DNA of 64,000 nucleotides from Terriglobia bacterium. GTDB lineage: Bacteria; Acidobacteriota; Terriglobia; JAJPHL01; JAPKYU01. This document shows positions 1 through 64,000 of the stretch, one piece after another. The notes beneath the pieces were generated by a model. It did no database searches. It had not been told where the DNA came from and worked only from the letters and a program-made list of their open reading frames with translations. Position 1 is the first letter of the stretch; each line of letters starts with the position of its first letter. A program made the position numbers and the translations under genes. The stretch is from the NCBI GenBank assembly GCA_965206645.1, contig CBDBKE010000003.1, forward strand, positions 640,001-704,000. The letters are read 5' to 3'.

Positions 1-261
1 GGGGTTCGCTATTTGAAGCACTTGCTGGGGCTTTTCGAGGGGAACTTGGCGCTTTCGCTGGCCGCTTACAACGCGGGAGAGAAGGCCGTGGCGCGCTATG
101 GTGGCATCCCACCCTACCCGGAGACCCGGCGATACGTTCGCAAGGTTTCATCGCTGTACGGCAGGGGCTACGGGCTCAGGTCCCGGTCCCAGCGCCCCGT
201 GATTATGAAATGGGTGGATGAGAGGGGCAGGGTGCACTTCAGCAACACCCAAGGATGGTGA
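1..261 (+). CDS. Lytic transglycosylase (SLT domain), C-terminal part; 5' end outside the window
   Basis: [28 protein letters not shown] is the SLT signature; ends in a [15 protein letters not shown]4124-like motif. Confidence 0.85.
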
Positions 262-2108
262 GGGACAGCGAGAAAGTGCCCGGCAACAGGTCAACGCGTC
301 TCCCGTGGATAGCAGCGGCCTTGCTGCTGTGCCTGCTTCCCGGTTCCGGCTTGGGCTCGACCGCCAAGAAGAAAGCGCAAGCCCGCGCCGAGTTCGGGAA
401 GGCCGAGCGACTGAGGGCGGAACTCGAAGCCAAGCCTGAGGCGCGGCGTCGCCCCGCCGAGTACTTGGGGTTGATCCGGCTCTACGATCGGGCGCTGCAC
501 CTGGGCCCCGCCATTGGAGAGGCCGACGATAGTGTGTTCGCCGCTGCCGAACTGTGGGCCGAGAAAGGGCGGCTGTTTAACGATCCGCAATCGCGGAAGC
601 GCGCCGCGGAAAAATATCGCTTCCTGATCCGGGAGTACCCTTACAGCAAGTACCTGAAAAAAGCCAGGCTGGCCTTGAAAAAGCTGGAGAAGTCGGCCTC
701 GGCAAAGAAGAGTTCCACCAAGCTGGCCCGTGTCACACAGATCCGCCATTGGGCCACCGCCAGCTACACCCGGGTGGTCATTGAACTGGATGGGCCGGTA
801 GAGTATCGGCGCGCCCGCATCGCTAACCCCGAGCGAATTTTCTTTGACCTGTATGGGGCCCGGCTCAGCTCGAAAGTGCGAAATCGAACCCTGGGCGGCG
901 ACGAGAGCCTGGTCCGGCGCATCCGGGTTGGCCAAAACCAGGCGGGTATCGCGCGCGTTGTGCTGGAAGTGGGTTCGGTGCGCGAGTGCTCCGCCTTCGT
1001 GTTGCCCAACCCCTTCCGCCTGGTGGTGGACATCAATGGCGGGCCGCCTCCTAAGCGGACCAAGTCCGCTTCAGCATCCAAGCCCTCCGCCGCTCCGTCC
1101 GGCAAAAGGCCCAAGGCGGTGTCGAGGGCGCCCAAGGCAGTGTCGAGGGTGCCCAAAGCAGTGTCGAAGACGAAGGAAGCGCGACGGGCCACTGCTTCCA
1201 CTGGCGGCCCTTCCGGCCGTCCGTCCGGGAAGCAAGCTGCCAATTCCGAGCCGCAGACCTCCAGCAAGAAGGCTGGGGCAGAAAAATCAACTAAGCAGGG
1301 TCCCGCGAAGAAAACCGAGGTAGCTGCCGCCACTCCGCCGCCCCCCCCGCGCCCTGCCCGGCCTACCAGCTCGGGCAAACGTTCTCTGACCCGCGCCTTG
1401 GGTCTGAAAGTCGGCCGCATTGTCATTGATCCCGGACACGGCGGCCACGACACAGGCACCATCGGCCCGACCGGGCTGATGGAAAAGGAAGTGGTGCTGG
1501 ACCTGGCACGGCGGCTCGGGACGCTGCTGGAAGAGCGGTTGGGCAGCGAGGTTGTCTACACCCGGGAGAAGGACACGTTTGTCCCGCTGGAGAAGCGCAC
1601 CGCCATCGCCAACCAGAAGCAGGCCGACCTGTTCGTCTCCCTTCACGCCAACTCCAGCCGCAACCGCGCCATTCGCGGCATTGAGACCTATTATTTGAAC
1701 TTCACCAGCTCCGCGAATGCCCTGGAAGTCGCGGCGCGGGAGAACGCCGTTTCGGAAAAGTCCATCCACGAGTTGCAGGACCTGGTGAAGAAGATCACCA
1801 TGAAAGAGAAGCTGGAGGAGTCTCGCGAGTTCGCGGCGCAGATGCAGCGGGCGCTGGTGAGGGGCATGGCGCGCCGCAACGGGCTGCGCAACCGCGGCGT
1901 GAAGAAAGCGCCGTTCATCGTGCTGATCGGCGCCCAGATGCCATCCGCCCTGGCGGAAATCTCCTTCCTCAGCAACCGCACCGACGAACGGCTGCTCCGC
2001 AAACCAGCATACCGGCAGAAGATGGCCGAGGCGCTGTACCGCGGTATCCAGCGCTACGCCAATTCCCTGGGCGGGGTGAAAGTCGCCCAGAGCCGGCCGG
2101 GCGAGTAA
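255..2108 (+). CDS. amiC: N-acetylmuramoyl-L-alanine amidase (signal peptide, TPR-like, AMIN, Amidase_3)
   Basis: [19 protein letters not shown] and LAEISFLSN motifs; AMIN-like RVVIELDG...NPERIFFD; K/P/A-rich linker. Confidence 0.9.
1110..1168 (+). repeat. 21-bp coding tandem repeat, about 3 copies (PKAVSRA/V), in the amidase linker
   Basis: CCCAAGGCGGTGTCGAGGGCG / CCCAAGGCAGTGTCGAGGGTG / CCCAAAGCAGTGTCGA. Confidence 0.8.
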
Positions 2109-2184
2109 CCCAAACCGCAGATCGTATCTCTCCGGGTCCGTGAACGGTCAGCGATTCACGGTTGCCGCAACAGATCGCTTGTTG

Positions 2185-3618
2185 TCACCCCAACATCAGG
2201 TAGCAGACCGTCGTGATGACTGCCACGCCGGCCAGGTTAAGCACGAAGCCCTCGCGGATCATGGTGAGAATCGTCAAGCGGTCGGTGCCGAAGACGATGG
2301 CATTGGGCGGTGTGGCCACCGGCAACATGAAAGCGCAACTGGCGCTGACCGCCGCAGGGACCATGAGCAGGGCTGGGTCAAGCTGGGCCACCTTGCCTGC
2401 CTCGAATAGAACAGGCATGAGCAACACGGTGGTAGCAGTATTGGAGGTAATCTCAGTCAAGAACGTCACGCACAAGCAGATCACGCCGATCATGAGCCAG
2501 ACGGGGAGGGCTTGAAGGCCCTCCAGCGACTGTCCCATGACACCGGCCAGCCCCGACTCTTTGAACGCGGTGCCGATCACCAGGCCACCGCCAAACAGGA
2601 GCAGTATCCCCCAGGGGATGTTGACGGCAGTTTGCCAATCCAGCAGTCGTCCGCCCTTTCCGTCGGACACGATGAACATCACCACGACCATGAGCAAAGC
2701 GACGGTACTGTCGCCAACCAAAACCTCGTTTTGTCCGCCCCAGAACTGCTGCAGGAAACCGCCCCAGCCTCCGAAAGGCCCCCTTCTGGTGATCCACAAC
2801 AGGGCCGTGAGCACCAGGACGATCATCACTCGTGTCTCCGCCTTCGTGCGAAGTCCGCAGTCGGGTAATTCAATTCGGCGGGCTTTGCGCAGCTTGCGTG
2901 TCAGCCACAACCACGCCAGCGGCACGAACACCAGCACCACCGGCAGGCCGATCATCATCCATTGGGCAAAAGTCCACGGCTCACCCAGGCGTTGCCCCGT
3001 ATTGCGAACGTGATCCCCTAAGGCCTGATCGTAGTAGGCCATAAAGTAGGCGTTGGGCGGGGAGCCGATGGGAGTGCCAAGCCCGCCGATGCTTGCCGCA
3101 TAAGCGATGCCCAGTAACAGTGGCACGGCTAGTTCCTCGTCATCGGCTTGCTCGAGCACTGCCAGGGCGATCGGAAGCAGCATAAGCGTCGTGGCGGTGT
3201 TGGTAATCCACATGCTAAGAGCGGCCGAGGCGATCATGAAGCCCAGCACCAGCCAACGACCGCCCGCGCCGCCCACCATCCGGCACAAGCCCAGCGCTAC
3301 CCGCCGGTGCGCGCCGCTTTTCTCCATCGCCCGGGACAGCATGAACCCGCCCATAAACAGGAGGATAATGTAGTGGCCGTAGCTGGTAGCAACTTGCTTG
3401 TACGTCAACACACCTACCAGGGGAAACACCGCAAACGGGATGATCGAGGTGGCAGGGATGGGGATCGGTTCGAAGATCCACCAGATTGCGCAGAGGCAGG
3501 TAATGGCAGCCGTCCAGCAGACGGCGGGCTCCAGTTGCACTCCGATGCGCAGCGCCAGCCACAGAGCCGCCGCACCAGTCGGCCCGCCGATCAGGGCCAC
3601 TGTTTTCCGATCCGGCAC
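2185..3618 (-). CDS. SLC13/DASS family sodium:dicarboxylate or sulfate symporter
   Basis: SMWITNTATT, GGLGTPIGSPPN, TEITSNTAT and AFMLPVATPPNA motifs; start at GTG 3618 is inferred. Confidence 0.88.
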   Translation of the reverse strand: MPDRKTVALIGGPTGAAALWLALRIGVQLEPAVCWTAAITCLCAIWWIFEPIPIPATSIIPFAVFPLVGVLTYKQVATSYGHYIILLFMGGFMLSRAMEKSGAHRRVALGLCRMVGGAGGRWLVLGFMIASAALSMWITNTATTLMLLPIALAVLEQADDEELAVPLLLGIAYAASIGGLGTPIGSPPNAYFMAYYDQALGDHVRNTGQRLGEPWTFAQWMMIGLPVVLVFVPLAWLWLTRKLRKARRIELPDCGLRTKAETRVMIVLVLTALLWITRRGPFGGWGGFLQQFWGGQNEVLVGDSTVALLMVVVMFIVSDGKGGRLLDWQTAVNIPWGILLLFGGGLVIGTAFKESGLAGVMGQSLEGLQALPVWLMIGVICLCVTFLTEITSNTATTVLLMPVLFEAGKVAQLDPALLMVPAAVSASCAFMLPVATPPNAIVFGTDRLTILTMIREGFVLNLAGVAVITTVCYLMLG

Positions 3619-3758
3619 GAACGAGATGCTACAACGGAACAGATAGGACGCACAAATCCCCTTTGAGCAGAGAGCGAACTGAGGACTGCGCCGAATTGAT
3701 GGGCAAGAAGTATGGCAAAACCCGGCGGGGGCCATGGTACAACAGGCGCCGAGGCTCG

Positions 3759-5447
3759 ATGGAGCAGCAAGCCGCAGTTGGAAACGCGTCGGCCGTCATG
3801 ACCGCCCAATCCGCATTCCGCGCTCCACACCTGCGAGCGCTGCCCCCCCTTGCGTTTGCACTACTGCTGCTAGGGATCATTTTCCTGCTCCGCATTTTTT
3901 ACGCCGGTTATGTGTGGGCCGACGAGGGACTGTGGTTCACGGCGGCGCAGGAACTACTGCGGGGCAAGGCGCTCTATTCGGAAATTTGGTTTGATAAGCC
4001 GCCGGCAGTGGCTTGGCTCTATGCCGCGTTGTTTGCGCTGGCAGGCCCAAGCCTGCTGGCCGTGCGCCTGTTCACCATCTTCTATGCCACTCTGGTGGCG
4101 CTGGCCCTGTGGCACATGGGCCGTCGCTTTTGGGGCGACGAGGAAGGCCGATTGGCAGCCTTGCTCTACGCCTTGTACAACGCCACCTACCTTCATTCCC
4201 AGGTTCAGCCGTTGGCGGTGGATCACTTGCTATTGCTGCCCTACCTCTACGCGGGATTTTTCTTCCTGTACGGGCGAAGCTTCTGGAGTGGCCTGCTGGT
4301 GGCCGTCGCCTTCTGGCTGAATCCGAAGGCGCTGGTCCTTTGCTTGTTTTTCGTCGCCGTCGAATTGCTGCTTCCCAAGTTCCGCACTCTTGCTGGCGAC
4401 CAGGCTGGACCGCTGCGGCGGTGGGGGTTGTTGCTGGCCGGCTTTCTGGCCGGATGCGCGCCGTGGGTGGCCTACTTGCTGGTAGACGGCAAGTGGGCCG
4501 ACTACCTGCGGGAGTTCTGGGGTTGGGGATGGAGCTACGTCACCGTGTACTCGCCGGTGACTGGGGTGCTGACCGGCTTGCGCAAGACGCTGAACTACGC
4601 GGGTTTTCATTTCGCTCTGTTTCTGGGGCTGGCGCTTCTGCTGGCGTATTTCCCGCGGGGCAAGGCCACTCCGGAGCGCGAAGTTTCCCACGCTGTCTGG
4701 CTCTGGCTGGGGGCTTCCTTCCTGGGGGTGGCCATTGGCGGGCGATTTTTTCCGCGCTACTTTTACCAGGTGTTGCCGTTTCTTTGCCTGCTGGCCGCGC
4801 GCGGCTACAGGCTCGCGCGGCAGGCTGGCGAGTGGCTGCCGGAAAAGAAGAGCGTTCGGATCAACGCCGCCCTGCGCGTGCTGTTTTGGGCGGGCATCGT
4901 CTTCGCCCTGGTCTGGTTCCACAATCGGACCGCAGTGCGCGCCTATGAGCTTGTCACCGGCCGCTCTACGACCTACATGGCCACCTGGGATGATCCAGCA
5001 ATTGACCAAGACAGCCGCCGGATCGCTCGTCGCCTGCTATGGGAAGAGAAGCGAAGGGGAACCGCAGAAGGATCGGCGGCGCGGTCGCCGGCCAACCTGG
5101 GGCACGGGCCCTCGCTGTTTGTCTGGGGGTATCGGCCGGAAATCTACTTCTACTGCGGCTGCCCGCCTGCCTCAAAATTTCTCAGTTCGCAGCCGCTGAC
5201 CGGGGTGCCCGCCGACATTCACCTGGTCCAGTCGCGCAGCGTGGCACCCAAACGAGCGGCCGAGAATCGCCGCCTTCTCCTTCGCGAACTCCAAGCGTCT
5301 CGGCCTGACTACATCGTGGACGGCCTGGGCCTGTACAACACGGAGCTCGCGATGGAAATGTATCCCGAGCTGGGCGCCTTCCTCCATCGGCATTACCGCC
5401 CCCTTGCCCAGCTCGGCTGGGGCGCGATCTATTCCAGGAAAAGGTAG
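3759..5447 (+). CDS. GT-C fold membrane glycosyltransferase (ArnT/PMT-like)
   Basis: ADEG and LYSEIWFDKPP motifs; many TM segments; start is 3759 or 3798. Confidence 0.8.
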   Translation: MEQQAAVGNASAVMTAQSAFRAPHLRALPPLAFALLLLGIIFLLRIFYAGYVWADEGLWFTAAQELLRGKALYSEIWFDKPPAVAWLYAALFALAGPSLLAVRLFTIFYATLVALALWHMGRRFWGDEEGRLAALLYALYNATYLHSQVQPLAVDHLLLLPYLYAGFFFLYGRSFWSGLLVAVAFWLNPKALVLCLFFVAVELLLPKFRTLAGDQAGPLRRWGLLLAGFLAGCAPWVAYLLVDGKWADYLREFWGWGWSYVTVYSPVTGVLTGLRKTLNYAGFHFALFLGLALLLAYFPRGKATPEREVSHAVWLWLGASFLGVAIGGRFFPRYFYQVLPFLCLLAARGYRLARQAGEWLPEKKSVRINAALRVLFWAGIVFALVWFHNRTAVRAYELVTGRSTTYMATWDDPAIDQDSRRIARRLLWEEKRRGTAEGSAARSPANLGHGPSLFVWGYRPEIYFYCGCPPASKFLSSQPLTGVPADIHLVQSRSVAPKRAAENRRLLLRELQASRPDYIVDGLGLYNTELAMEMYPELGAFLHRHYRPLAQLGWGAIYSRKR

Positions 5448-5542
5448 TGGCCTAGGCGCGGCGCCAGCCGCGCGCCACTTGGAAGTCCTTGTCTCAGTCA
5501 ATGGTCAGGGCCGAACTTGGCCGGATGGTAGTAAGTCGCTTG

Positions 5543-6319
5543 CTACGACTCAGGGAGGTCGAGGCCGAACTGCTTCACGACTGCGGTAAGGGAGTCGCCG
5601 ATGTGCTCTCGAAGCACGACGTCAGCGATTCGATCCAGCGGCGTCTCCGTCCTGTTGAGGATCACCAGGCGGGCGCCACTCCGCTTGGCCTGCAAAGGCA
5701 GTGAGGCGGCCGGCTCCACCACTAGCGAGGAGCCGATGGCCAGCATCAGGTTAGTGCCCGCGCAAAGGTTGCAGGCCTCCGACAGCACGTCCTGGGGCAG
5801 CGTTTGCCCGAACGAGACGGTGGCCGATTTCAACGGACCCCCACAGCTGTCGCACAGGGGAATCTCTTCCCCGTTCTCCAGGCGCGCCTGGATTGCATCC
5901 GGGTCGTACCGGGCCTCGCACTGCAGGCAGACGACCGAGCGGCTTGTGCCATGCAGCTCCAGAACTCGCCGGCTGCCGGCATCCTGGTGCAGCCCGTCAA
6001 TGTTTTGCGTTATCACCGCTACCAGCTTGCCTGCTGCTTCCAGTCGGGCCAGGGCCCGGTGCCCCGCATTGGGCTTGGCGCGGCGCATTTCCCAGTAGCC
6101 TTCCTTTTTCATGCGCCAGTACTGGCGGCGGGCATCGGCGCGGGCCAGGAAATCCTGGAACATCACGGGCTGGTACTTGCTCCACACACCTCCGGGGCTG
6201 CGGAAATCTGACACGCCGCTTTCGGTGCTGATCCCCGCTCCGGTGAAGGCCACAACCCGGTGGGATTCCGACAGGTAGCGGGCAATCTGCTGGGTGGGGC
6301 GGTTGGAGTTGGACGACAC
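5543..6319 (-). CDS. cobB: NAD-dependent protein deacylase (Sir2 family)
   Basis: GAGISTESGVSDFR, TQNIDGLHQ, ELHG, two CxxC motifs, GSSL. Confidence 0.93.
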   Translation of the reverse strand: MSSNSNRPTQQIARYLSESHRVVAFTGAGISTESGVSDFRSPGGVWSKYQPVMFQDFLARADARRQYWRMKKEGYWEMRRAKPNAGHRALARLEAAGKLVAVITQNIDGLHQDAGSRRVLELHGTSRSVVCLQCEARYDPDAIQARLENGEEIPLCDSCGGPLKSATVSFGQTLPQDVLSEACNLCAGTNLMLAIGSSLVVEPAASLPLQAKRSGARLVILNRTETPLDRIADVVLREHIGDSLTAVVKQFGLDLPES

Positions 6320-6481
6320 TCAGTCCTCGACCGAGAGCTCGCAGACTTCCCGGCAACCCTCGCAGTAATAGCAGCCGTCGAAGCACAGCCGCACGTTTTC
6401 ATCCGACTTGCAGATGGTGCAGAACTTATCGCACTGGCACGATACTTCGTGCTTGTCACACATGGAGCAGACATAGGGCAT
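6320..6481 (-). CDS. 53-aa cysteine-rich protein (11 Cys), not in the ORF track
   Basis: Hand translation MPYVCSMCDKHEVSCQCDKFCTICKSDENVRLCFDGCYYCEGCREVCELSVED*; its TGA abuts the sirtuin GTG. Confidence 0.75.
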   Translation of the reverse strand: MPYVCSMCDKHEVSCQCDKFCTICKSDENVRLCFDGCYYCEGCREVCELSVED

Positions 6482-6596
6482 CGCCCGTATTTTACACCTG
6501 GTCCATTCGCTTCCGCCGCGCGTAGTTTGACGGTGCCCCCGGCGCTATACTAGGCTTGGTGCCCGTGAGAGCCGCTCCATCCTGCCGGAGGCCTTC

Positions 6597-7757
6597 TTGA
6601 GCGGTCCCCCGCATCGCACCGCGCTGCATGCCGTGCACAAGCGGATGGGCGCCCGGATGGTGCCCTTCGGAGGCTGGGAGATGCCGCTCCAGTACAGCGG
6701 CATCGTGGAAGAACACCTGGCGGTCCGCACGCGCGCCGGTCTGTTCGACGTCAGCCACATGGGCCAGATCGAAGTGCGGGGCCGCGACGCCCTGCGCCTG
6801 GTGCAACACGTCACTTCGAACGATGCGGCCCGCCTGGCTATCGGGCAGGCGCAGTACAGCGGCCTGATGTACCCGCAGGGCACGCTGGCGGACGACCTGC
6901 TGGTGCATAAGCTGGCCGATGACCACTTCCTGCTGGTGGTCAATGCAGCCAATCAGGAGCGCGACTTCAACTGGATTTGCGAGCAGAACCGCTTCCACGC
7001 CGAAGTGTGCAACACCGGCGCCCAGTATTCCCAGCTGGCCGTGCAGGGCCCGCAATCTACGTCCATCTTGCAGAGGCTGACCGACACCGACCTGGGCGCT
7101 CTCGGTTACTACTGGTTTGCGCGCGGCGCCGTGGACGGGGCAGAATGCCTCCTGGCGCGCACCGGCTACACTGGTGAAGACGGCTTTGAACTCTACTTCG
7201 CGCCGTCGGAATCCGAGCGCCTCTGGTACAGGCTGCTGGAAGTGGGGCGCGGGCACGGCCTGGTCCCCTGCGGACTGGGGGCGCGCAACACTCTGCGCCT
7301 GGAAGCCAAGATGGCTCTTTACGGGCATGAAATTGACGAAACCCACACACCGCTGGAAGCCGACCTCGGCTGGATCTGCAAGTTGGACAAGGGCGAGTTC
7401 CTGGGCCGGGAGACCCTGGTGCACCAGAAGCAGCACGGGGTGCGCCGCCGCCTGGTCGGCTTCCAAATGACCGAACGCGGGATCGCCCGAGACGGCTATC
7501 CGGTGTATGTGGAGGGTACCGAGGTCGGCTACGTCACCAGCGGCTCGCCCGCCCCTTTCCTGCGAACGAATATCGGGCTGGCCTACCTGCCGTCAGAGCT
7601 GGCGCAGGTGGGTGGGGAAATCCGGATCGGGGTCCGCAACCAGCGCGTCGCGGCGCGCATTGTCGAGACGCCCTTTTACAAGAGGAAGCGGCCAAACAAA
7701 CACGAGGCCAAGCCGGGGTCAAACAAACACGAGGCGAAGCCGGACGGCACCAAATAA
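6597..7757 (+). CDS. gcvT: Glycine cleavage T protein (aminomethyltransferase)
   Basis: FGGWEMPLQY, GLFDVSHMG, RTGYTGEDGFE, GLGARNTLRLEA. Confidence 0.96.
   Translation: MSGPPHRTALHAVHKRMGARMVPFGGWEMPLQYSGIVEEHLAVRTRAGLFDVSHMGQIEVRGRDALRLVQHVTSNDAARLAIGQAQYSGLMYPQGTLADDLLVHKLADDHFLLVVNAANQERDFNWICEQNRFHAEVCNTGAQYSQLAVQGPQSTSILQRLTDTDLGALGYYWFARGAVDGAECLLARTGYTGEDGFELYFAPSESERLWYRLLEVGRGHGLVPCGLGARNTLRLEAKMALYGHEIDETHTPLEADLGWICKLDKGEFLGRETLVHQKQHGVRRRLVGFQMTERGIARDGYPVYVEGTEVGYVTSGSPAPFLRTNIGLAYLPSELAQVGGEIRIGVRNQRVAARIVETPFYKRKRPNKHEAKPGSNKHEAKPDGTK
7693..7744 (+). repeat. 27-bp tandem duplication extending the GcvT C-terminus (NKHEAKP x2)
   Basis: CAAACAAACACGAGGCCAAGCCGG and CAAACAAACACGAGGCGAAGCCGG. 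Confidence 0.8.
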
Positions 7758-7758
7758 A

Positions 7759-8154
7759 ATGGCGGCCTATCCCCCCAATTGCCGCTACACGCGCGAGCAC
7801 GAGTGGATTCGAGTGGAAGGCGAGACCGGCACCGTCGGCATCACGGACCATGCCCAGAAGCAGTTGGGCGATATCGTGTACCTGGAGTTGCCTCGCGTCG
7901 GTGACCGCTTCCAGGCCGGTCAGCCCCTGGGCACGGTAGAGTCGGTCAAGGCGGTCTCGGAAATTTTTGCCCCGGTCAATTGCGAGGTCCTGGACGCCAA
8001 TGAAAAGCTGACCGGCAGCCCTGAGCTGCTCAACCAGGATCCGCACGGGGAGGCCTGGCTGGTCAAGGTCCGCCTGATGAACCCCGCTGAGCTGGCAGAT
8101 CTGCTCAGTGCCGAGCAGTACGAAGGCTATATCGCGGAGGAGGAAGAACAGTGA
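7759..8154 (+). CDS. gcvH: Glycine cleavage H protein
   Basis: VGITDHAQKQLGDIVY, lipoyl site VESVKAVSE; ATG at 7759. Confidence 0.96.
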   Translation: MAAYPPNCRYTREHEWIRVEGETGTVGITDHAQKQLGDIVYLELPRVGDRFQAGQPLGTVESVKAVSEIFAPVNCEVLDANEKLTGSPELLNQDPHGEAWLVKVRLMNPAELADLLSAEQYEGYIAEEEEQ

Positions 8155-8227
8155 AGAGCGGTGCCTGAAGAGTGAAGGAAGAGTGAAGGAATCAAAGCCC
8201 GTTCACTCTTCATCGGCACTCTTCACT
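8150..8227. repeat. Long imperfect inverted repeat built from GAAGAGT units, between gcvH and gcvPA
   Basis: AGTGAAGAG..GTGCCTGAAGAGTGAA pairs with TTCACTCTTCA..GGCACTCTTCACT. Confidence 0.75.
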
Positions 8228-8234
8228 CAAGAAC

Positions 8235-9536
8235 ATGCGCTATCTGCCCAAGTCGGAGTCGGAACGGCAGCAGATGCTGGAGTCGCTGGGACTCAGGCAC
8301 GTGGAGGAGCTGTTTGCCTCGATCCCCGACGAGGTCCGCTTACAGCGGGGGCTGAACATTCCCGATGGCATCTCTGAATTTGACCTCGTGCGGTATTTCC
8401 GCGAGTGGGCGCGGGAGAATGCGAGTGGTTATGTATCGTTCCTCGGCGCGGGGGTGTACCCGCATTTCCGGCCGGTGGTGGTGGATGCGCTGATCTCGCG
8501 CAGCGAATTTTACACCGCCTACACGCCCTACCAGGCGGAGATCTCCCAAGGCACGCTGCAATCCATCTTCGAGTTCCAGACCATGATCTGCCAGCTGACC
8601 GGGACCGAGGTGGCCAACGCCTCGATGTACGACGGCTCTAGCGCGCTGGCCGAGGCGGTACTGATGGCGGCGCGGATAACCCGGCGCTCGAGGGTGCTGG
8701 TGGCGCGCTCCGTCCACCCGGAATACCGGCAGGTGCTGGCCACCTACATACGCCATCAAGGGATTGAGGTGCGGGAGCTGGAATACGACCGCCGGGACGG
8801 CACGCTCGCACCGTTTTCGGTGCCGGAGGATCTGGCGGCGGTCGTCGTACAGTCCCCGAACTTCTTCGGTGTAGTGGAGGACGTGGAGCGGGCGGCGGAA
8901 ATCGCCCGCGCTTCCGGGGCGCTGCTAGTGGTGGCAATCGCAGAACCGGTCTCGCTGGGCGTGCTGCGGCCCCCGGCCGCTGCCGACATCGTCGCCATGG
9001 AGATTCAGGGCCTGGGTATTCCGGCCAGTTACGGCGGTCCCTACGCCGGGGTGATCGCCACGCGGGAGAAGTACGTGCGCAGCCTCCCCGGGCGCCTCGT
9101 CGGGCAGACCACCGACGTCGAGGGCCGCCCCGGCTTCTGCCTGACGCTGGCCACCCGCGAGCAGCATATTCGCCGCGAGAAGGCCACGTCCAACATCTGC
9201 ACCAACCAGGCGCTGTGCGCTCTGGCGGCTACCATCTTCATGACCGTCTACGGCAAGGAAGGCTTGCGGGAGCTGGCCCGCCACAACCTGGCCAAGGCGC
9301 ACTGCGCTGCCTCCGGCCTGAATCTACAGTTCTCCGGGCCTTTCTTTAACGAGTTCGTAGTGACCCTGAGGCCAGGCGAAGCCGACAGGAAGCTTCAGGC
9401 ACTGCGTGAGAAGAAGATTCTGGGCGGCCTGGACCTGAGGCCGTTCTACCCGGAACTGGGCGAGGCGCTGTTGCTGTGCGTGACCGAGGTCCACACCAGG
9501 GAGCAGCTTGACCAACTGGTCGAAGTGCTAGCATGA
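8235..9536 (+). CDS. gcvPA: Glycine dehydrogenase subunit 1
   Basis: YTAYTPYQAEISQG, REQHIRREKATSNICTNQ. Confidence 0.96.
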   Translation: MRYLPKSESERQQMLESLGLRHVEELFASIPDEVRLQRGLNIPDGISEFDLVRYFREWARENASGYVSFLGAGVYPHFRPVVVDALISRSEFYTAYTPYQAEISQGTLQSIFEFQTMICQLTGTEVANASMYDGSSALAEAVLMAARITRRSRVLVARSVHPEYRQVLATYIRHQGIEVRELEYDRRDGTLAPFSVPEDLAAVVVQSPNFFGVVEDVERAAEIARASGALLVVAIAEPVSLGVLRPPAAADIVAMEIQGLGIPASYGGPYAGVIATREKYVRSLPGRLVGQTTDVEGRPGFCLTLATREQHIRREKATSNICTNQALCALAATIFMTVYGKEGLRELARHNLAKAHCAASGLNLQFSGPFFNEFVVTLRPGEADRKLQALREKKILGGLDLRPFYPELGEALLLCVTEVHTREQLDQLVEVLA

Positions 9537-11122
9537 AGAAAGCCGCCTCCCACGTCAGCCACCATCTCTGCCGGCGCCACATCAGCCAAGATGAAGGGCT
9601 GATCTTTGAGCGCTCCTCGCCGGGCAAGCACGCCTGGCAGTTGCCGGCGCTGGAGGTGCCGGAGGTGGATCCGGTCGCGATGCTGGGTCAGGCCAATGTG
9701 CGGGCCGAAATTGCCGACTTCCCCGAGGTCAGCGAGGTGGAACTGGTGCGCCACTTCACTCGCCTCTCAAGCTGGAACTACGGGGTGGAAACGGGACTCT
9801 ACCCGCTGGGTTCCTGCACCATGAAGTACAACCCGAAGGTCAATGAAGTGGTGGCGCGTCTGGAAGGTCTTGCTGACCAGCACCCCTATCAGCCCGATGA
9901 GCTGGCCCAGGGCTGCTTGAAGATCCTGCGGCAGCTCTCCACTTACCTGCTGGAAATCACCGGTATGGATGCGGTGACGTTGCAGCCGGCTGCCGGCGCC
10001 CAGGGCGAGCTGACGGGCATCCTGCTGGTGCGCGCCTATCTTGAAGCGCAGGGGAACCCACGAAAGAAAATCCTGATCCCGGATTCGGCGCACGGAACCA
10101 ATCCGGCGACGGCATCGATAGCCGGGTACACGGTCGAGAACGTCCGCTCCAACGGTGACGGCCGCGTGGATCTGGAAGCGCTCGAGAAAGCTGTCACCGA
10201 ACAGGTTGCGGCGCTGATGATCACCAACCCCAACACGCTGGGGATTTTTGAACAGCAGATCGCCTCCATTGCTGATCTGCTGCATGCCCGGGGCGCCCAG
10301 CTCTACATGGACGGCGCCAACATGAATGCTCTGCTGGGCAAGACCCGTCCTGGCGACTTCGGGGTGGACGTGATGCACCTGAACCTGCACAAGACCTTTT
10401 CCACCCCGCACGGCGGCGGCGGTCCCGGGGCCGGCCCGGTTTGCGTGAAGAAACACCTGGAGCCGTACCTGCCGGTGCCGGTTCTGGAAGAAGGGCCGCA
10501 TGGCCGGCTGCGCCTGAACCACCAGCGGCCCAACTCCATTGGGCGGGTGCGCGCCTTCGCGGGCAACTTTGGCGTGCTGGTGCGCGCCCTGGCTTATGTT
10601 CTGGCGCACGGCGGCAACGGCCTCAGGGCGGTAGCTGAAGACGCCGTGCTCAACGCCAACTACATCCGCAGGCACCTGGAGGACGTTTACGAGCTGACGT
10701 ACCGCCAGGCGTCGCTCCACGAGTGCGTCTTCAGCGACCGGCTCCAGGCGCGCCACGGCGTGCGTACCGGCGACATCGCCAAGCGCCTCATTGATTACGG
10801 CTTTCACCCCTACACCGTCAGCTTCCCGCTGATCGTTCAGGGCGCGCTGATGATCGAGCCGACGGAAACCGAGAGCAAGCAGGAGCTGGATTTCTTCATT
10901 GAGGCGATGCGCGCGATCGCCCGTGAGGCGGAAGAAGAACCGGAGACGGTGCGCAACGCGCCGCACGCTACCCGGGTGGGCCGCCTGGACGAAGTGGCGG
11001 CCGCGCGCCGGCCCATCCTGCGCTGGAAACCGCAGCTGCCCGTCGCCCAGAGCCCCGTGACCGAGCCCGACGCCACCGAACAGCAACAGCCGGAGGAATT
11101 GACCGCAAGAAAATCTCCCTAG
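9533..11122 (+). CDS. gcvPB: Glycine dehydrogenase subunit 2
   Basis: PLGSCTMKYNP, PLP site HLNLHKTFSTPHGGGGPG. Confidence 0.96.
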   Translation: MKKAASHVSHHLCRRHISQDEGLIFERSSPGKHAWQLPALEVPEVDPVAMLGQANVRAEIADFPEVSEVELVRHFTRLSSWNYGVETGLYPLGSCTMKYNPKVNEVVARLEGLADQHPYQPDELAQGCLKILRQLSTYLLEITGMDAVTLQPAAGAQGELTGILLVRAYLEAQGNPRKKILIPDSAHGTNPATASIAGYTVENVRSNGDGRVDLEALEKAVTEQVAALMITNPNTLGIFEQQIASIADLLHARGAQLYMDGANMNALLGKTRPGDFGVDVMHLNLHKTFSTPHGGGGPGAGPVCVKKHLEPYLPVPVLEEGPHGRLRLNHQRPNSIGRVRAFAGNFGVLVRALAYVLAHGGNGLRAVAEDAVLNANYIRRHLEDVYELTYRQASLHECVFSDRLQARHGVRTGDIAKRLIDYGFHPYTVSFPLIVQGALMIEPTETESKQELDFFIEAMRAIAREAEEEPETVRNAPHATRVGRLDEVAAARRPILRWKPQLPVAQSPVTEPDATEQQQPEELTARKSP

Positions 11123-11171
11123 CCCGCAGTCTTCTAGTGTCGCGCCCCAGAAATTCGCTACAAAAGTTCAT

Positions 11172-11241
11172 GACCACTCGCTCACGCTCGTGGCTCGGAA
11201 GCGCGTTGGAAATACAGAGCCGCGCGCGTCAGCAAGCGGTC
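11172..11241. repeat. REP/REPIN-like inverted doublet downstream of gcvPB
   Basis: GACCACTCGCTCACGCTCGTGGCTC ... GAGCCGCGCGCGTCAGCAAGCGGTC form an inverted pair. Confidence 0.6.
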
Positions 11242-11481
11242 CCACAAGCACACAAACATAGGCAACGTTCTTCCGGGACATAACACCAGCAGCTTTGTTT
11301 TTCATCTCGCAAAATGCCGCGCGGGAGGCGCTGAAACCAAGTAAACTGAAAAAAGAACCTGGAATTTCAGGCTTTGGGCAGGCGGCTTCTGGTGGGAGCA
11401 ATGCCGAGGCGGTCAAGCCCGGCTTGGCAGAAGATTTCGACGGCACGCAGCATTGTTGCGAAATCGGGCTGCAAGATCGGC

Positions 11482-14418
11482 ATGAACAAACTGGGACAAT
11501 CAACAATCCTTCCGATTTGCCTGGTCCTGGCAGCCATCTTGATTGCCCAGAACCCGCCGGTGCAACCCCCGGGCTCGGCCGATTCGGCGCAGGGCGAGAC
11601 GCCTGCGGCCTCGGCTCCCAAGCGCGCCGGAACCACGGATGCAGCACGGCTGGAAGCAGTGGAGGAGTTGTCCGAATCTTTGGCCAACGACCTATTGGAT
11701 CTGTCGCTCGCCGTGCGGGATCGGGAGGCGGAGCGAGTGGCCGAGTACGTTCCAGCCCAGTTGTCGGCTACCGCCTTCTGGTCCACTCCGCTGCCGGTTA
11801 TGAAGGAAGTGAGATGGGTCGCCAGGCACGGATGGACGGCGGATGATCACAGTTCCGGGCACTCCTCGCAACGCAGCGCGCGCTCCCGCGCGGTGAAACA
11901 CCGCATGCCCAGGGAGGAGTTCTTGGGGGCGTTGTTCGCCTTCCTGGATCACTTCCAGGAGATCGAAGACGCGCGCTTCAAGGTGTCGGGAGCCCAATTC
12001 GCTGATTCGGCTGATGTCGAGATGGAGGCGAATGTTCCCACCGCCAAAGTGGGTTCCGAAGGAACAGCACGCCTGAAGTTTTACCTGGTGGGCCGCGACA
12101 CTGACGGGCAGCGCGAGTGGACGCGGGGAGCGGCCGGGGTCGCGGTCCGTCGGGCGGCCAACGGGCGTTGGCAGTTTGAATCGTTCGAACTGCTGAGCCT
12201 GGATTCCATGCTGGCCACCACCGATCTGTTCTCGGAAGTCTCCGTGCCGGTCGGCGTGGCCGCCAGCCTGCCTTCTTTTGCGGAGCGGGGAGGACCCAGC
12301 TTCGCCTGGTACGGGGCGGCGGCCGGGGATTTCAATCTTGACGGCTGGATCGATCTGTTCGTGACCTCGCCGGATCGCAATTATCTTTACTTGAACGACG
12401 CACAGGGCCGGTTCCGTGACGCCTCCCTGGAAGCGGGCGTGGAGCTGCTCGACCGCGGGGTGGCGCCCCTGGTTCTCGATTACGACAATGACGGCGATTC
12501 CGACGTGTTCCTCTCCTCGGTTGGGCACCAGATGCTTTTGGAGAACCGGCAGGTGCCGGACGGGAAGCTGGAACTTCGCGATGTTTCCTGGAAAGCCGGG
12601 GTGGGCCGGCAGGCGATAGGGTTCAGCGCCGTGGCTGGGGACGTGAACGGCGACGGGTATACCGACATCTACGTTGCCTGCTACAACCACTTCGGCCGGG
12701 TGACGCCGGATTCCTGGTACCGGGCCACCAATGGCACGCCGAACTTGCTGTACATCAATCAGGGCGATGGCACCTTCCGCGAGGAAGCGGCCCGCTGGGG
12801 CGTGGATGACCGGCGCTGGAGTTACGCAGCCGCCTTCGCTGACGTCAACAGGGACGGGCGCCTGGACCTGTACGTGGCCAACGACTTTGGCGAAAACGCC
12901 CTGTTCATCCACCACGGAGACAAGTTCGTGAATGAGGCGCGGGAGCGCGGCGTTGTGGACCCCGGCAACGGCATGGGCGTCTCCTTCGGCGATTACGACA
13001 ACGACGGAGAGCTCGATCTGCACGTCACCAACATGTCCTCGACCGCAGGCAACCGCATCGTGTCGCGGCTGTTTCCCGGCGCTGGCGCCGGGAACAACGT
13101 GTACCGGAAGCTGGCCTCCGGCAACAACCTGTATCGGAATGCCGGCAACGGCTACTACCGGGACGTGACCGCCGAGAGCGCTGGCTTCTCCGGCGGATGG
13201 GCCTGGGGGGGGGGGTTCCTCGACTTCGATAACGATGGCTGGGAGGATCTGCTGACCCCCAATGGGTTCCTCTCCGGCAGTTCCATGAAGGACACCTGAA
13301 GTCAGTTCTGGCGTCAGGTCGTGGCGCAAGACAAGAATCCGAAACAGGGGCAGGGCGCGCTCCGTGCCGACCAAATGCGCCTGATCGCCCAACAGGGATT
13401 CTCATTTAGCGGGTACGAACGCGATCTGCTCTCCCTGAACCTGGGCACGGGCAAGTATTTGGACGTCTCCGGAATCTCTGGAATTGACTCGATTAGCGAT
13501 GGCCGCGCGGCGGTGTTTGCCGATTTCGATAACGACGGCGATCTGGACGTGTTTCTAACCACCATCCAAGGGGAAGCACACCTGCTGTTTCGCAACAATA
13601 TCGGGCAGGCGAATAACTTCCTGCGGATCGTGTTGGAAGGCAGCCGGGAGCTGGGCCGCGACGCCTATGGGGCTGTGGTCCGCCTGCGGACCTCAGCCGG
13701 GACGATGACCAAGATCAAAAGCGGCGGCTCAGGCTTCATCGCGCAGCATGACCCGCGCCTGCTATTCGGGCTGGGGTCGGAGGAGCGTGCCGAATGGATC
13801 GAGGTGTCCTGGCCCAATGGGGAAGTCGAGCGATTCCAGGCCGACGCCCGGGCCGGCTCGACGCTGCTGCTGCGCGCCGGAGCCGGGCGCGCCGAAGTGC
13901 TCGCGCTCGGCCGCGCCCAACTGCCTGATCCGCTCACCCGCGCGGAAACCTTTGCCCGCAAGCTGAAGATCAGCGTGGGCAAACCCATGCCCGATCTGGC
14001 TCTGAAAACCTTGGACGGAGAGGCAACTTCCCTCTACAAGCAGCTCCGCCCGGGCCGCCGGGCGCTCATCAATGTCTGGGCCACCTGGTGCGCGCCCTGC
14101 ATCCTGGAGATGCCGGAGCTGGAAAAACTCCGGCCGCAGCTTTCGGCCAGCGGGGTCGACTTGATCGGCCTCAACGTGGATACCGAACCCGACGCCGACA
14201 TCGGCCGGTTTGTAGCCGACACCGGCATCAGCTATCCGATCTATATCGGTGGGATTCCGGCTGTCGAACAGTTGTATGCTTCCGATGAACTCTCCGTGCC
14301 GTTGTCGGTTCTGCTGGACGAGAACGGCGCCGTAGCCGAAGTGATTCCCGGCTGGTCCGAGGAAACCCGCCGCCGCTTCTCTGCGCTGGCCGGCAACCAA
14401 GCCAGCGACGGGACGTAA
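11482..14418 (+). CDS. Predicted exported selenoprotein (~978 aa): NTF2-like region + FG-GAP/CRTAC1 propeller + Sec at codon 606 + ASPIC/UnbV + TlpA thioredoxin
   Basis: In-frame TGA 13297-13299 (MKDT*SQFWRQVVAQ); six DxDxDG blades before it and a seventh after; SECIS-like hairpin; C-terminal NVWATWCAPC. Confidence 0.8.
13205..13215 (+). repeat. G11 homopolymer inside the coding sequence (W-G-G-G)
   Basis: TGG GGG GGG GGG TTC. Confidence 0.85.
13307..13331 (+). promoter_or_regulatory. Bacterial SECIS-like stem-loop
   Basis: TCT-G-GCGTCA-[GGTCG]-TGGCGC-A-AGA; the loop starts 17 nt after the UGA and begins with G; CAGGUC also occurs in the E. coli fdhF SECIS. Confidence 0.75.
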
Positions 14419-14449
14419 CCTCTCTCTTGCCTCCCCGGTAAAAAAGAAC

Positions 14450-14481
14450 TTGACAAGCTGGATCACAATATGTATATACAT
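14450..14481 (+). promoter_or_regulatory. Sigma70 promoter overlapped by a palindromic MarR-type operator
   Basis: TTGACA (14450)-17 bp-TATATA; perfect palindrome ATGTATATACAT at 14470-14481. Confidence 0.65.
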
Positions 14482-14487
14482 CTAACT

Positions 14488-14955
14488 ATGGCTGCCGAGA
14501 CGGTAAGGGAACGGCAGAAGGGCCTGCCAGGGCTGCTGCCGCTGCCCTGCGCCTGCGCCAACCTGCGCCGGGCCGCGCGGGCTGTGACGCAGCTTTATGC
14601 CGAGGAGTTTCGACCCATCGGACTGGAGCCGACGCAGTTCACCTCGCTGATGGCGCTGGAGACCTGGGGGGAACTCACCCAGGGCCAACTGGCCGAGAGA
14701 CTGGCCATTGACAGCACCACGCTGACCCGTACGCTAGCCCCTTTGCGCCGCCGCGGTTGGATCCAGGCCAGGCCCGGCCCGGACCAGCGCGAGCGCCGCT
14801 TGCGGCTGACACCAGCCGGCCGCCGACAGCTTGCACGTGTCCGCCCATATTGGGAACGGGCGCAGCGGCGCCTGCGCCGAACCCTGGGCGAAGACGGCTG
14901 GAACCGGCTGCAAGCCGGTTTGGTCGACGTGACACGAGCAGTGCAGAGGGCATGA
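14488..14955 (+). CDS. MarR family transcriptional regulator
   Basis: CACANLRRAARAVTQLY, IDSTTLTRTL, DQRERRLRLTPAG. Confidence 0.9.
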   Translation: MAAETVRERQKGLPGLLPLPCACANLRRAARAVTQLYAEEFRPIGLEPTQFTSLMALETWGELTQGQLAERLAIDSTTLTRTLAPLRRRGWIQARPGPDQRERRLRLTPAGRRQLARVRPYWERAQRRLRRTLGEDGWNRLQAGLVDVTRAVQRA

Positions 14956-15005
14956 TTTTTTTGCGACATATAGATGTATGCGCATCCTATTTCCGAGAGG
15001 CAACG

Positions 15006-16346
15006 ATGCAACTAGCCGAACATCCGACAGTGAAGCAGTTCCAGAAAAACCAGGCGGCAGGTGTGCTGCCGACTCGCCCGGCGAAGATCGAAGCAGCGTG
15101 GCTGCAGGGGCTCTGCCAGGAGGCCGGCGCCGAGGAGGTGGGTTTTGTCGAGCTCGATCGAGAGAAAATCGCGGATCAGCGAGACGATATTCGGGCCGCC
15201 TTTCCCCGCGCCAGGACGCTGATCAGTTTTGTTCTGCGAATGAACCGGGAGAATGTGCGGAGCCCGGCTCGCTCGATTGCCAACCTGGAGTTCCACCATA
15301 CGGGCGACGAGGTGAACGAAGTTGCCCGGCGGATCGTGGCGGCGCTGGAGCGGGAAGGGGTGCGTGCAATGAACGGGGCGATGGGTTTTCCCATGGAAAT
15401 GGACCGCTGGCCCGGCAAGCTCTGGGTGGTGTCGCACAAGCCGGTGGCGGTGGCCGCCGGTTTAGGCCGGATGGGGATTCACCGTAACGTGATTCACCCC
15501 AAGTTCGGCAATTTCATTCTGCTGGGCACGGTGGTCACCGATGCGGAGGTGAGCGAGTACTCCCGGCCCATCGACTACAACCCCTGCCTGGAATGCAAGC
15601 TGTGTGTTTCGGCCTGCCCGACCGGGGCGATCGGTCCCGACGGGCATTTCAACTTCGCGGCCTGCTATACGCACAACTATCGGGAGTTCATGGGCGGATT
15701 CACCGACTGGGTGGAAAACGTCGCCGACAGCAAGAACGCCCAGCAGTACCGAGAGAAGGTCAGCGACCCGGAAACCGTCTCGCTGTGGCAGAGTCTGGGG
15801 TTCGGGCCCAACTACAAGGCCGCCTACTGTCTCTCGGTCTGTCCTGCCGGCGAAGATGTGATTGCACCGTTTCTCACCGAGCGGAAGCAGTTCCTCGAGG
15901 ACGTCGTGAAACCTCTGCAGAGCAAGCCAGAAACGGTCTACGTACGACCCGGTTCCGATGCCGTGGCGTACGTGCAGCGACGTTTTCCTCACAAGAAACT
16001 CAAGGCAGTGGGCAACGGCCTGCGGCCTCTGTCCATCGCGCAGTTCCTGGACGGACTGGGCTTCACCTTCGAGCGGGGTCAGTCGGAAGGCCTCGATGCC
16101 ACCTATCACTTCACCTTCACCGGTGAGGAGGAGCGCAAGGCCACAGTGACCATTCGCCACAAGACGCTGCGCGTCGAGGACGGGCACGTGGGAAAAGCGG
16201 ACCTCCGTCTTCAGGCTGACAGTCGCACCTGGCTCGGGTTTCTCGCCAAAGAGCGGAACCTGGTGTGGGCTTTGCTCAGCCGCAAGATTCGGCTCAAAGG
16301 GTCACCACGACTGTTGGTAGCATTCGGGAAGTGCTTCCCTTCTTAG
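15006..16346 (+). CDS. QueG/reductive-dehalogenase-like 4Fe-4S protein with C-terminal SCP2 lipid-binding domain
   Basis: SHKPVAVAAGLGRMG...HPKFGNFILLGTVVTD, CLECKLCVSACP, YCLSVCP; SCP2-like tail (YHFTFTGE...KIRLKGS); SD GAGAGG before ATG 15006. Confidence 0.8.
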   Translation: MQLAEHPTVKQFQKNQAAGVLPTRPAKIEAAWLQGLCQEAGAEEVGFVELDREKIADQRDDIRAAFPRARTLISFVLRMNRENVRSPARSIANLEFHHTGDEVNEVARRIVAALEREGVRAMNGAMGFPMEMDRWPGKLWVVSHKPVAVAAGLGRMGIHRNVIHPKFGNFILLGTVVTDAEVSEYSRPIDYNPCLECKLCVSACPTGAIGPDGHFNFAACYTHNYREFMGGFTDWVENVADSKNAQQYREKVSDPETVSLWQSLGFGPNYKAAYCLSVCPAGEDVIAPFLTERKQFLEDVVKPLQSKPETVYVRPGSDAVAYVQRRFPHKKLKAVGNGLRPLSIAQFLDGLGFTFERGQSEGLDATYHFTFTGEEERKATVTIRHKTLRVEDGHVGKADLRLQADSRTWLGFLAKERNLVWALLSRKIRLKGSPRLLVAFGKCFPS

Positions 16347-16423
16347 CAAGCCGGAGAGGGGCAAGCAGGATCAGGTAGCCGAAAGGGAGAGCGGGAACGT
16401 CTGAACGATGAAAGGAGTTCGCT

Positions 16424-16828
16424 ATGGAGTCGGAACCGCGGGCGATGGGCAAAACGAGGGCGAGCCTCTTCTACCTCGTCGGGTATCTGACCGTTGGAGG
16501 CATCGCGCTGCTGATTGCCCCACAAAAAGCGATGGACCTGTTGCTCGCGACCGGCTCCTACGCCGACTTGATGCTCCGCATCATGGGGACGTTCATGCTC
16601 GCCCTTGCCGTGATTGTTACGCAGATTATTCGTACTCGCGCCAGCCAGCTGTATAGTACGACGCTGATCGTCCGATGCCTGATCCTGACGATGTTTGTCG
16701 CCTTCTATTTGACCTACCGCGACCCGTTCCTGCTGGTCTTGACCGCGATCGTTGGATTGGGGCTTGCTTTCACTTCCACGGCTTTCATCGTCGACCGCAG
16801 AAAGACCGCGCACAAGGTGGCTCAATAG
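16424..16828 (+). CDS. Small membrane protein, about 4 TM segments
   Basis: Hydrophobic ORF with SD AAAGGAG, last gene of the MarR operon. Confidence 0.7.
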   Translation: MESEPRAMGKTRASLFYLVGYLTVGGIALLIAPQKAMDLLLATGSYADLMLRIMGTFMLALAVIVTQIIRTRASQLYSTTLIVRCLILTMFVAFYLTYRDPFLLVLTAIVGLGLAFTSTAFIVDRRKTAHKVAQ

Positions 16829-17366
16829 CTGATCGAGGCGGTCCGAAAGCAGCAGCCAGATGAGGCCCATCTAGTACAGGTGGTTGCCTGGGCCAGTTTC
16901 GCCGCGACGCGCCGCATTTCCCAGTGGCTGCATTCGCCCGGCGCCTAGCAGCTCAAGAACCGTATTGCAAGTTCTGGGAAGGGCTGGTGGTGGGTCAGTT
17001 TCCGGAAAGGGCGTTATACGTCCAAGTGGCGCACTGCTGAGCGGGTGGGAGGTATAATTGCTCGCGGATCAGCGTTTTGTTAGAGTTTGTTATTATGTTC
17101 CACAGTTATTACTACATTTCCCTTTTTGTGCCCTTTATCGACATACTGGTGAGCCTCGGCAGTCTGTTCCAACGGATAGAATCTATCTATGACTGGTTTT
17201 ATCTTTCCCGCCTCAGCAAGCTCTTTGAGAAAGATTAGATCTTTGGTCTTTTCGCCTGCTGGCCTCAAACCTGTGAACGTAATCATTGCCCTTTTGCTGC
17301 CGATCTTTGAAGTCCATAACATTTGAAATAGAATTGCCAGGGTGAGGACAGTTGAAAGATAGACCC

Positions 17367-18595
17367 GGTGGTCTCAACCCATCGACGCAACACTTTGCCT
17401 TGAAAGGAGGAGGTGGAGTGTATGCGGATGAAGCAAAGAGCTCGTCGCGGTTACACGCTGGCGGAACTGGAGGAGGTGTGGGATCGGTGGAAACGAGGGG
17501 AGTCGCTCAAGTCGATTGGACGAGTGTTTTGTAAGCAGCCATCGTCTGTTTACCATCAGCTTGCTCCGTACGGAGGCATCCGTCCTCGGCCACCACGCCG
17601 TTCATGTTGGGCACTGACGTTGTCGGAGCGCGAAGAGATCTCTCGAGGCATTGCGGCACATCAATCGATACGATCCATCGCCGGGTTGCTGGGTCGCTCA
17701 CCATCGACGGTGAGCCGGGAGATTCGGCGGAATGGCGGCGATAATGACTATCGAGCAGCGGAGGCCGATGAGCAAGCCGGGGAGAGGGCCCGCCGGCCGA
17801 AGCGGTGTCAGCTGGTCAAGCATCCACAACTACGACGGGTAGTGGCCAGAAAGCTCAGCATAAACTGGTCGCCTGAGCAGATCGCCAGCTGGCTGAAACG
17901 AGCCTATCCGAAGGATCCGTCCTATCACGTGTCTCACGAGACCATCTACCGCAGCCTGTTTGTTCAAGCCCGCGGTGCGCTGAAGGCAGAGCTGATGCAG
18001 CATCTGCGGTCAAAGCGGACGATTCGTCGATCCCGACATGCAAGTCTGAGAGGCCATGGACGAGGACAGATCACCGACATCGTATCGATCCGTGAGCGCC
18101 CGGCCTCGGTCGAAGATCGTGCCGTGCCCGGTCATTGGGAAGGCGATCTGCTGTCCGGATCGAAGAACAGCCACATTGCGACTCTGGTCGAACGTCATAC
18201 GCGCTACGTGATGCTTACGAAAGTATCCAGCAAGAAAACGGAGACGGTCGTGTCGGCGCTCATCAAGCACGCGAAGAAGCTGCCGACGGAACTGTACAAA
18301 TCTCTGACTTGGGATCGAGGCCTGGAGCTCGCCGAGCATCGACGGTTCACGTTGGCGACCGACATTGACGTATACTTCTGTGATCCTCAGAGTCCATGGC
18401 AGCGCGGTTCGAATGAGAACACCAACGGTCTACTTCGACAGTACTTCCCCAAGGGAACGGACTTGTCGGTGCACTCTCAGGCGCATCTGAACAAGGTGGC
18501 ACGTCAGCTGAACGAACGGCCCCGTCAGACGCTGGAGTTTGAAACTCCGGCAGAACGATTTAACGCTTGTGTTGCATCGACCGGTTGAGCTGGCA
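17367..18595 (+). mobile_element. IS30 family element, copy 1 (1229 bp)
   Basis: 27-bp imperfect IRs (GGTGGTCTCAACCCATCGACGCAACAC / TGCCAGCTCAACCGGTCGATGCAACAC), 2-bp TSD CC. Confidence 0.93.
17428..18588 (+). CDS. IS30 family transposase
   Basis: WSPEQI, SHETIY, GHWEGDL, TWDRGLE, SPWQRGSNENTNGLLRQYFPKG. Confidence 0.95.
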   Translation: MKQRARRGYTLAELEEVWDRWKRGESLKSIGRVFCKQPSSVYHQLAPYGGIRPRPPRRSCWALTLSEREEISRGIAAHQSIRSIAGLLGRSPSTVSREIRRNGGDNDYRAAEADEQAGERARRPKRCQLVKHPQLRRVVARKLSINWSPEQIASWLKRAYPKDPSYHVSHETIYRSLFVQARGALKAELMQHLRSKRTIRRSRHASLRGHGRGQITDIVSIRERPASVEDRAVPGHWEGDLLSGSKNSHIATLVERHTRYVMLTKVSSKKTETVVSALIKHAKKLPTELYKSLTWDRGLELAEHRRFTLATDIDVYFCDPQSPWQRGSNENTNGLLRQYFPKGTDLSVHSQAHLNKVARQLNERPRQTLEFETPAERFNACVASTG

Positions 18596-19044
18596 CCCTC
18601 TTTGCTTTAGCGAGCCTTTACAACGTGAAAATGAACTCTTGCCTACTGCGTCACAAATGATGTCATAGGTTTCACCGCTTTGGGCAAAATCCTCTTTAGT
18701 GTAATCAATGACCTTATCGGCTCCCAGAGACTTCACCAATTCCACATTCGTGGTATTGCATACCCCGGTGACTTCCGCCCCGAAGTGCTTAGCAAGCTGC
18801 ACGGCAGAAGTACCTACCGATCCAGAAGCGCCATTGATTAGGACTTTTTGTCCGCGCCGAATCTTCCCGGTATCTCTTAGGAAAGGCAGTGATGTTAATC
18901 CTCCACCACAGACGCTCGCGGCTTCACCGTAGGTCATATTGGCCGGCTTCAATGCCAGCGCCCCCTCTTCAAGCAGACATACGTACTCGGCATGAGCGCC
19001 AAAAGTGGCAGCGCTAGCTGCAAACACCTGGTCACCTTCTTTAA

Positions 19045-19823
19045 TCTCTTTTCCCATTCTTTGCTGGCGCTCAATCTCGGGCAACAGGAGTTTCTCCCAA
19101 CCCTCGGCACTGTGCACGTTGCCCGGACGGAGCTGGGCCGCCAGACAGTCGCCGTCTCGATTGAACAAAAGCAGCGGGTGATAGCAAGTGGACTCAAAGT
19201 GTCCGTTGTAGGCGCTCTGTTCCTGCTCCCCGTAGACCGGAATCTCGGTTGAGTCCATATCCAGCACCGCTCGGTAGTGCCACTGGAAGGCTTCGACCTT
19301 TCCGATCAGTTCCCGGTTGATCCGGGCTAACCCGACGAAGTTCTCCACCTTCGCCAGCATCTCCGTCTCGAAAGTTTGCAACCTGGAGGTCAGCGCCGCG
19401 CCTCGTTCCCAAGTCTTCTCTGAACCAATCGGCCGAAAGGTCGGGTCTTGCGACAGCCGCTCGGCATCATTGACATCCTCGTATCCAGCTAGGCAACTGT
19501 AGACCGACTGCCGCAGCAAGTCCGCGAAAGCAAACCGAGCATTGTTTGCCCGCGAATCGGTCAGGTGCGCGTCAATGAGTTCGCTGAATCCCAGACGCTC
19601 ATCCAACTCCCGGACCAGAATCAGTCCGCCATTGGAAGTCACTCGTGATCCCTGAAACCCGACTCGCAGAAATTGGTTGAACGACAGCTGGAATCCCTGT
19701 TTTCCGCTCTCACCCATTGGGTTTACGCCTCCGAACGCTCCGATTGATGCTGCAACCAGTATCAATATTGACGTTGGAGGTTAGCTGAAGGTTGCCGCTG
19801 CGTTTTCAAAAAGGAAATCCGGG
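19045..19823 (-). mobile_element. Truncated IS1380 (first 779 bp) with an intact 5-bp TSD
   Basis: IRL CCCGGATTTCCTTTTTG; near-identical to 44912-45690; TTTAA at 19040-19044 and 19824-19828. Confidence 0.9.
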
Positions 19824-20219
19824 TTTAAATCGCTTTACATCTTTGCCAACTGCTTCAACTTCTCCGGCCAAGTTAGACCCTAGTGTAGTTATTTTTGGTC
19901 TTATGAGACCAGTGGCAAATCTTGCAATAAACGGGTCACCCCTTCGAAAGGTGCAGTCCTCTGACATAACTGTTGTCGCATGTATTCTTATCAGTACTTC
20001 ATTGTCCTTTGGAATAGGTTGTTCTACCTCTTTGCGCTGAAGAACCTCCGGTGGACCGTATTTTGTGTATACAATCGCTTTCATGAGTCTCCTCAAAGAT
20101 TGCTTTAGCGGTATTTCACACAATCCATGCGATAAGTTTGCAAAACCTAACTCTTGTTTGGTCTGACCTGGATAAAACTACGGAAGGGTTGCACAGGTTG
20201 ACACCGCCGGACTGGGGGC

Positions 20220-21392
20220 TCAGGCGCGGACGGCCTCGGCGACGGTAGAACCAATGCGCTCGATCGCCTTCTGAATATTTTCCTGGGAATTGGCGTAGGA
20301 GAAGCGCAGGTAGCCTTGCCCGTACTCTCCGAAGTCTTCTCCGGCAAGGCAAGCGACCCCGGCTGACTGCAGCAGCAGGTCGGCGATCTGCCGCGAGGCC
20401 TTGCCGGTGCCCTGGATGTTGGGGAAGACGTAAAAGGCGCCGCGTGGCGGCGTGCAGGAGAAGCCGGGGATGCGGTTCAGCCCGCCCACAATCAGGTCCC
20501 GCCGCCGGCGAAACTCCTCCACCATTTTCCGCACAGCGTCTTGGGGGCCTCGCAGGGCCTCGATCCCCGCTCGCTGCGTGAAGCTGGCCGTGCAGGAGGT
20601 GGAGTTGACCTGCAATCGGACCACGTGCTGGGCCAGCGCGACCGGCATCACCCCGTAGCCCAGGCGCCAGCCGGTCATGGCATAGGTCTTGGAGAAGCCG
20701 TCCAGGATGATCGTCTTCTCTCCCATGCCGGGGAAGGAGGCGATCGAGCGGTGCTGGCCCTCATAAAGAATCTGGCTGTAGACCTCGTCGGAGAGCACCA
20801 CCAGGTCACGGTTAGCACACAGGCGCGCGATCTCGCTGAGGTCTTCTTCGGGAATGATGCCGCCGGTGGGGTTGTGGGGCGAATTCAGAATCAGCAACCT
20901 GGTGCGGTCGCTAAGTTGATCTGCCAGCGAGTTCAGGTCCAGCGAAAAACCGCGCTCTTCCGACAGCCGGAGGGGTTTGGGCTGAGCCCCCAGGTATTGG
21001 ATCATGGACTCGTAGATGGGGAAGCCGGGGTTGGGGTAGAGCACCTCGTCGCCGGGTTCCAACAGAGCCAGCAGGGTGAAGAACAAGATGGGTTTGGCGC
21101 CTGGCACCACCACTACCTGCTCGGGCGTGACCCGGATGCCGCGGCTGGAGGAGACTTGCTCGGCGATGGCTTCCCGCAGCTCCGGGTAGCCTTGGGAAGG
21201 GCCGTAGTGTGTCCAGCCTTGCTGCAAGGCGGCCTCAGCGGCGGCCACAATGTGAGGCTCGGTGGGGAAGTCAGGCTCGCCGATTTCCAGGTGGATAATG
21301 TCACGTCCGGCCGCTTCCAGCTTGCGGGCCCGCGCCAGCACCTCAAACGCCGTCTCGGTTCCCAGCCGACTCATCCGCTCTGCAAAGCGCAT
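20220..21392 (-). CDS. PLP-dependent class I/II (aspartate-type) aminotransferase
   Basis: LEIGEPDF, NSPHNPTG, SDEVY, GFSKTYAMTGWRLG. Confidence 0.92.
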   Translation of the reverse strand: MRFAERMSRLGTETAFEVLARARKLEAAGRDIIHLEIGEPDFPTEPHIVAAAEAALQQGWTHYGPSQGYPELREAIAEQVSSSRGIRVTPEQVVVVPGAKPILFFTLLALLEPGDEVLYPNPGFPIYESMIQYLGAQPKPLRLSEERGFSLDLNSLADQLSDRTRLLILNSPHNPTGGIIPEEDLSEIARLCANRDLVVLSDEVYSQILYEGQHRSIASFPGMGEKTIILDGFSKTYAMTGWRLGYGVMPVALAQHVVRLQVNSTSCTASFTQRAGIEALRGPQDAVRKMVEEFRRRRDLIVGGLNRIPGFSCTPPRGAFYVFPNIQGTGKASRQIADLLLQSAGVACLAGEDFGEYGQGYLRFSYANSQENIQKAIERIGSTVAEAVRA

Positions 21393-21578
21393 CCTTGTTC
21401 CTCCAGGGGTTCTTTCGGGGTCTCCTCCGGGCGTTCAGCATAGCATGCGACACTGTCTTTCCGGTGCGTGAAGCCCGGCTTGACCGCTTGCCGGCAGGCC
21501 CCGGGCCGGGCGACCTGTGGGGCCAAACGTACTGCTTTGCAAAGGGCAGGCGGTGGGGTATAACAGTCGGACCTGACC

Positions 21579-23009
21579 ATGCGAAAAGCCAAGATCATAG
21601 CTACAGTAGGGCCGGCCACGAACACCCGGGAAGGCGTGCAGGCGCTGGTGCGGGCCGGGGCAGACGTGGTGCGGCTTAACTTTTCTCACGGGACTCACCA
21701 GCAACACGCGCGGCTCATCCGGCTGGTGCGGGAAGTGGCCGCGGCCGAGAAGCGCCACCTGGCCATCCTGCAGGACCTGCCGGGACCGAAGATTCGCACC
21801 GGACGACTCGAGCAGGGCCGTCCGATAACGCTGCGGGCCGGCCAGACGCTGCAGTTGACGCCCAAGGAAATTGTCGGCACCTCCCGGCGGATTTCCATCA
21901 GCTATTCGCGGCTGGGCCGGGACGTGCGCCCTGGTGACCGGATCCTACTGGCCGACGGGTTGATCGAGCTGCAGGTGAAGAGCTGCCACGGCAACGACGT
22001 GGCCTGCAGGGTCCAGAATGGCGGCCTGCTGGGTGAGCACAAAGGCGTCAATTTGCCCGGCGCCAAGCTGCGCATCCCTGCGATGACCAAAGAGGACGAA
22101 CGGCACCTGAAATTCGGCCTGGAGCAAGGCGTGGACTATGTGGCGGTCTCCTTCGTGCGGGCGGCCCGGGACGTGGCCGTGGTCAAGGAGGTGATCGCGC
22201 GCTCGAGGAACCAGACTCCTGTCATCGCTAAGCTGGAAAAGCCGGAGGCCATCGAGGACCTGGAGAACATCCTGAAGATCAGCGACGCGGTCATGGTGGC
22301 CCGGGGGGACCTGGGCGTGGAGATGTCGCCGGAGAAGGTCCCGATGGCGCAGAAGCGCATCATCGAGAGGGCCCGCGCCGCCAAGGTTCCGGTGATTACC
22401 GCCACGCAGATGCTGGAGTCGATGACCGAGAATCCCCGCCCCACCCGGGCCGAAGCCAGCGACGTCGCCAATGCCATCTTCGATGGCACCGACGCGGTGA
22501 TGCTTTCCGGCGAGACTGCCAGCGGGAAATACCCGCGCGAAGCCGTGGCGATGATGGCGCGCATTGCCGAAGAGGCCGAGAGGCACATGAGCGAGATCCA
22601 TCCCCGGCTGCGGCGGGCGATGCACGAGCACAATATCGCGGAGGCGGTCAGCGAGAGCGTGGCCCACGTGACCGAAGAACTGGACGTCAAGGCGGTCGTG
22701 GTCTTCACCCGCAGTGGTTCCACAGCTCGGCTGATCTCCAAGTACCGCCCGGTGCCCCCCATCTACGCCTTCTGCCCGGAGCAGCGGACCTGCCAACGGG
22801 TGGCTCTCTACTGGGGCGTGCAACCGTGGTTCATGCCGCTGGTTTCCGACACCGATTCCACCATCGCCTCGGCGGAAAAGATCTTGCTGCAAAAGAAGCT
22901 AGTCGCCCGGGGCGATATCCTGGCGGCCGTGGCCGGCAGTCCTTTCACCGCGCCCGGCGGCACCAACCTGATGAAACTAGTGCGCGTCGGAGAATGGCGG
23001 CGAGCCTGA
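21579..23009 (+). CDS. pyk: Pyruvate kinase
   Basis: KIIATVGPA, RLNFSHG, MVARGDLGVE, ATQMLESM, DAVMLSGETA. Confidence 0.97.
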   Translation: MRKAKIIATVGPATNTREGVQALVRAGADVVRLNFSHGTHQQHARLIRLVREVAAAEKRHLAILQDLPGPKIRTGRLEQGRPITLRAGQTLQLTPKEIVGTSRRISISYSRLGRDVRPGDRILLADGLIELQVKSCHGNDVACRVQNGGLLGEHKGVNLPGAKLRIPAMTKEDERHLKFGLEQGVDYVAVSFVRAARDVAVVKEVIARSRNQTPVIAKLEKPEAIEDLENILKISDAVMVARGDLGVEMSPEKVPMAQKRIIERARAAKVPVITATQMLESMTENPRPTRAEASDVANAIFDGTDAVMLSGETASGKYPREAVAMMARIAEEAERHMSEIHPRLRRAMHEHNIAEAVSESVAHVTEELDVKAVVVFTRSGSTARLISKYRPVPPIYAFCPEQRTCQRVALYWGVQPWFMPLVSDTDSTIASAEKILLQKKLVARGDILAAVAGSPFTAPGGTNLMKLVRVGEWRRA

Positions 23010-23303
23010 GGCGGCCGTGCCCGACTACTCTCCGTGCTGGCTCCTCGTGCTCGCTTCGGGCGCTGACGGCCTTCTAGCGCAGCTGCCCGATCGACCGCTC
23101 GAAGCTGCATCTGACGGTCTCCCGACGCTTGGCGGGCCGTCCAACTTTCATGTAACTTTCCTGCTACCTTTAGCGTCGGAATGGGTTTATCCCCTCGGAC
23201 CGGCAAGCTTCCAGAGTCTTTGCCTGGAAGCCCTGCGGCCGTTGTAAAATGAATGGGTCGCCCGACGCAGGGCGTCTCGTATGAAAACTCTGAGTCGGGA
23301 GAG

Positions 23304-26105
23304 ATGTTCCGTTTGAAGCTGTCGGCACCGCCCAGGTTGCTTTTCCTGCTGTTCCTGTGCTGGTTGGGGGCCCTGCCCACCAGTGCCTCCGCAGCAGCGC
23401 CGGCCGCCCAGCAAGCCGAGTCGGAGGAGCTCATTGACCACATTCGGTTTCTAGGGAACCGGCGCGTGCCCGCGGCCACCCTGCGCTCCCGGATCTTCAG
23501 CAAACCCGGCGATCCCTACAGCCCGGATGCCCTGCGCCGCGATTTCATGTCCCTGTGGAACGCAGGGTTCTTTGAGAACATCCGTCTCGAGGTGGAGGAC
23601 GGCGACAAGGGGAAGATCGTTCTCTTCCACGTGGAGGAGAAACCCACCATCCGCGCGATGGATTACAAGGGCATCAAATCGGTCACTGTCTCGGAGATTC
23701 TGGATCGCTTCCGGGAGCGCAGGGTGAGTTTAACGCCGCAAAGCCAGTACGAGCCCACCCGGGTGCGGCGGGCCGAGGTGGTGCTGACTGAGTTGCTGGC
23801 TGAGCGCGGCCGCCAGTACGCGAAGGTTCGAGCCGAGCCCAGACGCGTGCCGCCGAACTCGGTGATGCTGGACTTCGTCGTTGAGGAAGGGCCCAAGGTC
23901 AAGGTCGGCAAGATCGAATTCACCGGCAATACTGTTTTTAGCAACCGGGATCTGCGCCGGGCAATGAAACACATGAAACCGATCGGGATTCCCTACTCCA
24001 TCATTCTGGAAAACATCTTTAGCAAGACCTTTGACCACAACAAGCTGGCCGCCGACCTGGAACAGGTGCGCGGCAAACACCAGGACAGCGGCTACTTCAC
24101 CGCGCTGGTGCTGGACCCGGACATCAACAGTCGCGACACCGGCGGCGGGTGGTTCCGCATTCCCCTGTTCTATCCCAACCGGCCCAGCAAGCGGGTGGAC
24201 CTGACAATCCCCATCCAGGAGGGCGAGCAGTACCGGGTGGGGAAGTTGGCTTTTACCGGGGTCAAATTCTTCCGCCAGCCGGACGCCATTATGTACCCGT
24301 TGTTCAAGATGAGGGAAGGCGACATCTTCGATGTTTCCAAGATCCGCTCTGGGCTGGAGGACCTGCGCAAGCTGTACGGGGAATTCGGCTTCATCAATAT
24401 GGTTCCTACGCCGGACGCCGACGTGGATCGGCAGAACAAGGTCATCAACATGACCCTCGACATCGAAGAGGACAAGCAGTTCTTTGTCCGGCGTATCGAG
24501 TTCTCGGGCAACACCACCACTCGCGACAAGGTCATCCGGCGTGAGTTGCTGTTGGACGAAGGAGACATGTTCAACAGCCGGCTGTGGGAGGTCAGCATCC
24601 TGCGCCTGAACCAGCTCGGCTTCTTCGAGGCACTCAAGCCCGAGGAGGCCGACATCCGGCCTAACAACCGGACCGGCCAAGTGGACATCAATTTGAACGT
24701 CAAGGAACGCGGGAAAAACACCATCGGGTTGACGGGTGGGACCAGCGGCATCGCTGGCAGTTTTATTGGGATGAACTACTCCACCAACAATTTCATGGGG
24801 CTAGGGGAGACCCTGACTTTTGGGGTGGAGCTCGGGAACCGCCAGCGCAACATCCTGTTCGGCTTCACCGAGCCCTACGCGTTTGACCGCCCGCTGCAGA
24901 TGGGTTTCACCATCTTTGCCCGTCGCTTCAGCTTCAATCAGGCGCGCGAGGCCTCCATCCTGAGCGGGCGCAACCTGATCCCGCTGTTTGAGTTGTTGGG
25001 CACCGACAACATCCAGAATTTCCGCCAGTCCAGCCAGGGGTTCACCGTCTTTGCCACCTATCCGCTGCGGCGCAGTTTCGCCCGCGTGGGCCTCACTTTT
25101 GGCTACGACCGCTCCGACATCAGGACCTTCAGTGCGGCTTCCAAGCAATTCTTCGAGTTCCTGAATTTCCGGGGCGCCAGTGGCCCCAACGCGCTGGAAG
25201 GGATCACGACCAGCAGGGTCATCCCCACCTACCTGTACAACACGGTGGATCACCCGATCACACCCACCCGCGGCACCAAAGTCTTCGGTAGCCTAGAGTT
25301 GGCCGGCCTGGGCGGAAACGTCCGTCTCTTCCGGCCCACCTTCGAGTTCACCAAGTTCCATCCGGTGAACAAGAAGGGGCATATCGTGGGGTTCCGCTTC
25401 CTGACCTCAGTCCTGAGTGGTTACGGGGGCAGGGTGGCGCCACCGTTTCAGCGCTTTTACATTGGTGGGGAGACCGACATTCGCGGCTTCTTCATCCGCG
25501 CCGTCAGCCCGATGGCCTTCGTCACCGACGAGGCCACGATCGGTGTGGTCAATCAAGACGGCACGCCGCGATTTGTCCCGGTGGTGGTCGATGGGGAGGT
25601 GCAGCTGGTGCCCCAAACCGTCACCTACCCGGTGAACCGCATCATCTTCCCAGGCGGGGACTTGCAGACGATCGGCAACTTCGAATACCGCGTCCCGATT
25701 TTCGGGCCGGTAGTCCTGGCGGCGTTCTTCGACGCCGGGCTCAATACCGTCTGGCGGCAAAGCCAGCTCACGATGAACCCCTCGCGGTTGTCAGACCTGA
25801 TGGCTAAGTTCCCCGGCCAGGAGTTTCCCTCGAGGGTACAATTGTTGCCAGGAACCAACCGGCAGATTCGCAGCTCGACCGGATTGGAGGTCCAAGTGCT
25901 GCTGCCGGTCGTCAATGCTCCGTTCCGCGTGTACTGGGCCTACAACCCGAACCGACTGGAGACCCTCCTGGCCCCGCCGGTCCTGATTAACCGGAGCCAG
26001 TTCCCCAACGATGCCACCTTCAGGTCGGCGTTGCTGACTACCCCGCGCGTGTTCTGGCGGGAGAAGAGCCGGACCTTCCGATTCAGCGTCGGCCGGACTT
26101 TCTGA
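23304..26105 (+). CDS. bamA: Outer membrane protein assembly factor BamA
   Basis: POTRA repeats (GNTTTRDKVIRRE), GGETDIRGF, C-terminal FRFSVGRTF. Confidence 0.93.
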   Translation: MFRLKLSAPPRLLFLLFLCWLGALPTSASAAAPAAQQAESEELIDHIRFLGNRRVPAATLRSRIFSKPGDPYSPDALRRDFMSLWNAGFFENIRLEVEDGDKGKIVLFHVEEKPTIRAMDYKGIKSVTVSEILDRFRERRVSLTPQSQYEPTRVRRAEVVLTELLAERGRQYAKVRAEPRRVPPNSVMLDFVVEEGPKVKVGKIEFTGNTVFSNRDLRRAMKHMKPIGIPYSIILENIFSKTFDHNKLAADLEQVRGKHQDSGYFTALVLDPDINSRDTGGGWFRIPLFYPNRPSKRVDLTIPIQEGEQYRVGKLAFTGVKFFRQPDAIMYPLFKMREGDIFDVSKIRSGLEDLRKLYGEFGFINMVPTPDADVDRQNKVINMTLDIEEDKQFFVRRIEFSGNTTTRDKVIRRELLLDEGDMFNSRLWEVSILRLNQLGFFEALKPEEADIRPNNRTGQVDINLNVKERGKNTIGLTGGTSGIAGSFIGMNYSTNNFMGLGETLTFGVELGNRQRNILFGFTEPYAFDRPLQMGFTIFARRFSFNQAREASILSGRNLIPLFELLGTDNIQNFRQSSQGFTVFATYPLRRSFARVGLTFGYDRSDIRTFSAASKQFFEFLNFRGASGPNALEGITTSRVIPTYLYNTVDHPITPTRGTKVFGSLELAGLGGNVRLFRPTFEFTKFHPVNKKGHIVGFRFLTSVLSGYGGRVAPPFQRFYIGGETDIRGFFIRAVSPMAFVTDEATIGVVNQDGTPRFVPVVVDGEVQLVPQTVTYPVNRIIFPGGDLQTIGNFEYRVPIFGPVVLAAFFDAGLNTVWRQSQLTMNPSRLSDLMAKFPGQEFPSRVQLLPGTNRQIRSSTGLEVQVLLPVVNAPFRVYWAYNPNRLETLLAPPVLINRSQFPNDATFRSALLTTPRVFWREKSRTFRFSVGRTF

Positions 26106-26306
26106 GCCGCTAGTAAGTCCCCTGAACTGTATACTGCAGAGGGCGGACAAGGGACTGTGGCCCCAGCGGGCGCAGTTGGCACGTCAGCGAAAGTGCCGGG
26201 CCGGATTGACCCGGTGATGGGGAGACAACTATAATGGCTTGATAGGATAGACCTCCGGCTCTTTGCGAAAGGGGCAAAGGTCCCGACTTCACGGTTAGGA
26301 GTTTAG

Positions 26307-26915
26307 ATGAGAAAGCAGGCTTTTCCTTTGGCACTGGCTGTTGCTTTGGGGGTGACCCTGTTGGGTAACGTGCAGGCCCAAAACCCAGCGCCCACGCCGG
26401 GATCCAAGATCGGCATCATCAACATTCAGCGGGCCATCGTAGAATCGGAAGAGGGGAAGAAGGCACAGGAGAAGTTGCGAGCGGAGTTTGCTCCCAAGGA
26501 CAAGGAATTGCGGGCCAAACAAGAGGAAATCGAGAAGTTGCGGAAGCAGCTTCAGGAAAGCGAAAGGGTTCTCAGTGATGAGGCCCGGAGGAACCTGGTG
26601 CGGCAGATTGAAACCAAGACCAGGGATTTCAATCGCAGCAACGAGGACCTCAACGCCGACTTCCAGCGGGCCCAGGGGCAGATGGTCAACGAGATCGGGC
26701 GGAAGCTGATAAAAATCCTGGATCAGTACGCGCGCGAGAACGGCTACCACCTGGTAATCGACGTCAGCTCGCCCCAAGCTCCTGTTGCGTGGGCTAGCAC
26801 AACTCTGGATGTGACCGAAGACATCATCAAACTGTACAACGCTAGCTTGGCCGCTTCCGCTGCTAGCGCTCCGGGTGCCACGACTGGAAGGAAATCGCCC
26901 TCGGCGCAGCGCTAG
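26307..26915 (+). CDS. skp: Skp/OmpH periplasmic chaperone
   Basis: Signal peptide, KIGIINIQRAI, coiled coil, LDVTEDIIKLYN; follows bamA. Confidence 0.9.
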   Translation: MRKQAFPLALAVALGVTLLGNVQAQNPAPTPGSKIGIINIQRAIVESEEGKKAQEKLRAEFAPKDKELRAKQEEIEKLRKQLQESERVLSDEARRNLVRQIETKTRDFNRSNEDLNADFQRAQGQMVNEIGRKLIKILDQYARENGYHLVIDVSSPQAPVAWASTTLDVTEDIIKLYNASLAASAASAPGATTGRKSPSAQR

Positions 26916-27065
26916 CCTCCGGAAAGCCTCTTCGGGGCCGAGGCTGGCCGAGCCAATCTGGCGGTTGGTGACTGCCGGCCGAGCCAAGCTGCCGGATAGT
27001 GACCTAGCTATTTCCTCTCTTCTGTCCATTGAACCTCCGGCTGTTCACGAATAGACTTTCGACAA

Positions 27066-27632
27066 GTGCGCTATTTTTTTCGCAGTCGGATCCCCGAGCC
27101 CCGAATGGTGCTGCTGGTCGAGAGCGGTTCGCGCTCGGTAATGGAGAGAGCCTACGCGCGGATGCGCCCGATCTTTTCCCGGGCCCGTTTCGAGCTGTGC
27201 ACCTGCTTTCCCGGTGTGCCGGCCCCCGGCGGCTTTGAGCGTGTCTACAGAGTGACGGAGGCGCCCGATGTAGCCAGCAAGTGGAAGATGCTGCTCGCTA
27301 TGCGGCGCTCGCGAGCCTCCGTGGCAGGCCTGCTGTTCACGCGGGAATCCGTTTTGCTTCGCTGGAAGCTCCTTCTCATGTTCTTTCTGCCCTCCAAGCT
27401 GCTGGTGGTGAATGAAAACGGGGACTTCTTCTGGCTCGACTGGTCCAACCGGGCCTCCATTCGCCGCTTCCTGGGTGCTCGTATGGATGTGGAGGGTGCC
27501 GAACTGCTCCGAACGGCCTTCCGTCTCCTGCTGCTTCCCTTTGTCTTCCTGCTTCTGGCCTGTTACGCCCTGTTCGCTTACCTGGGGCGCTGGCTTCGGG
27601 TGCTTTCCTGGAGCTTGTTGCGCCGCAGCTAA
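27066..27632 (+). CDS. Hypothetical protein with a C-terminal TM segment
   Basis: Coherent ORF with KLLVVNENGDFFW motif. Confidence 0.65.
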   Translation: MRYFFRSRIPEPRMVLLVESGSRSVMERAYARMRPIFSRARFELCTCFPGVPAPGGFERVYRVTEAPDVASKWKMLLAMRRSRASVAGLLFTRESVLLRWKLLLMFFLPSKLLVVNENGDFFWLDWSNRASIRRFLGARMDVEGAELLRTAFRLLLLPFVFLLLACYALFAYLGRWLRVLSWSLLRRS

Positions 27633-27787
27633 AGCACATCACGCAGTGCGTTTAGGGAATGCCTGACGGCGCCAAGAACCTGTCAACTCAAGAAAACTTC
27701 CCGCTTTGGATAATCTTGTAACCATAGCTTTGCGTCAGGATATTTACTTTGTTTTAAAAGAGATAGCAGGTAGTACACGGGCCCGGA

Positions 27788-27904
27788 CCAATCTTGACTT
27801 TTTAGTCTAGATTGGCTATCCTGGATCTTGCTACGGGAGGTTTGTGAGTCAAAGTAACAGCTGGGCAAATTAATCTTGACTCATTTGTATAGATTGCATA
27901 CGCT
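27788..27904 (+). promoter_or_regulatory. Tandem suf promoters, each with an IscR/Rrf2-like operator over the -35
   Basis: AATCTTGACTTTTTAGTCTAGATT (27790) and AATCTTGACTCATTTGTATAGATT (27872); TTGACT-17-TATCCT and TTGACT-17-TACGCT. Confidence 0.7.
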
Positions 27905-28008
27905 GCCGCTTGGCTGGCGCTCCCCACTTTTTGTGAAGCGTCACCTTCGGTTGGAAGCACTGAGAGTTTCTACACAATGCCTCTAAGAGGGAGAAGACAA
28001 GACAAGCT

Positions 28009-29457
28009 ATGAGCACTCCGGTCAACAACATCGAGGAGCTTACCAACAAGGAGTACAAGTACGGTTTCTTCACGGAAGTTGAGACCGATACGGTGCCCCC
28101 TGGGTTGAATGAGGACGTCATTCGGTTGATTTCGGCCAAGAAGAACGAGCCGGAGTTCATGCTGGAGTGGCGGCTGAAAGCCTACCGGCACTGGCTCACG
28201 TTGAAAGAGCCGAGCTGGGCCAACGTGCACTACCCGCCTATTGACTACCAGAGCATTGTCTACTACTCGGCGCCGAAATCGCAGGAGGACCGGCCCAAGA
28301 GCCTGGACGAGGTGGACCCGGAGCTGCTGAAGACTTACGAGAAGCTGGGCATCCCGTTGCGGGAGCAAGAGATGCTGGCCGGAGTGGCGGTAGATGCCGT
28401 GTTCGACAGCGTCTCGGTGGCCACCACTTTCAAGGAGAAGCTGGGCGAGCTGGGCATCATCTTCTGCTCGTTTTCCGAGGCGGTGCGGGAGCACCCGGAG
28501 CTGGTCCGCAAGTACCTGGGCTCGGTGGTTCCTTACACCGATAACTTCTTTGCAGGACTGAACGCGGCTGTATTCAGTGACGGCTCGTTCTGCTACATCC
28601 CCAAGGGCGTCCGCTGTCCCATGGAGCTATCCACCTACTTCCGCATCAACGCCCAGAACACCGGCCAGTTTGAGCGCACCCTGATCATTGCCGAGGAAGG
28701 CAGCTACGTCAGCTACTTGGAAGGCTGCACGGCGCCGATGCGCGACACCAACCAGTTGCATGCCGCCGTGGTGGAGTTGATCGCGCTGGATAACGCGCAG
28801 ATCAAGTACTCGACCATCCAGAACTGGTATCCCGGCGACAAGCAAGGCCGGGGCGGCATCTTCAATTTCGTGACCAAGCGCGGCAAGTGTCTGGGAGTCA
28901 ATTCCAAGATCTCCTGGACGCAAGTGGAGACCGGCTCGGCGATCACCTGGAAGTACCCCAGCTGCATTCTGCTGGGGGACAACTCGGTGGGCGAGTTTTA
29001 CTCGGTGGCCACCACCAACAACTACCAGCAGGCAGACACCGGCACCAAGATGCTCCACATCGGCAAGAACACCCGGAGCACCATCGTCTCCAAGGGGATT
29101 TCGTCCGGCCACGGGCAGAACACCTACCGTGGCATGGTGAAGATGCTGCCGGCCGCCACCGGCGCGCGGAATTATTCGCAGTGCGACTCGCTGCTGATCG
29201 GCGACCAGTGCGGAGCCCACACCTTCCCCTACCTGGAAGTCAAGAATCCGTTGGCACAGGTGGAGCACGAGGCTTCCACCTCCAAGGTCGGCGAGGACCA
29301 GATCTTTTACTGCCGCCAGCGCGGCCTCTCCAGCGAAGACGCCGTCTCGATGATCATCAACGGCTTCTGCAAGCAGGTGTTCCGCGAGCTGCCGATGGAG
29401 TTTGCCGTCGAGGCCCAGAAGCTGCTGAGTGTGAGTCTGGAAGGCAGCGTGGGCTAG
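28009..29457 (+). CDS. sufB: Fe-S assembly scaffold SufB
   Basis: [35 protein letters not shown]. Confidence 0.97.
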
Positions 29458-29477
29458 TGCCCTAGAGGGGTTCCCAG

Positions 29478-29504
29478 TGTCATTCCGAGCGGGGCGAGGA
29501 ATCT
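29478..29504 (+). repeat. Degenerate palindromic interspersed repeat (TGTCATTCCGAGC...GAGGAATCT type)
   Basis: TGTCATTCCGAGCGGGGCGAGGAATCT in the sufB-sufC spacer; the partner arm is decayed. Confidence 0.45.
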
Positions 29505-29626
29505 GTTTTTCCACCGCAATTGCTTGCAGGACAGACAGATCTCTTGGGCTGACGAAGCGCGTCGGCCCTCCCTATGAGACGCGGGCAAGGTTTTCCGTAG
29601 CCCGCTGAAGGAGATCTTTTTCGAGC

Positions 29627-30397
29627 ATGCTGGAAATCAAGAATCTGCGCGCCAAGACTGGCGACATCGAAATCCTGCGCGGTGTGGACCTCAAAGTCAA
29701 CCTGGGCGAGGTGCATGCCATCATGGGACCCAACGGGTCGGGCAAGAGCACTCTGGCCCAGGTTCTTGCTGGACGCGACCTCTATGAAGTCACCGCTGGC
29801 GAGGTGACCTACAACAGCCAGGACCTGCTGGCCATGTCCCCGGAAGATCGCGCCGGCGACGGCATCTTCCTGGCCTTCCAGTATCCGGTGGAGATTCCCG
29901 GGGTGAGCAACACCTACTTCCTTAAGGCGGCGCTGAATACCATTCGCAAGCACCGCGGCTTGCCGGAGCTGGACGCCATGGATTTCCTGGCGCTGATCCG
30001 CGAGAAGGTGAAGGCGCTGGGGCTGGATGAGAGCCTGATGACCCGCTCGGTCAACGAGGGCTTCTCGGGTGGGGAGAAGAAGCGCAACGAAATCTTCCAG
30101 ATGACGGTCCTGGAGCCCCGGTTGGCCATCATGGACGAGACCGATTCGGGTCTGGACATCGATGCGCTAAGAATTGTGGCCGGCGGGGTCAATGCCATGC
30201 GCAGCCCGGAGCGCGCCATTCTTGTGGTGACCCATTACCAGCGACTGTTGAACTACATCGTTCCCGACTTCGTTCACGTCCTGCACAACGGCCGCATTGT
30301 CCGCTCGGGCGACAAGAATCTGGCTCTGGAGTTGGAGAATCGTGGCTACGGTTGGCTGGAGGCAACCAGCCAGAGCGCGCAGCCCGTGACTGGGTAA
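29627..30397 (+). CDS. sufC: SufC ATPase
   Basis: GPNGSGKST, NEGFSGGEKKR, DETDSGLDIDAL. Confidence 0.97.
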   Translation: MLEIKNLRAKTGDIEILRGVDLKVNLGEVHAIMGPNGSGKSTLAQVLAGRDLYEVTAGEVTYNSQDLLAMSPEDRAGDGIFLAFQYPVEIPGVSNTYFLKAALNTIRKHRGLPELDAMDFLALIREKVKALGLDESLMTRSVNEGFSGGEKKRNEIFQMTVLEPRLAIMDETDSGLDIDALRIVAGGVNAMRSPERAILVVTHYQRLLNYIVPDFVHVLHNGRIVRSGDKNLALELENRGYGWLEATSQSAQPVTG

Positions 30398-30405
30398 AGA
30401 GAACC

Positions 30406-31764
30406 GTGTTCCCAACAATTGGAGCCGAAGCCGTCAAGGAAAACCAGGAGCCCTACTTCGCCAGCTTCGCGGAACTGGAGAAGCGGCTGGGCGGAGGCGC
30501 GGGATCTTGGATTCATCAGCTTCGCCGCCAGGCCATTGCACGCTTCGGCGAACTCGGCTTCCCCACCACGCATCAGGAGGAGTGGAAGTACACCAACGTC
30601 GCCCCGCTCGTCCGGGTTCCATTTCAGCCTGTCACTCAGCAGACACACGGGCTGAGCGCCGAAGAGATGGCGTGCGCACCGCTGGCCGGAGTAACCAAGA
30701 ACCGGCTGGTGTTTGTCAACGGCTCCTACTGTGGCGAGCTATCTTCGACCGCCGGGCTGCCGGAGGGTATTCAGGCCGCCAGCCTGGCTGAGGCCCTGGC
30801 CGGCGAGGCCGGCCGGAGCGGCGAGCTGGAGCAACATCTGGCGCGGCATGCCGGCTACGACCAGCAGCCGTTTGTAGCGCTGAACACTGCGTTTCTGGAA
30901 CAGGGAGCCTTCCTCCGGATTCCCCGGGGTCTGGTTCTGAAGGAGCCCATCCAACTGCTGTTTGTTTCCACTGGCGCTGCGGCACCCTATATATCCCACC
31001 CCCGGAACCTGATCCTGCTGGAGCAGGAGAGCCAGGTAGCTGTGGTCGAGAGCTACGTTGGACTGGGCGAGGCCGTCTATTTCACCAACGCGGTCACCGA
31101 GATCGTGGTGGGCGAGAACGCGGTGGTCCAGCACTACAAACTGCAGCAGGAAAGCCAGCGCGCTTTCCACGTAGCCACGGTGCAGGTGCACCAAGCGCGC
31201 AGCAGCGTGTTCACCAATCACAACATCTCGCTGGGCGGCGCCCTGGTGCGCAACGACCTGACCGCGGTGCTGGACGGGGAAGGCGCCGAGTGCACACTGA
31301 ACGGCCTGTACCTGGGCACGGGCCGCCAGCACATAGACAACCACACCACCCTGGACCATGCCCGGCCCCACTGTAGCAGCCACGAGACCTACAAGGGCAT
31401 CCTGGATGGAAGAGCTACCGGGGTGTTCAACGGTGGAATCATTGTGCGGCAGGACGCGCAGAAGACCAACGCCAAGCAGAGCAACAGGAACCTGCTGCTG
31501 TCGGAAGCGGCGGTGATCAACACCAAGCCACAATTGCAGATCTGGGCCGACGACGTCCGCTGCACCCACGGGGCGACCATTGGGCAAATTGACCAGGACG
31601 CCTTGTTCTACCTGCGTACGCGAGGCATTGATCAGCAGGCGGCTCGCCACCTTCTGACCTACGCCTTCGCCAGCGAGCTACTGGGGCAGATGAATCTGGA
31701 GGCCGTGCGCGGTTGGGCGGAGACGGAGTTGTTTGCACAGCTGGCCGAGGGCTGGAGGAGTTGA
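30406..31764 (+). CDS. sufD: SufD
   Basis: EEWKYT, KPQLQIWADDVRCTHGATIG; start is uncertain. Confidence 0.93.
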   Translation: MFPTIGAEAVKENQEPYFASFAELEKRLGGGAGSWIHQLRRQAIARFGELGFPTTHQEEWKYTNVAPLVRVPFQPVTQQTHGLSAEEMACAPLAGVTKNRLVFVNGSYCGELSSTAGLPEGIQAASLAEALAGEAGRSGELEQHLARHAGYDQQPFVALNTAFLEQGAFLRIPRGLVLKEPIQLLFVSTGAAAPYISHPRNLILLEQESQVAVVESYVGLGEAVYFTNAVTEIVVGENAVVQHYKLQQESQRAFHVATVQVHQARSSVFTNHNISLGGALVRNDLTAVLDGEGAECTLNGLYLGTGRQHIDNHTTLDHARPHCSSHETYKGILDGRATGVFNGGIIVRQDAQKTNAKQSNRNLLLSEAAVINTKPQLQIWADDVRCTHGATIGQIDQDALFYLRTRGIDQQAARHLLTYAFASELLGQMNLEAVRGWAETELFAQLAEGWRS

Positions 31765-31768
31765 AGCG

Positions 31769-33034
31769 ATGCGCACTGGTGGCAGCCCTGTGATGAGTTC
31801 CACGGCGCGAGAGGCGATCCTTGACGTGCAGAAGATTCGGGAGGACTTCCCGATCCTCAAGCAAACCGTGCACGGCAAGCCCCTGGTCTACCTGGACAAT
31901 GCGGCCACCAGCCAGAAGCCGCAGGTGGTGATTGACGCCGAGCTGCGCTTCTACCTACAGGACTGTTCCAACGTCCACCGCGGCATTCACCAGCTTAGTG
32001 AGCGGGCCACAGATGCCTTCGAGAGCACCCGTCGCAAGGTCAAAGGGTTCTTGAATGCCGCCGACCTACGGGAAATCATCTTCGTGCGGGGCGCCACCGA
32101 GGCCATCAACCTGGTAGCGCACAGCTTCGGCCGCACGCACGTCGAGCGGGGCGACGAGGTGCTCATCTCGGCCATGGAGCACCACTCCAACATCGTCCCC
32201 TGGCAGATCCTGTGCGAGGAGAAGGGGGCCATGCTGCGGGTGGCGCCCATCAACGACCGCGGGGAACTGCTGCTGGAGGAGTTCGAGAAGCTACTGAACG
32301 AGCGCACTCGGCTGGTGGCGGTGGCCCACGTCTCCAATGCCCTGGGAACCATCAACCCGATCCGGAAGATCATCGAGATTGCCCACCGCCGGAATGTGCC
32401 GGTGCTGGTGGATGGAGCGCAGGCGGCGCCGCACCTGAAGGTGGACGTACAGGCGCTGGACTGCGACTTCTACACATTCTCCGGGCACAAGATGTTTGGC
32501 CCCACCGGCATCGGCGTGCTCTACGGCAAGGCGCGGTGGCTGGAAGAGATGCCCCCCTACCAGGGCGGCGGCGACATGATCAGCTCCGTCACCTTCGAGA
32601 AAACTATCTACAACACGCTGCCCTACAAATTTGAGGCCGGCACGCCCAACATCGCCGCTACCATCGGGCTGGGCGCAGCCATTGACTATCTGACCCAGGT
32701 GGGACTGGAGAACGTCGCCGCCTACGAGCACGAGCTGCTCGGCTACGGCACCGAGGCCCTTCGGCAGATTCCGGGCGTACGTCTGATCGGTACCGCGCGG
32801 GAGAAGGCCAGCGTGCTGTCGTTCCTCATTGATGGGATTCACCCCCACGACGCGGGCACTGTGCTGGACTACGAAGGCATTGCCGTTCGCACCGGCCATC
32901 ATTGCGCCCAGCCGGTGATGCGGCGCTTCGGCGTTCCAGCCACTACGCGCGCCTCGCTGGCCTTCTACAACACCCGGGAAGAGCTGGACGCGCTAGCGGC
33001 CGGCATCCGCAAGGTGCAGGGGGTGTTTCGCTGA
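31769..33034 (+). CDS. sufS: Cysteine desulfurase SufS (group II)
   Basis: LDNAATSQKP, SGHKMFGP, RTGHHCAQP. Confidence 0.96.
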   Translation: MRTGGSPVMSSTAREAILDVQKIREDFPILKQTVHGKPLVYLDNAATSQKPQVVIDAELRFYLQDCSNVHRGIHQLSERATDAFESTRRKVKGFLNAADLREIIFVRGATEAINLVAHSFGRTHVERGDEVLISAMEHHSNIVPWQILCEEKGAMLRVAPINDRGELLLEEFEKLLNERTRLVAVAHVSNALGTINPIRKIIEIAHRRNVPVLVDGAQAAPHLKVDVQALDCDFYTFSGHKMFGPTGIGVLYGKARWLEEMPPYQGGGDMISSVTFEKTIYNTLPYKFEAGTPNIAATIGLGAAIDYLTQVGLENVAAYEHELLGYGTEALRQIPGVRLIGTAREKASVLSFLIDGIHPHDAGTVLDYEGIAVRTGHHCAQPVMRRFGVPATTRASLAFYNTREELDALAAGIRKVQGVFR

Positions 33035-33501
33035 TGCCCGAGGAGATGCTGGCGGACCTGAACGATCTCTACCAGGAGGTCATCATCGACCACAGCCGGA
33101 GGCCCCGCAACTTCAAGGAGCTGGAAGGAGCGACCGGCGACGCGGAAGGGTATAATCCGCTGTGTGGCGACCGGGTTCGGATTTACGTGAAGCTGGAGGA
33201 TGACCGGGTGCGCGACATCAGCTTTGAGGGCTCCGGCTGTGCTATCTCCACCGCTTCAGCTTCCATCCTGACCGAGAGCCTGAAAGGCAAGAGCCGGGTG
33301 GAGGCGGAAACCCTGTTTGAGAAGTTTCATCAGCTGGTGACCGAAGGAGACCGCGGCGGCGTACCGGCGGCCGAACTGGGTAAGCTGGCGGTGTTCTCCG
33401 GCGTTTCGAAGTATCCGGTGCGGGTCAAGTGCGCCACGCTGGCCTGGCACACCCTGCGCGCCGCCATGCGGGGAAGCGGCGAAATCACCTCCACGGAGTG
33501 A
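33034..33501 (+). CDS. sufU: SufU sulfur-transfer protein
   Basis: NPLCGD, GCAIS, RVKCATL. Confidence 0.93.
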   Translation: MPEEMLADLNDLYQEVIIDHSRRPRNFKELEGATGDAEGYNPLCGDRVRIYVKLEDDRVRDISFEGSGCAISTASASILTESLKGKSRVEAETLFEKFHQLVTEGDRGGVPAAELGKLAVFSGVSKYPVRVKCATLAWHTLRAAMRGSGEITSTE

Positions 33502-33506
33502 TTCCA

Positions 33507-33827
33507 ATGGGATTTCACGAACTGATTGCCATCGAAGAGAAAGCGATCGAGCAGTTGACCACCTGCTACGATCCGGAGATTCCAGTCAACATTTACGAGC
33601 TGGGGTTGATCTACGAGGTGAAGGTAGAGCCCCCCGGGCAGGTCAACGTCAAGATGACCCTCACCTCGCCCTCCTGTCCGGTGGCGGGCACCCTGCCCCT
33701 GGAGGTGGAGGCCAAGCTGAAGGCCGTTCCCGGCGTCACCGGGGCCAAAGTGGAGGTGGTTTGGGACCCGCCCTGGGACCAGAGCAAGATGTCGGAAAGC
33801 GCCAAGCTCAACCTTGGTTTTATGTGA
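33507..33827 (+). CDS. sufT: DUF59/SufT Fe-S maturation protein
   Basis: DPEIPVNIYELGLIY, TLTSPSCP, WDPPW. Confidence 0.9.
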   Translation: MGFHELIAIEEKAIEQLTTCYDPEIPVNIYELGLIYEVKVEPPGQVNVKMTLTSPSCPVAGTLPLEVEAKLKAVPGVTGAKVEVVWDPPWDQSKMSESAKLNLGFM

Positions 33828-33883
33828 GGGGCTTTATGTGAAGGGGCTTCGTGTTCGATCCGGTCCGGTAGGAGGATTTGACG

Positions 33884-34390
33884 ATGAAATTGAGTGCCCA
33901 AGAAGAATACGGGTTGCGCTGCCTGCTCCAGATCGGGCGTCTGGGGGCTGGGGGGAGCCTGGCGATTTCCGAGATCAGCCGAGCCGAGGGAATCTCCAAC
34001 CATTATGTGGGCAAACTCATGGGGATTCTGCGGCGCGGCGGGCTGGTGAAGAGCGTGCGTGGCCACACAGGAGGCTATACCCTGGCGCGCGCACCCGATC
34101 AGATCAATGTGGGTCAGGTGCTGGCAGTGCTCGGGGAACGGTTGTTTGAACCAGAGTTTTGCGAACGGCACTCAGGCACCGAGGAGGTTTGCACGCACTC
34201 AGTGGATTGCTCCATCCGCTCGCTGTGGCGCGCGGTGCAACTGGTCCTGGACCAGGTGTTGAGCAGGACCACTCTGAAGGACCTGCTGGGCAACGAGCAG
34301 GAGATGAGTGACTGGGTCGGCAACCTGGTCGAGGTGTCCGGGGTCATGGACTATCCGCGCCTTCCTTTTGTCTCCGGCAAGAGAGTGTGA
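33884..34390 (+). CDS. Rrf2 family regulator with three Cys
   Basis: EEYGLRCL, VKSVRGHTGGY, C-x9-C-x5-C. Confidence 0.9.
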   Translation: MKLSAQEEYGLRCLLQIGRLGAGGSLAISEISRAEGISNHYVGKLMGILRRGGLVKSVRGHTGGYTLARAPDQINVGQVLAVLGERLFEPEFCERHSGTEEVCTHSVDCSIRSLWRAVQLVLDQVLSRTTLKDLLGNEQEMSDWVGNLVEVSGVMDYPRLPFVSGKRV

Positions 34391-34441
34391 GCGCCGGCGT
34401 GAGGCTGCAGACTTGAGGCTGGAGGCCGGGGACTTGCGAAA

Positions 34442-35662
34442 ATGGCGGTGAAGCTGCCGATCTACATGGACCATCACGCCACCACCCCGGTGGACCCGCG
34501 GGTGTTTGAGGCAATGGCACCCTTCTTTCTGGAGAAGTTCGGCAATGCGGCCAGCCGCAACCACGTCTTCGGCTGGGAAGCCGAGCAGGCGGTGGAGGAG
34601 GCCCGCAAGCAGGTGGCCGCGCTCATTCACGCCAGCTCCAAGGAGATCATCTTCACCTCCGGGGCCACCGAAAGCGACAATTTGGCCATCAAGGGTGTGG
34701 CGTGGCGGCACCGCGAACGCGGTAATCATATCGTCACCTGTGTAACGGAGCACCGGGCAGTGCTGGATACCTGCCGGCGCCTGGAGCAGGAAGGTTTCCG
34801 GGTGAGCTACCTGCCGGTAAACGAATCAGGCCAGGTGGACCCCGACGATGTGCGGCGGGCCATCGGGGACCAAACCATTCTGGTGACGCTGATGGCCGCC
34901 AACAACGAGATCGGCGTGCTGCACCCGCTAGCGGAGGTCGGACGCATCTGTCACGACAGGCACGACAGGCGCGACAGGGAAGTGCTGTTCCACTGCGACG
35001 CCACTCAGGCGGCGGGCAAGGTACCGTTTGACGTCGAGAAAGTGCAGGTGGACCTGGCCTCACTCTCGGCTCACAAGATGTACGGGCCCAAAGGCGTAGG
35101 CGCCCTCTACGTCCGACGGCGCGATCGGCGTGTGGAGTTGGCCCCCCTGCTGGATGGCGGCGGGCACGAGCGTGGACTGCGCTCCGGCACCCTGCCGGTG
35201 CCCAGCATTGTGGGCTTCGGCAAGGCGTGCGAGTTGGCCCAGCGGGAGATGCCCGAGGAGGCCCGACGTCTGGCGGGCCTGCGCGACCGGCTGCAAGAGG
35301 GAATCCTGGCCCGGCTGGACGAAGTCCATCTGAACGGGCACCCGAGGGAGCGGCTGCCAGCCAACCTTAACCTAAGCTTCGCTTACGTGGAAGGCGAGTC
35401 GCTGCTGATGGGGCTAAACGACGTGGCGGTTTCTAGCGGCTCGGCTTGCACTTCGGCCTCCCAGGAGCCCTCCTATGTGCTGCGGGCGCTGGGACTGGAG
35501 GAAGATCTGGCCCAGGCTTCCCTTCGCTTCGGCCTCGGCCGCTTCAACACCGAGGAGGAGGTGGACTACGTGGTGGAGCGCGTCGCCAGTGTCGTCCACC
35601 AGTTGCGCGAACTCTCGCCGCTGTACGAAGCTGAGCGGCTGGGTTCCTCCAAAGTCTCCTAA
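34442..35662 (+). CDS. iscS: Cysteine desulfurase IscS (group I)
   Basis: [27 protein letters not shown]; contains a 9-bp repeat insertion HDRHDRRDR. Confidence 0.94.
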
Positions 35663-35712
35663 GGCAGCCAGGCGCGTGAAGGGGCCTGGTCCTGCGCGAT
35701 GAAGGAACGGAT

Positions 35713-36030
35713 ATGATTCAGTTGACCGAGAGCGCCATCCGCAAGGTGCGGACGATGATGGAGCAGGAACACCAGGCCGGGTTGCGCCTGGGCGTTCGGG
35801 GAGGAGGATGTTCGGGACTCACCTACGTTATCCGGTTTGAGAAGGCGCCCGGCCGCAAGGACCGCACCTTTGAATTTGATGGAGCCAAGGTCTTCATGGA
35901 CCCCAAGAGCTTGCTCTACCTGAAAGGGTTGACCCTGGACTGGAAGGAAACGCTGATGGAGCAGTGCTTCCTGCTCGAGAATCCCAACGCCCAGAAGAGT
36001 TGTGGATGCGGCGCTTCCTTCAGCCCCTGA
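35713..36030 (+). CDS. iscA: A-type Fe-S carrier (IscA/HesB)
   Basis: GGGCSG, NPNAQKSCGCGASF. Confidence 0.93.
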   Translation: MIQLTESAIRKVRTMMEQEHQAGLRLGVRGGGCSGLTYVIRFEKAPGRKDRTFEFDGAKVFMDPKSLLYLKGLTLDWKETLMEQCFLLENPNAQKSCGCGASFSP

Positions 36031-36102
36031 ACTTCTCGTGGCCCGCTGATGTGTGTTTTGGATGTCCTGGTGGGGAAATAGCTAGCGCTTTGTAGGAGTC
36101 AG

Positions 36103-36672
36103 TTAAGGCCCTTGTTTCTTTTCCTTTGCTTTTTCCTCGGGCGGTATCCGAAGTCCGTAGTCTACGGGCTCCGGCTGAGGGAGCAATTCCTTCTTTGATC
36201 TCTGGATTTCCCCCAGCTTGGTGCGGTCCATCGCCAATTGGTTATCCAGCTTCAGCAGTTCCTTCCGCTTTTCCTCGAATTGCGCGTTGATGGCCAGCTG
36301 CTCCAGTTGAGAGGAGGCCGCGCTCATCCGTTTTTCCAAGGCTCGGATTCCCGTCAGCAACTCCTCGCGTCGCCCCTGGAGCCAGTCCACTTCACCCTGG
36401 GCTCTTACTTCCCGCGAGTCCAGTTCTTCAAGCGCCTCCTTCAGCGCGGCCTCTTTCTTGCTCACGGGCTCTTCCTTGAGCCCGGATTCGGCCTTGATCT
36501 CCTCTCTGAGCGCCGGGCGTTCCGGGAAATCGTCGTTGGTCCAGACCTTTTTTGCCTTCCGAGGTTGTTTCTTCTTTGCCGCCTCCGCTAGCGTCGTCTG
36601 CTGGGCCCCGACCCCAGAGCCCCCCAGCGCCAGAATCAATGCGATCATCAGATTCACCCAAGCCTGCCTCAT
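36103..36672 (-). CDS. Secreted coiled-coil hypothetical protein
   Basis: Signal peptide, LAEAAKK...KVWTNDDF, coiled coil; last gene of the pilin operon. Confidence 0.7.
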   Translation of the reverse strand: MRQAWVNLMIALILALGGSGVGAQQTTLAEAAKKKQPRKAKKVWTNDDFPERPALREEIKAESGLKEEPVSKKEAALKEALEELDSREVRAQGEVDWLQGRREELLTGIRALEKRMSAASSQLEQLAINAQFEEKRKELLKLDNQLAMDRTKLGEIQRSKKELLPQPEPVDYGLRIPPEEKAKEKKQGP

Positions 36673-36683
36673 GAAATTCCCCC

Positions 36684-38303
36684 TCAGAAAACGTCGCGGC
36701 TCTGATTCACGGTTCGGAACGGAGCCACCATGACTTTCAACCGGGCCAGCGCCAGATCATAGTGGATCTGCACACCACCCATGGTGATTATGTCCCTTGC
36801 GGTGATGGCCCCATAGACTTGCGTGTTGCCGTGTATTTTCACCGTCGCATTGGGGGCATAAATGGTGCCACAGAATCCACTTTCGCCGCCCAGCTCGACC
36901 TGGGTCGTACCCGAGTAGAAAATGGCAAATCGGGTGGGATCACAATTGCCCGCTGATGCCGCAAGTAAGCCACCACCAGCCAAGTCCAAAAGGTTAGTTA
37001 CATAAACATATACCGGAGGGCAGCGAGCCGTGACCGGATCGGCACCCGAGCACAGAACGCTGGTTGTTCCCTTGACAATCCTTACCGTAGTCATCCCAGC
37101 CTGGACGAAACCTCCTGCGAAGAACCTACTCGGCGCGGCTGGCCCTGAACTCTCGTCCACAGGGGTAACGCTAATCTCCAAATTTTCCCCACCGGTAAGA
37201 CCGCAACCTCCATACAAGTTGTCAGTAGGCGTGTTCGGAGTGTACCTGTACAAGTTCTTACTGACTAGGTAGGTCGTCCCTGAGCAACTATCTCCCTTGC
37301 CGGCAGTAAAAGTCGGAGTAATCGGCGGGTACGGCATTGAGGGGTACTCCTCGAGGTCCACTTGTACGATACTGTCGGCCACACTTTCACCTGGGGTGGT
37401 GGTGCAGGCGGGTGTTGCCGCGGGGTCGTTCACCGCGCCGTAGTAGAGATCGCCATTGATCACGGCGTCGGTTCCCGAGGCACCAGTGAAAGAGTTGGAG
37501 GCGACCGAGGCGCCCGCATCCGGCCCGGTGAATAAGTTCGAGCCCCCGTAAGATCCGTTGCTCGAATTAAAGGCATCGGTGGTGAGCTCGCCATTCATTT
37601 GCAGCGAGCACTGGCCCTGGAGCGCATTGCCGAATATGGGAAGTGGCGCCGTCTGGAGGACGGCGGTCTCCTCTACCACGGCCAGCTCTCTGCCCGCCCC
37701 GTCTCTTATCCTGCCCTGCACGCGCAGCCGCCAACGCTCGACGATGCGGCCCGTGACACCATCGAAGGCCTTGTAGCGGTCATGAGAGAGCAGCGTGGCG
37801 TCCTTGATGGTGAAGTCGCCGGTCGTGTTTTCAAGCGCGATCGTGTTCAGTGTGCTGCGCATGCTGCTGAAACTGTTCGCAATGGTATTGGAAGAGACGG
37901 TGGGGAAGTTAGCGCTGTCGCCCAGCACGACAGGGTTGCTGCTGAGGGTGGGTGCGTTCGAGGTGCCCCCGTAAGTGCTGGCGAGGACCGGCGGGTTGGT
38001 CGCCGCGAGCGGACTTCCCGTCACGGAATTGAGCCACGGGCTGTAAGTAACGCGGAACCAGTCCACCGTCCGATGCACACCCGCTAGGGCGGTATAGCTG
38101 GCCTGAATCTGATTCTTGTAGTTGAAGCTGGCAAGGGCGTCCGCGTTGGTCACAACCAGCAGGGCGGCCGCCAGCAGCGACAGTATGAGGATGCCCATCA
38201 GGGCGAAGACCAGGGCCATGCCACGCTCGTCTTTTCTCTTCTGAGATGGGCCCTTTTGAACTGGGCCAGCTATGCGAGGTTGTGGGTTCGGCGTTCGGTG
38301 CAT
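36684..38303 (-). CDS. PilX-like minor pilin with a large beta-rich C-terminal domain
   Basis: DERG|MALVFALM prepilin site lacking E5; GTIYAPNATV...VYGAI...IHYD tail. Confidence 0.8.
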   Translation of the reverse strand: MHRTPNPQPRIAGPVQKGPSQKRKDERGMALVFALMGILILSLLAAALLVVTNADALASFNYKNQIQASYTALAGVHRTVDWFRVTYSPWLNSVTGSPLAATNPPVLASTYGGTSNAPTLSSNPVVLGDSANFPTVSSNTIANSFSSMRSTLNTIALENTTGDFTIKDATLLSHDRYKAFDGVTGRIVERWRLRVQGRIRDGAGRELAVVEETAVLQTAPLPIFGNALQGQCSLQMNGELTTDAFNSSNGSYGGSNLFTGPDAGASVASNSFTGASGTDAVINGDLYYGAVNDPAATPACTTTPGESVADSIVQVDLEEYPSMPYPPITPTFTAGKGDSCSGTTYLVSKNLYRYTPNTPTDNLYGGCGLTGGENLEISVTPVDESSGPAAPSRFFAGGFVQAGMTTVRIVKGTTSVLCSGADPVTARCPPVYVYVTNLLDLAGGGLLAASAGNCDPTRFAIFYSGTTQVELGGESGFCGTIYAPNATVKIHGNTQVYGAITARDIITMGGVQIHYDLALARLKVMVAPFRTVNQSRDVF

Positions 38304-38316
38304 TTTCTTCCCCCTC

Positions 38317-39471
38317 CTATGGCGCCAGCGGAACAGCCGGGGGCTTGTCAGGCACCCAACGCTGCAGCCCGTCCAGGCTGACCTCCAGAGCGTGCCGGAT
38401 GTTGCGCGGCGCAAAGGTTTGCCGCACTTCGACGGTGGTGGTCCCGCCGGTTCCGCGCTCCACCGAGGCCTGGGTGCGCAATTGCAGGTTCACTTCGACC
38501 CCTAGCACGTAAAAGTGGGCCACAGAAGCACAGGGAGTCACCGCTGTAGCGTACGAGGAGTTCAGGTACGTAACGTAAGCGAGCGTGGGAAGCGTGCCGG
38601 TACGGCACAGCACGAAATAGTTGAACACACCCTCTGTCGGCGTGTTCATCAGGTTGTCGGCGACGATGACTGCTGCATTCTGCGTGGTGATGGTGCAACC
38701 GGTGGCGGTGCCGGGCACGCAGGAGTCGGACCGCCACAGAGCGCAAGGCGGCGTGGTGCAAGCCGTCGTGCTGCCGGTGGCGGCGCGATAGCGGTATTCA
38801 ACGTAGCGCAGGGTGCCGTCGTCGCGGAAGTCTCCCATGAGTTTCAAAGTGGTTGCGTTGGAGCCTGTGGTGTTGGTAATAAGATTGCCAGTGGCAGGAT
38901 CTCTCGTCACCGGTGCCAGGATTCCCTCCGGGTAGGGCACATCGCTGAGCCGTACTGGACGCGTGGCGGCATGATCCACCCGGAAAAGCCCGGTGACCGA
39001 ATTGCTGCTGTGGGTCACAGCTGACAGCGGTACAGGTTCCTGATCCATGCCGGTGTCCACAATGATGACGCTGCCCGGAAAAATACCAGTGCTATCGGCC
39101 AGCGTGACGGTCTGGGTGCCGATGGCGATGATCGCCGAATTTGTGGTGCTCCTTCCCCTATAAAAACCCGCCTGGCCGATGTCCATGGCCAGCAGGTCCG
39201 TGGTCGACTTGCCCGTCTGACCGATCCCGCTGGTGCGCTGAGCCTGGGTGTAGCGTTGCTGGAGCATACTCATGAACTGCATCAGCGCCCCCAGGATGAT
39301 GCTCAGCACTACGATGCTAATCAACAACTCCACCAGGGAGAAACCACGGCTGCCGGCAGGCCAGCTGGCGGCAGGAATGATCCGTCCAGCTCCCTTATGC
39401 AAGCGAACTGGCTTATGCGAGCGAACTGGGAAAATCGTCATGTCTGTCATCGCGCCAATCCATGAATCCAC
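38317..39471 (-). CDS. PilW-like minor pilin
   Basis: SRG|FSLVELLIS, AMDIGQAGF; start is uncertain. Confidence 0.82.
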   Translation of the reverse strand: MDSWIGAMTDMTIFPVRSHKPVRLHKGAGRIIPAASWPAGSRGFSLVELLISIVVLSIILGALMQFMSMLQQRYTQAQRTSGIGQTGKSTTDLLAMDIGQAGFYRGRSTTNSAIIAIGTQTVTLADSTGIFPGSVIIVDTGMDQEPVPLSAVTHSSNSVTGLFRVDHAATRPVRLSDVPYPEGILAPVTRDPATGNLITNTTGSNATTLKLMGDFRDDGTLRYVEYRYRAATGSTTACTTPPCALWRSDSCVPGTATGCTITTQNAAVIVADNLMNTPTEGVFNYFVLCRTGTLPTLAYVTYLNSSYATAVTPCASVAHFYVLGVEVNLQLRTQASVERGTGGTTTVEVRQTFAPRNIRHALEVSLDGLQRWVPDKPPAVPLAP

Positions 39472-39514
39472 GGGCTACGGCGCCGGAAGCACATTTCGTT
39501 CACGCTGTGGCCGT

Positions 39515-39988
39515 TCACACTGTGGGCGTGGGTGCTTGCTCATTGCTCTTGTAAGCGCCCACCGTGGCCGCAGGGCTCCTTCCCTGTCCGATCGCCTTGC
39601 CCAGGACCCGCACCCGAATCAGCTTGAGGCCGGCCGGCAGGCCAGTGGTGCTTACAACCCAGCGCCGGGTGAAGAAGAGGTCGACCGCACCGCTGGTGGT
39701 GGAGGTCCCATCAACTTTCAGGTAGTCCACGTAGCCGCTGGTATTCGTGGTCAAGCTGCCTCCGGCATTGAGCTGTGTGTCGGCAAACCTGAGTGCCATG
39801 AAGATGTCCATTTGCTCAGCGGCCAGCGCAGCAGCCTGAGCCGCAGTGGTGCCCATGTCCTTGCTCTGCCGGGTGGCCAGGGTCACCAGTCCCGCCAGAC
39901 TGAACACCACGATCGTGCAGATGGCGACGGCGATCATCGTTTCGATCAGCGTGGTCCCGCTTTGCGAGTTAGAAGCTCGTTTCTGCAT
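39515..39988 (-). CDS. PilV-like minor pilin
   Basis: SQSG|TTLIETMIA. Confidence 0.82.
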   Translation of the reverse strand: MQKRASNSQSGTTLIETMIAVAICTIVVFSLAGLVTLATRQSKDMGTTAAQAAALAAEQMDIFMALRFADTQLNAGGSLTTNTSGYVDYLKVDGTSTTSGAVDLFFTRRWVVSTTGLPAGLKLIRVRVLGKAIGQGRSPAATVGAYKSNEQAPTPTV

Positions 39989-40000
39989 GAACCCTCCGTG

Positions 40001-40600
40001 CTACTGCACCTCCCAGACGCTGCCGAAGCGCCGGTACACCGTTACCTTTCCCGCCAGGTTCGCACATACGGCAAGCGGCCGATCGGTGTCGCCCTGCAAG
40101 TAGAAGCAACGACCATTGACCGGAACTCCGGTGCTGGGATTGATCAGCAGACCGCGCGTGTTAAAGACCATGTCGGTGGCCTGGGTCGTGCTCTGTCCCG
40201 GCGGAGCCGCGCTGATTCCGGTGGTGCTGAAGTTGACGCCCGCAGCCAGGAGGTTAGAGGGCCACGGAACTTGCTGCGAGGCCGCCCCAACATCGAAAGT
40301 CAACCAGCCAGTGCCGCCCCGGGGGTAACGCTGCACCTGGTAGGTGCGCGCCGTGGTGTTCACCAGCGTCCGGTAGCGGGCGTCCCCGGTCGTGGCCTTG
40401 ATCCGGGCCAACCTCGCCGTGGCGGCAATCTCGAACGCAGTGCCGCTGAGCCGGTAGCTACGGATGGCCGGCGACATCCACTTAGCCGCCATGCCGGCCA
40501 GCACCATAATGATAACCACGACGATAATCAGTTCGATGATGCTAAAGCCGCTTTGGGAACTGCGCGTGCCTTCTGTTTCGTCGATCATTGGATGCCGCAT
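40001..40600 (-). CDS. FimT/GspH-like minor pilin
   Basis: SQSG|FSIIELIIV, ARLARIKA, VFNTRG. Confidence 0.85.
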   Translation of the reverse strand: MRHPMIDETEGTRSSQSGFSIIELIIVVVIIMVLAGMAAKWMSPAIRSYRLSGTAFEIAATARLARIKATTGDARYRTLVNTTARTYQVQRYPRGGTGWLTFDVGAASQQVPWPSNLLAAGVNFSTTGISAAPPGQSTTQATDMVFNTRGLLINPSTGVPVNGRCFYLQGDTDRPLAVCANLAGKVTVYRRFGSVWEVQ

Positions 40601-40757
40601 GAGAAAATCCTTCTCAACTACCAGCGGGGGATGAGCTTTTCGGGTTACCTCAGCAACCCAACTACAAAAGTCTACTCTCCGGACTTGCCCTTGTAAAGCC
40701 GCAACCGGCCCCCGGCGGAACCAAACGCCGCGAGTACCAAACTACACACGAAGGAGT

Positions 40758-40773
40758 TGCACGCTGGCGGCCA
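40758..40773 (-). promoter_or_regulatory. Possible sigma54 promoter of the pilin operon
   Basis: Minus strand TGGCCGCCAGCGTGCA has GG-N10-GC spacing. Confidence 0.4.
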
Positions 40774-40904
40774 AATGTGCGGTTGCCGGATAAGGCCCGG
40801 GCCTACAACAGATTCCGAAACGGGTGAAGGTGCAAGGCGGTTGCCGAAACGGGGCGGGATGTTGCGTTTCTTCCCATTTTTCCCTCGTTGAGTAAACTGT
40901 TCAG

Positions 40905-41273
40905 GTGGGCAGCCGCCCCCTACGCCGCGTCAAGAGCTATTCCGGGGAGACCGGAGTTGTCTACCAGTACGTGTTTGTCAGCCAGCGGCGGGCAAAGCGC
41001 GGGTGGTGGCGCTCCGGCACCGAGTACGTGTTCGACGTCTCCGTGAACCGCAAGACCAACTTTCCGGTTCCGGTGTTCATCTATGACGACGCGGTGCGAT
41101 CCTGGGACAAGGTACACCGGCGCCCGCTGTCTCCCACCGAGCAATACGCCGCCGCCAAGATGCGGCTGTTCCGCGCCTTCGATCAGAGCGAGCAGCTTCA
41201 GCAGGAAGCCGCCAGCATCGTAGTGGATGCCGCCACCATCGAGGAGCTGCTGTCGGCGCTCGACATCAGCTAG
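40905..41273 (+). CDS. Conserved hypothetical protein (acidobacterial type)
   Basis: RRVKSYSGETGVVYQY...TEQYAAAKMRLFRAFD. Confidence 0.7.
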   Translation: MGSRPLRRVKSYSGETGVVYQYVFVSQRRAKRGWWRSGTEYVFDVSVNRKTNFPVPVFIYDDAVRSWDKVHRRPLSPTEQYAAAKMRLFRAFDQSEQLQQEAASIVVDAATIEELLSALDIS

Positions 41274-41472
41274 CGTGCCGGTGAAATAGCTGGCACAGGT
41301 AGGAACGGCTGCACAGCCGCTCAGAAACCCAACAGTGCGATACAGACATTCTGTTGTGCGTCTCGCTGGAATCGTTCAAAGGAAGACGTTTCAGCGGCCT
41401 GCAGTGGTTTCTGCGGAAGGTCGACTCCTCGCTACGCAGTCTGCCGGGCGTGGGCGTGCGACGCGGAGACCA

Positions 41473-41506
41473 AAAAAGTAAATGGGCCTCGCTGTTGGCG
41501 AGGCCC
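41473..41506 (-). terminator. Intrinsic terminator of the Lys-rich small ORF
   Basis: GGGCCTCGC-CAACA-GCGAGGCCC followed by ATTTACTTTTT. Confidence 0.75.
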
Positions 41507-41531
41507 GGTCGAATCTTGACGAAGTTGAAAG

Positions 41532-41597
41532 CTACTTCTTTTTCTTTTTGCCTTTTGCTTTCTTCTTCGCCGCTTTCTTCTTAGCTGCGCATTTCAT
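41532..41597 (-). CDS. 21-aa lysine-rich peptide MKCAAKKKAAKKKAKGKKKKK, not in the ORF track
   Basis: SD AAGGGAG, upstream promoter and downstream terminator. Confidence 0.7.
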   Translation of the reverse strand: MKCAAKKKAAKKKAKGKKKKK

Positions 41598-41649
41598 CAG
41601 CTTTTCTCCCTTCTCATCACAATGCATTCTGCATCGTGATGATGTTCCA

Positions 41650-41678
41650 TGTATAGAGGTTGACTACGTTGATGTCAA
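41650..41678 (-). promoter_or_regulatory. Sigma70 promoter of the Lys-rich peptide
   Basis: TTGACA-17 bp-TATACA. Confidence 0.65.
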
Positions 41679-41912
41679 GAGAAAAGTGAATCGAGGAATA
41701 CAACCATCCAATCGGAAACCTTCGCCGATGAACGACGATTGAAACTAGGGGTTCGCTACTTGCGTCCAGTTTAAGTGGGAATCGAGCGAGAAGAGTGACC
41801 GCGCGCTGCGCTGCATTGTCGGAGAAACAGTCTGCTGCTTTGACAGGCCAGTAGCTGCGAAACGATCGGATTTCCCAAAGTGCCTCGGGTGGCCTACAAT
41901 GAAACCCCTACA

Positions 41913-42968
41913 ATGAAACCAATGAGTCTTGCTGGGCGAGTCGCGTGTGTTCTGAGTTGCCTCTGCTGCCTGCCCGGCTGGCTGTTCGCTCCTACGCCGG
42001 AACGCCCGGTAGAGCGCAATCCGGGTCGTGTTGCGGTGGACGCGGCGGCGCGTGAGCCGACGCTGCCCACAATCCGCGTGGACGTGGACGTGGTCAACGT
42101 CTTGTGCACGGTAAAAGACCGCAAGGGGAAACTCGTCAACACTCTCGCCAAAGAGGACTTCAAGATTTTCGAAGACGGGCAGCGACAGCAGATCCGCTAC
42201 TTCTCGCGCGAGACCAACCTGCCGCTGACCGTGGGGTTGCTGGTGGACACCAGCGTCAGCCAGTGGCGACTGGTTCCTGCCGAACAGGAAGCGGGGGAGG
42301 TCTTCTTTCGCCGCGTGATCGGATCGAAGGAACTAGCGTTCCTGATTAGCTTCGACACGCACGTGGACCTGCTGCAGGATCTGACGGGCAGCCATGTTTT
42401 GCTGCGCCGGGCGCTTGAGCGGTTACGGGTGAACTCTCCCACACCGGCGCCGGTGCCCACCTCCGGGGGGCCCTTTCCCAATCTGCGCGCGGGAGGCACT
42501 CACCTTTACGACGCGGTCTTTCTGGCCGCCCGCGAAAAGCTGGCTCGCGAGGTGGGACGCAAGGCCATTGTGGTCATCAGTGATGGAGAGGACCAGGGCA
42601 GCAAGGTAAAGCGGAGGGAAGCGATCGAGGCCGCGCAGAAGGCCGACGTCGTTCTCTACGGAATCCTGTTCCTCGACCCCCGCTTCTACAGCCGCTACAG
42701 TCGTGGAGGCTACTCGGGCGACCGCGCTCTGAGGAAGATGTCGGAGCAGACCGGCGGGCGCATGATTCGGGTGGAACGCAGCAGAAACCTGCCGGAGGCG
42801 TTTGAGGAAATCTCCCGGGAGCTTCGCAGTCAGTACAGCCTGGGCTACACCTCATCCAATTCGCGTCGCGACGGGAAATTCCGGAAGCTCCGCATCAAGA
42901 CCCGCAGCAAAGATCTCCGCGTCCAGGCCCGCAAGGGCTACTACGCCACCGGCGAGGAGAGTCCCTGA
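41913..42968 (+). CDS. VWA domain protein (acidobacterial type)
   Basis: IRVDVDVVNV, LLVDTSVS, THLYDAV, ISDGED, ELRSQYSLGY, QARKGYYA. Confidence 0.88.
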   Translation: MKPMSLAGRVACVLSCLCCLPGWLFAPTPERPVERNPGRVAVDAAAREPTLPTIRVDVDVVNVLCTVKDRKGKLVNTLAKEDFKIFEDGQRQQIRYFSRETNLPLTVGLLVDTSVSQWRLVPAEQEAGEVFFRRVIGSKELAFLISFDTHVDLLQDLTGSHVLLRRALERLRVNSPTPAPVPTSGGPFPNLRAGGTHLYDAVFLAAREKLAREVGRKAIVVISDGEDQGSKVKRREAIEAAQKADVVLYGILFLDPRFYSRYSRGGYSGDRALRKMSEQTGGRMIRVERSRNLPEAFEEISRELRSQYSLGYTSSNSRRDGKFRKLRIKTRSKDLRVQARKGYYATGEESP

Positions 42969-43033
42969 ACAGAGAACAGGTAAGAACGCAAACCGACCCT
43001 TCTTCCATATCTCCCTGTCGTCCTGATTCCTGA

Positions 43034-44257
43034 TCAGGCGGCACTCTTCAGTCTTGATTCGCTTCGTTCCACAGCCAGCGCAACTGCGTTACCCCCACCC
43101 AGGCAGAGCGCAGCCACGCCCCGGCGAGCGTTGCGGGCGATCATCTCGTGCAGCAGCGTCACCAGGATTCGTGCGCCGCTGGCCCCAATGGGATGACCTA
43201 AGGCCACGGCGCCGCCATTGACGTTGACCCTGGCGGGGCCCAGTCGCAGTTCGCGGATCACCGCCAGCGCCTGCACCGCAAAGGCTTCGTTCAATTCGTA
43301 GAGGTCCACGCCGTCACGGTCCCAACCGACCTTGGCCAGCAATTGATTCACCGCTTCCACCGGAGCCATCATCACCATGCGGGGAGCGATGCCGCTGGTG
43401 GACTGGCCCACCACGCGGGCCAGAGGGGCGCGTCCCAGTCGGCTCGCCACCGATTCGGAGGCCACGACCACAGCGGCCGCCCCGTCGTTCATTCCCGGAG
43501 CATTGCCGGCGGTCACCGTGCCGTCCTTCTGGAAAACTGGCTTCAGCCGGGCCAGCGCCTCGAGCGAGCTGTCCTCGCGCGGCGATTCGTCCTTCTCGAT
43601 GCGAACCGTTCGGCTCTTACTCTGCGGCACCTCCACCGGGACCATCTGCGACTCAAAGCGGCAGGCCCGCGTGGCGGCCACCGCCTTGCGGTGACTCTGA
43701 ACCGCAAACTCATCCTGTTCTTCGCGACAGATGCCATACTTCGTCGCCACCACTTCAGCCGTGATGCCCATGTGGCAATCTTCGTAGACATCCCAAAGGC
43801 CATCTAGGATCATTGAATCCACTAGTTTGCCGTGTCCCAGGCGCAGCCCGGAACGTGCCTTGGGAATCAGGTAGGGCGCGTTGGACATCGACTCCATGCC
43901 ACCAGCCACCACCACCTCCGCGTTGCCGGTTTGAATCGCCTGAACCGCCAGGCCGACGGCCTTCAGGCCAGAACCACAAACCTTGTTGATAGTCATGGCA
44001 GAAACTCGGTGGGCGAGACCGCCGCGGAGCGCCGCTTGCCGTGCCGGGTTTTGCCCCAATCCGGCGCTTAACGCGTTTCCCAGAATGACCTCGTCCACCT
44101 GCTCTGGCTCGATGCCTGCCCGGTGGACCGCCTCACGCACGACGGTTGCTCCCAGCAGCGTCGCGGGCATCGGAGCCAGGCCTCCCTGAAATTTGCCCAC
44201 CGGCGTGCGGACCGCGCTTAGAAGGACGGCTTGCTCCACGGAAGATTCTCTCTTCAA
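43034..44257 (-). CDS. Acetyl-CoA C-acetyltransferase (thiolase)
   Basis: [26 protein letters not shown]. Confidence 0.95.
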
Positions 44258-44360
44258 TCATTTTATCACCGTTCCGGAATCGCCCTGGCCCCTAGTACTA
44301 GTAGTCCCGGGTTCTGCGATGAGAAGTTCGTACTGCGTCAAAAATGTGCCTTCCGGTCTA

Positions 44361-44389
44361 TTGAAGGTCCGGCACCGGCTCCCTACAAT
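44361..44389 (+). promoter_or_regulatory. Sigma70 promoter of the PilZ gene
   Basis: TTGAAG-17 bp-TACAAT. Confidence 0.65.
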
Positions 44390-44398
44390 GCCTCCATT

Positions 44399-44470
44399 CT
44401 TGATCGAGGTGCAGGCCTTGATCGAGGTGCAGGCCTTGATCGAGGTACAGGTCTTGTTCGAGGTGCACGC
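44399..44470 (+). repeat. 4 x 18-bp tandem repeat (CTTGATCGAGGTGCAGGC) filling the PilZ 5' UTR
   Basis: Two exact and two degenerate units, each containing GAGGT. Confidence 0.9.
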
Positions 44471-44472
44471 GC

Positions 44473-44859
44473 ATGATAAGGAAAGAAAAACGCAGCGCTC
44501 GCCGTTTTGAGTTGGCCTTGCCGGTGATTCTCATGGCGGAGGATCCGGAGGAGTCGCCCCGGACGGTCCATACCAGAGACATCAGCTCCGCGGGCGTTTT
44601 GCTGCACTACGACGAGGAAGTACATCCGGGGATGGCGATGGAACTAGTGGTGACCTTGCCGGAATTCGTCACCCAAGCCACCCCTGTGCGGTTGCGCTGC
44701 ATAGGCCGTGTGGTGCGGGTGGACCGCGGTCGTCGGAACCGGATGGGCGTCGCCGTGAAGATCGAACGGCACGAATTCATGCGCCTTCGAGACAAGTCCG
44801 ACCAGGGGGTTCTCCAGGACTCAAACGTTCGAACCACCCGTGCCGCCAGCTCTGCCTAA
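44473..44859 (+). CDS. PilZ domain c-di-GMP receptor
   Basis: RxxxR (RSARR) and DISSAG motifs. Confidence 0.88.
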   Translation: MIRKEKRSARRFELALPVILMAEDPEESPRTVHTRDISSAGVLLHYDEEVHPGMAMELVVTLPEFVTQATPVRLRCIGRVVRVDRGRRNRMGVAVKIERHEFMRLRDKSDQGVLQDSNVRTTRAASSA

Positions 44860-45017
44860 CAGGGCCGGGCTGGTCAAAGAAAAACAAAAGCTTCCTTCGG
44901 CGAGCAAACAACCCGGATTTCCTTTTTGAAAACGCAGCGGCAACCTTCAGCTAACCTCCAACGTCAATATTGATACTGGTTGCAGCATCAATCGGAGCGT
45001 TTGGAGGCGTAAACCCA

Positions 45018-46346
45018 ATGGGTGAGAGCGAAAAACAGGGATTTCAGCTGTCGTTCAACCGATTTCTGCGAGTCGGGTTTCAGGGATCACGGGTGACTTC
45101 CAATGGTGGACTGATTCTGGTCCGGGAGTTGGATGAGCGTCTGGGATTCAGCGAACTCATTGACGAGCACCTGACCGATTCGCGGGCAAACAATGCTCGG
45201 TTTTCTTTCGCGGACTTGCTGCGGCAGTCGGTCTACAGTCGCCTAGCTGGATACGAGGATGTCAATGATGCCGAGCGGCTGTCGCAAGACCCGACCTTTC
45301 GGCCGATTGGTTCAGAGAAGACTTGGGAACGAGGCGCGGCGCTGACCTCCAGGTTGCAAACTTTCGAGACGGAGATGCTGGCGAAGGTGGAGAACTTCGT
45401 CGGGTTAGCCCGGATCAACCGGGAACTGATCGGAAAGGTCGAAGCCTTCCAGTGGCACTACCGAGCGGTGCTGGATATGGACTCAACCGAGATTCCGGTC
45501 TACGGGGAGCAGGAACAGAGCGCCTACAACGGACACTTCGAGTCCACTTGCTATCACCCGCTGCTTTTGTTCAATCGAGACGGCGACTGTCTGGCGGCCC
45601 AGCTCCGTCCGGGCAACGTGCACAGTGCCGAGGGTTGGGAGAAACTCCTGTTGCCCGAGATTGAGCGCCAGCAAAGAATGGGAAAAGAGATTGCGTTTCG
45701 GGCGGACGCGGCCTTTGCCAAGCCGGAGGTGTACGAGGCATTGGAGGAACGGGGTGTGAAGTACGCAATTCGCATCCCGGCCAACGATATTCTGCAGCGA
45801 GACATCGAAGAGCTACTGAAACGCCCCGTGGGAAGGCCCACCAAGAAACCGCTGGTCGAGCACAAGGGGTTCTTGTACCAGGCAGCCGGTTGGAAGACGG
45901 CTCGAAGAGTGGTGGCGAAAGTAGAGCATCATTCCGGGGAGTTGTTCCCGCGAGTGGGGTTCATTGTAACGAATCTGACGCTGCCGAATCGGGCGGTGGT
46001 GCGGTTCTATAACAAGCGCGGCACCGCAGAACAGTGGATCAAGGAAGGCAAGCAGGCGGTGAAGATGACGCGGCTCAGTTGCCACAAGTTCCGATCTAAC
46101 GAGGTACGGCTTTGGCTGACGATCATCGCCTACAACCTGGGCAACCTGTGGCGACGGCTAGTGCTGCCACAGAGAATCGAGAAATGGTCCTTGACGAGCC
46201 TCCAGCAGCGGCTGGTGAAAACCGGAGGACGGCTCCTAAAACACTCACGGTACTACTGGCTCCTGCTGGCCGAGGGCCATTTGACCCGACGGCTGTTTGC
46301 CAGCATGCTGGGGCGGATCGATGGATTGGCACTCCCGTCGGGATAG
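45018..46346 (+). CDS. IS1380 family transposase
   Basis: GYEDVNDAERL, LDMDST, FRADAAF, YNKRGTAEQWIKEGK. Confidence 0.95.
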   Translation: MGESEKQGFQLSFNRFLRVGFQGSRVTSNGGLILVRELDERLGFSELIDEHLTDSRANNARFSFADLLRQSVYSRLAGYEDVNDAERLSQDPTFRPIGSEKTWERGAALTSRLQTFETEMLAKVENFVGLARINRELIGKVEAFQWHYRAVLDMDSTEIPVYGEQEQSAYNGHFESTCYHPLLLFNRDGDCLAAQLRPGNVHSAEGWEKLLLPEIERQQRMGKEIAFRADAAFAKPEVYEALEERGVKYAIRIPANDILQRDIEELLKRPVGRPTKKPLVEHKGFLYQAAGWKTARRVVAKVEHHSGELFPRVGFIVTNLTLPNRAVVRFYNKRGTAEQWIKEGKQAVKMTRLSCHKFRSNEVRLWLTIIAYNLGNLWRRLVLPQRIEKWSLTSLQQRLVKTGGRLLKHSRYYWLLLAEGHLTRRLFASMLGRIDGLALPSG

Positions 46347-46414
46347 CCTGGGCTACGGCACACAAGAAAACGATGCCGCTATCCCCCAGGTATGGAGAGT
46401 TGTCTGAAAAAGCT

Positions 46415-47643
46415 TGCCAGCTCAACCGGTCGATGCAACACAAGCGTTAAATCGTTCTGCCGGAGTTTCAAACTCCAGCGTCTGACGGGGCCGTTCGTTC
46501 AGCTGACGTGCCACCTTGTTCAGATGCGCCTGAGAGTGCACCGACAAGTCCGTTCCCTTGGGGAAGTACTGTCGGAGTAGACCGTTGGTGTTCTCATTCG
46601 AACCGCGCTGCCATGGACTCTGAGGATCACAGAAGTATACGTCAATGTCGGTCGCCAACGTGAACCGTCGATGCTCGGCGAGCTCCAGGCCTCGATCCCA
46701 AGTCAGAGATTTGTACAGTTCCGTCGGCAGCTTCTTCGCGTGCTTGATGAGCGCCGACACGACCGTCTCCGTTTTCTTGCTGGATACTTTCGTAAGCATC
46801 ACGTAGCGCGTATGACGTTCGACCAGAGTCGCAATGTGGCTGTTCTTCGATCCGGACAGCAGATCGCCTTCCCAATGACCGGGCACGGCACGATCTTCGA
46901 CCGAGGCCGGGCGCTCACGGATCGATACGATGTCGGTGATCTGTCCTCGTCCATGGCCTCTCAGACTTGCATGTCGGGATCGACGAATCGTCCGCTTTGA
47001 CCGCAGATGCTGCATCAGCTCTGCCTTCAGCGCACCGCGGGCTTGAACAAACAGGCTGCGGTAGATGGTCTCGTGAGACACGTGATAGGACGGATCCTTC
47101 GGATAGGCTCGTTTCAGCCAGCTGGCGATCTGCTCAGGCGACCAGTTTATGCTGAGCTTTCTGGCCACTACCCGTCGTAGTTGTGGATGCTTGACCAGCT
47201 GACACCGCTTCGGCCGGCGGGCCCTCTCCCCGGCTTGCTCATCGGCCTCCGCTGCTCGATAGTCATTATCGCCGCCATTCCGCCGAATCTCCCGGCTCAC
47301 CGTCGATGGTGAGCGACCCAGCAACCCGGCGATGGATCGTATCGATTGATGTGCCGCAATGCCTCGAGAGATCTCTTCGCGCTCCGACAACGTCAGTGCC
47401 CAACATGAACGGCGTGGTGGCCGAGGACGGATGCCTCCGTACGGAGCAAGCTGATGGTAAACAGACGATGGCTGCTTACAAAACACTCGTCCAATCGACT
47501 TGAGCGACTCCCCTCGTTTCCACCGATCCCACACCTCCTCCAGTTCCGCCAGCGTGTAACCGCGACGAGCTCTTTGCTTCATCCGCATACACTCCACCTC
47601 CTCCTTTCAAGGCAAAGTGTTGCGTCGATGGGTTGAGACCACC
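46415..47643 (-). mobile_element. IS30 family element, copy 2 (1229 bp; transposase 46422-47582)
   Basis: Same protein as copy 1, same IRs, 2-bp TSD CT. Confidence 0.93.
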
Positions 47644-47957
47644 CTGGGTTTGGATGCTGATTGGACGGTTTTAGGGGACCCCGAAAGGGACGCTCGGAGC
47701 CGATGGTCCTCTCGGAGAAAACATTGTACTCGCTGGGACGCAGATGCGTGTATATTTTCAATCGCCGGAAGGCCGAAAAGGAAATTCCGGATAAAGCCTA
47801 TCGTAGGCTATCGTCCGATAAGTTCTCACGGACACCGGCGGCATATCTGGATCTTAATCGACCCCGAGATCGATACCCTCTCGATCCGGAACGGGTTGGA
47901 GGTGCGCTTCAACTATTGGAGTGCCTAATCCCTGGGTAGCGAACGCGAAACTGTCTA

Positions 47958-48587
47958 ATGCCTCATAAACAGGTCAACGCGACGGCCAAACCATCAAGCG
48001 ATTTGGTTTCCTCCGTGCCTACGCGCTGTCCCTGGCCCAAAGACAACCAGCTGATGATTCAGTACCACGATCAGGAGTGGGGCTCACCCCTGCACGACGA
48101 CCAAAGGCTGTTCGAGTACATCGTGCTCGACGGCATGCAGGCAGGCCTGAGCTGGCAGACGATCATCAACAAGCGCGAGAACTTCCGCCGGGCTTTCCAC
48201 GATTTCGACCCCCGGCGTGTCGCCAGGTATACCGCCAGAGATCACGCGCGCCTCCTTGCCGATGCTGGCATCATCCGCAACCGTGCGAAGGTGGCCGCTG
48301 CAATCGTCAACGCCCAGCACTTCCTCAAGGTACAGGAAGAGCACAGGACCTTCGACCGTTACATCTGGCAATTCACACGCGGCAAGACAATCAACCACCG
48401 GCTCAGGAGCATGGCCGACTGTCCGACAGTCTCGGCCGAGGCCGTGGCCATGAGCAAAGACCTCGTCAGGCGCGGCTTCAAGTTCGTCGGGCCGACGATT
48501 TGCTACGCGTTCATGCAGGCGGCCGGCATGGTCAACGATCACATGGTCCGATGTTTCAGATATCGGGAGCTCGCGCAGTCGCGGTAG
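47958..48587 (+). CDS. tag: DNA-3-methyladenine glycosylase I
   Basis: RCPW, YHDQEWG, QAGLSW, GFKFVGPTICYAFMQAAGMVNDH. Confidence 0.95.
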   Translation: MPHKQVNATAKPSSDLVSSVPTRCPWPKDNQLMIQYHDQEWGSPLHDDQRLFEYIVLDGMQAGLSWQTIINKRENFRRAFHDFDPRRVARYTARDHARLLADAGIIRNRAKVAAAIVNAQHFLKVQEEHRTFDRYIWQFTRGKTINHRLRSMADCPTVSAEAVAMSKDLVRRGFKFVGPTICYAFMQAAGMVNDHMVRCFRYRELAQSR

Positions 48588-48608
48588 CTCGGGCCCTATC
48601 CAGGCGGC

Positions 48609-48740
48609 TCACTCCACGCCGAACGCCAGCAGCACGACCGTGCCCACCGCGATGAACCGCACGCCCACCGGCACCCGCCGCAGGTCGGACGCCGCGATGA
48701 AGGCTTCGTAGCCTTCACTCACGATGTAGCTCATGTTCAT
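48609..48740 (-). CDS. 43-aa small ORF with a hydrophobic C-terminus (possibly a remnant)
   Basis: SD AAGGAGA; MNMSYIVSEGYEAFIAASDLRRVPVGVRFIAVGTVVLLAFGVE. Confidence 0.4.
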   Translation of the reverse strand: MNMSYIVSEGYEAFIAASDLRRVPVGVRFIAVGTVVLLAFGVE

Positions 48741-48812
48741 TCTCCTTGTCGAAGGATCGGGGAGCGGCGGGGACCAAGACCGGCCCCGCCGCTCTCTGAT
48801 GCCTGCCGCACA

Positions 48813-49061
48813 CTAGGACTCCGCCTCCGGTTCTTCTTCCTGCTGAAGCTCGAAGATGCGCGAGTGGGCCTGATCGGCCATTTTGGCAAGCACCAACAGG
48901 TCGTTGCGACCGAAGCTCTGCGTCCTCTTCCATTCATCACCGTCCTTGTAGAGGCGGGAGAAGGTGACGTTGTGCCTCATGCGGCCTTCGGTTTCGTTAC
49001 TCCAAATCGCCGCCTTGACACGACCGATACGGACTTCAGTAACGGGTTTAGGGTTAGCCAT
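48813..49061 (-). CDS. Small mobile-element protein, possibly ssDNA-binding
   Basis: IGRVKAAIW..N...HNVTFSRLYKDGDEWK.T.SF, acidic tail, SD AGGAGG. Confidence 0.65.
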   Translation of the reverse strand: MANPKPVTEVRIGRVKAAIWSNETEGRMRHNVTFSRLYKDGDEWKRTQSFGRNDLLVLAKMADQAHSRIFELQQEEEPEAES

Positions 49062-49516
49062 GATGTGTTTCCTCCTGAACGTTTAAGGGTTTGTGAGCGT
49101 TTCTGCTCACCCCCGAATGGCGGAAACGGCCAAACCCTGACGCGGGAGGAACAGCGCCGCCGAAGCCAGCGACGGGCAGGGCCGACAAGGGCACGAGCGA
49201 GTGCCGGACACCCCCAGGTGAGGGAACCGTTCTGGCGCGAGCCGTGCGTCGGAACCAACCGGAATCGGTGAAGGCCAGCGGTAAATGGCGCAACCCAGAC
49301 CCGTTCTCCGGTCGGCGGCGGCAAGCCAGATTGGCGCATCGCCCGCGCCAACGTCACCGGGTCGCGTCCGCTATCGCTCGATGAATGGAGCACGGAGCGC
49401 CCGGTGCAACCGGCTCCTTGCCAAAGTGAACGGTGCTGCCGCGATTTCGTGGGGAGGACTGCCTGGTGACAAGGTGTGAATAAACTGTGTAAGGACTTGC
49501 GAGGACCGATTTACGA

Positions 49517-49540
49517 CCGTGACAAAACCGTGACAAAACC
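49517..49540 (+). repeat. Direct repeat CCGTGACAAAA x2, like integrase arm-type sites
   Basis: About 100 bp from the tRNA fragment; TAAGTTATTGA lies between them. Confidence 0.6.
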
Positions 49541-49640
49541 CCCGAATCTGAGTCGGTTGGGATTAGCTTTGAGCGAAAAGCAGAGTCCCTAAGTTATTGA
49601 ACAATATAGAAGCAGATAGACGCAATAGAGAGGAGTTCAG

Positions 49641-49682
49641 TGCTTGTAAGGCAGGCGCTCTGACCAACTGAGCTAACCGCCC
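49641..49682 (-). pseudogene. tRNA-Val(TAC) 5' fragment (42 nt), probable att scar
   Basis: GGGCGGTTAGCTCAGTTGGTCAGAGCGCCTGCCTTACAAGCA, then non-tRNA sequence with no T-arm. Confidence 0.85.
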
Positions 49683-50148
49683 GGGAGCATTCGGCGACTA
49701 CAAAGGCAAATCCTACCATAAGTTACGGACGCCCACCAGGAGCAGCTTGCCGCTCCCCGAGCGAGAACCCGCTGAGCTGGCCTTCACAGTAAGATTTCTC
49801 TTGCATTCGCCACTTCTGTGGGGTATAAGAGGAGTACCCACCAAGCGGGGGACGGGCTCATCTCGCCTAACTAGACTTGACCGCTGCCCGTCCCCTTTTT
49901 CTTTTTTGCCATTCCAGGTGTTGCGCGGCGACGAGAACTTTTCGCGGTGGCGATGCGGTACGCTGCCCTTCCAAAGTCTACAAACTAATTTGCCAATCCT
50001 GCGGTAGAAAGAGTGGGCTGGTTTGTTGTATTGTCAATCCCTTGTAACAGCAGTCGCAACCCGGAATCCCGAGGCATACTGGCGCCCTCCGTGTGGGCAT
50101 ATTCGCATCGGTAATGACCGACGGAAGGCATCGTGAGGGGAGCAAGCA

Positions 50149-50346
50149 ATGGTCAGTGGAGAACTGATTCGTCTAAAAACTCTGGTGGATGATTGCAGCC
50201 GCATGGCACGCATCATCCAGCGCGAATACCCGCGTCTGGACCCCAGCGAACAGGTCGAACTGGCCGAGTACATTCGGAAACACGCGCCTAGGTTAGACGA
50301 CGTGATTGGCCCTGCCCCGGCTTCGAACCAAACACCGCAAAGCTGA
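50149..50346 (+). CDS. 65-aa hypothetical protein
   Basis: SD GGGGAG; helical ORF. Confidence 0.5.
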   Translation: MVSGELIRLKTLVDDCSRMARIIQREYPRLDPSEQVELAEYIRKHAPRLDDVIGPAPASNQTPQS

Positions 50347-50558
50347 GAGGTCACCACGGATGGCAGTTTCACTCACGAAGCCAGCTAGCCACGAAGCCAA
50401 CTAGAGGGATACACCGCGCCGCGCTCCCGGCCACAGCAGGCAGAATCCGGTGAGCGGCAACCCCAGCCTTGAGACAGCCTCGCTCATGTCCACCCGCAGC
50501 CGAATTTCATCGGGCGAGTAGGCCAGCCAGACTGTTGCTGGGATGTTTTCTCAAACTT

Positions 50559-51965
50559 TCAACGTACCGTTGGTGTGTCCGGATGCGGAGTTGCGTGGTA
50601 AAGGTAGCGGGTTCCGCCAGCGAGCGCGAGGTTGCGTCCCACGCAGAAGAACTTGTGCAGGCAACTCTCAAATGAGGGACGGCCATAGTCGTCGTAGGTG
50701 TCGTCTTTGTTGAGCAGAAGCTGACGAACCATGGGATCGTCTTTGCTCACGAACTCGATGATCAGGGAAGTCTCCAAGCTGGACAACCACGCAATGAGAG
50801 ACTCCACAGGTATGTTGGCGCTTATAGCCATGTGGTGAATCAAAGCTAAGCACAGCACCAAATCCGGCTTGCCCCGGTCCGGCAGGGACTGGCGCTCGCT
50901 ACCCGCCCATCCCTGCCTGGGAGAAATATTGGCCAGGTTCATCACCAGTGGGAGGATGTTCTGGCAGCGTTCTTTTCCTAGGTTTCGATAAAGGACCTCA
51001 ACAGAAGCATGGTCGGCATCCATGGCGACCACATAGTCAGCGTGTTCGGCAGCGACTCGGCTGAAATGGCCAATGTTGCAGCCTAGATCCCACACCAGAC
51101 GATGTTTCCGGCTGGACACTATTTGGCGGACGAAATCCTCCTTTTGTCGCATGCCAACATCGCTATAGCTGCGAGCTTCATCGTAGTCCACCCAAGTGGA
51201 GTCACTCGCTTCTACCCTCAATTTGTGGATCACATGGCGCAAGCCGCGGAGGTTGTTGACAATCGCACTTTTCGGCAAGCCAGCTGCCTTGATCTTGCTG
51301 CGCACGCTGGTGCGAGCCGCGGCTAGACGCTTCTGCATCACCGCTTGCAAATAAACGTGCGTGAACACTCCGGGGCGAAGCAGGTCCAGAGTTCCAAAAA
51401 GCTGAGAGAAGGTGGCAGGATCCAAACCTTCTAATTGGCTCCGCAGCCAGCTTTGGAACGGAACTTGCTTGTGGGCTTGGAGCATCAGAGGGAAGAGGAA
51501 CATTTTGCAAAATTGGTTGTAGCCGATCCAGGGTTCACCGAGGTTGAAGCGGGCGAATGAGAGAACGTCGATGAAGATGGGGCGGGCTCCTATGTACTGG
51601 ACGTTAAAGGCCGAGGAGTCTTTGAGGATCAGATCGTGAGAGAGGCACCTTTCCAGTATATCGAGATGCAGGAGGGCGGCGTCCTTGAGCATCCCAAACG
51701 GCCACTCGTATGGGTAGGAGACAAAAGGGACGCGCTCGTGTTCGACCACAGCCCTGCTTGCATCCACGACCTGCTCCAGAAACATGGAGCGCACGTCTAC
51801 CGCATGAGTTGGGATTAGTAGACGATCTTTCTGCAAATCCTGGAACAAAGGCGAAGCCGAAAAGCAGTTCCAGTCTTCCAGCGAATGTTGACCAATGGCA
51901 CGGAAGACCTTCCCATCCATCAGAAAAATAAAGCCCCCTGGGTCCCGGTACGAGCCGGCGTCCAC
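50559..51965 (-). CDS. NoeA-like SAM-dependent methyltransferase
   Basis: SYRDPGG, FVSYPYEW, LKDSSAFNVQ, DLGCNIG, LALIHH. Confidence 0.85.
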   Translation of the reverse strand: MDAGSYRDPGGFIFLMDGKVFRAIGQHSLEDWNCFSASPLFQDLQKDRLLIPTHAVDVRSMFLEQVVDASRAVVEHERVPFVSYPYEWPFGMLKDAALLHLDILERCLSHDLILKDSSAFNVQYIGARPIFIDVLSFARFNLGEPWIGYNQFCKMFLFPLMLQAHKQVPFQSWLRSQLEGLDPATFSQLFGTLDLLRPGVFTHVYLQAVMQKRLAAARTSVRSKIKAAGLPKSAIVNNLRGLRHVIHKLRVEASDSTWVDYDEARSYSDVGMRQKEDFVRQIVSSRKHRLVWDLGCNIGHFSRVAAEHADYVVAMDADHASVEVLYRNLGKERCQNILPLVMNLANISPRQGWAGSERQSLPDRGKPDLVLCLALIHHMAISANIPVESLIAWLSSLETSLIIEFVSKDDPMVRQLLLNKDDTYDDYGRPSFESCLHKFFCVGRNLALAGGTRYLYHATPHPDTPTVR

Positions 51966-52199
51966 CTGGATAGCCTTTCCTCCTGGAATCGGGGCCTTGC
52001 CGTGAGGATGAGGCAGGAAATTCGAGCACGGGTTGTTATCGATGACGTGGCTCCTTACGACATGGGAAACAGGGTCAACCTCAACGGAACACGCTGTTGT
52101 AGATCACAGAAATATAGTGGTGGCTCGTGGGCCACAGAAGGCCCTATATGAGAGCTTCCAGGCAATCCATGCTTTCGCCATAAGATATGAACTAGATAA

Positions 52200-52397
52200 T
52201 TACTTCTCTTGTTTCCCAAGGCCAAGCAGTCTGTAAAGCCTTTGCTTGAACAGCCGGAAAAAGACGAATGCCCCGGCCGCACCACCTAGTAGCAACTGTA
52301 ACAGCATGCTTCCTGCGCCCGGATCGACGTATGCGTGGGCGGCTAGTGGATTGGCTAGCAGGGCTAGCAGGGTAAGAATCACGTGAGGGTTCTTCAT
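52200..52397 (-). CDS. Small membrane protein with a YxDPG motif
   Basis: Signal peptide ending AHA|YVDPGAGSMLLQLLLGG, then a TM segment and a basic tail. Confidence 0.75.
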   Translation of the reverse strand: MKNPHVILTLLALLANPLAAHAYVDPGAGSMLLQLLLGGAAGAFVFFRLFKQRLYRLLGLGKQEK

Positions 52398-52552
52398 TCA
52401 AGCACCCCAAAGCAGTCTAAAGATCGTGCAACGCTTCATAGAAGCCATCTATCTACCCAGAGAATACCATTCTAGAGGATGATGGGCATAGCATGAATCT
52501 GCCAGCTCCGGCCCGGGTTGCCGCGAACGACAAAGTGAGTCGCCAGTTGCTG

Positions 52553-55310
52553 CTACTCAAGCGGGTCCAAGCCGACATAGGCGAACACTATTGACAGGTG
52601 GCGCCGATCCATTTCAACTTTCAGCGCTTTGCCCATGGCAAACTCAATCGTGTTGACCTCCTTGCGCGGCAGTTCGTCCGGCACTGAGATGACGTGCCTT
52701 TTGCTTCCAGTCAACTCCTGCTCGCCCAATTTGGCGAGCGCCTTGCCATTGATGGAAACCTCAACAGATTGCCCCGTGATCTCGGGCGGTACGTGGGTTT
52801 CGAACACCAGTTGAGCCCTCCCCGCCGTCGGAAAGGAAAGATAGACGCGGGCGAGTTTGCCCACAACCCAGCGCATTGGTCGGCCATGGGTCTCCAACCC
52901 GCTGAAGCCTACGGCGAAACTACGGAAATTCTCGCGATTCATCGGCAGGACCGACGGACTCTCTCCGATGTCGGACAAGTTGGGCAAGATCCAGCCGTAC
53001 TCATTAAATAGATTGCCACGAATACGATACCGCTGCATGTTTGGCAGTACCTGCAACAGAGCGACTCTTGAGAGGAACTCGTGCGAAAAATACTGCCGCT
53101 CACGCTTGGCTCTCTCATCGAGATGGAACATCGGAATGCCAGAGAATTCGCCATGCAGTTTGAAAGCGTCGTTGATAGTCGCCGGAACGTCACCGATACT
53201 CACCGGAGCAGTAGAGAATTTCAGAGGTCCCCGCGTCCTCAGCGGTTTTACCAACATAACCGGGTTTGCGACAGCCATCAGGTATTCGGGTATGATCGCT
53301 CCCACTTGAGAGGGGGACGGTATCGACGGTGACAGCCATGGGCTACCGTGGTCACCGTGCACTATAATGAGGGTTTCATCGTAGACACCAAGTCGGTTGA
53401 GAGTTTGAATCAGATGCTCTAATTGCAATAGACAACAGGTGACCGGCGCGCGTGCGTTGTCGTAATTCGACTCTCGCGTCCCAACGTAGTTACACCTGTC
53501 GTCAAACTGCATCGGTGGGTGTCCGCCAGGATGATGAAAATAGTTGTAAGAGGCAGGACGGTTATCCGTGGTCATCCTCTCAATGAACAGATCTAGAATG
53601 CCTGAATAAGTGCGAGTGTCACTTGCTAGGCGGCTTAGAAACCATTGCTCCTCATTGTAAATATGGCGGCGAATTGCGAGAGGCTGACCTGCCGGCTTTC
53701 TTCGGACCACCGATTACTGGAGAACAGCGCCAGTCGGCATGGTTAAGTCGCTCTCGTGTTCTTCTTGGTCAGCGTGAGCCGGCATCGCCGGCGAGCGCCC
53801 ACCGTCATCCGAGCCAGCACGGAGCTGCGCTTTGAACTCGGCTGGCGTCAGATAGCCAAGGCTCGAGTGCGGTCGCACGTCGTTGTAGTGCCGTCGCCAT
53901 TGCTCGATCCCCACCTTCGCGTCCACGCGGTTCCGAAACCACTGCAGGCTCAGATACTCGTCGCGGAACTTCCCGTTGAACGATTCGTCGGTCGCATTCT
54001 GCCACGGCTTGCCCGGCTCGATGAGCGCGGTTTCGATCTGCGCCTGGAGCAGCCACCGGAGAATCGCACCCGCGACAAACTCGGGGCCGTTGTCGGACCG
54101 GAGGTAACGTGGGGCTCCGTGGACGCTCACGAGCTGCGTGAGCACCTCGATAACGCGCCCGGACCGAATGCCGCCGGCCACGTCGATCGCGAGTGACTCG
54201 CGGGTCCATTCGTCGACGACGGTGAGGCACTTGAGCGTCTGCCCATTCGCGCAGGTGTCGAACACGAAGTTGTACGCCCAGACGTGATTGACCGCAGTGG
54301 CGGGCACCGGGCGGGGCCGGCTCAGGGCGACCCGGCGCCGCGGCCGCCGCCGAGGCACCTGCAACCCCGCCTGGCGCCAGAGGCGATGGGTCCGGTCCGT
54401 GCTCATCGTGTGCCCTTCGCGTTTTAGGAAAATCCGAATCCGGCGATAGCCGTACCGCGGATACTGCGCCGCCAGACGACGCATCGCGGCCAGCGCCGGG
54501 GCATCCCGGTCGACCAGCCGCGACTGGTAGCCCAGCGTGGACCGTGCGACGGAGAGCAAGGCGCACGCGCGGCGACCCGACAGACCGCGTGCACGTGCAT
54601 ACGCGACCTGCGGCCGGCGCACGCGTGCGCCTACCATTTTTTTCGGGTGATCTCCTTGAGCACGTCGATCTCCAGATCTCGATCGGCCACCATCTTTTCC
54701 AGCCGGCCGTTCTCCTGCTCGAGCTGCCGCAGCCGCTTCACATCGGCGGGCTCCAACGTGCCGAAGTGTTTCCGCCAGGCGTAGAGCGTCTGGGCGCTGA
54801 CGCCGTTCTTTTTGGCCACCTCCGGAACGGGCCGCTGATCGGCCTCGCGGAGGATCGTCACCATCTGCTCTTCGGTAAACCGGGTCTTCTTCATGGCTCC
54901 CTCGTTTCTCCGAGGGCGCCATTCTCTCAGGCTTCAGCTGGTCCGGAAATCGCCAGGCAGGTCAAGGCGCTACGCGAAACAATGCGACATCTAGCAGTTC
55001 CAGGGCGGTCTTTGCAGTGTTCGCCATGCCGACGGATTTAATTGGCAGCCCATCGAAAATCCTCCCGCCTGTACAGGCGGTGTACATTCCCTCGCAGCTG
55101 AGTTCACCGAACTGAAAACCGAAGGCCTTGAAGCCTTTCCCTGCTAGTGTGTTTACGATCGAATGTTCCCTGAGAGTTGTGCGGATATAGTCCCATGTGT
55201 ACGGCTGAGACGGAACCATATCTCGGCTAGGATCGGGGGCGCGGCCAGTCATGTAGAAGGGGACCGAGGCATAGGTGCTCGGATATCGGCCAGCTGCATG
55301 GGTGAAGAGG
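52553..55310 (-). pseudogene. Sulfatase/alkaline-phosphatase-superfamily gene, interrupted by IS3 and 5'-truncated at IS21
   Basis: YPSTYASVP, GGHPP, LIIVHGDHG; removing IS3 rejoins FRVAP|LAIRR in frame. Confidence 0.8.
53685..54964 (-). mobile_element. IS3 family element (1280 bp): orfA 54631-54894, orfB via -1 frameshift at A7 (54637-54643)
   Basis: IRs TGACCTGCC...CGGACCA, 4-bp TSD AGGC; RYGYRRI, SDNGPEF, ESFNGKFRDE. Confidence 0.92.
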
Positions 55311-55357
55311 TGTCAAGGGCGGAGTAAAACTAGACCACTCCGGCGGAGAGAAAGTAG

Positions 55358-57016
55358 CCGGAATTTCCATTTTGAGCTTCCCCTTCACCCGAAAACCTAT
55401 GCCTCTTACCCTGTCGTGTCAATCGCAAATCGCCCGGGCCTCTTTGAGGTGGTAGTGCGGCACATTTTGGCTGTTCTTCGGAGTCGCTGTGCGGGTTTCG
55501 CCTGCCCAGCCTGCCTCGCCGCTGACACTTGTCCGGCCCGACCACTTCTGAGCACCTAAAATTACCCTCTCTCCTGGGTCGCTAGCCGTCTGGCAGCGGC
55601 AGTGCCGAGATCGTTCGCAGCATGCTGCTGAACAGCCTCCGGCTCAAGTGCCCTTCGGCCAGCAAAAGCCAGTAATATCGCGCATGTTTCACCAGCCGTC
55701 CGCCCGTTTTCACCAGCCGCTGCTGCAAACTCGTCAGCGACCAGTTGTTGATCCTCTTCGGTAGCACCAGCCGCCGCCACAGGTTTCCCAAGTTGTAGGC
55801 GATCAGGCTCAGCCATAGGCGCACCTCGTTCGACCGAAACCGATGGCAACTCAGCCGGGTCATCTTTACCGCCTGCTTGCCTTCCTTGATCCATTGCTCT
55901 GCGGTGCCCCGCTTGTTGTAGAACCGGACCACCGCCCGGCTGTCGGTCTCCAGATTGGTGACGATGAACCCCACGCGAGGGAACAGTTCGCCAAAGTGGA
56001 ACTCCACCTTCGCCACCACCCGCCGCGCCTTTTTCCAACTGGCTGCCTGGTAGAGAAAGCTCTTGTACCAGACCACCGGCTTGTGGCTCGGTCGCCCCAC
56101 TGACCGCGTCAACAACTCCGCGATGTCCCTCTCCAGACTGTCGTTGGCCGGGATGCGAATCGCATACTTCACGTCCCGCTCCTCCAGTGCGTCGTAGATC
56201 TCCGGCTTGGCGAAGGCGGCGTCGGCGCGAAACACCACTTCCTTGCCCAGCTTCTGCTGCCGTTCGATCTCTGGCAGGAGAAGTTCTTCCCAATCCTCGG
56301 CGCTGTGCACGTTGCCGGGTCGCAGCTTGGCCGCCAGACAGTCACCCTCGCGACTGAACAGCAACAACGGGTGATAGCAACTCGACTCGAAATGCCCGTT
56401 GTAGGCGCTCTGCTCCTGTTCGCCGTAGACCGGGATCTCGGTGCTGTCCATGTCCAGCACCACCCGGCGCGGCGCATCCATAGCTTCCGCCCTGGCGATC
56501 AAATCCCGGTTGATCGCTGCCAAACCAGCAAGGTTCTCGTCTTGCGTCAGCAGTTCTGTCTCGAACGACTGTAACCGGGAAGTCAGGGCTGCGCCACGTT
56601 CCCAGATCTTCTCCGAACCGATCAGCCGGAACGTCGGATCTTGGGAAAGCCGCTCGGCGTCGTTGACGTCTTCGTATCCTGCCAAGCGGCTGTAGATGGA
56701 CTGCCGCAGCAAGTCAGCGAGGGGCAACCGGGTGTTCTTCCCCCGAGAGTCGATCAAGTGCTGTTCGATAAGTTCGCCGAACCCCAAACGTTCGTCCAAC
56801 TCGCGCACCACAATCAGACCGCCGTCGGAAGTGATTCGCGATCCCTGAAATGTGACCCGCAGAAACCGGTTGAATGACAGTTGAAACGCCTGTTTTTGGC
56901 TCTCACCCATTCGGTGTACACCTCCGGAAGGCAATGTTGATGCTGGAACCCGCATCAATACTGACGTTGGAGTCATTCAGAAGGTTGCCGCCGATAGTTC
57001 ATAAAGGAAATCCGGG
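55358..57016 (-). mobile_element. Second IS1380-family element (1659 bp; transposase 55582-56910)
   Basis: IRs CCCGGATTTCC / CCGGAATTTCC, 5-bp TSD AGTAG. Confidence 0.93.
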
Positions 57017-57164
57017 AGTAGACCAGTTCAGGGGTGGTGGAAGCTTTGATTTGAGAGGGAGTTGCGGGGGCGGTTGGAGCGGAGGCCTGCGACGCCCGCA
57101 GGGCGGCGCGGTTAGGCCGGAGTGGAAGCCGCCCTCGCAACTCGTCGCCCAGTATTGGGTGAGA

Positions 57165-57929
57165 TCAGGCGCGAGGCTTTCCGGAACGCCTTCGTTTGCT
57201 GTCCTTGAGCCGGTAACTTTCCCCGTTCATCTCCAGGATGTGGACATGGTGGGTGAGACGATCCAGCAGGGCTCCGGTCAGCCGCTCCGATCCGAAGGCC
57301 TCCGTCCATTCGTTGAACGGCAGGTTGCTGGTCACCACGGTGGCGCTGCGTTCGTAGCGCCGGCTGAAGACCTCAAACAGCAACTCCGCCCCAGTCTTGG
57401 ATAGCGGCACGAAACCCAGCTCGTCAATGATCAACAGCTCGAAACTGGAGAGCATCTTCTGGAACCGCATCAGGCGCCGCTCGTCCTTGGCCTCGATCAG
57501 CTCATGCGCCAGGGAGGCCGCCGTAGTGAACCGGACCCGGAACCCTTTCTGACAGGCGGCCAGTCCCAGCGCCAACACAATGTGGGTTTTTCCCGTGCCC
57601 GAGTTCCCTAAAGCCAGGATGTTCTCCTTGCGTTCGATGAACTCGCCTCGGGCCAGCTCGAGCACCAAGGCCTTATTCAGCGACGGAAGGGCCAGGAAAT
57701 CGAAACTGTCGAGGCTCTTCACCACGTCGAACCTGGCTTGGTGAATGCGCCGCTCGGTGGCGCGCCGTTCCCGGTCCAGCAGCTCCAGCTCCGTCAACCG
57801 CAGCAGGTAGCGCGGGAAGTCCACGCCCTCGGCAGCGCACTGCTGCGCCACCTTGTCGTACTCACGCAAAAAGGTGGGTAATTGCAGGGCCTTCAGATGG
57901 TGTTCCAGCAACACCTGGGGCGTGTCCAT
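57165..57929 (-). CDS. istB: IS21 helper ATPase IstB
   Basis: GNSGTGKTH, LLIIDELG, ALLDRLTHH. Confidence 0.95.
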   Translation of the reverse strand: MDTPQVLLEHHLKALQLPTFLREYDKVAQQCAAEGVDFPRYLLRLTELELLDRERRATERRIHQARFDVVKSLDSFDFLALPSLNKALVLELARGEFIERKENILALGNSGTGKTHIVLALGLAACQKGFRVRFTTAASLAHELIEAKDERRLMRFQKMLSSFELLIIDELGFVPLSKTGAELLFEVFSRRYERSATVVTSNLPFNEWTEAFGSERLTGALLDRLTHHVHILEMNGESYRLKDSKRRRSGKPRA

Positions 57930-59428
57930 CAGCAGACTCCTTCCCGGAGCAGGGTCAGATAGTCGGCGGCGGCTGTGGTGGCCACCTGCGTCGCCGGCAG
58001 GTGCGGATAGTGCTCCAGGTCCAGCCGCGCCGGCCGCTGCTCGATCCGGCCCAGCAGCAGATGCTTGACCGCGTCAGACCAGATCGCCCCCAGCCGCAAG
58101 GCGTCCTCGACGGCCAGCGACACTTCCGTCCAACGGAACGTCTCCAGCCGTCGCAGGACCTGCACATACTCCCGCTTGCCCTTCTTGCCTAACCGCGCCT
58201 CCATCAGCCGCCGCAGTTGCGCGAAGCCTTCCGGCAACTCCCAGCCGGCCAGGGGGGCGGCCTGGTTCAACGCGTTCGGCTTCTGCTCCAGCAGCGCCAG
58301 ATAGTGCAACGGATCGAAGATCATCTCTTCCCGTTCCTAGCTCCGGACATGGCGTGCGATCACTTCGCTCGCTGCACAGATCACCACTTCCTCGACGAAT
58401 CCCTTCACCAGCACCTCCCGGTGCCCCCAAGCCACCGGCACCGAATAGTCGTTGGATCGATACCGCACCAGCGACAGTGACGTCACCCGTGTGGTCCGTT
58501 TGTCGCAGGCCTCATAGGGCGTCGCCGGCAGGGGCAGCAGCCTCTGTTGATCCTTCGCGAACCGCTCGCCGATCGTCTCTTGATGTCCTCGCAGACGCCG
58601 CTCTCGCCGCCGGGTGCACTGTTCCCGCAGCTTCGCGTGCAACTCCTCCCAGCTGGCACACCGCGGCACCGGCACCAGGAAGTTCCGCCGCACGTAACCC
58701 ACTAGTCCTTCCACTTTCCCTTTGTCATTGCCCTTGCCCGGTCGTCCGAACTTCTCCGCAAACAGGTAGTGACTCTGCAGTTCGGAGAACGCCCGCGTCT
58801 TGTTCCGTGTTCCGTCACCCAGGATCTGCCTCACCGCCAGCTTGGTGTTGTCGTACAGGATCGTGCGAGGCACTCCGCCGAAGTAGCCGAACGCCTGGTT
58901 GTGCCCTTCTAAGAACGCTTCGGTCGTCTCAGCCGGAAACGCCATCACGAAGCAGTCGTCCGATTGCGGCAGCTCCATCACGAAATAGTGCGCCTTGCGC
59001 TCCACCCCGCCGATCACCACTTGCGCTTCGCCAAAGTCGGCCTGGGCCTCCCCCGGTGGATGCTCTAGCGGCACGAACATCTCCCGCTGGCTCAGCTTCC
59101 GCAGCCGCACGTAGTCCTTCACGATGGTGTAGCCGCCCGGGAATCCGTGCTCCTCCCGCAGCCGCTCAAAAACCCGCTTGGCCGTGTGGCGTTGCTTCTT
59201 GCTCTGGGCCTTATCTTGCTCCAGGATCTGGTCGATGATCCCCACCCAGGCATCCAGCTTCGGCCGCCGCGCCGGCTGCTGCCGCCGATAGCCCGGAGGG
59301 ATCGAGTACCGCAGCATCTTGCGGACCGTCTCGCGGGCTAGCCCGAACTGCCGCGCCGCCTCCCGTTCACTGATCCCCTCAGCCTGAACTGCTCGTCGAA
59401 CACGCGCATAGAGTTCCACTGTGTGCAC
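57929..59428 (-). pseudogene. istA: IS21 transposase IstA with an in-frame TAG at 58337-58339
   Basis: QADFG, YDNTK, KGKVE; RHVRS*EREEMIFDPLHYL continues in frame. Confidence 0.88.
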
Positions 59429-59517
59429 ACCTCCGGTGTTTCACAAAACACATCAGAATCACAATGTTTCCTCTTTATCCCCTTGACATACTTACAGGGG
59501 GCTGCTAGATTGGCCGG

Positions 59518-60039
59518 ATGCAGAAGCGAAAACTCTTGCAAGCCGTGTTCGGCATTAAAGATTTATTTGAAATCGCCTGTTGGGCAGTACCCTCTGGTGC
59601 TATCGGGGCGATTGTTGGGGGCATCATGAATGCGCTGGGATTATCTCCGGAAACATCCATCATGTTTGTTGTTGGTGCGTTCTTATTGGCCCTGTCTTTT
59701 CTGCCTAGAGTGAAGGGCATAAGAAGGCTATTTGGACTGGCTACAGACCGCCCTGAAACAAAGTTAAAGGCCGTGCATGGTCTGAAGGTAAAGAACCAGA
59801 CTATCTCACTGGACTGGAAGAGTTTCTATAATTGTGAATTCGAGTCGTGTACTTTCCGTTGGAATGGAGGTTTTTGGCTGATGCGCGATTGCAAGATGTC
59901 GGGCACAAAGCGCATCGAAACACAAAATAAAACCGCTCTTCTAACAATAGAGACGCTAAGAATCTTCGGCTTTTTAGAGCCTGGATTTGCTGCAAGCTGG
60001 AAGATGCTTCCGGAAGAACATTTTAACTTAATGCAATGA
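59518..60039 (+). CDS. AT-rich passenger gene, 2 TM segments plus a soluble domain, function unknown
   Basis: 173-aa ORF inside the IS1595 IRs. Confidence 0.65.
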   Translation: MQKRKLLQAVFGIKDLFEIACWAVPSGAIGAIVGGIMNALGLSPETSIMFVVGAFLLALSFLPRVKGIRRLFGLATDRPETKLKAVHGLKVKNQTISLDWKSFYNCEFESCTFRWNGGFWLMRDCKMSGTKRIETQNKTALLTIETLRIFGFLEPGFAASWKMLPEEHFNLMQ

Positions 60040-60081
60040 GTAAACCAAACCGGTTCGATGCTCTGCTTGAAGCGATGATCG

Positions 60082-60939
60082 TTAGAGGCTCGCCACCAGA
60101 TCGGAGAAAATCAAAGCGGGCTGCCGCCTCCGATTGTAGCGATACTCAAACTCCTTCACGTACTTCCAAAGGTGTGTCCGGGAAACGTGGACGTGCGTCC
60201 CGCGAATCGAGTTCTTCAACCGGGACCAAAAGCCCTCGACGGAGTTGACGTGGCAGTTGCCTCTCACATATTCACCCGCGCTATGGTTGACAACGCCATG
60301 CTTGTATCCGGCAGCAGGAAGGCGAAGATAGGAGCGGAGATCGTCTGTATGAACAGTCGAACCAGCCGCCACGTTCTCACGGATCAAGGGCTCCAGGGTG
60401 CGCCGCTTCACGTTCGGAACCACCTTGGTCATAATGTCGCCCCCGCGCTTTGCCATGCCGAAAACAACGGTCTTATTCTTCCGGTATCCGTGGCCCCAGC
60501 CCCGAACGCGGCCTCCGATGTAGGTTTCATCCGCTTCAATCAGGCCTCCCAGGGCAGCCTCGCCGTCAACATCGGCCATGTACTTTCGTATTTCGTGCGC
60601 CATGCGCCACGCCGTTTTGTAAGTAACCTTGAGCTGGCGTTGGAGTTCTCTGGCCGCAACCCCGTGGCGGGAAGTGGAAAACAGGAAGATCGCAAAGAAC
60701 CACTTGTGAAGGGCAATGCGCGACCGCTCCATAGGTGTTCCCACGCAAGGGTAGATGTGGTGTCCACAATACTGGCAGACGTAGTTTCTCTGGTTCTTCA
60801 TGCGGTGAAACTTGCTGTTGCGCTTGCACTTAGGACATTCCAGGCGAGTGCCGCCGTAGCGCGAAACCATGATTTTATGAAGGCAGGCCTCATCATTCGG
60901 AAACTGCTTTTGAAACTCGTAAAAACTTGTCATTCCCAA
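60082..60939 (-). CDS. IS1595 family transposase
   Basis: CPKC..CQYC zinc ribbon, EADETYIGG, VHTDD, HVNSVEGFW, EFEYRYNRR. Confidence 0.95.
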   Translation of the reverse strand: MGMTSFYEFQKQFPNDEACLHKIMVSRYGGTRLECPKCKRNSKFHRMKNQRNYVCQYCGHHIYPCVGTPMERSRIALHKWFFAIFLFSTSRHGVAARELQRQLKVTYKTAWRMAHEIRKYMADVDGEAALGGLIEADETYIGGRVRGWGHGYRKNKTVVFGMAKRGGDIMTKVVPNVKRRTLEPLIRENVAAGSTVHTDDLRSYLRLPAAGYKHGVVNHSAGEYVRGNCHVNSVEGFWSRLKNSIRGTHVHVSRTHLWKYVKEFEYRYNRRRQPALIFSDLVASL

Positions 60940-61088
60940 CCTCCTGCGTACATTCTACAGGAAGTCTATAAGTATGTCAAGGGGATAGTTACGCAATGTT
61001 TGATGGAATCGAACTGCGCTGGTCTAATTTTGCACCGCCAGAAACCGCCGCTTACGCGGCGCTCCCTGGTCTATTATTGCTCCGGCGT

Positions 61089-61943
61089 TCATACCAGGCT
61101 GGCGGAGCCCAGGGCCCCGATGATGAAATAGACCGCAAAGGGTGACTCCTGCATGGGCAGGTGGATGTTCATGCCGTAAAAGCCGGTCACCACCACCAGG
61201 GGGATGCTGATGGTCCCGATGATGGTGAGCAATTTCACGACGTCGCCGGTGCGGTTGGCGACCGCCGACAGGTAAATGTCCAGGGCGCCGGTGAGCAGGT
61301 CGCGGTAGCTCTCGATGAAGTCCAGCGCGCGCACCAAGTGGTCGTAGACGTCGCGGTAATAGGGATAGAGGCTGTTGGGCTGCTCGGGCCGCTCCGCCCG
61401 CATCAGGTGGTTAAGCACTTCGCGCATCGCCGTGGCATTGCGCCGGAACGCGACCAGCACAGACTTCAGGTGGAGAATCTTTTGCAGCACCTCGGGGGTG
61501 GGCCTCGCCAGGACCTCATCCTCGATGGCCTCAATCATGTTGCCCACCTCGTCCAGCACCGGCTGGTACTCATCCACCGCCCGGTCCATCAGCAGGTAGG
61601 CGACGCCTTGGGCGTGGTGGAATTCCGGCTCCTGGGGCAGTTTCTCCTGGGTGCGGGCCACAACGCTGGTGGACCCCTCAGCCACCGTCAGCAGCAACTG
61701 GGGCAGGATAAACAGATCGAAGTCTTCAAACAGAACTTCTCCGGTGGCTTGGTCATATTGCACGGTCTTGATGACCACGAAGTTGTAGTTGGCCTGGCTG
61801 GTCAACTTGGCCACTTGGCGGCGGTGCCGGCAGTCCTCCACGTCCAGTTCGTGCAATCCGTGCTGCTGCGCCAGCAAGTCCAGCGCTGTGTCGTCGGGGT
61901 CCGTAAGGTGAATCCAGGGGACGCCGGGAAACGGTTCCGCCAT
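61089..61943 (-). CDS. corA: CorA Mg/Co transporter, C-terminus clipped by IS21
   Basis: HELDVEDC, YYRDVYDH, GFYGMN; the stop codon comes from the IS21 end. Confidence 0.85.
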   Translation of the reverse strand: MAEPFPGVPWIHLTDPDDTALDLLAQQHGLHELDVEDCRHRRQVAKLTSQANYNFVVIKTVQYDQATGEVLFEDFDLFILPQLLLTVAEGSTSVVARTQEKLPQEPEFHHAQGVAYLLMDRAVDEYQPVLDEVGNMIEAIEDEVLARPTPEVLQKILHLKSVLVAFRRNATAMREVLNHLMRAERPEQPNSLYPYYRDVYDHLVRALDFIESYRDLLTGALDIYLSAVANRTGDVVKLLTIIGTISIPLVVVTGFYGMNIHLPMQESPFAVYFIIGALGSASLV

Positions 61944-62233
61944 GGCTATCTTTCAATCAATGGGATTTCCAACGCCCGTAGTCTAGTGCCGTTCCAGCTT
62001 GATTTGCTAGTCACTTGGTTTGCGGCAGCTAGCCAAAAAACAGCTGGAACAGCGCTGGTCGAAACCCTTTCCCCGCCGTCTGCCGCTGCTCGGCCCGCGC
62101 TCCGGACCAGGCACCCAGGGTGCCTCGTGGCGAGCCGGCCTCTGGCACAAAGCTCGAATTCCCCCGGCCGGGGTTTCCGTGCTAGATTAGTGTCCTCGTT
62201 CGGACAAGAAATTCTGTTGGGAGAAGAGGTCTT

Positions 62234-63364
62234 ATGGCGGAAGCCGTTGCCAAAGCTGGTTTGGAAGGAGTGGTCGCTGCGGATTCTTCGATCTGCTTTA
62301 TCGACGGGGAGGCGGGCATTCTCAGTTACCGGGGTTATAACATCCATACGCTGGCCGAAAACGCCACCTTCGAGGAAACAGCGTACCTGCTTTGGTTTGG
62401 ACGCCTGCCAAGGCGCGCCGAACTGGAGGAGCTCCAGCAAAAACTGGCCGCCGCGCGGGGCTTGCCGGCGGCGGTCACGGACTTCCTCCGCGCACTGCCG
62501 CCGAAAACGGTCCCCATGCACATGCTACGCACCGCTGTGTCGGCGCTGGGCGTCTACGACCCGGACGCGGAAGACATGTCGGAGCAGGCCAATGTGGCCA
62601 AGGCCATCCGGCTGACGGCCCAGATGGGCACCATAGTTGCGGCCTTCGCGCGCCTGCGCAATGGAAAGAAACCGGTGGATCCGGACCCGGCGCTCTCCTA
62701 CGCGGCGAATTTCCTTTACATGCTGAACGGGACTCACCCGGCTGAAGTGTCGGCCAAGACGCTGGACATCGCCTTAATCCTGCACGCCGACCACGAGTTC
62801 AACGCCTCCACCTTTGCCGGGCGAGTGACAGCGGGTACGCTGGCCGACCTGCATTCGGCGGTGACCTCAGCGCTGGGCGCGCTAAAGGGACCGCTGCATG
62901 GTGGAGCCAACCAGGCGGTGATGAAGATACTGGCGCCGATCGGCAGCGCCGACGAGGCCGTGGCTCACGTGCGGGAGATGCTGGCCGCCAAGAAGAAGGT
63001 GCCCGGGTTCGGGCACCGCGTCTATCGAACCGAAGACCCGCGCGCCACGCACCTGCGCCGCATGTCGGAAGCTCTTGGGCGCCAGCACAACGATCCGAAG
63101 TGGTTTGAAATGTCGCGGGCCATCGAGCAGTTGGTGAACAGCGAAAAGCGGCTCAATGCCAACGTGGACTTTTACTCAGCTTCCACCTACCACGTGCTGG
63201 GTATCCCCATTGACCTGTTCACCCCGGTGTTCGCTATGAGCCGGATCACAGGCTGGACCGCGCATTTCCTGGAGCAGTATGCCAACAACCGCCTGATCCG
63301 TCCGCGCTCGGCCTACGTCGGCCCGCCCGTGGGGCAGCCCTGGGTTCCTATCGAGCAGCGGTAG
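62234..63364 (+). CDS. Citrate synthase (type I / 2-methylcitrate synthase-like)
   Basis: LHADHEFNAST, GPLHGGAN, GFGHRVY, NVDFYS. Confidence 0.93.
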   Translation: MAEAVAKAGLEGVVAADSSICFIDGEAGILSYRGYNIHTLAENATFEETAYLLWFGRLPRRAELEELQQKLAAARGLPAAVTDFLRALPPKTVPMHMLRTAVSALGVYDPDAEDMSEQANVAKAIRLTAQMGTIVAAFARLRNGKKPVDPDPALSYAANFLYMLNGTHPAEVSAKTLDIALILHADHEFNASTFAGRVTAGTLADLHSAVTSALGALKGPLHGGANQAVMKILAPIGSADEAVAHVREMLAAKKKVPGFGHRVYRTEDPRATHLRRMSEALGRQHNDPKWFEMSRAIEQLVNSEKRLNANVDFYSASTYHVLGIPIDLFTPVFAMSRITGWTAHFLEQYANNRLIRPRSAYVGPPVGQPWVPIEQR

Positions 63365-63446
63365 GGCTGCAGGGGCCGAGGTTCAAAGCTCGAAGTCCAA
63401 GGCCCAGAATCCAAAGGCCCAGACTCTAAGACTCGCTGGCGTCCCG

Positions 63447-63683
63447 CTACCGTCTCTTGGGTTGCGCCGACTGCCCGCTGCCTTCCATCTCCTCGACCCA
63501 CTTTAGAAAAGCCCGCAGGCGTCGTCGCTCCCGCCACAGGAACCGCCAAAATTCTCCGAACCCGATCCGCTCCGCCCTGCCGCCAGCGTAGGTTTCGATG
63601 CGCCAGCGCAGATAGGGACTGCGCCATGGCCGGAGCCGATGGCCGCGCGAGACGACCCACAGGAACCGCAGGGCGGACCGCAT
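63447..63683 (-). CDS. Small conserved hypothetical protein
   Basis: RFLW...GHRLRPWRSPYLRWRIETY; start is uncertain. Confidence 0.6.
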   Translation of the reverse strand: MRSALRFLWVVSRGHRLRPWRSPYLRWRIETYAGGRAERIGFGEFWRFLWRERRRLRAFLKWVEEMEGSGQSAQPKRR

Positions 63684-63785
63684 CCCCGGGCATTGAACCA
63701 CAAAGCCACAACGGAAGGTACATGGTTCGGGCCCGAGGAGTTACTTGCAAGAAGTGAGGACAGAGCCGGAAGAGACGGCGGGGAC

Positions 63786-64000
63786 CTATCCCCCCGGGCG
63801 GCGGGCGATCGCCGACTTGGACTCGGCGGTAGCGTAGTAGCCTGTCCGGGTGCGCACGAAGAGCCTGCCCTTCCCCGGCGCATGGACCTTGACCTTCACG
63901 GAGCGATAGCCGCCGTCAGCGGCCGCGTTGGAAGGCTTGTAGGTCAGCAAGTACTGGTTTCGGATGTCGTGCGCGATCCTGGCAGCAATTCCTTCCACCT
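63786..64000 (-). CDS. VWA domain protein, C-terminal part; 5' end outside the window
   Basis: IAHDIRNQYLLTYKP...VRTRTGYYA. Confidence 0.8.
   Translation of the reverse strand, partial: VEGIAARIAHDIRNQYLLTYKPSNAAADGGYRSVKVKVHAPGKGRLFVRTRTGYYATAESKSAIARRPGG

Follow-up and report, generated by a model that had tools for sequence, protein, structure and literature searches.

A putative exported selenoprotein joining an FG-GAP propeller to a TlpA-like domain in a Terriglobia bacterium

Based on the collective evidence obtained here, the gene described below is understood, with high probability, to encode one exported selenoprotein of about 978 amino acids, in which a UGA codon is read as selenocysteine (Sec) under the direction of a hairpin and in which NTF2-like, propeller, UnbV/ASPIC and TlpA-like parts are combined. 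The core of this understanding, an exported FG-GAP, UnbV/ASPIC and TlpA-like selenoprotein with a SECIS hairpin, had been put forward in a sequence-only reading of the window (the whole stretch of 64,000 nucleotides analysed). It was favoured by every test run, given that the TGA is conserved, the hairpin covaries, the Sec machinery is complete, a Cys homologue exists and the same TGA appears in independent sequencing runs. Because TGA and hairpin recur together in 80 of 80 orthologous loci, the observation is, on the sequences compared, far beyond chance.

Results

Two reading frames linked by one TGA

A single in-frame TGA links the open reading frame at 11374..13299 with that at 13321..14418, and both the coordinates and the sequence read through the codon agree with the earlier claim of two same-frame ORFs parted by one TGA. 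The peptide across the codon is ...GSSMKDT(TGA)SQFWRQVVAQ..., and a frame of equal length, open across the TGA, is present in 66 complete orthologous loci. Residue numbering starts at the ATG at 11482 (Table 1). The gene's own terminator is TAA; TGA ends 17 of the 41 mechanically derived ORFs of at least 300 aa in the window and is thus an ordinary stop elsewhere in it. Judged from the comparisons that follow, this TGA (13297-13299) almost certainly serves as a Sec codon, giving one protein of 978 residues.

Table 1. Features assigned to the gene, in coordinates of the window
Feature	Coordinates	Strand	Basis or description
Whole selenoprotein gene (predicted)	11482..14418	+	ATG to TAA; 978 codons, one of them UGA (Sec606)
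Probable Sec-type signal peptide, MNKLGQSTILPICLVLAAILIAQ	11482..11550	+	Read from sequence, inferred
NTF2-like (SnoaL / ketosteroid-isomerase-like) alpha+beta cone domain	11635..12231	+	Domain model pLDDT 88.5
FG-GAP beta-propeller, seven Dx[DN]xDG motifs	12304..13611	+	Pfam FG-GAP_3, 139 bits
Sec-bearing helical insertion between blades 6 and 7	13267..13461	+	Residues 596-660, DSSP on model
UGA, almost certainly read as selenocysteine (Sec606)	13297..13299	+	TGA in 80/80 orthologous loci
bSECIS hairpin (predicted)	13311..13327	+	6-bp stem GCGUCA/UGGCGC, loop GGUCG, 11 nt after UGA
UnbV/ASPIC domain	13663..13845	+	Pfam PF07593, 50.6 bits, cut-off 23.4
TlpA/ResA-like thioredoxin-fold domain with WCAPC	13975..14361	+	Pfam Redoxin 64.3, AhpC-TSA 56.7 bits

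Conservation of the TGA column

The 80 orthologous loci belong to distinct species and show 64-98% identity, and at the column of interest they carry TGA without exception, with no TAA, TAG or sense codon among them, in proteins that diverge by up to 48%. Downstream of the TGA the frame remains open for 280-411 codons, being shorter only at contig ends, and the C-terminal C..C pair (TWCxPC or TYCIPC) is retained in all 80. Two genomes of the same genus, at 93% (G001) and 91% (G003) identity, keep the TGA as well. In a survey of 401 genomes sampled evenly across the phylum, a match was found in 46 genomes and in 29 of 228 genera; one TGA was present at 45 of the 46 ortholog-level places (E <= 2e-95), a count of stops within the match in which the column itself was not read. 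The family is widespread among soil bacteria.

The sequence-only reading had pointed to the region KDT(TGA)SQFWRQVV as the place to compare homologues, and the comparison there returned TGA in every orthologous locus, one Cys form and a conserved hairpin. Of 120 listed database proteins, 75 terminate exactly at ...DT, that is, at the UGA; among the 45 listed matches that are not truncated, the motif was found in 24. The residue at the column in the listed full-length homologues is S in 10, A in 3, D in 2, E in 2, and C, R, V, L, T, Q and N in one each. The natural Cys form (P0002, SMKDT[C]SHFWRQV), which is the only Cys among those 45, is nested inside the Sec clade as sister to L112 (SH-aLRT 97), and a distant paralogue (L034) likewise has Cys at the column. 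Three distinct branches of the family tree have Sec at this column, paralogues of about 1350 residues included. The thioredoxin domain is kept in three sense-codon homologues with V, S and L at the column. Since residues other than Sec and Cys occur at the column in the wider family and the thioredoxin domain is retained nonetheless, Sec is, to judge from these homologues, dispensable for whatever general role the family has.

A covarying hairpin that tracks the UGA

Directly 3' of the TGA, the hairpin GCGTCA[GGTCG]TGGCGC, whose loop begins 17 nt past the codon, was recovered with the position, spacer and loop distance that had been described for it. Across the aligned Sec-type loci, 467 of 469 stem cells (99.6%) are paired. 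Covariation is evident at pair 24-34 (UA 56, GU 8, AU 1, CG 1, UG 1) and at pair 27-30 (GC 43, AU 23, CG 1), with a score of 0.223 compared to 0.084 in shuffles, a value reached by none of 500 shuffles; G28, U29 and G31 of the loop are invariant. Pairing drops to just 31 of 56 cells in eight sense-codon homologues of nearly identical peptide, and it is complete (7/7) in two distant paralogues having TGA at the same column and sharing the GGUCG loop. The aligned sequences therefore indicate that the hairpin is maintained by selection on the RNA and is degraded where the UGA is lost.

Thermodynamics alone fails to mark the hairpin, the stability of which is unremarkable relative to shuffled sequences: the 71-nt fold has z = -0.37, and its minimum free energy (MFE) structure instead pairs the UGA region. 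The 45-nt downstream segment by itself folds into the described hairpin at -10.8 kcal/mol. Part of the hairpin sequence is dictated by the conserved peptide FWRQVV. The SECIS of E. coli fdhF contains CAGGUC. Published constraints on bSECIS elements are a loop of 3-9 nt, a stem of 4-16 bp, G in loop positions 1-2, a UGA-to-loop distance of 16-37 nt and an MFE of <= -7.5 kcal/mol (PMC13188914); the element found here, with its 5-nt loop, 6-bp stem, early loop G, distance of 17 nt and -10.8 kcal/mol, lies within each of them.

Selenocysteine machinery and independent reads

All four components of Sec insertion named for follow-up in the sequence-only reading are present in the genome above curated cut-offs: selA (441 bits), selB (309 bits), selD (354 bits) and the tRNA-Sec, selC (78.5 bits). 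The selD gene has a TGA of its own with a GGU-loop hairpin after it, and tRNA-Sec is the sole tRNA with a tca anticodon found by ARAGORN. A sequencing error, which that reading had named as a point to check, receives no support from the contigs of three studies (four runs); these show the same TGA with no alternative letter at 13297-13299, and synonymous variants occur in the same runs at 13293, 13296 and 13302. RNA-library contigs span the codon (X13 record 15, 13153-13800), with carry-over of DNA being possible, and leave parts of 12800-13800 without cover.

Protein architecture

The protein is probably exported by a Sec-type signal peptide, since the N-termini of orthologues likewise combine a basic n-region with a hydrophobic stretch; the model places a helix at residues 10-22 with low pLDDT. 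The NTF2-like character suggested earlier for the N-terminal region was confirmed at the level of the fold by the domain model together with Foldseek, which returned 39 PDB matches at E <= 0.001 (TMt 0.60-0.78 for the best, 9-14% identity), among them 3ef8 (E 3.9e-5), 3hx8_B (TMt 0.78), LinA and scytalone dehydratase. No Pfam model matched this region. In the rest of the protein, Pfam FG-GAP_3, FG-GAP, UnbV_ASPIC, Redoxin and AhpC-TSA all score above their cut-offs, and assignment to the CRTAC1/ASPIC-UnbV family is based on PF13517 and PF07593, both above cut-off. At the cut-offs of NCBIfam, no model was found for the whole protein.

Propeller motifs of the type Dx[DN]xDG start at residues 283, 333, 387, 454, 504 and 581 ahead of the TGA and at residue 681 beyond it, consistent with the six-plus-one arrangement proposed from the letters alone. 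The proposed placement of Sec in a Ca-binding blade loop did not hold in the model. There, DSSP shows an alpha-helix (606-616) that begins with Sec606 and, with a further helix (629-638), belongs to the insertion between blades 6 and 7, and this insertion is missing from simpler members of the family (alignment gaps in L038 and L040). The UnbV/ASPIC part aligns with residues 373-491 of CRTAC1. As had been anticipated, the thioredoxin motif is WCAPC and is not the Sec site, both of its cysteines (Cys870 at 14089-14091, Cys873 at 14098-14100) being encoded by intact TGC codons. Structures of ResA and TlpA were found for the C-terminal domain by Foldseek as well as phmmer. The NCBIfam equivalogs score far under cut-off (TlpA 61.2 of 230 bits, ResA 75.4 of 170 bits), and the domain is for this reason referred to as TlpA-like, not as TlpA.

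Discussion

Recoding of the UGA as Sec is best appreciated against the other ways in which a stop codon may come to lie within the gene. The gene could be truly split, one protein stopping at the UGA and a second one restarting at the GTG at 13321, just 21 nt downstream; this is how gene callers treat it, as the 75 database proteins ending at ...DT attest. Yet the SQFWRQV between TGA and GTG is kept as protein in sense-codon homologues of 32-40% identity, the stop is invariably TGA, the supposed restart codon falls within the covarying hairpin, and the downstream product would be without a signal peptide while holding one orphan propeller blade, all of which renders two separate proteins very improbable. 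Even more remote is a pseudogene or miscalled base: one stop within an otherwise intact gene does resemble a very recent nonsense mutation, but the same TGA in 80 species with proteins differing by up to 48%, the intact frame beyond it in all 80 loci and the lack of any variant at the codon in four runs from three studies speak against it. Leaky read-through of UGA occurs in bacteria, so that near-cognate insertion of Trp, Cys or Arg, or a suppressor tRNA, might also yield a full-length product from which Sec is absent. We consider this highly unlikely in view of a covarying hairpin of the bSECIS type that has an invariant G-U in its loop, stands at canonical distance, accompanies the TGA and is lost where a sense codon stands instead, and in view of a genome with full Sec machinery in which tRNA-Sec is the only tRNA with a tca anticodon found by ARAGORN.

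For the Sec reading so preferred, the mechanism of synthesis would be as follows. The hairpin 11 nt downstream would recruit SelB bound to Sec-tRNA(Sec), and the ribosome would insert Sec at the UGA and continue, to give the single 978-residue product; partial termination at the UGA may release a by-product of 605 residues. Regarding the function of the Sec, the conserved Cys/Sec columns in 67 full-length proteins of the Sec clade comprise only U606, C870 and C873, each in 67 of 67. As these are the only conserved redox residues, they suggest an extracytoplasmic selenol/thiol relay, in which Sec606 at the helix N-terminus, as the reactive centre, could attack an oxidised substrate or an oxidant, and Cys870/Cys873 of the fused TlpA-like domain could then return it to the reduced state by way of a selenenylsulfide. 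This domain might draw electrons across the membrane from the CcdA/DsbD-type transporter encoded in the genome (DsbD_TM/CcdA gene, 60 bits). This route of attack, re-reduction and electron supply is plausible and is put forward tentatively. The NTF2-like domain may, for its part, bind substrate. Among 610 clustered flanking ORFs of the 80 loci no conserved neighbour was found, CcdA not being adjacent; the largest cluster, from 18 loci, looks like antisense non-coding ORFs. That Sec606 and the fused CxxC make up a self-contained relay, and the protein a selenoenzyme exported by the Sec translocon, with its selenol on a beta-propeller, not on a thioredoxin fold, is possible, and we advance it with some doubt.

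The Sec could be real and still have another task, namely as a ligand or sensor for soft metals or metalloids, with the CxxC serving other periplasmic clients or just keeping the selenol reduced. Homologues having S, A, E, V or L at the column keep the thioredoxin domain, from which it follows that Sec and thioredoxin domain are separable; the TlpA structures matched (4txo, 4txv) show TlpA bound to a copper chaperone and to cytochrome oxidase subunit II; and the catalogue of PMC13188914 holds several metal-linked selenoproteins. Against such a role, no second conserved soft ligand, be it Cys or a His beside the Sec, appears near the site, with U606, C870 and C873 accounting for all conserved Cys/Sec columns. 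Redox-active Cys or Sec is, moreover, typically placed at a helix N-terminus. We regard the ligand role as rather unlikely. Should the relay among Sec606, Cys870 and Cys873 prove true, it would be the first catalytic function for the large and functionally obscure bacterial CRTAC1/ASPIC-UnbV family, and the occurrence of Sec in three branches would identify the N-terminal end of this helix as the active site of the family.

UGA recoding follows an ordinary mechanism here; what is out of the ordinary is the protein. The family is absent from the 2026 catalogue of 119 prokaryotic selenoprotein families (PMC13188914), and the literature on selenoproteins with FG-GAP, CRTAC1, ASPIC, UnbV or VCBS yielded no paper describing it, with the scope for supplementary lists to include it. 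The main texts of PMC13188914, PMC13326102 and PMC12013277 contain 0 mentions of FG-GAP, VCBS, CRTAC or propeller, and that of PMC4807772, with 0 occurrences of ASPIC or FG-GAP, discusses no such family. Our study has importance in that gene callers split the gene at the UGA, leaving many annotations in need of correction, and in that it would enlarge the selenoproteome of soil Acidobacteriota. It would place Sec outside the usual contexts of thioredoxin fold or metal centre, and it offers a concrete handle on bacterial CRTAC1-like function, in the form of one reactive residue together with a fused reductase domain.

Lastly, there exist analogies to known systems. With bacterial SelB/SECIS recoding, for which E. 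coli fdhF is the archetype, the gene shares the in-frame UGA, the hairpin inside the ORF directly downstream and the presence of selA/B/C/D in the genome; unlike in fdhF, the host protein is a propeller and not a molybdoenzyme. Murine CRTAC1 (9etn_A; Foldseek E 2.7e-28, TMt 0.73, 22% identity) has the same succession of FG-GAP propeller and UnbV/ASPIC domain, whereas the NTF2-like N-terminus, the TlpA-like C-terminus and the Sec-bearing insertion, which the sequence alignment leaves uncovered, are additional here. To our knowledge, CRTAC1 is not a selenoprotein. The TlpA/ResA/CcmG-type oxidoreductases (4nmu, 1su9 and 1jfu, at E 1e-8 to 1e-11) have in common with the C-terminal domain the thioredoxin fold, the WCxPC motif and the context of a CcdA/DsbD_TM gene in the genome, but here the domain comes as a fusion with a large propeller protein. 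The bSECIS consensus (PMC13188914) is shared in the small apical loop, the G in positions 1-2 followed by U and the 17-nt spacing; particular to the present loop are positions 27/30 that covary (GC/AU/CG) around the invariant G-U, plus the invariant G31. Catalogued thioredoxin-fold selenoproteins include a UGC-containing TlpA family, a Redoxin family with UxxC and a thiol-disulfide isomerase-like family with UxxC (PMC13188914, Table 1). These families resemble the protein described here in having an exported thioredoxin-fold domain within a selenoprotein, and they differ in that their Sec lies inside a thioredoxin motif of the UxxC, CxxU or UGC type; here that motif keeps both cysteines, and the predicted Sec precedes it by about 264 residues, within the propeller.

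Results

The open reading frames 11374..13299 and 13321..14418 lie in one common frame containing the TGA at 13297-13299, with the read-through translation ...NGFLSGSSMKDT-U-SQFWRQVVAQ... Comparative sequence evidence strongly supports a single gene frame, decoded via a SECIS-directed UGA. Of seven Dx[DN]xDG motifs (first residues 283, 333, 387, 454, 504, 581 and 681), only the last follows the TGA, as the sequence-only reading of this propeller had it. Pfam matches above cut-offs comprise FG-GAP_3, FG-GAP, UnbV_ASPIC, Redoxin and AhpC-TSA; Pfam and fold both place the protein in the CRTAC1/ASPIC-UnbV family. As an ordinary stop, TGA ends 17 of the 41 mechanical ORFs of at least 300 aa in the window.

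Features of the locus, of its genome (G000) and of related loci
Feature	Location	Strand	Remarks
Whole gene, read-through frame	ATG 11482 to TAA 14416-14418	+	978 codons; TGA is codon 606
Hairpin GCGTCA[GGTCG]TGGCGC	13311-13327	+	11-nt spacer; 6-bp stem including one U-G pair
Upstream flanking ORF	9533-11122	+	glycine dehydrogenase subunit-like, by eye from translation
Downstream flanking ORF	14470-14955	+	MarR-type regulator-like, by eye from translation
Downstream flanking ORF	14757-16346	+	Fe-S protein-like, C-terminal lipid-carrier-like part, by eye from translation
selA	own genome		441 bits
selB	own genome		309.5 bits
selD	G000:C2:761488-762411	+	354 bits; in-frame TGA
tRNA-Sec	G000:C3:716855-716945	-	78.5 bits; anticodon tca by ARAGORN
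Molybdopterin-oxidoreductase (formate-dehydrogenase-like) frame	G000:C4:1408452-1409738	+	one in-frame TGA; under TIGR01553 cut-off
Long paralogue L132	G184:C1:3516000-3522500
Long paralogue L133	G285:C10:124500-131000
Same-genus fragment L025	G002:C101:2-1228

The hairpin claimed from the sequence is present, its 5-nt loop beginning 17 nt past the UGA, and it agrees with all four consensus constraints on bacterial SECIS elements set out in section 5 of a recent review (PMC13188914). When 81 sequences (67 of them distinct) were aligned and scored at seven hairpin pairs, standard pairs occupied 467/469 cells; slid control alignments have 3-67% of cells paired. Pair 24-34 occurs as UA (56), GU (8), AU, CG and UG, its changes linking a synonymous Arg third position with a Thr/Ser/Ala first position. 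Within the loop, covariation links positions 27 and 30 (GC, 43; AU, 23; CG, 1), with G28, U29 and G31 between and around them invariant, and the covariation score of 0.223, compared to 0.084 in shuffles, is attained by 0/500 shuffles. Eight sense-codon homologues with nearly the same peptide (SFFWRQVV) pair at 2-5 of the 7 positions (31/56 cells overall); two TGA-bearing paralogues (~41% identity, same column) pair at 7/7 and have the GGUCG loop too. By folding energy alone the hairpin is ordinary (z = -0.37), and one sequence cut folds preferentially with the UGA region paired instead.

A sequencing error, raised by the sequence-only reading as an objection, is countered by four public sequencing runs, drawn from three studies, whose contigs cover codon 13297-13299 with the TGA unchanged and no other letter listed. 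Variants in these runs fall on third positions flanking the TGA (13293 C>T, 13296 C>T, 13302 T>C) and are all synonymous (Asp, Thr, Ser). Two of the runs are metatranscriptome libraries, and a single RNA-library contig spans 13153-13800; since RNA libraries can contain DNA, such contigs show presence of the TGA and are not proof of transcription. The Sec machinery on which that reading depended is likewise encoded in the genome (97.9% complete, 4 contigs), with selA, selB, selD and tRNA-Sec all found. The tRNA-Sec gene is on the window's own contig, about 12.9 kb past the window end. The selD gene encodes a selenoprotein too (…KASG*ASKL…), with a 7-bp hairpin with GGU loop 13 nt after its UGA, and the formate-dehydrogenase-like frame is probably a third selenoprotein.

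One genome per species was scanned, and the 80 best loci, at 64-98% identity across 333 residues and mostly under the labels Pyrinomonadaceae, Blastocatellia or Acidobacteriota, were compared at the Sec column, where the sequence-only reading had asked whether homologues have TGA or Cys. TGA is there in 80/80, and in all of them the frame beyond it is open for 280-411 codons, less only at contig ends, and carries TWCxPC (two as TYCIPC). Two same-genus genomes keep both the TGA and the identical hairpin (protein identity 93% and 91%). From an evenly drawn sample of 401 genomes of the phylum, 46 (29/228 genera) gave matches at E <= 1e-60. At E <= 2e-95, 45 of 46 places, the window itself included, hold one TGA; the sole TGA-less place (genome G420) has Ser (TCC) and is without the Trx domain. 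Among the best 120 listed database proteins, 75 are ORFs of 559-677 residues stopping exactly at ...DT; these are N-terminal halves as split by gene callers, some carrying the name 'VCBS repeat-containing protein'. Three of the 80, L057, L108 and L120, on contigs of 1.5-5.1 kb with 67-71% identity to the query, come from bins whose labels (Nitrospinota, Hyphomicrobium and Heliobacteriaceae) fall outside Acidobacteriota, and may reflect mis-binning or transfer. The fragment L025, in a same-genus genome 62% complete, has only the N-terminal 404 residues on its contig; the one TGA reported there cannot be the Sec codon and, as the query extended 36 codons upstream of the ATG, may precede the actual start of the gene.

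Cys occupies the Sec column in one database protein, P0002 (961 aa, Trx domain present). In a quick tree of 57 rows (LG+G4; the window and every third of 66 complete loci, 24 of 41 tried database hits with the motif found, and 10 genome loci), P0002 is nested in the Sec clade as sister of locus L112 (SH-aLRT 97). Among other full-length relatives, Ser, one base away from TGA, is the commonest residue at this column, with A, D, E, R, V, L, T, Q and N as further residues. W610 is invariant and D604, T605, S607 and R611 nearly so, non-Sec relatives included. Sec appears in three places of the tree (main clade, L109/L118, long paralogues L132/L133), requiring at least four changes, gains and losses being indistinguishable as the tree is unrooted. 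L132 and L133 belong to a longer paralogue family (open frames of ~1330-1400 aa, 41-43% identity) in which the Sec column is again TGA (TKDL*SFFWRQVV), with the same GGUCG hairpin; in the phylum sample, one TGA is present at 6/7 long-paralogue places.

An AlphaFold2 model from 36 sequences (mean pLDDT 88.8, pTM 0.88) retrieved with Foldseek murine CRTAC1 first (9etn_A, E 2.7e-28, TMt 0.73), then ResA-/TlpA-type oxidoreductases, and phmmer on PDB sequences agrees. The TlpA-like domain is under the NCBIfam cut-offs for both TlpA and ResA. Folded alone (pLDDT 88.5), the N-terminal domain matches NTF2-like proteins (3ef8, 3hx8, LinA, scytalone dehydratase; E 4e-5 to 1e-3). In the full model, Sec606 opens helix 606-616 within an insertion (about residues 596-660) separating blades 6 and 7, pLDDT dropping from 88 at residues 601-610 to 65 at 621-630. 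The N-terminus looks by eye like a Sec-type signal peptide, in orthologues too, and we infer that the protein is exported.

Discussion

The selenol of Sec606, at the helix N-terminus, would be the reactive group, with the fused TlpA-like CxxC re-reducing it and a CcdA/DsbD-type transporter (one copy in the genome, 60 bits) feeding that CxxC. We put forward this selenol/thiol relay tentatively. U606, C870 and C873, each found in 67/67, are the sole Cys/Sec columns conserved among the full-length proteins of the Sec clade, which share at least 52% pairwise identity (median 62%). The main rival, which has Sec606 serving in metal binding or sensing and the Trx domain acting elsewhere, appears somewhat less likely to us. 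The gene neighbourhood of orthologues gives no pointer to mechanism, and none of the three flanking ORFs is kept beside the orthologues compared.

Regarding known selenoproteins, Table 1 of the May 2026 review, covering 119 families and subfamilies, has no entry for FG-GAP, CRTAC1 or UnbV (PMC13188914), and the words FG-GAP, VCBS, CRTAC and propeller are absent from its main text and from those of the BSepDB and deep-Sep papers (PMC13188914, PMC13326102, PMC12013277). Neither ASPIC nor FG-GAP occurs in the main text of Kim et al. 2016 (PMC4807772). To the extent of that table and those main texts, the gene is a member of a widespread selenoprotein family absent from the 2026 catalogue. Its UGA recoding follows the classical bacterial pattern. 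Whereas the TlpA/redoxin selenoproteins of the review's Table 1 have Sec inside the Trx motif (PMC13188914), the present protein carries it outside.
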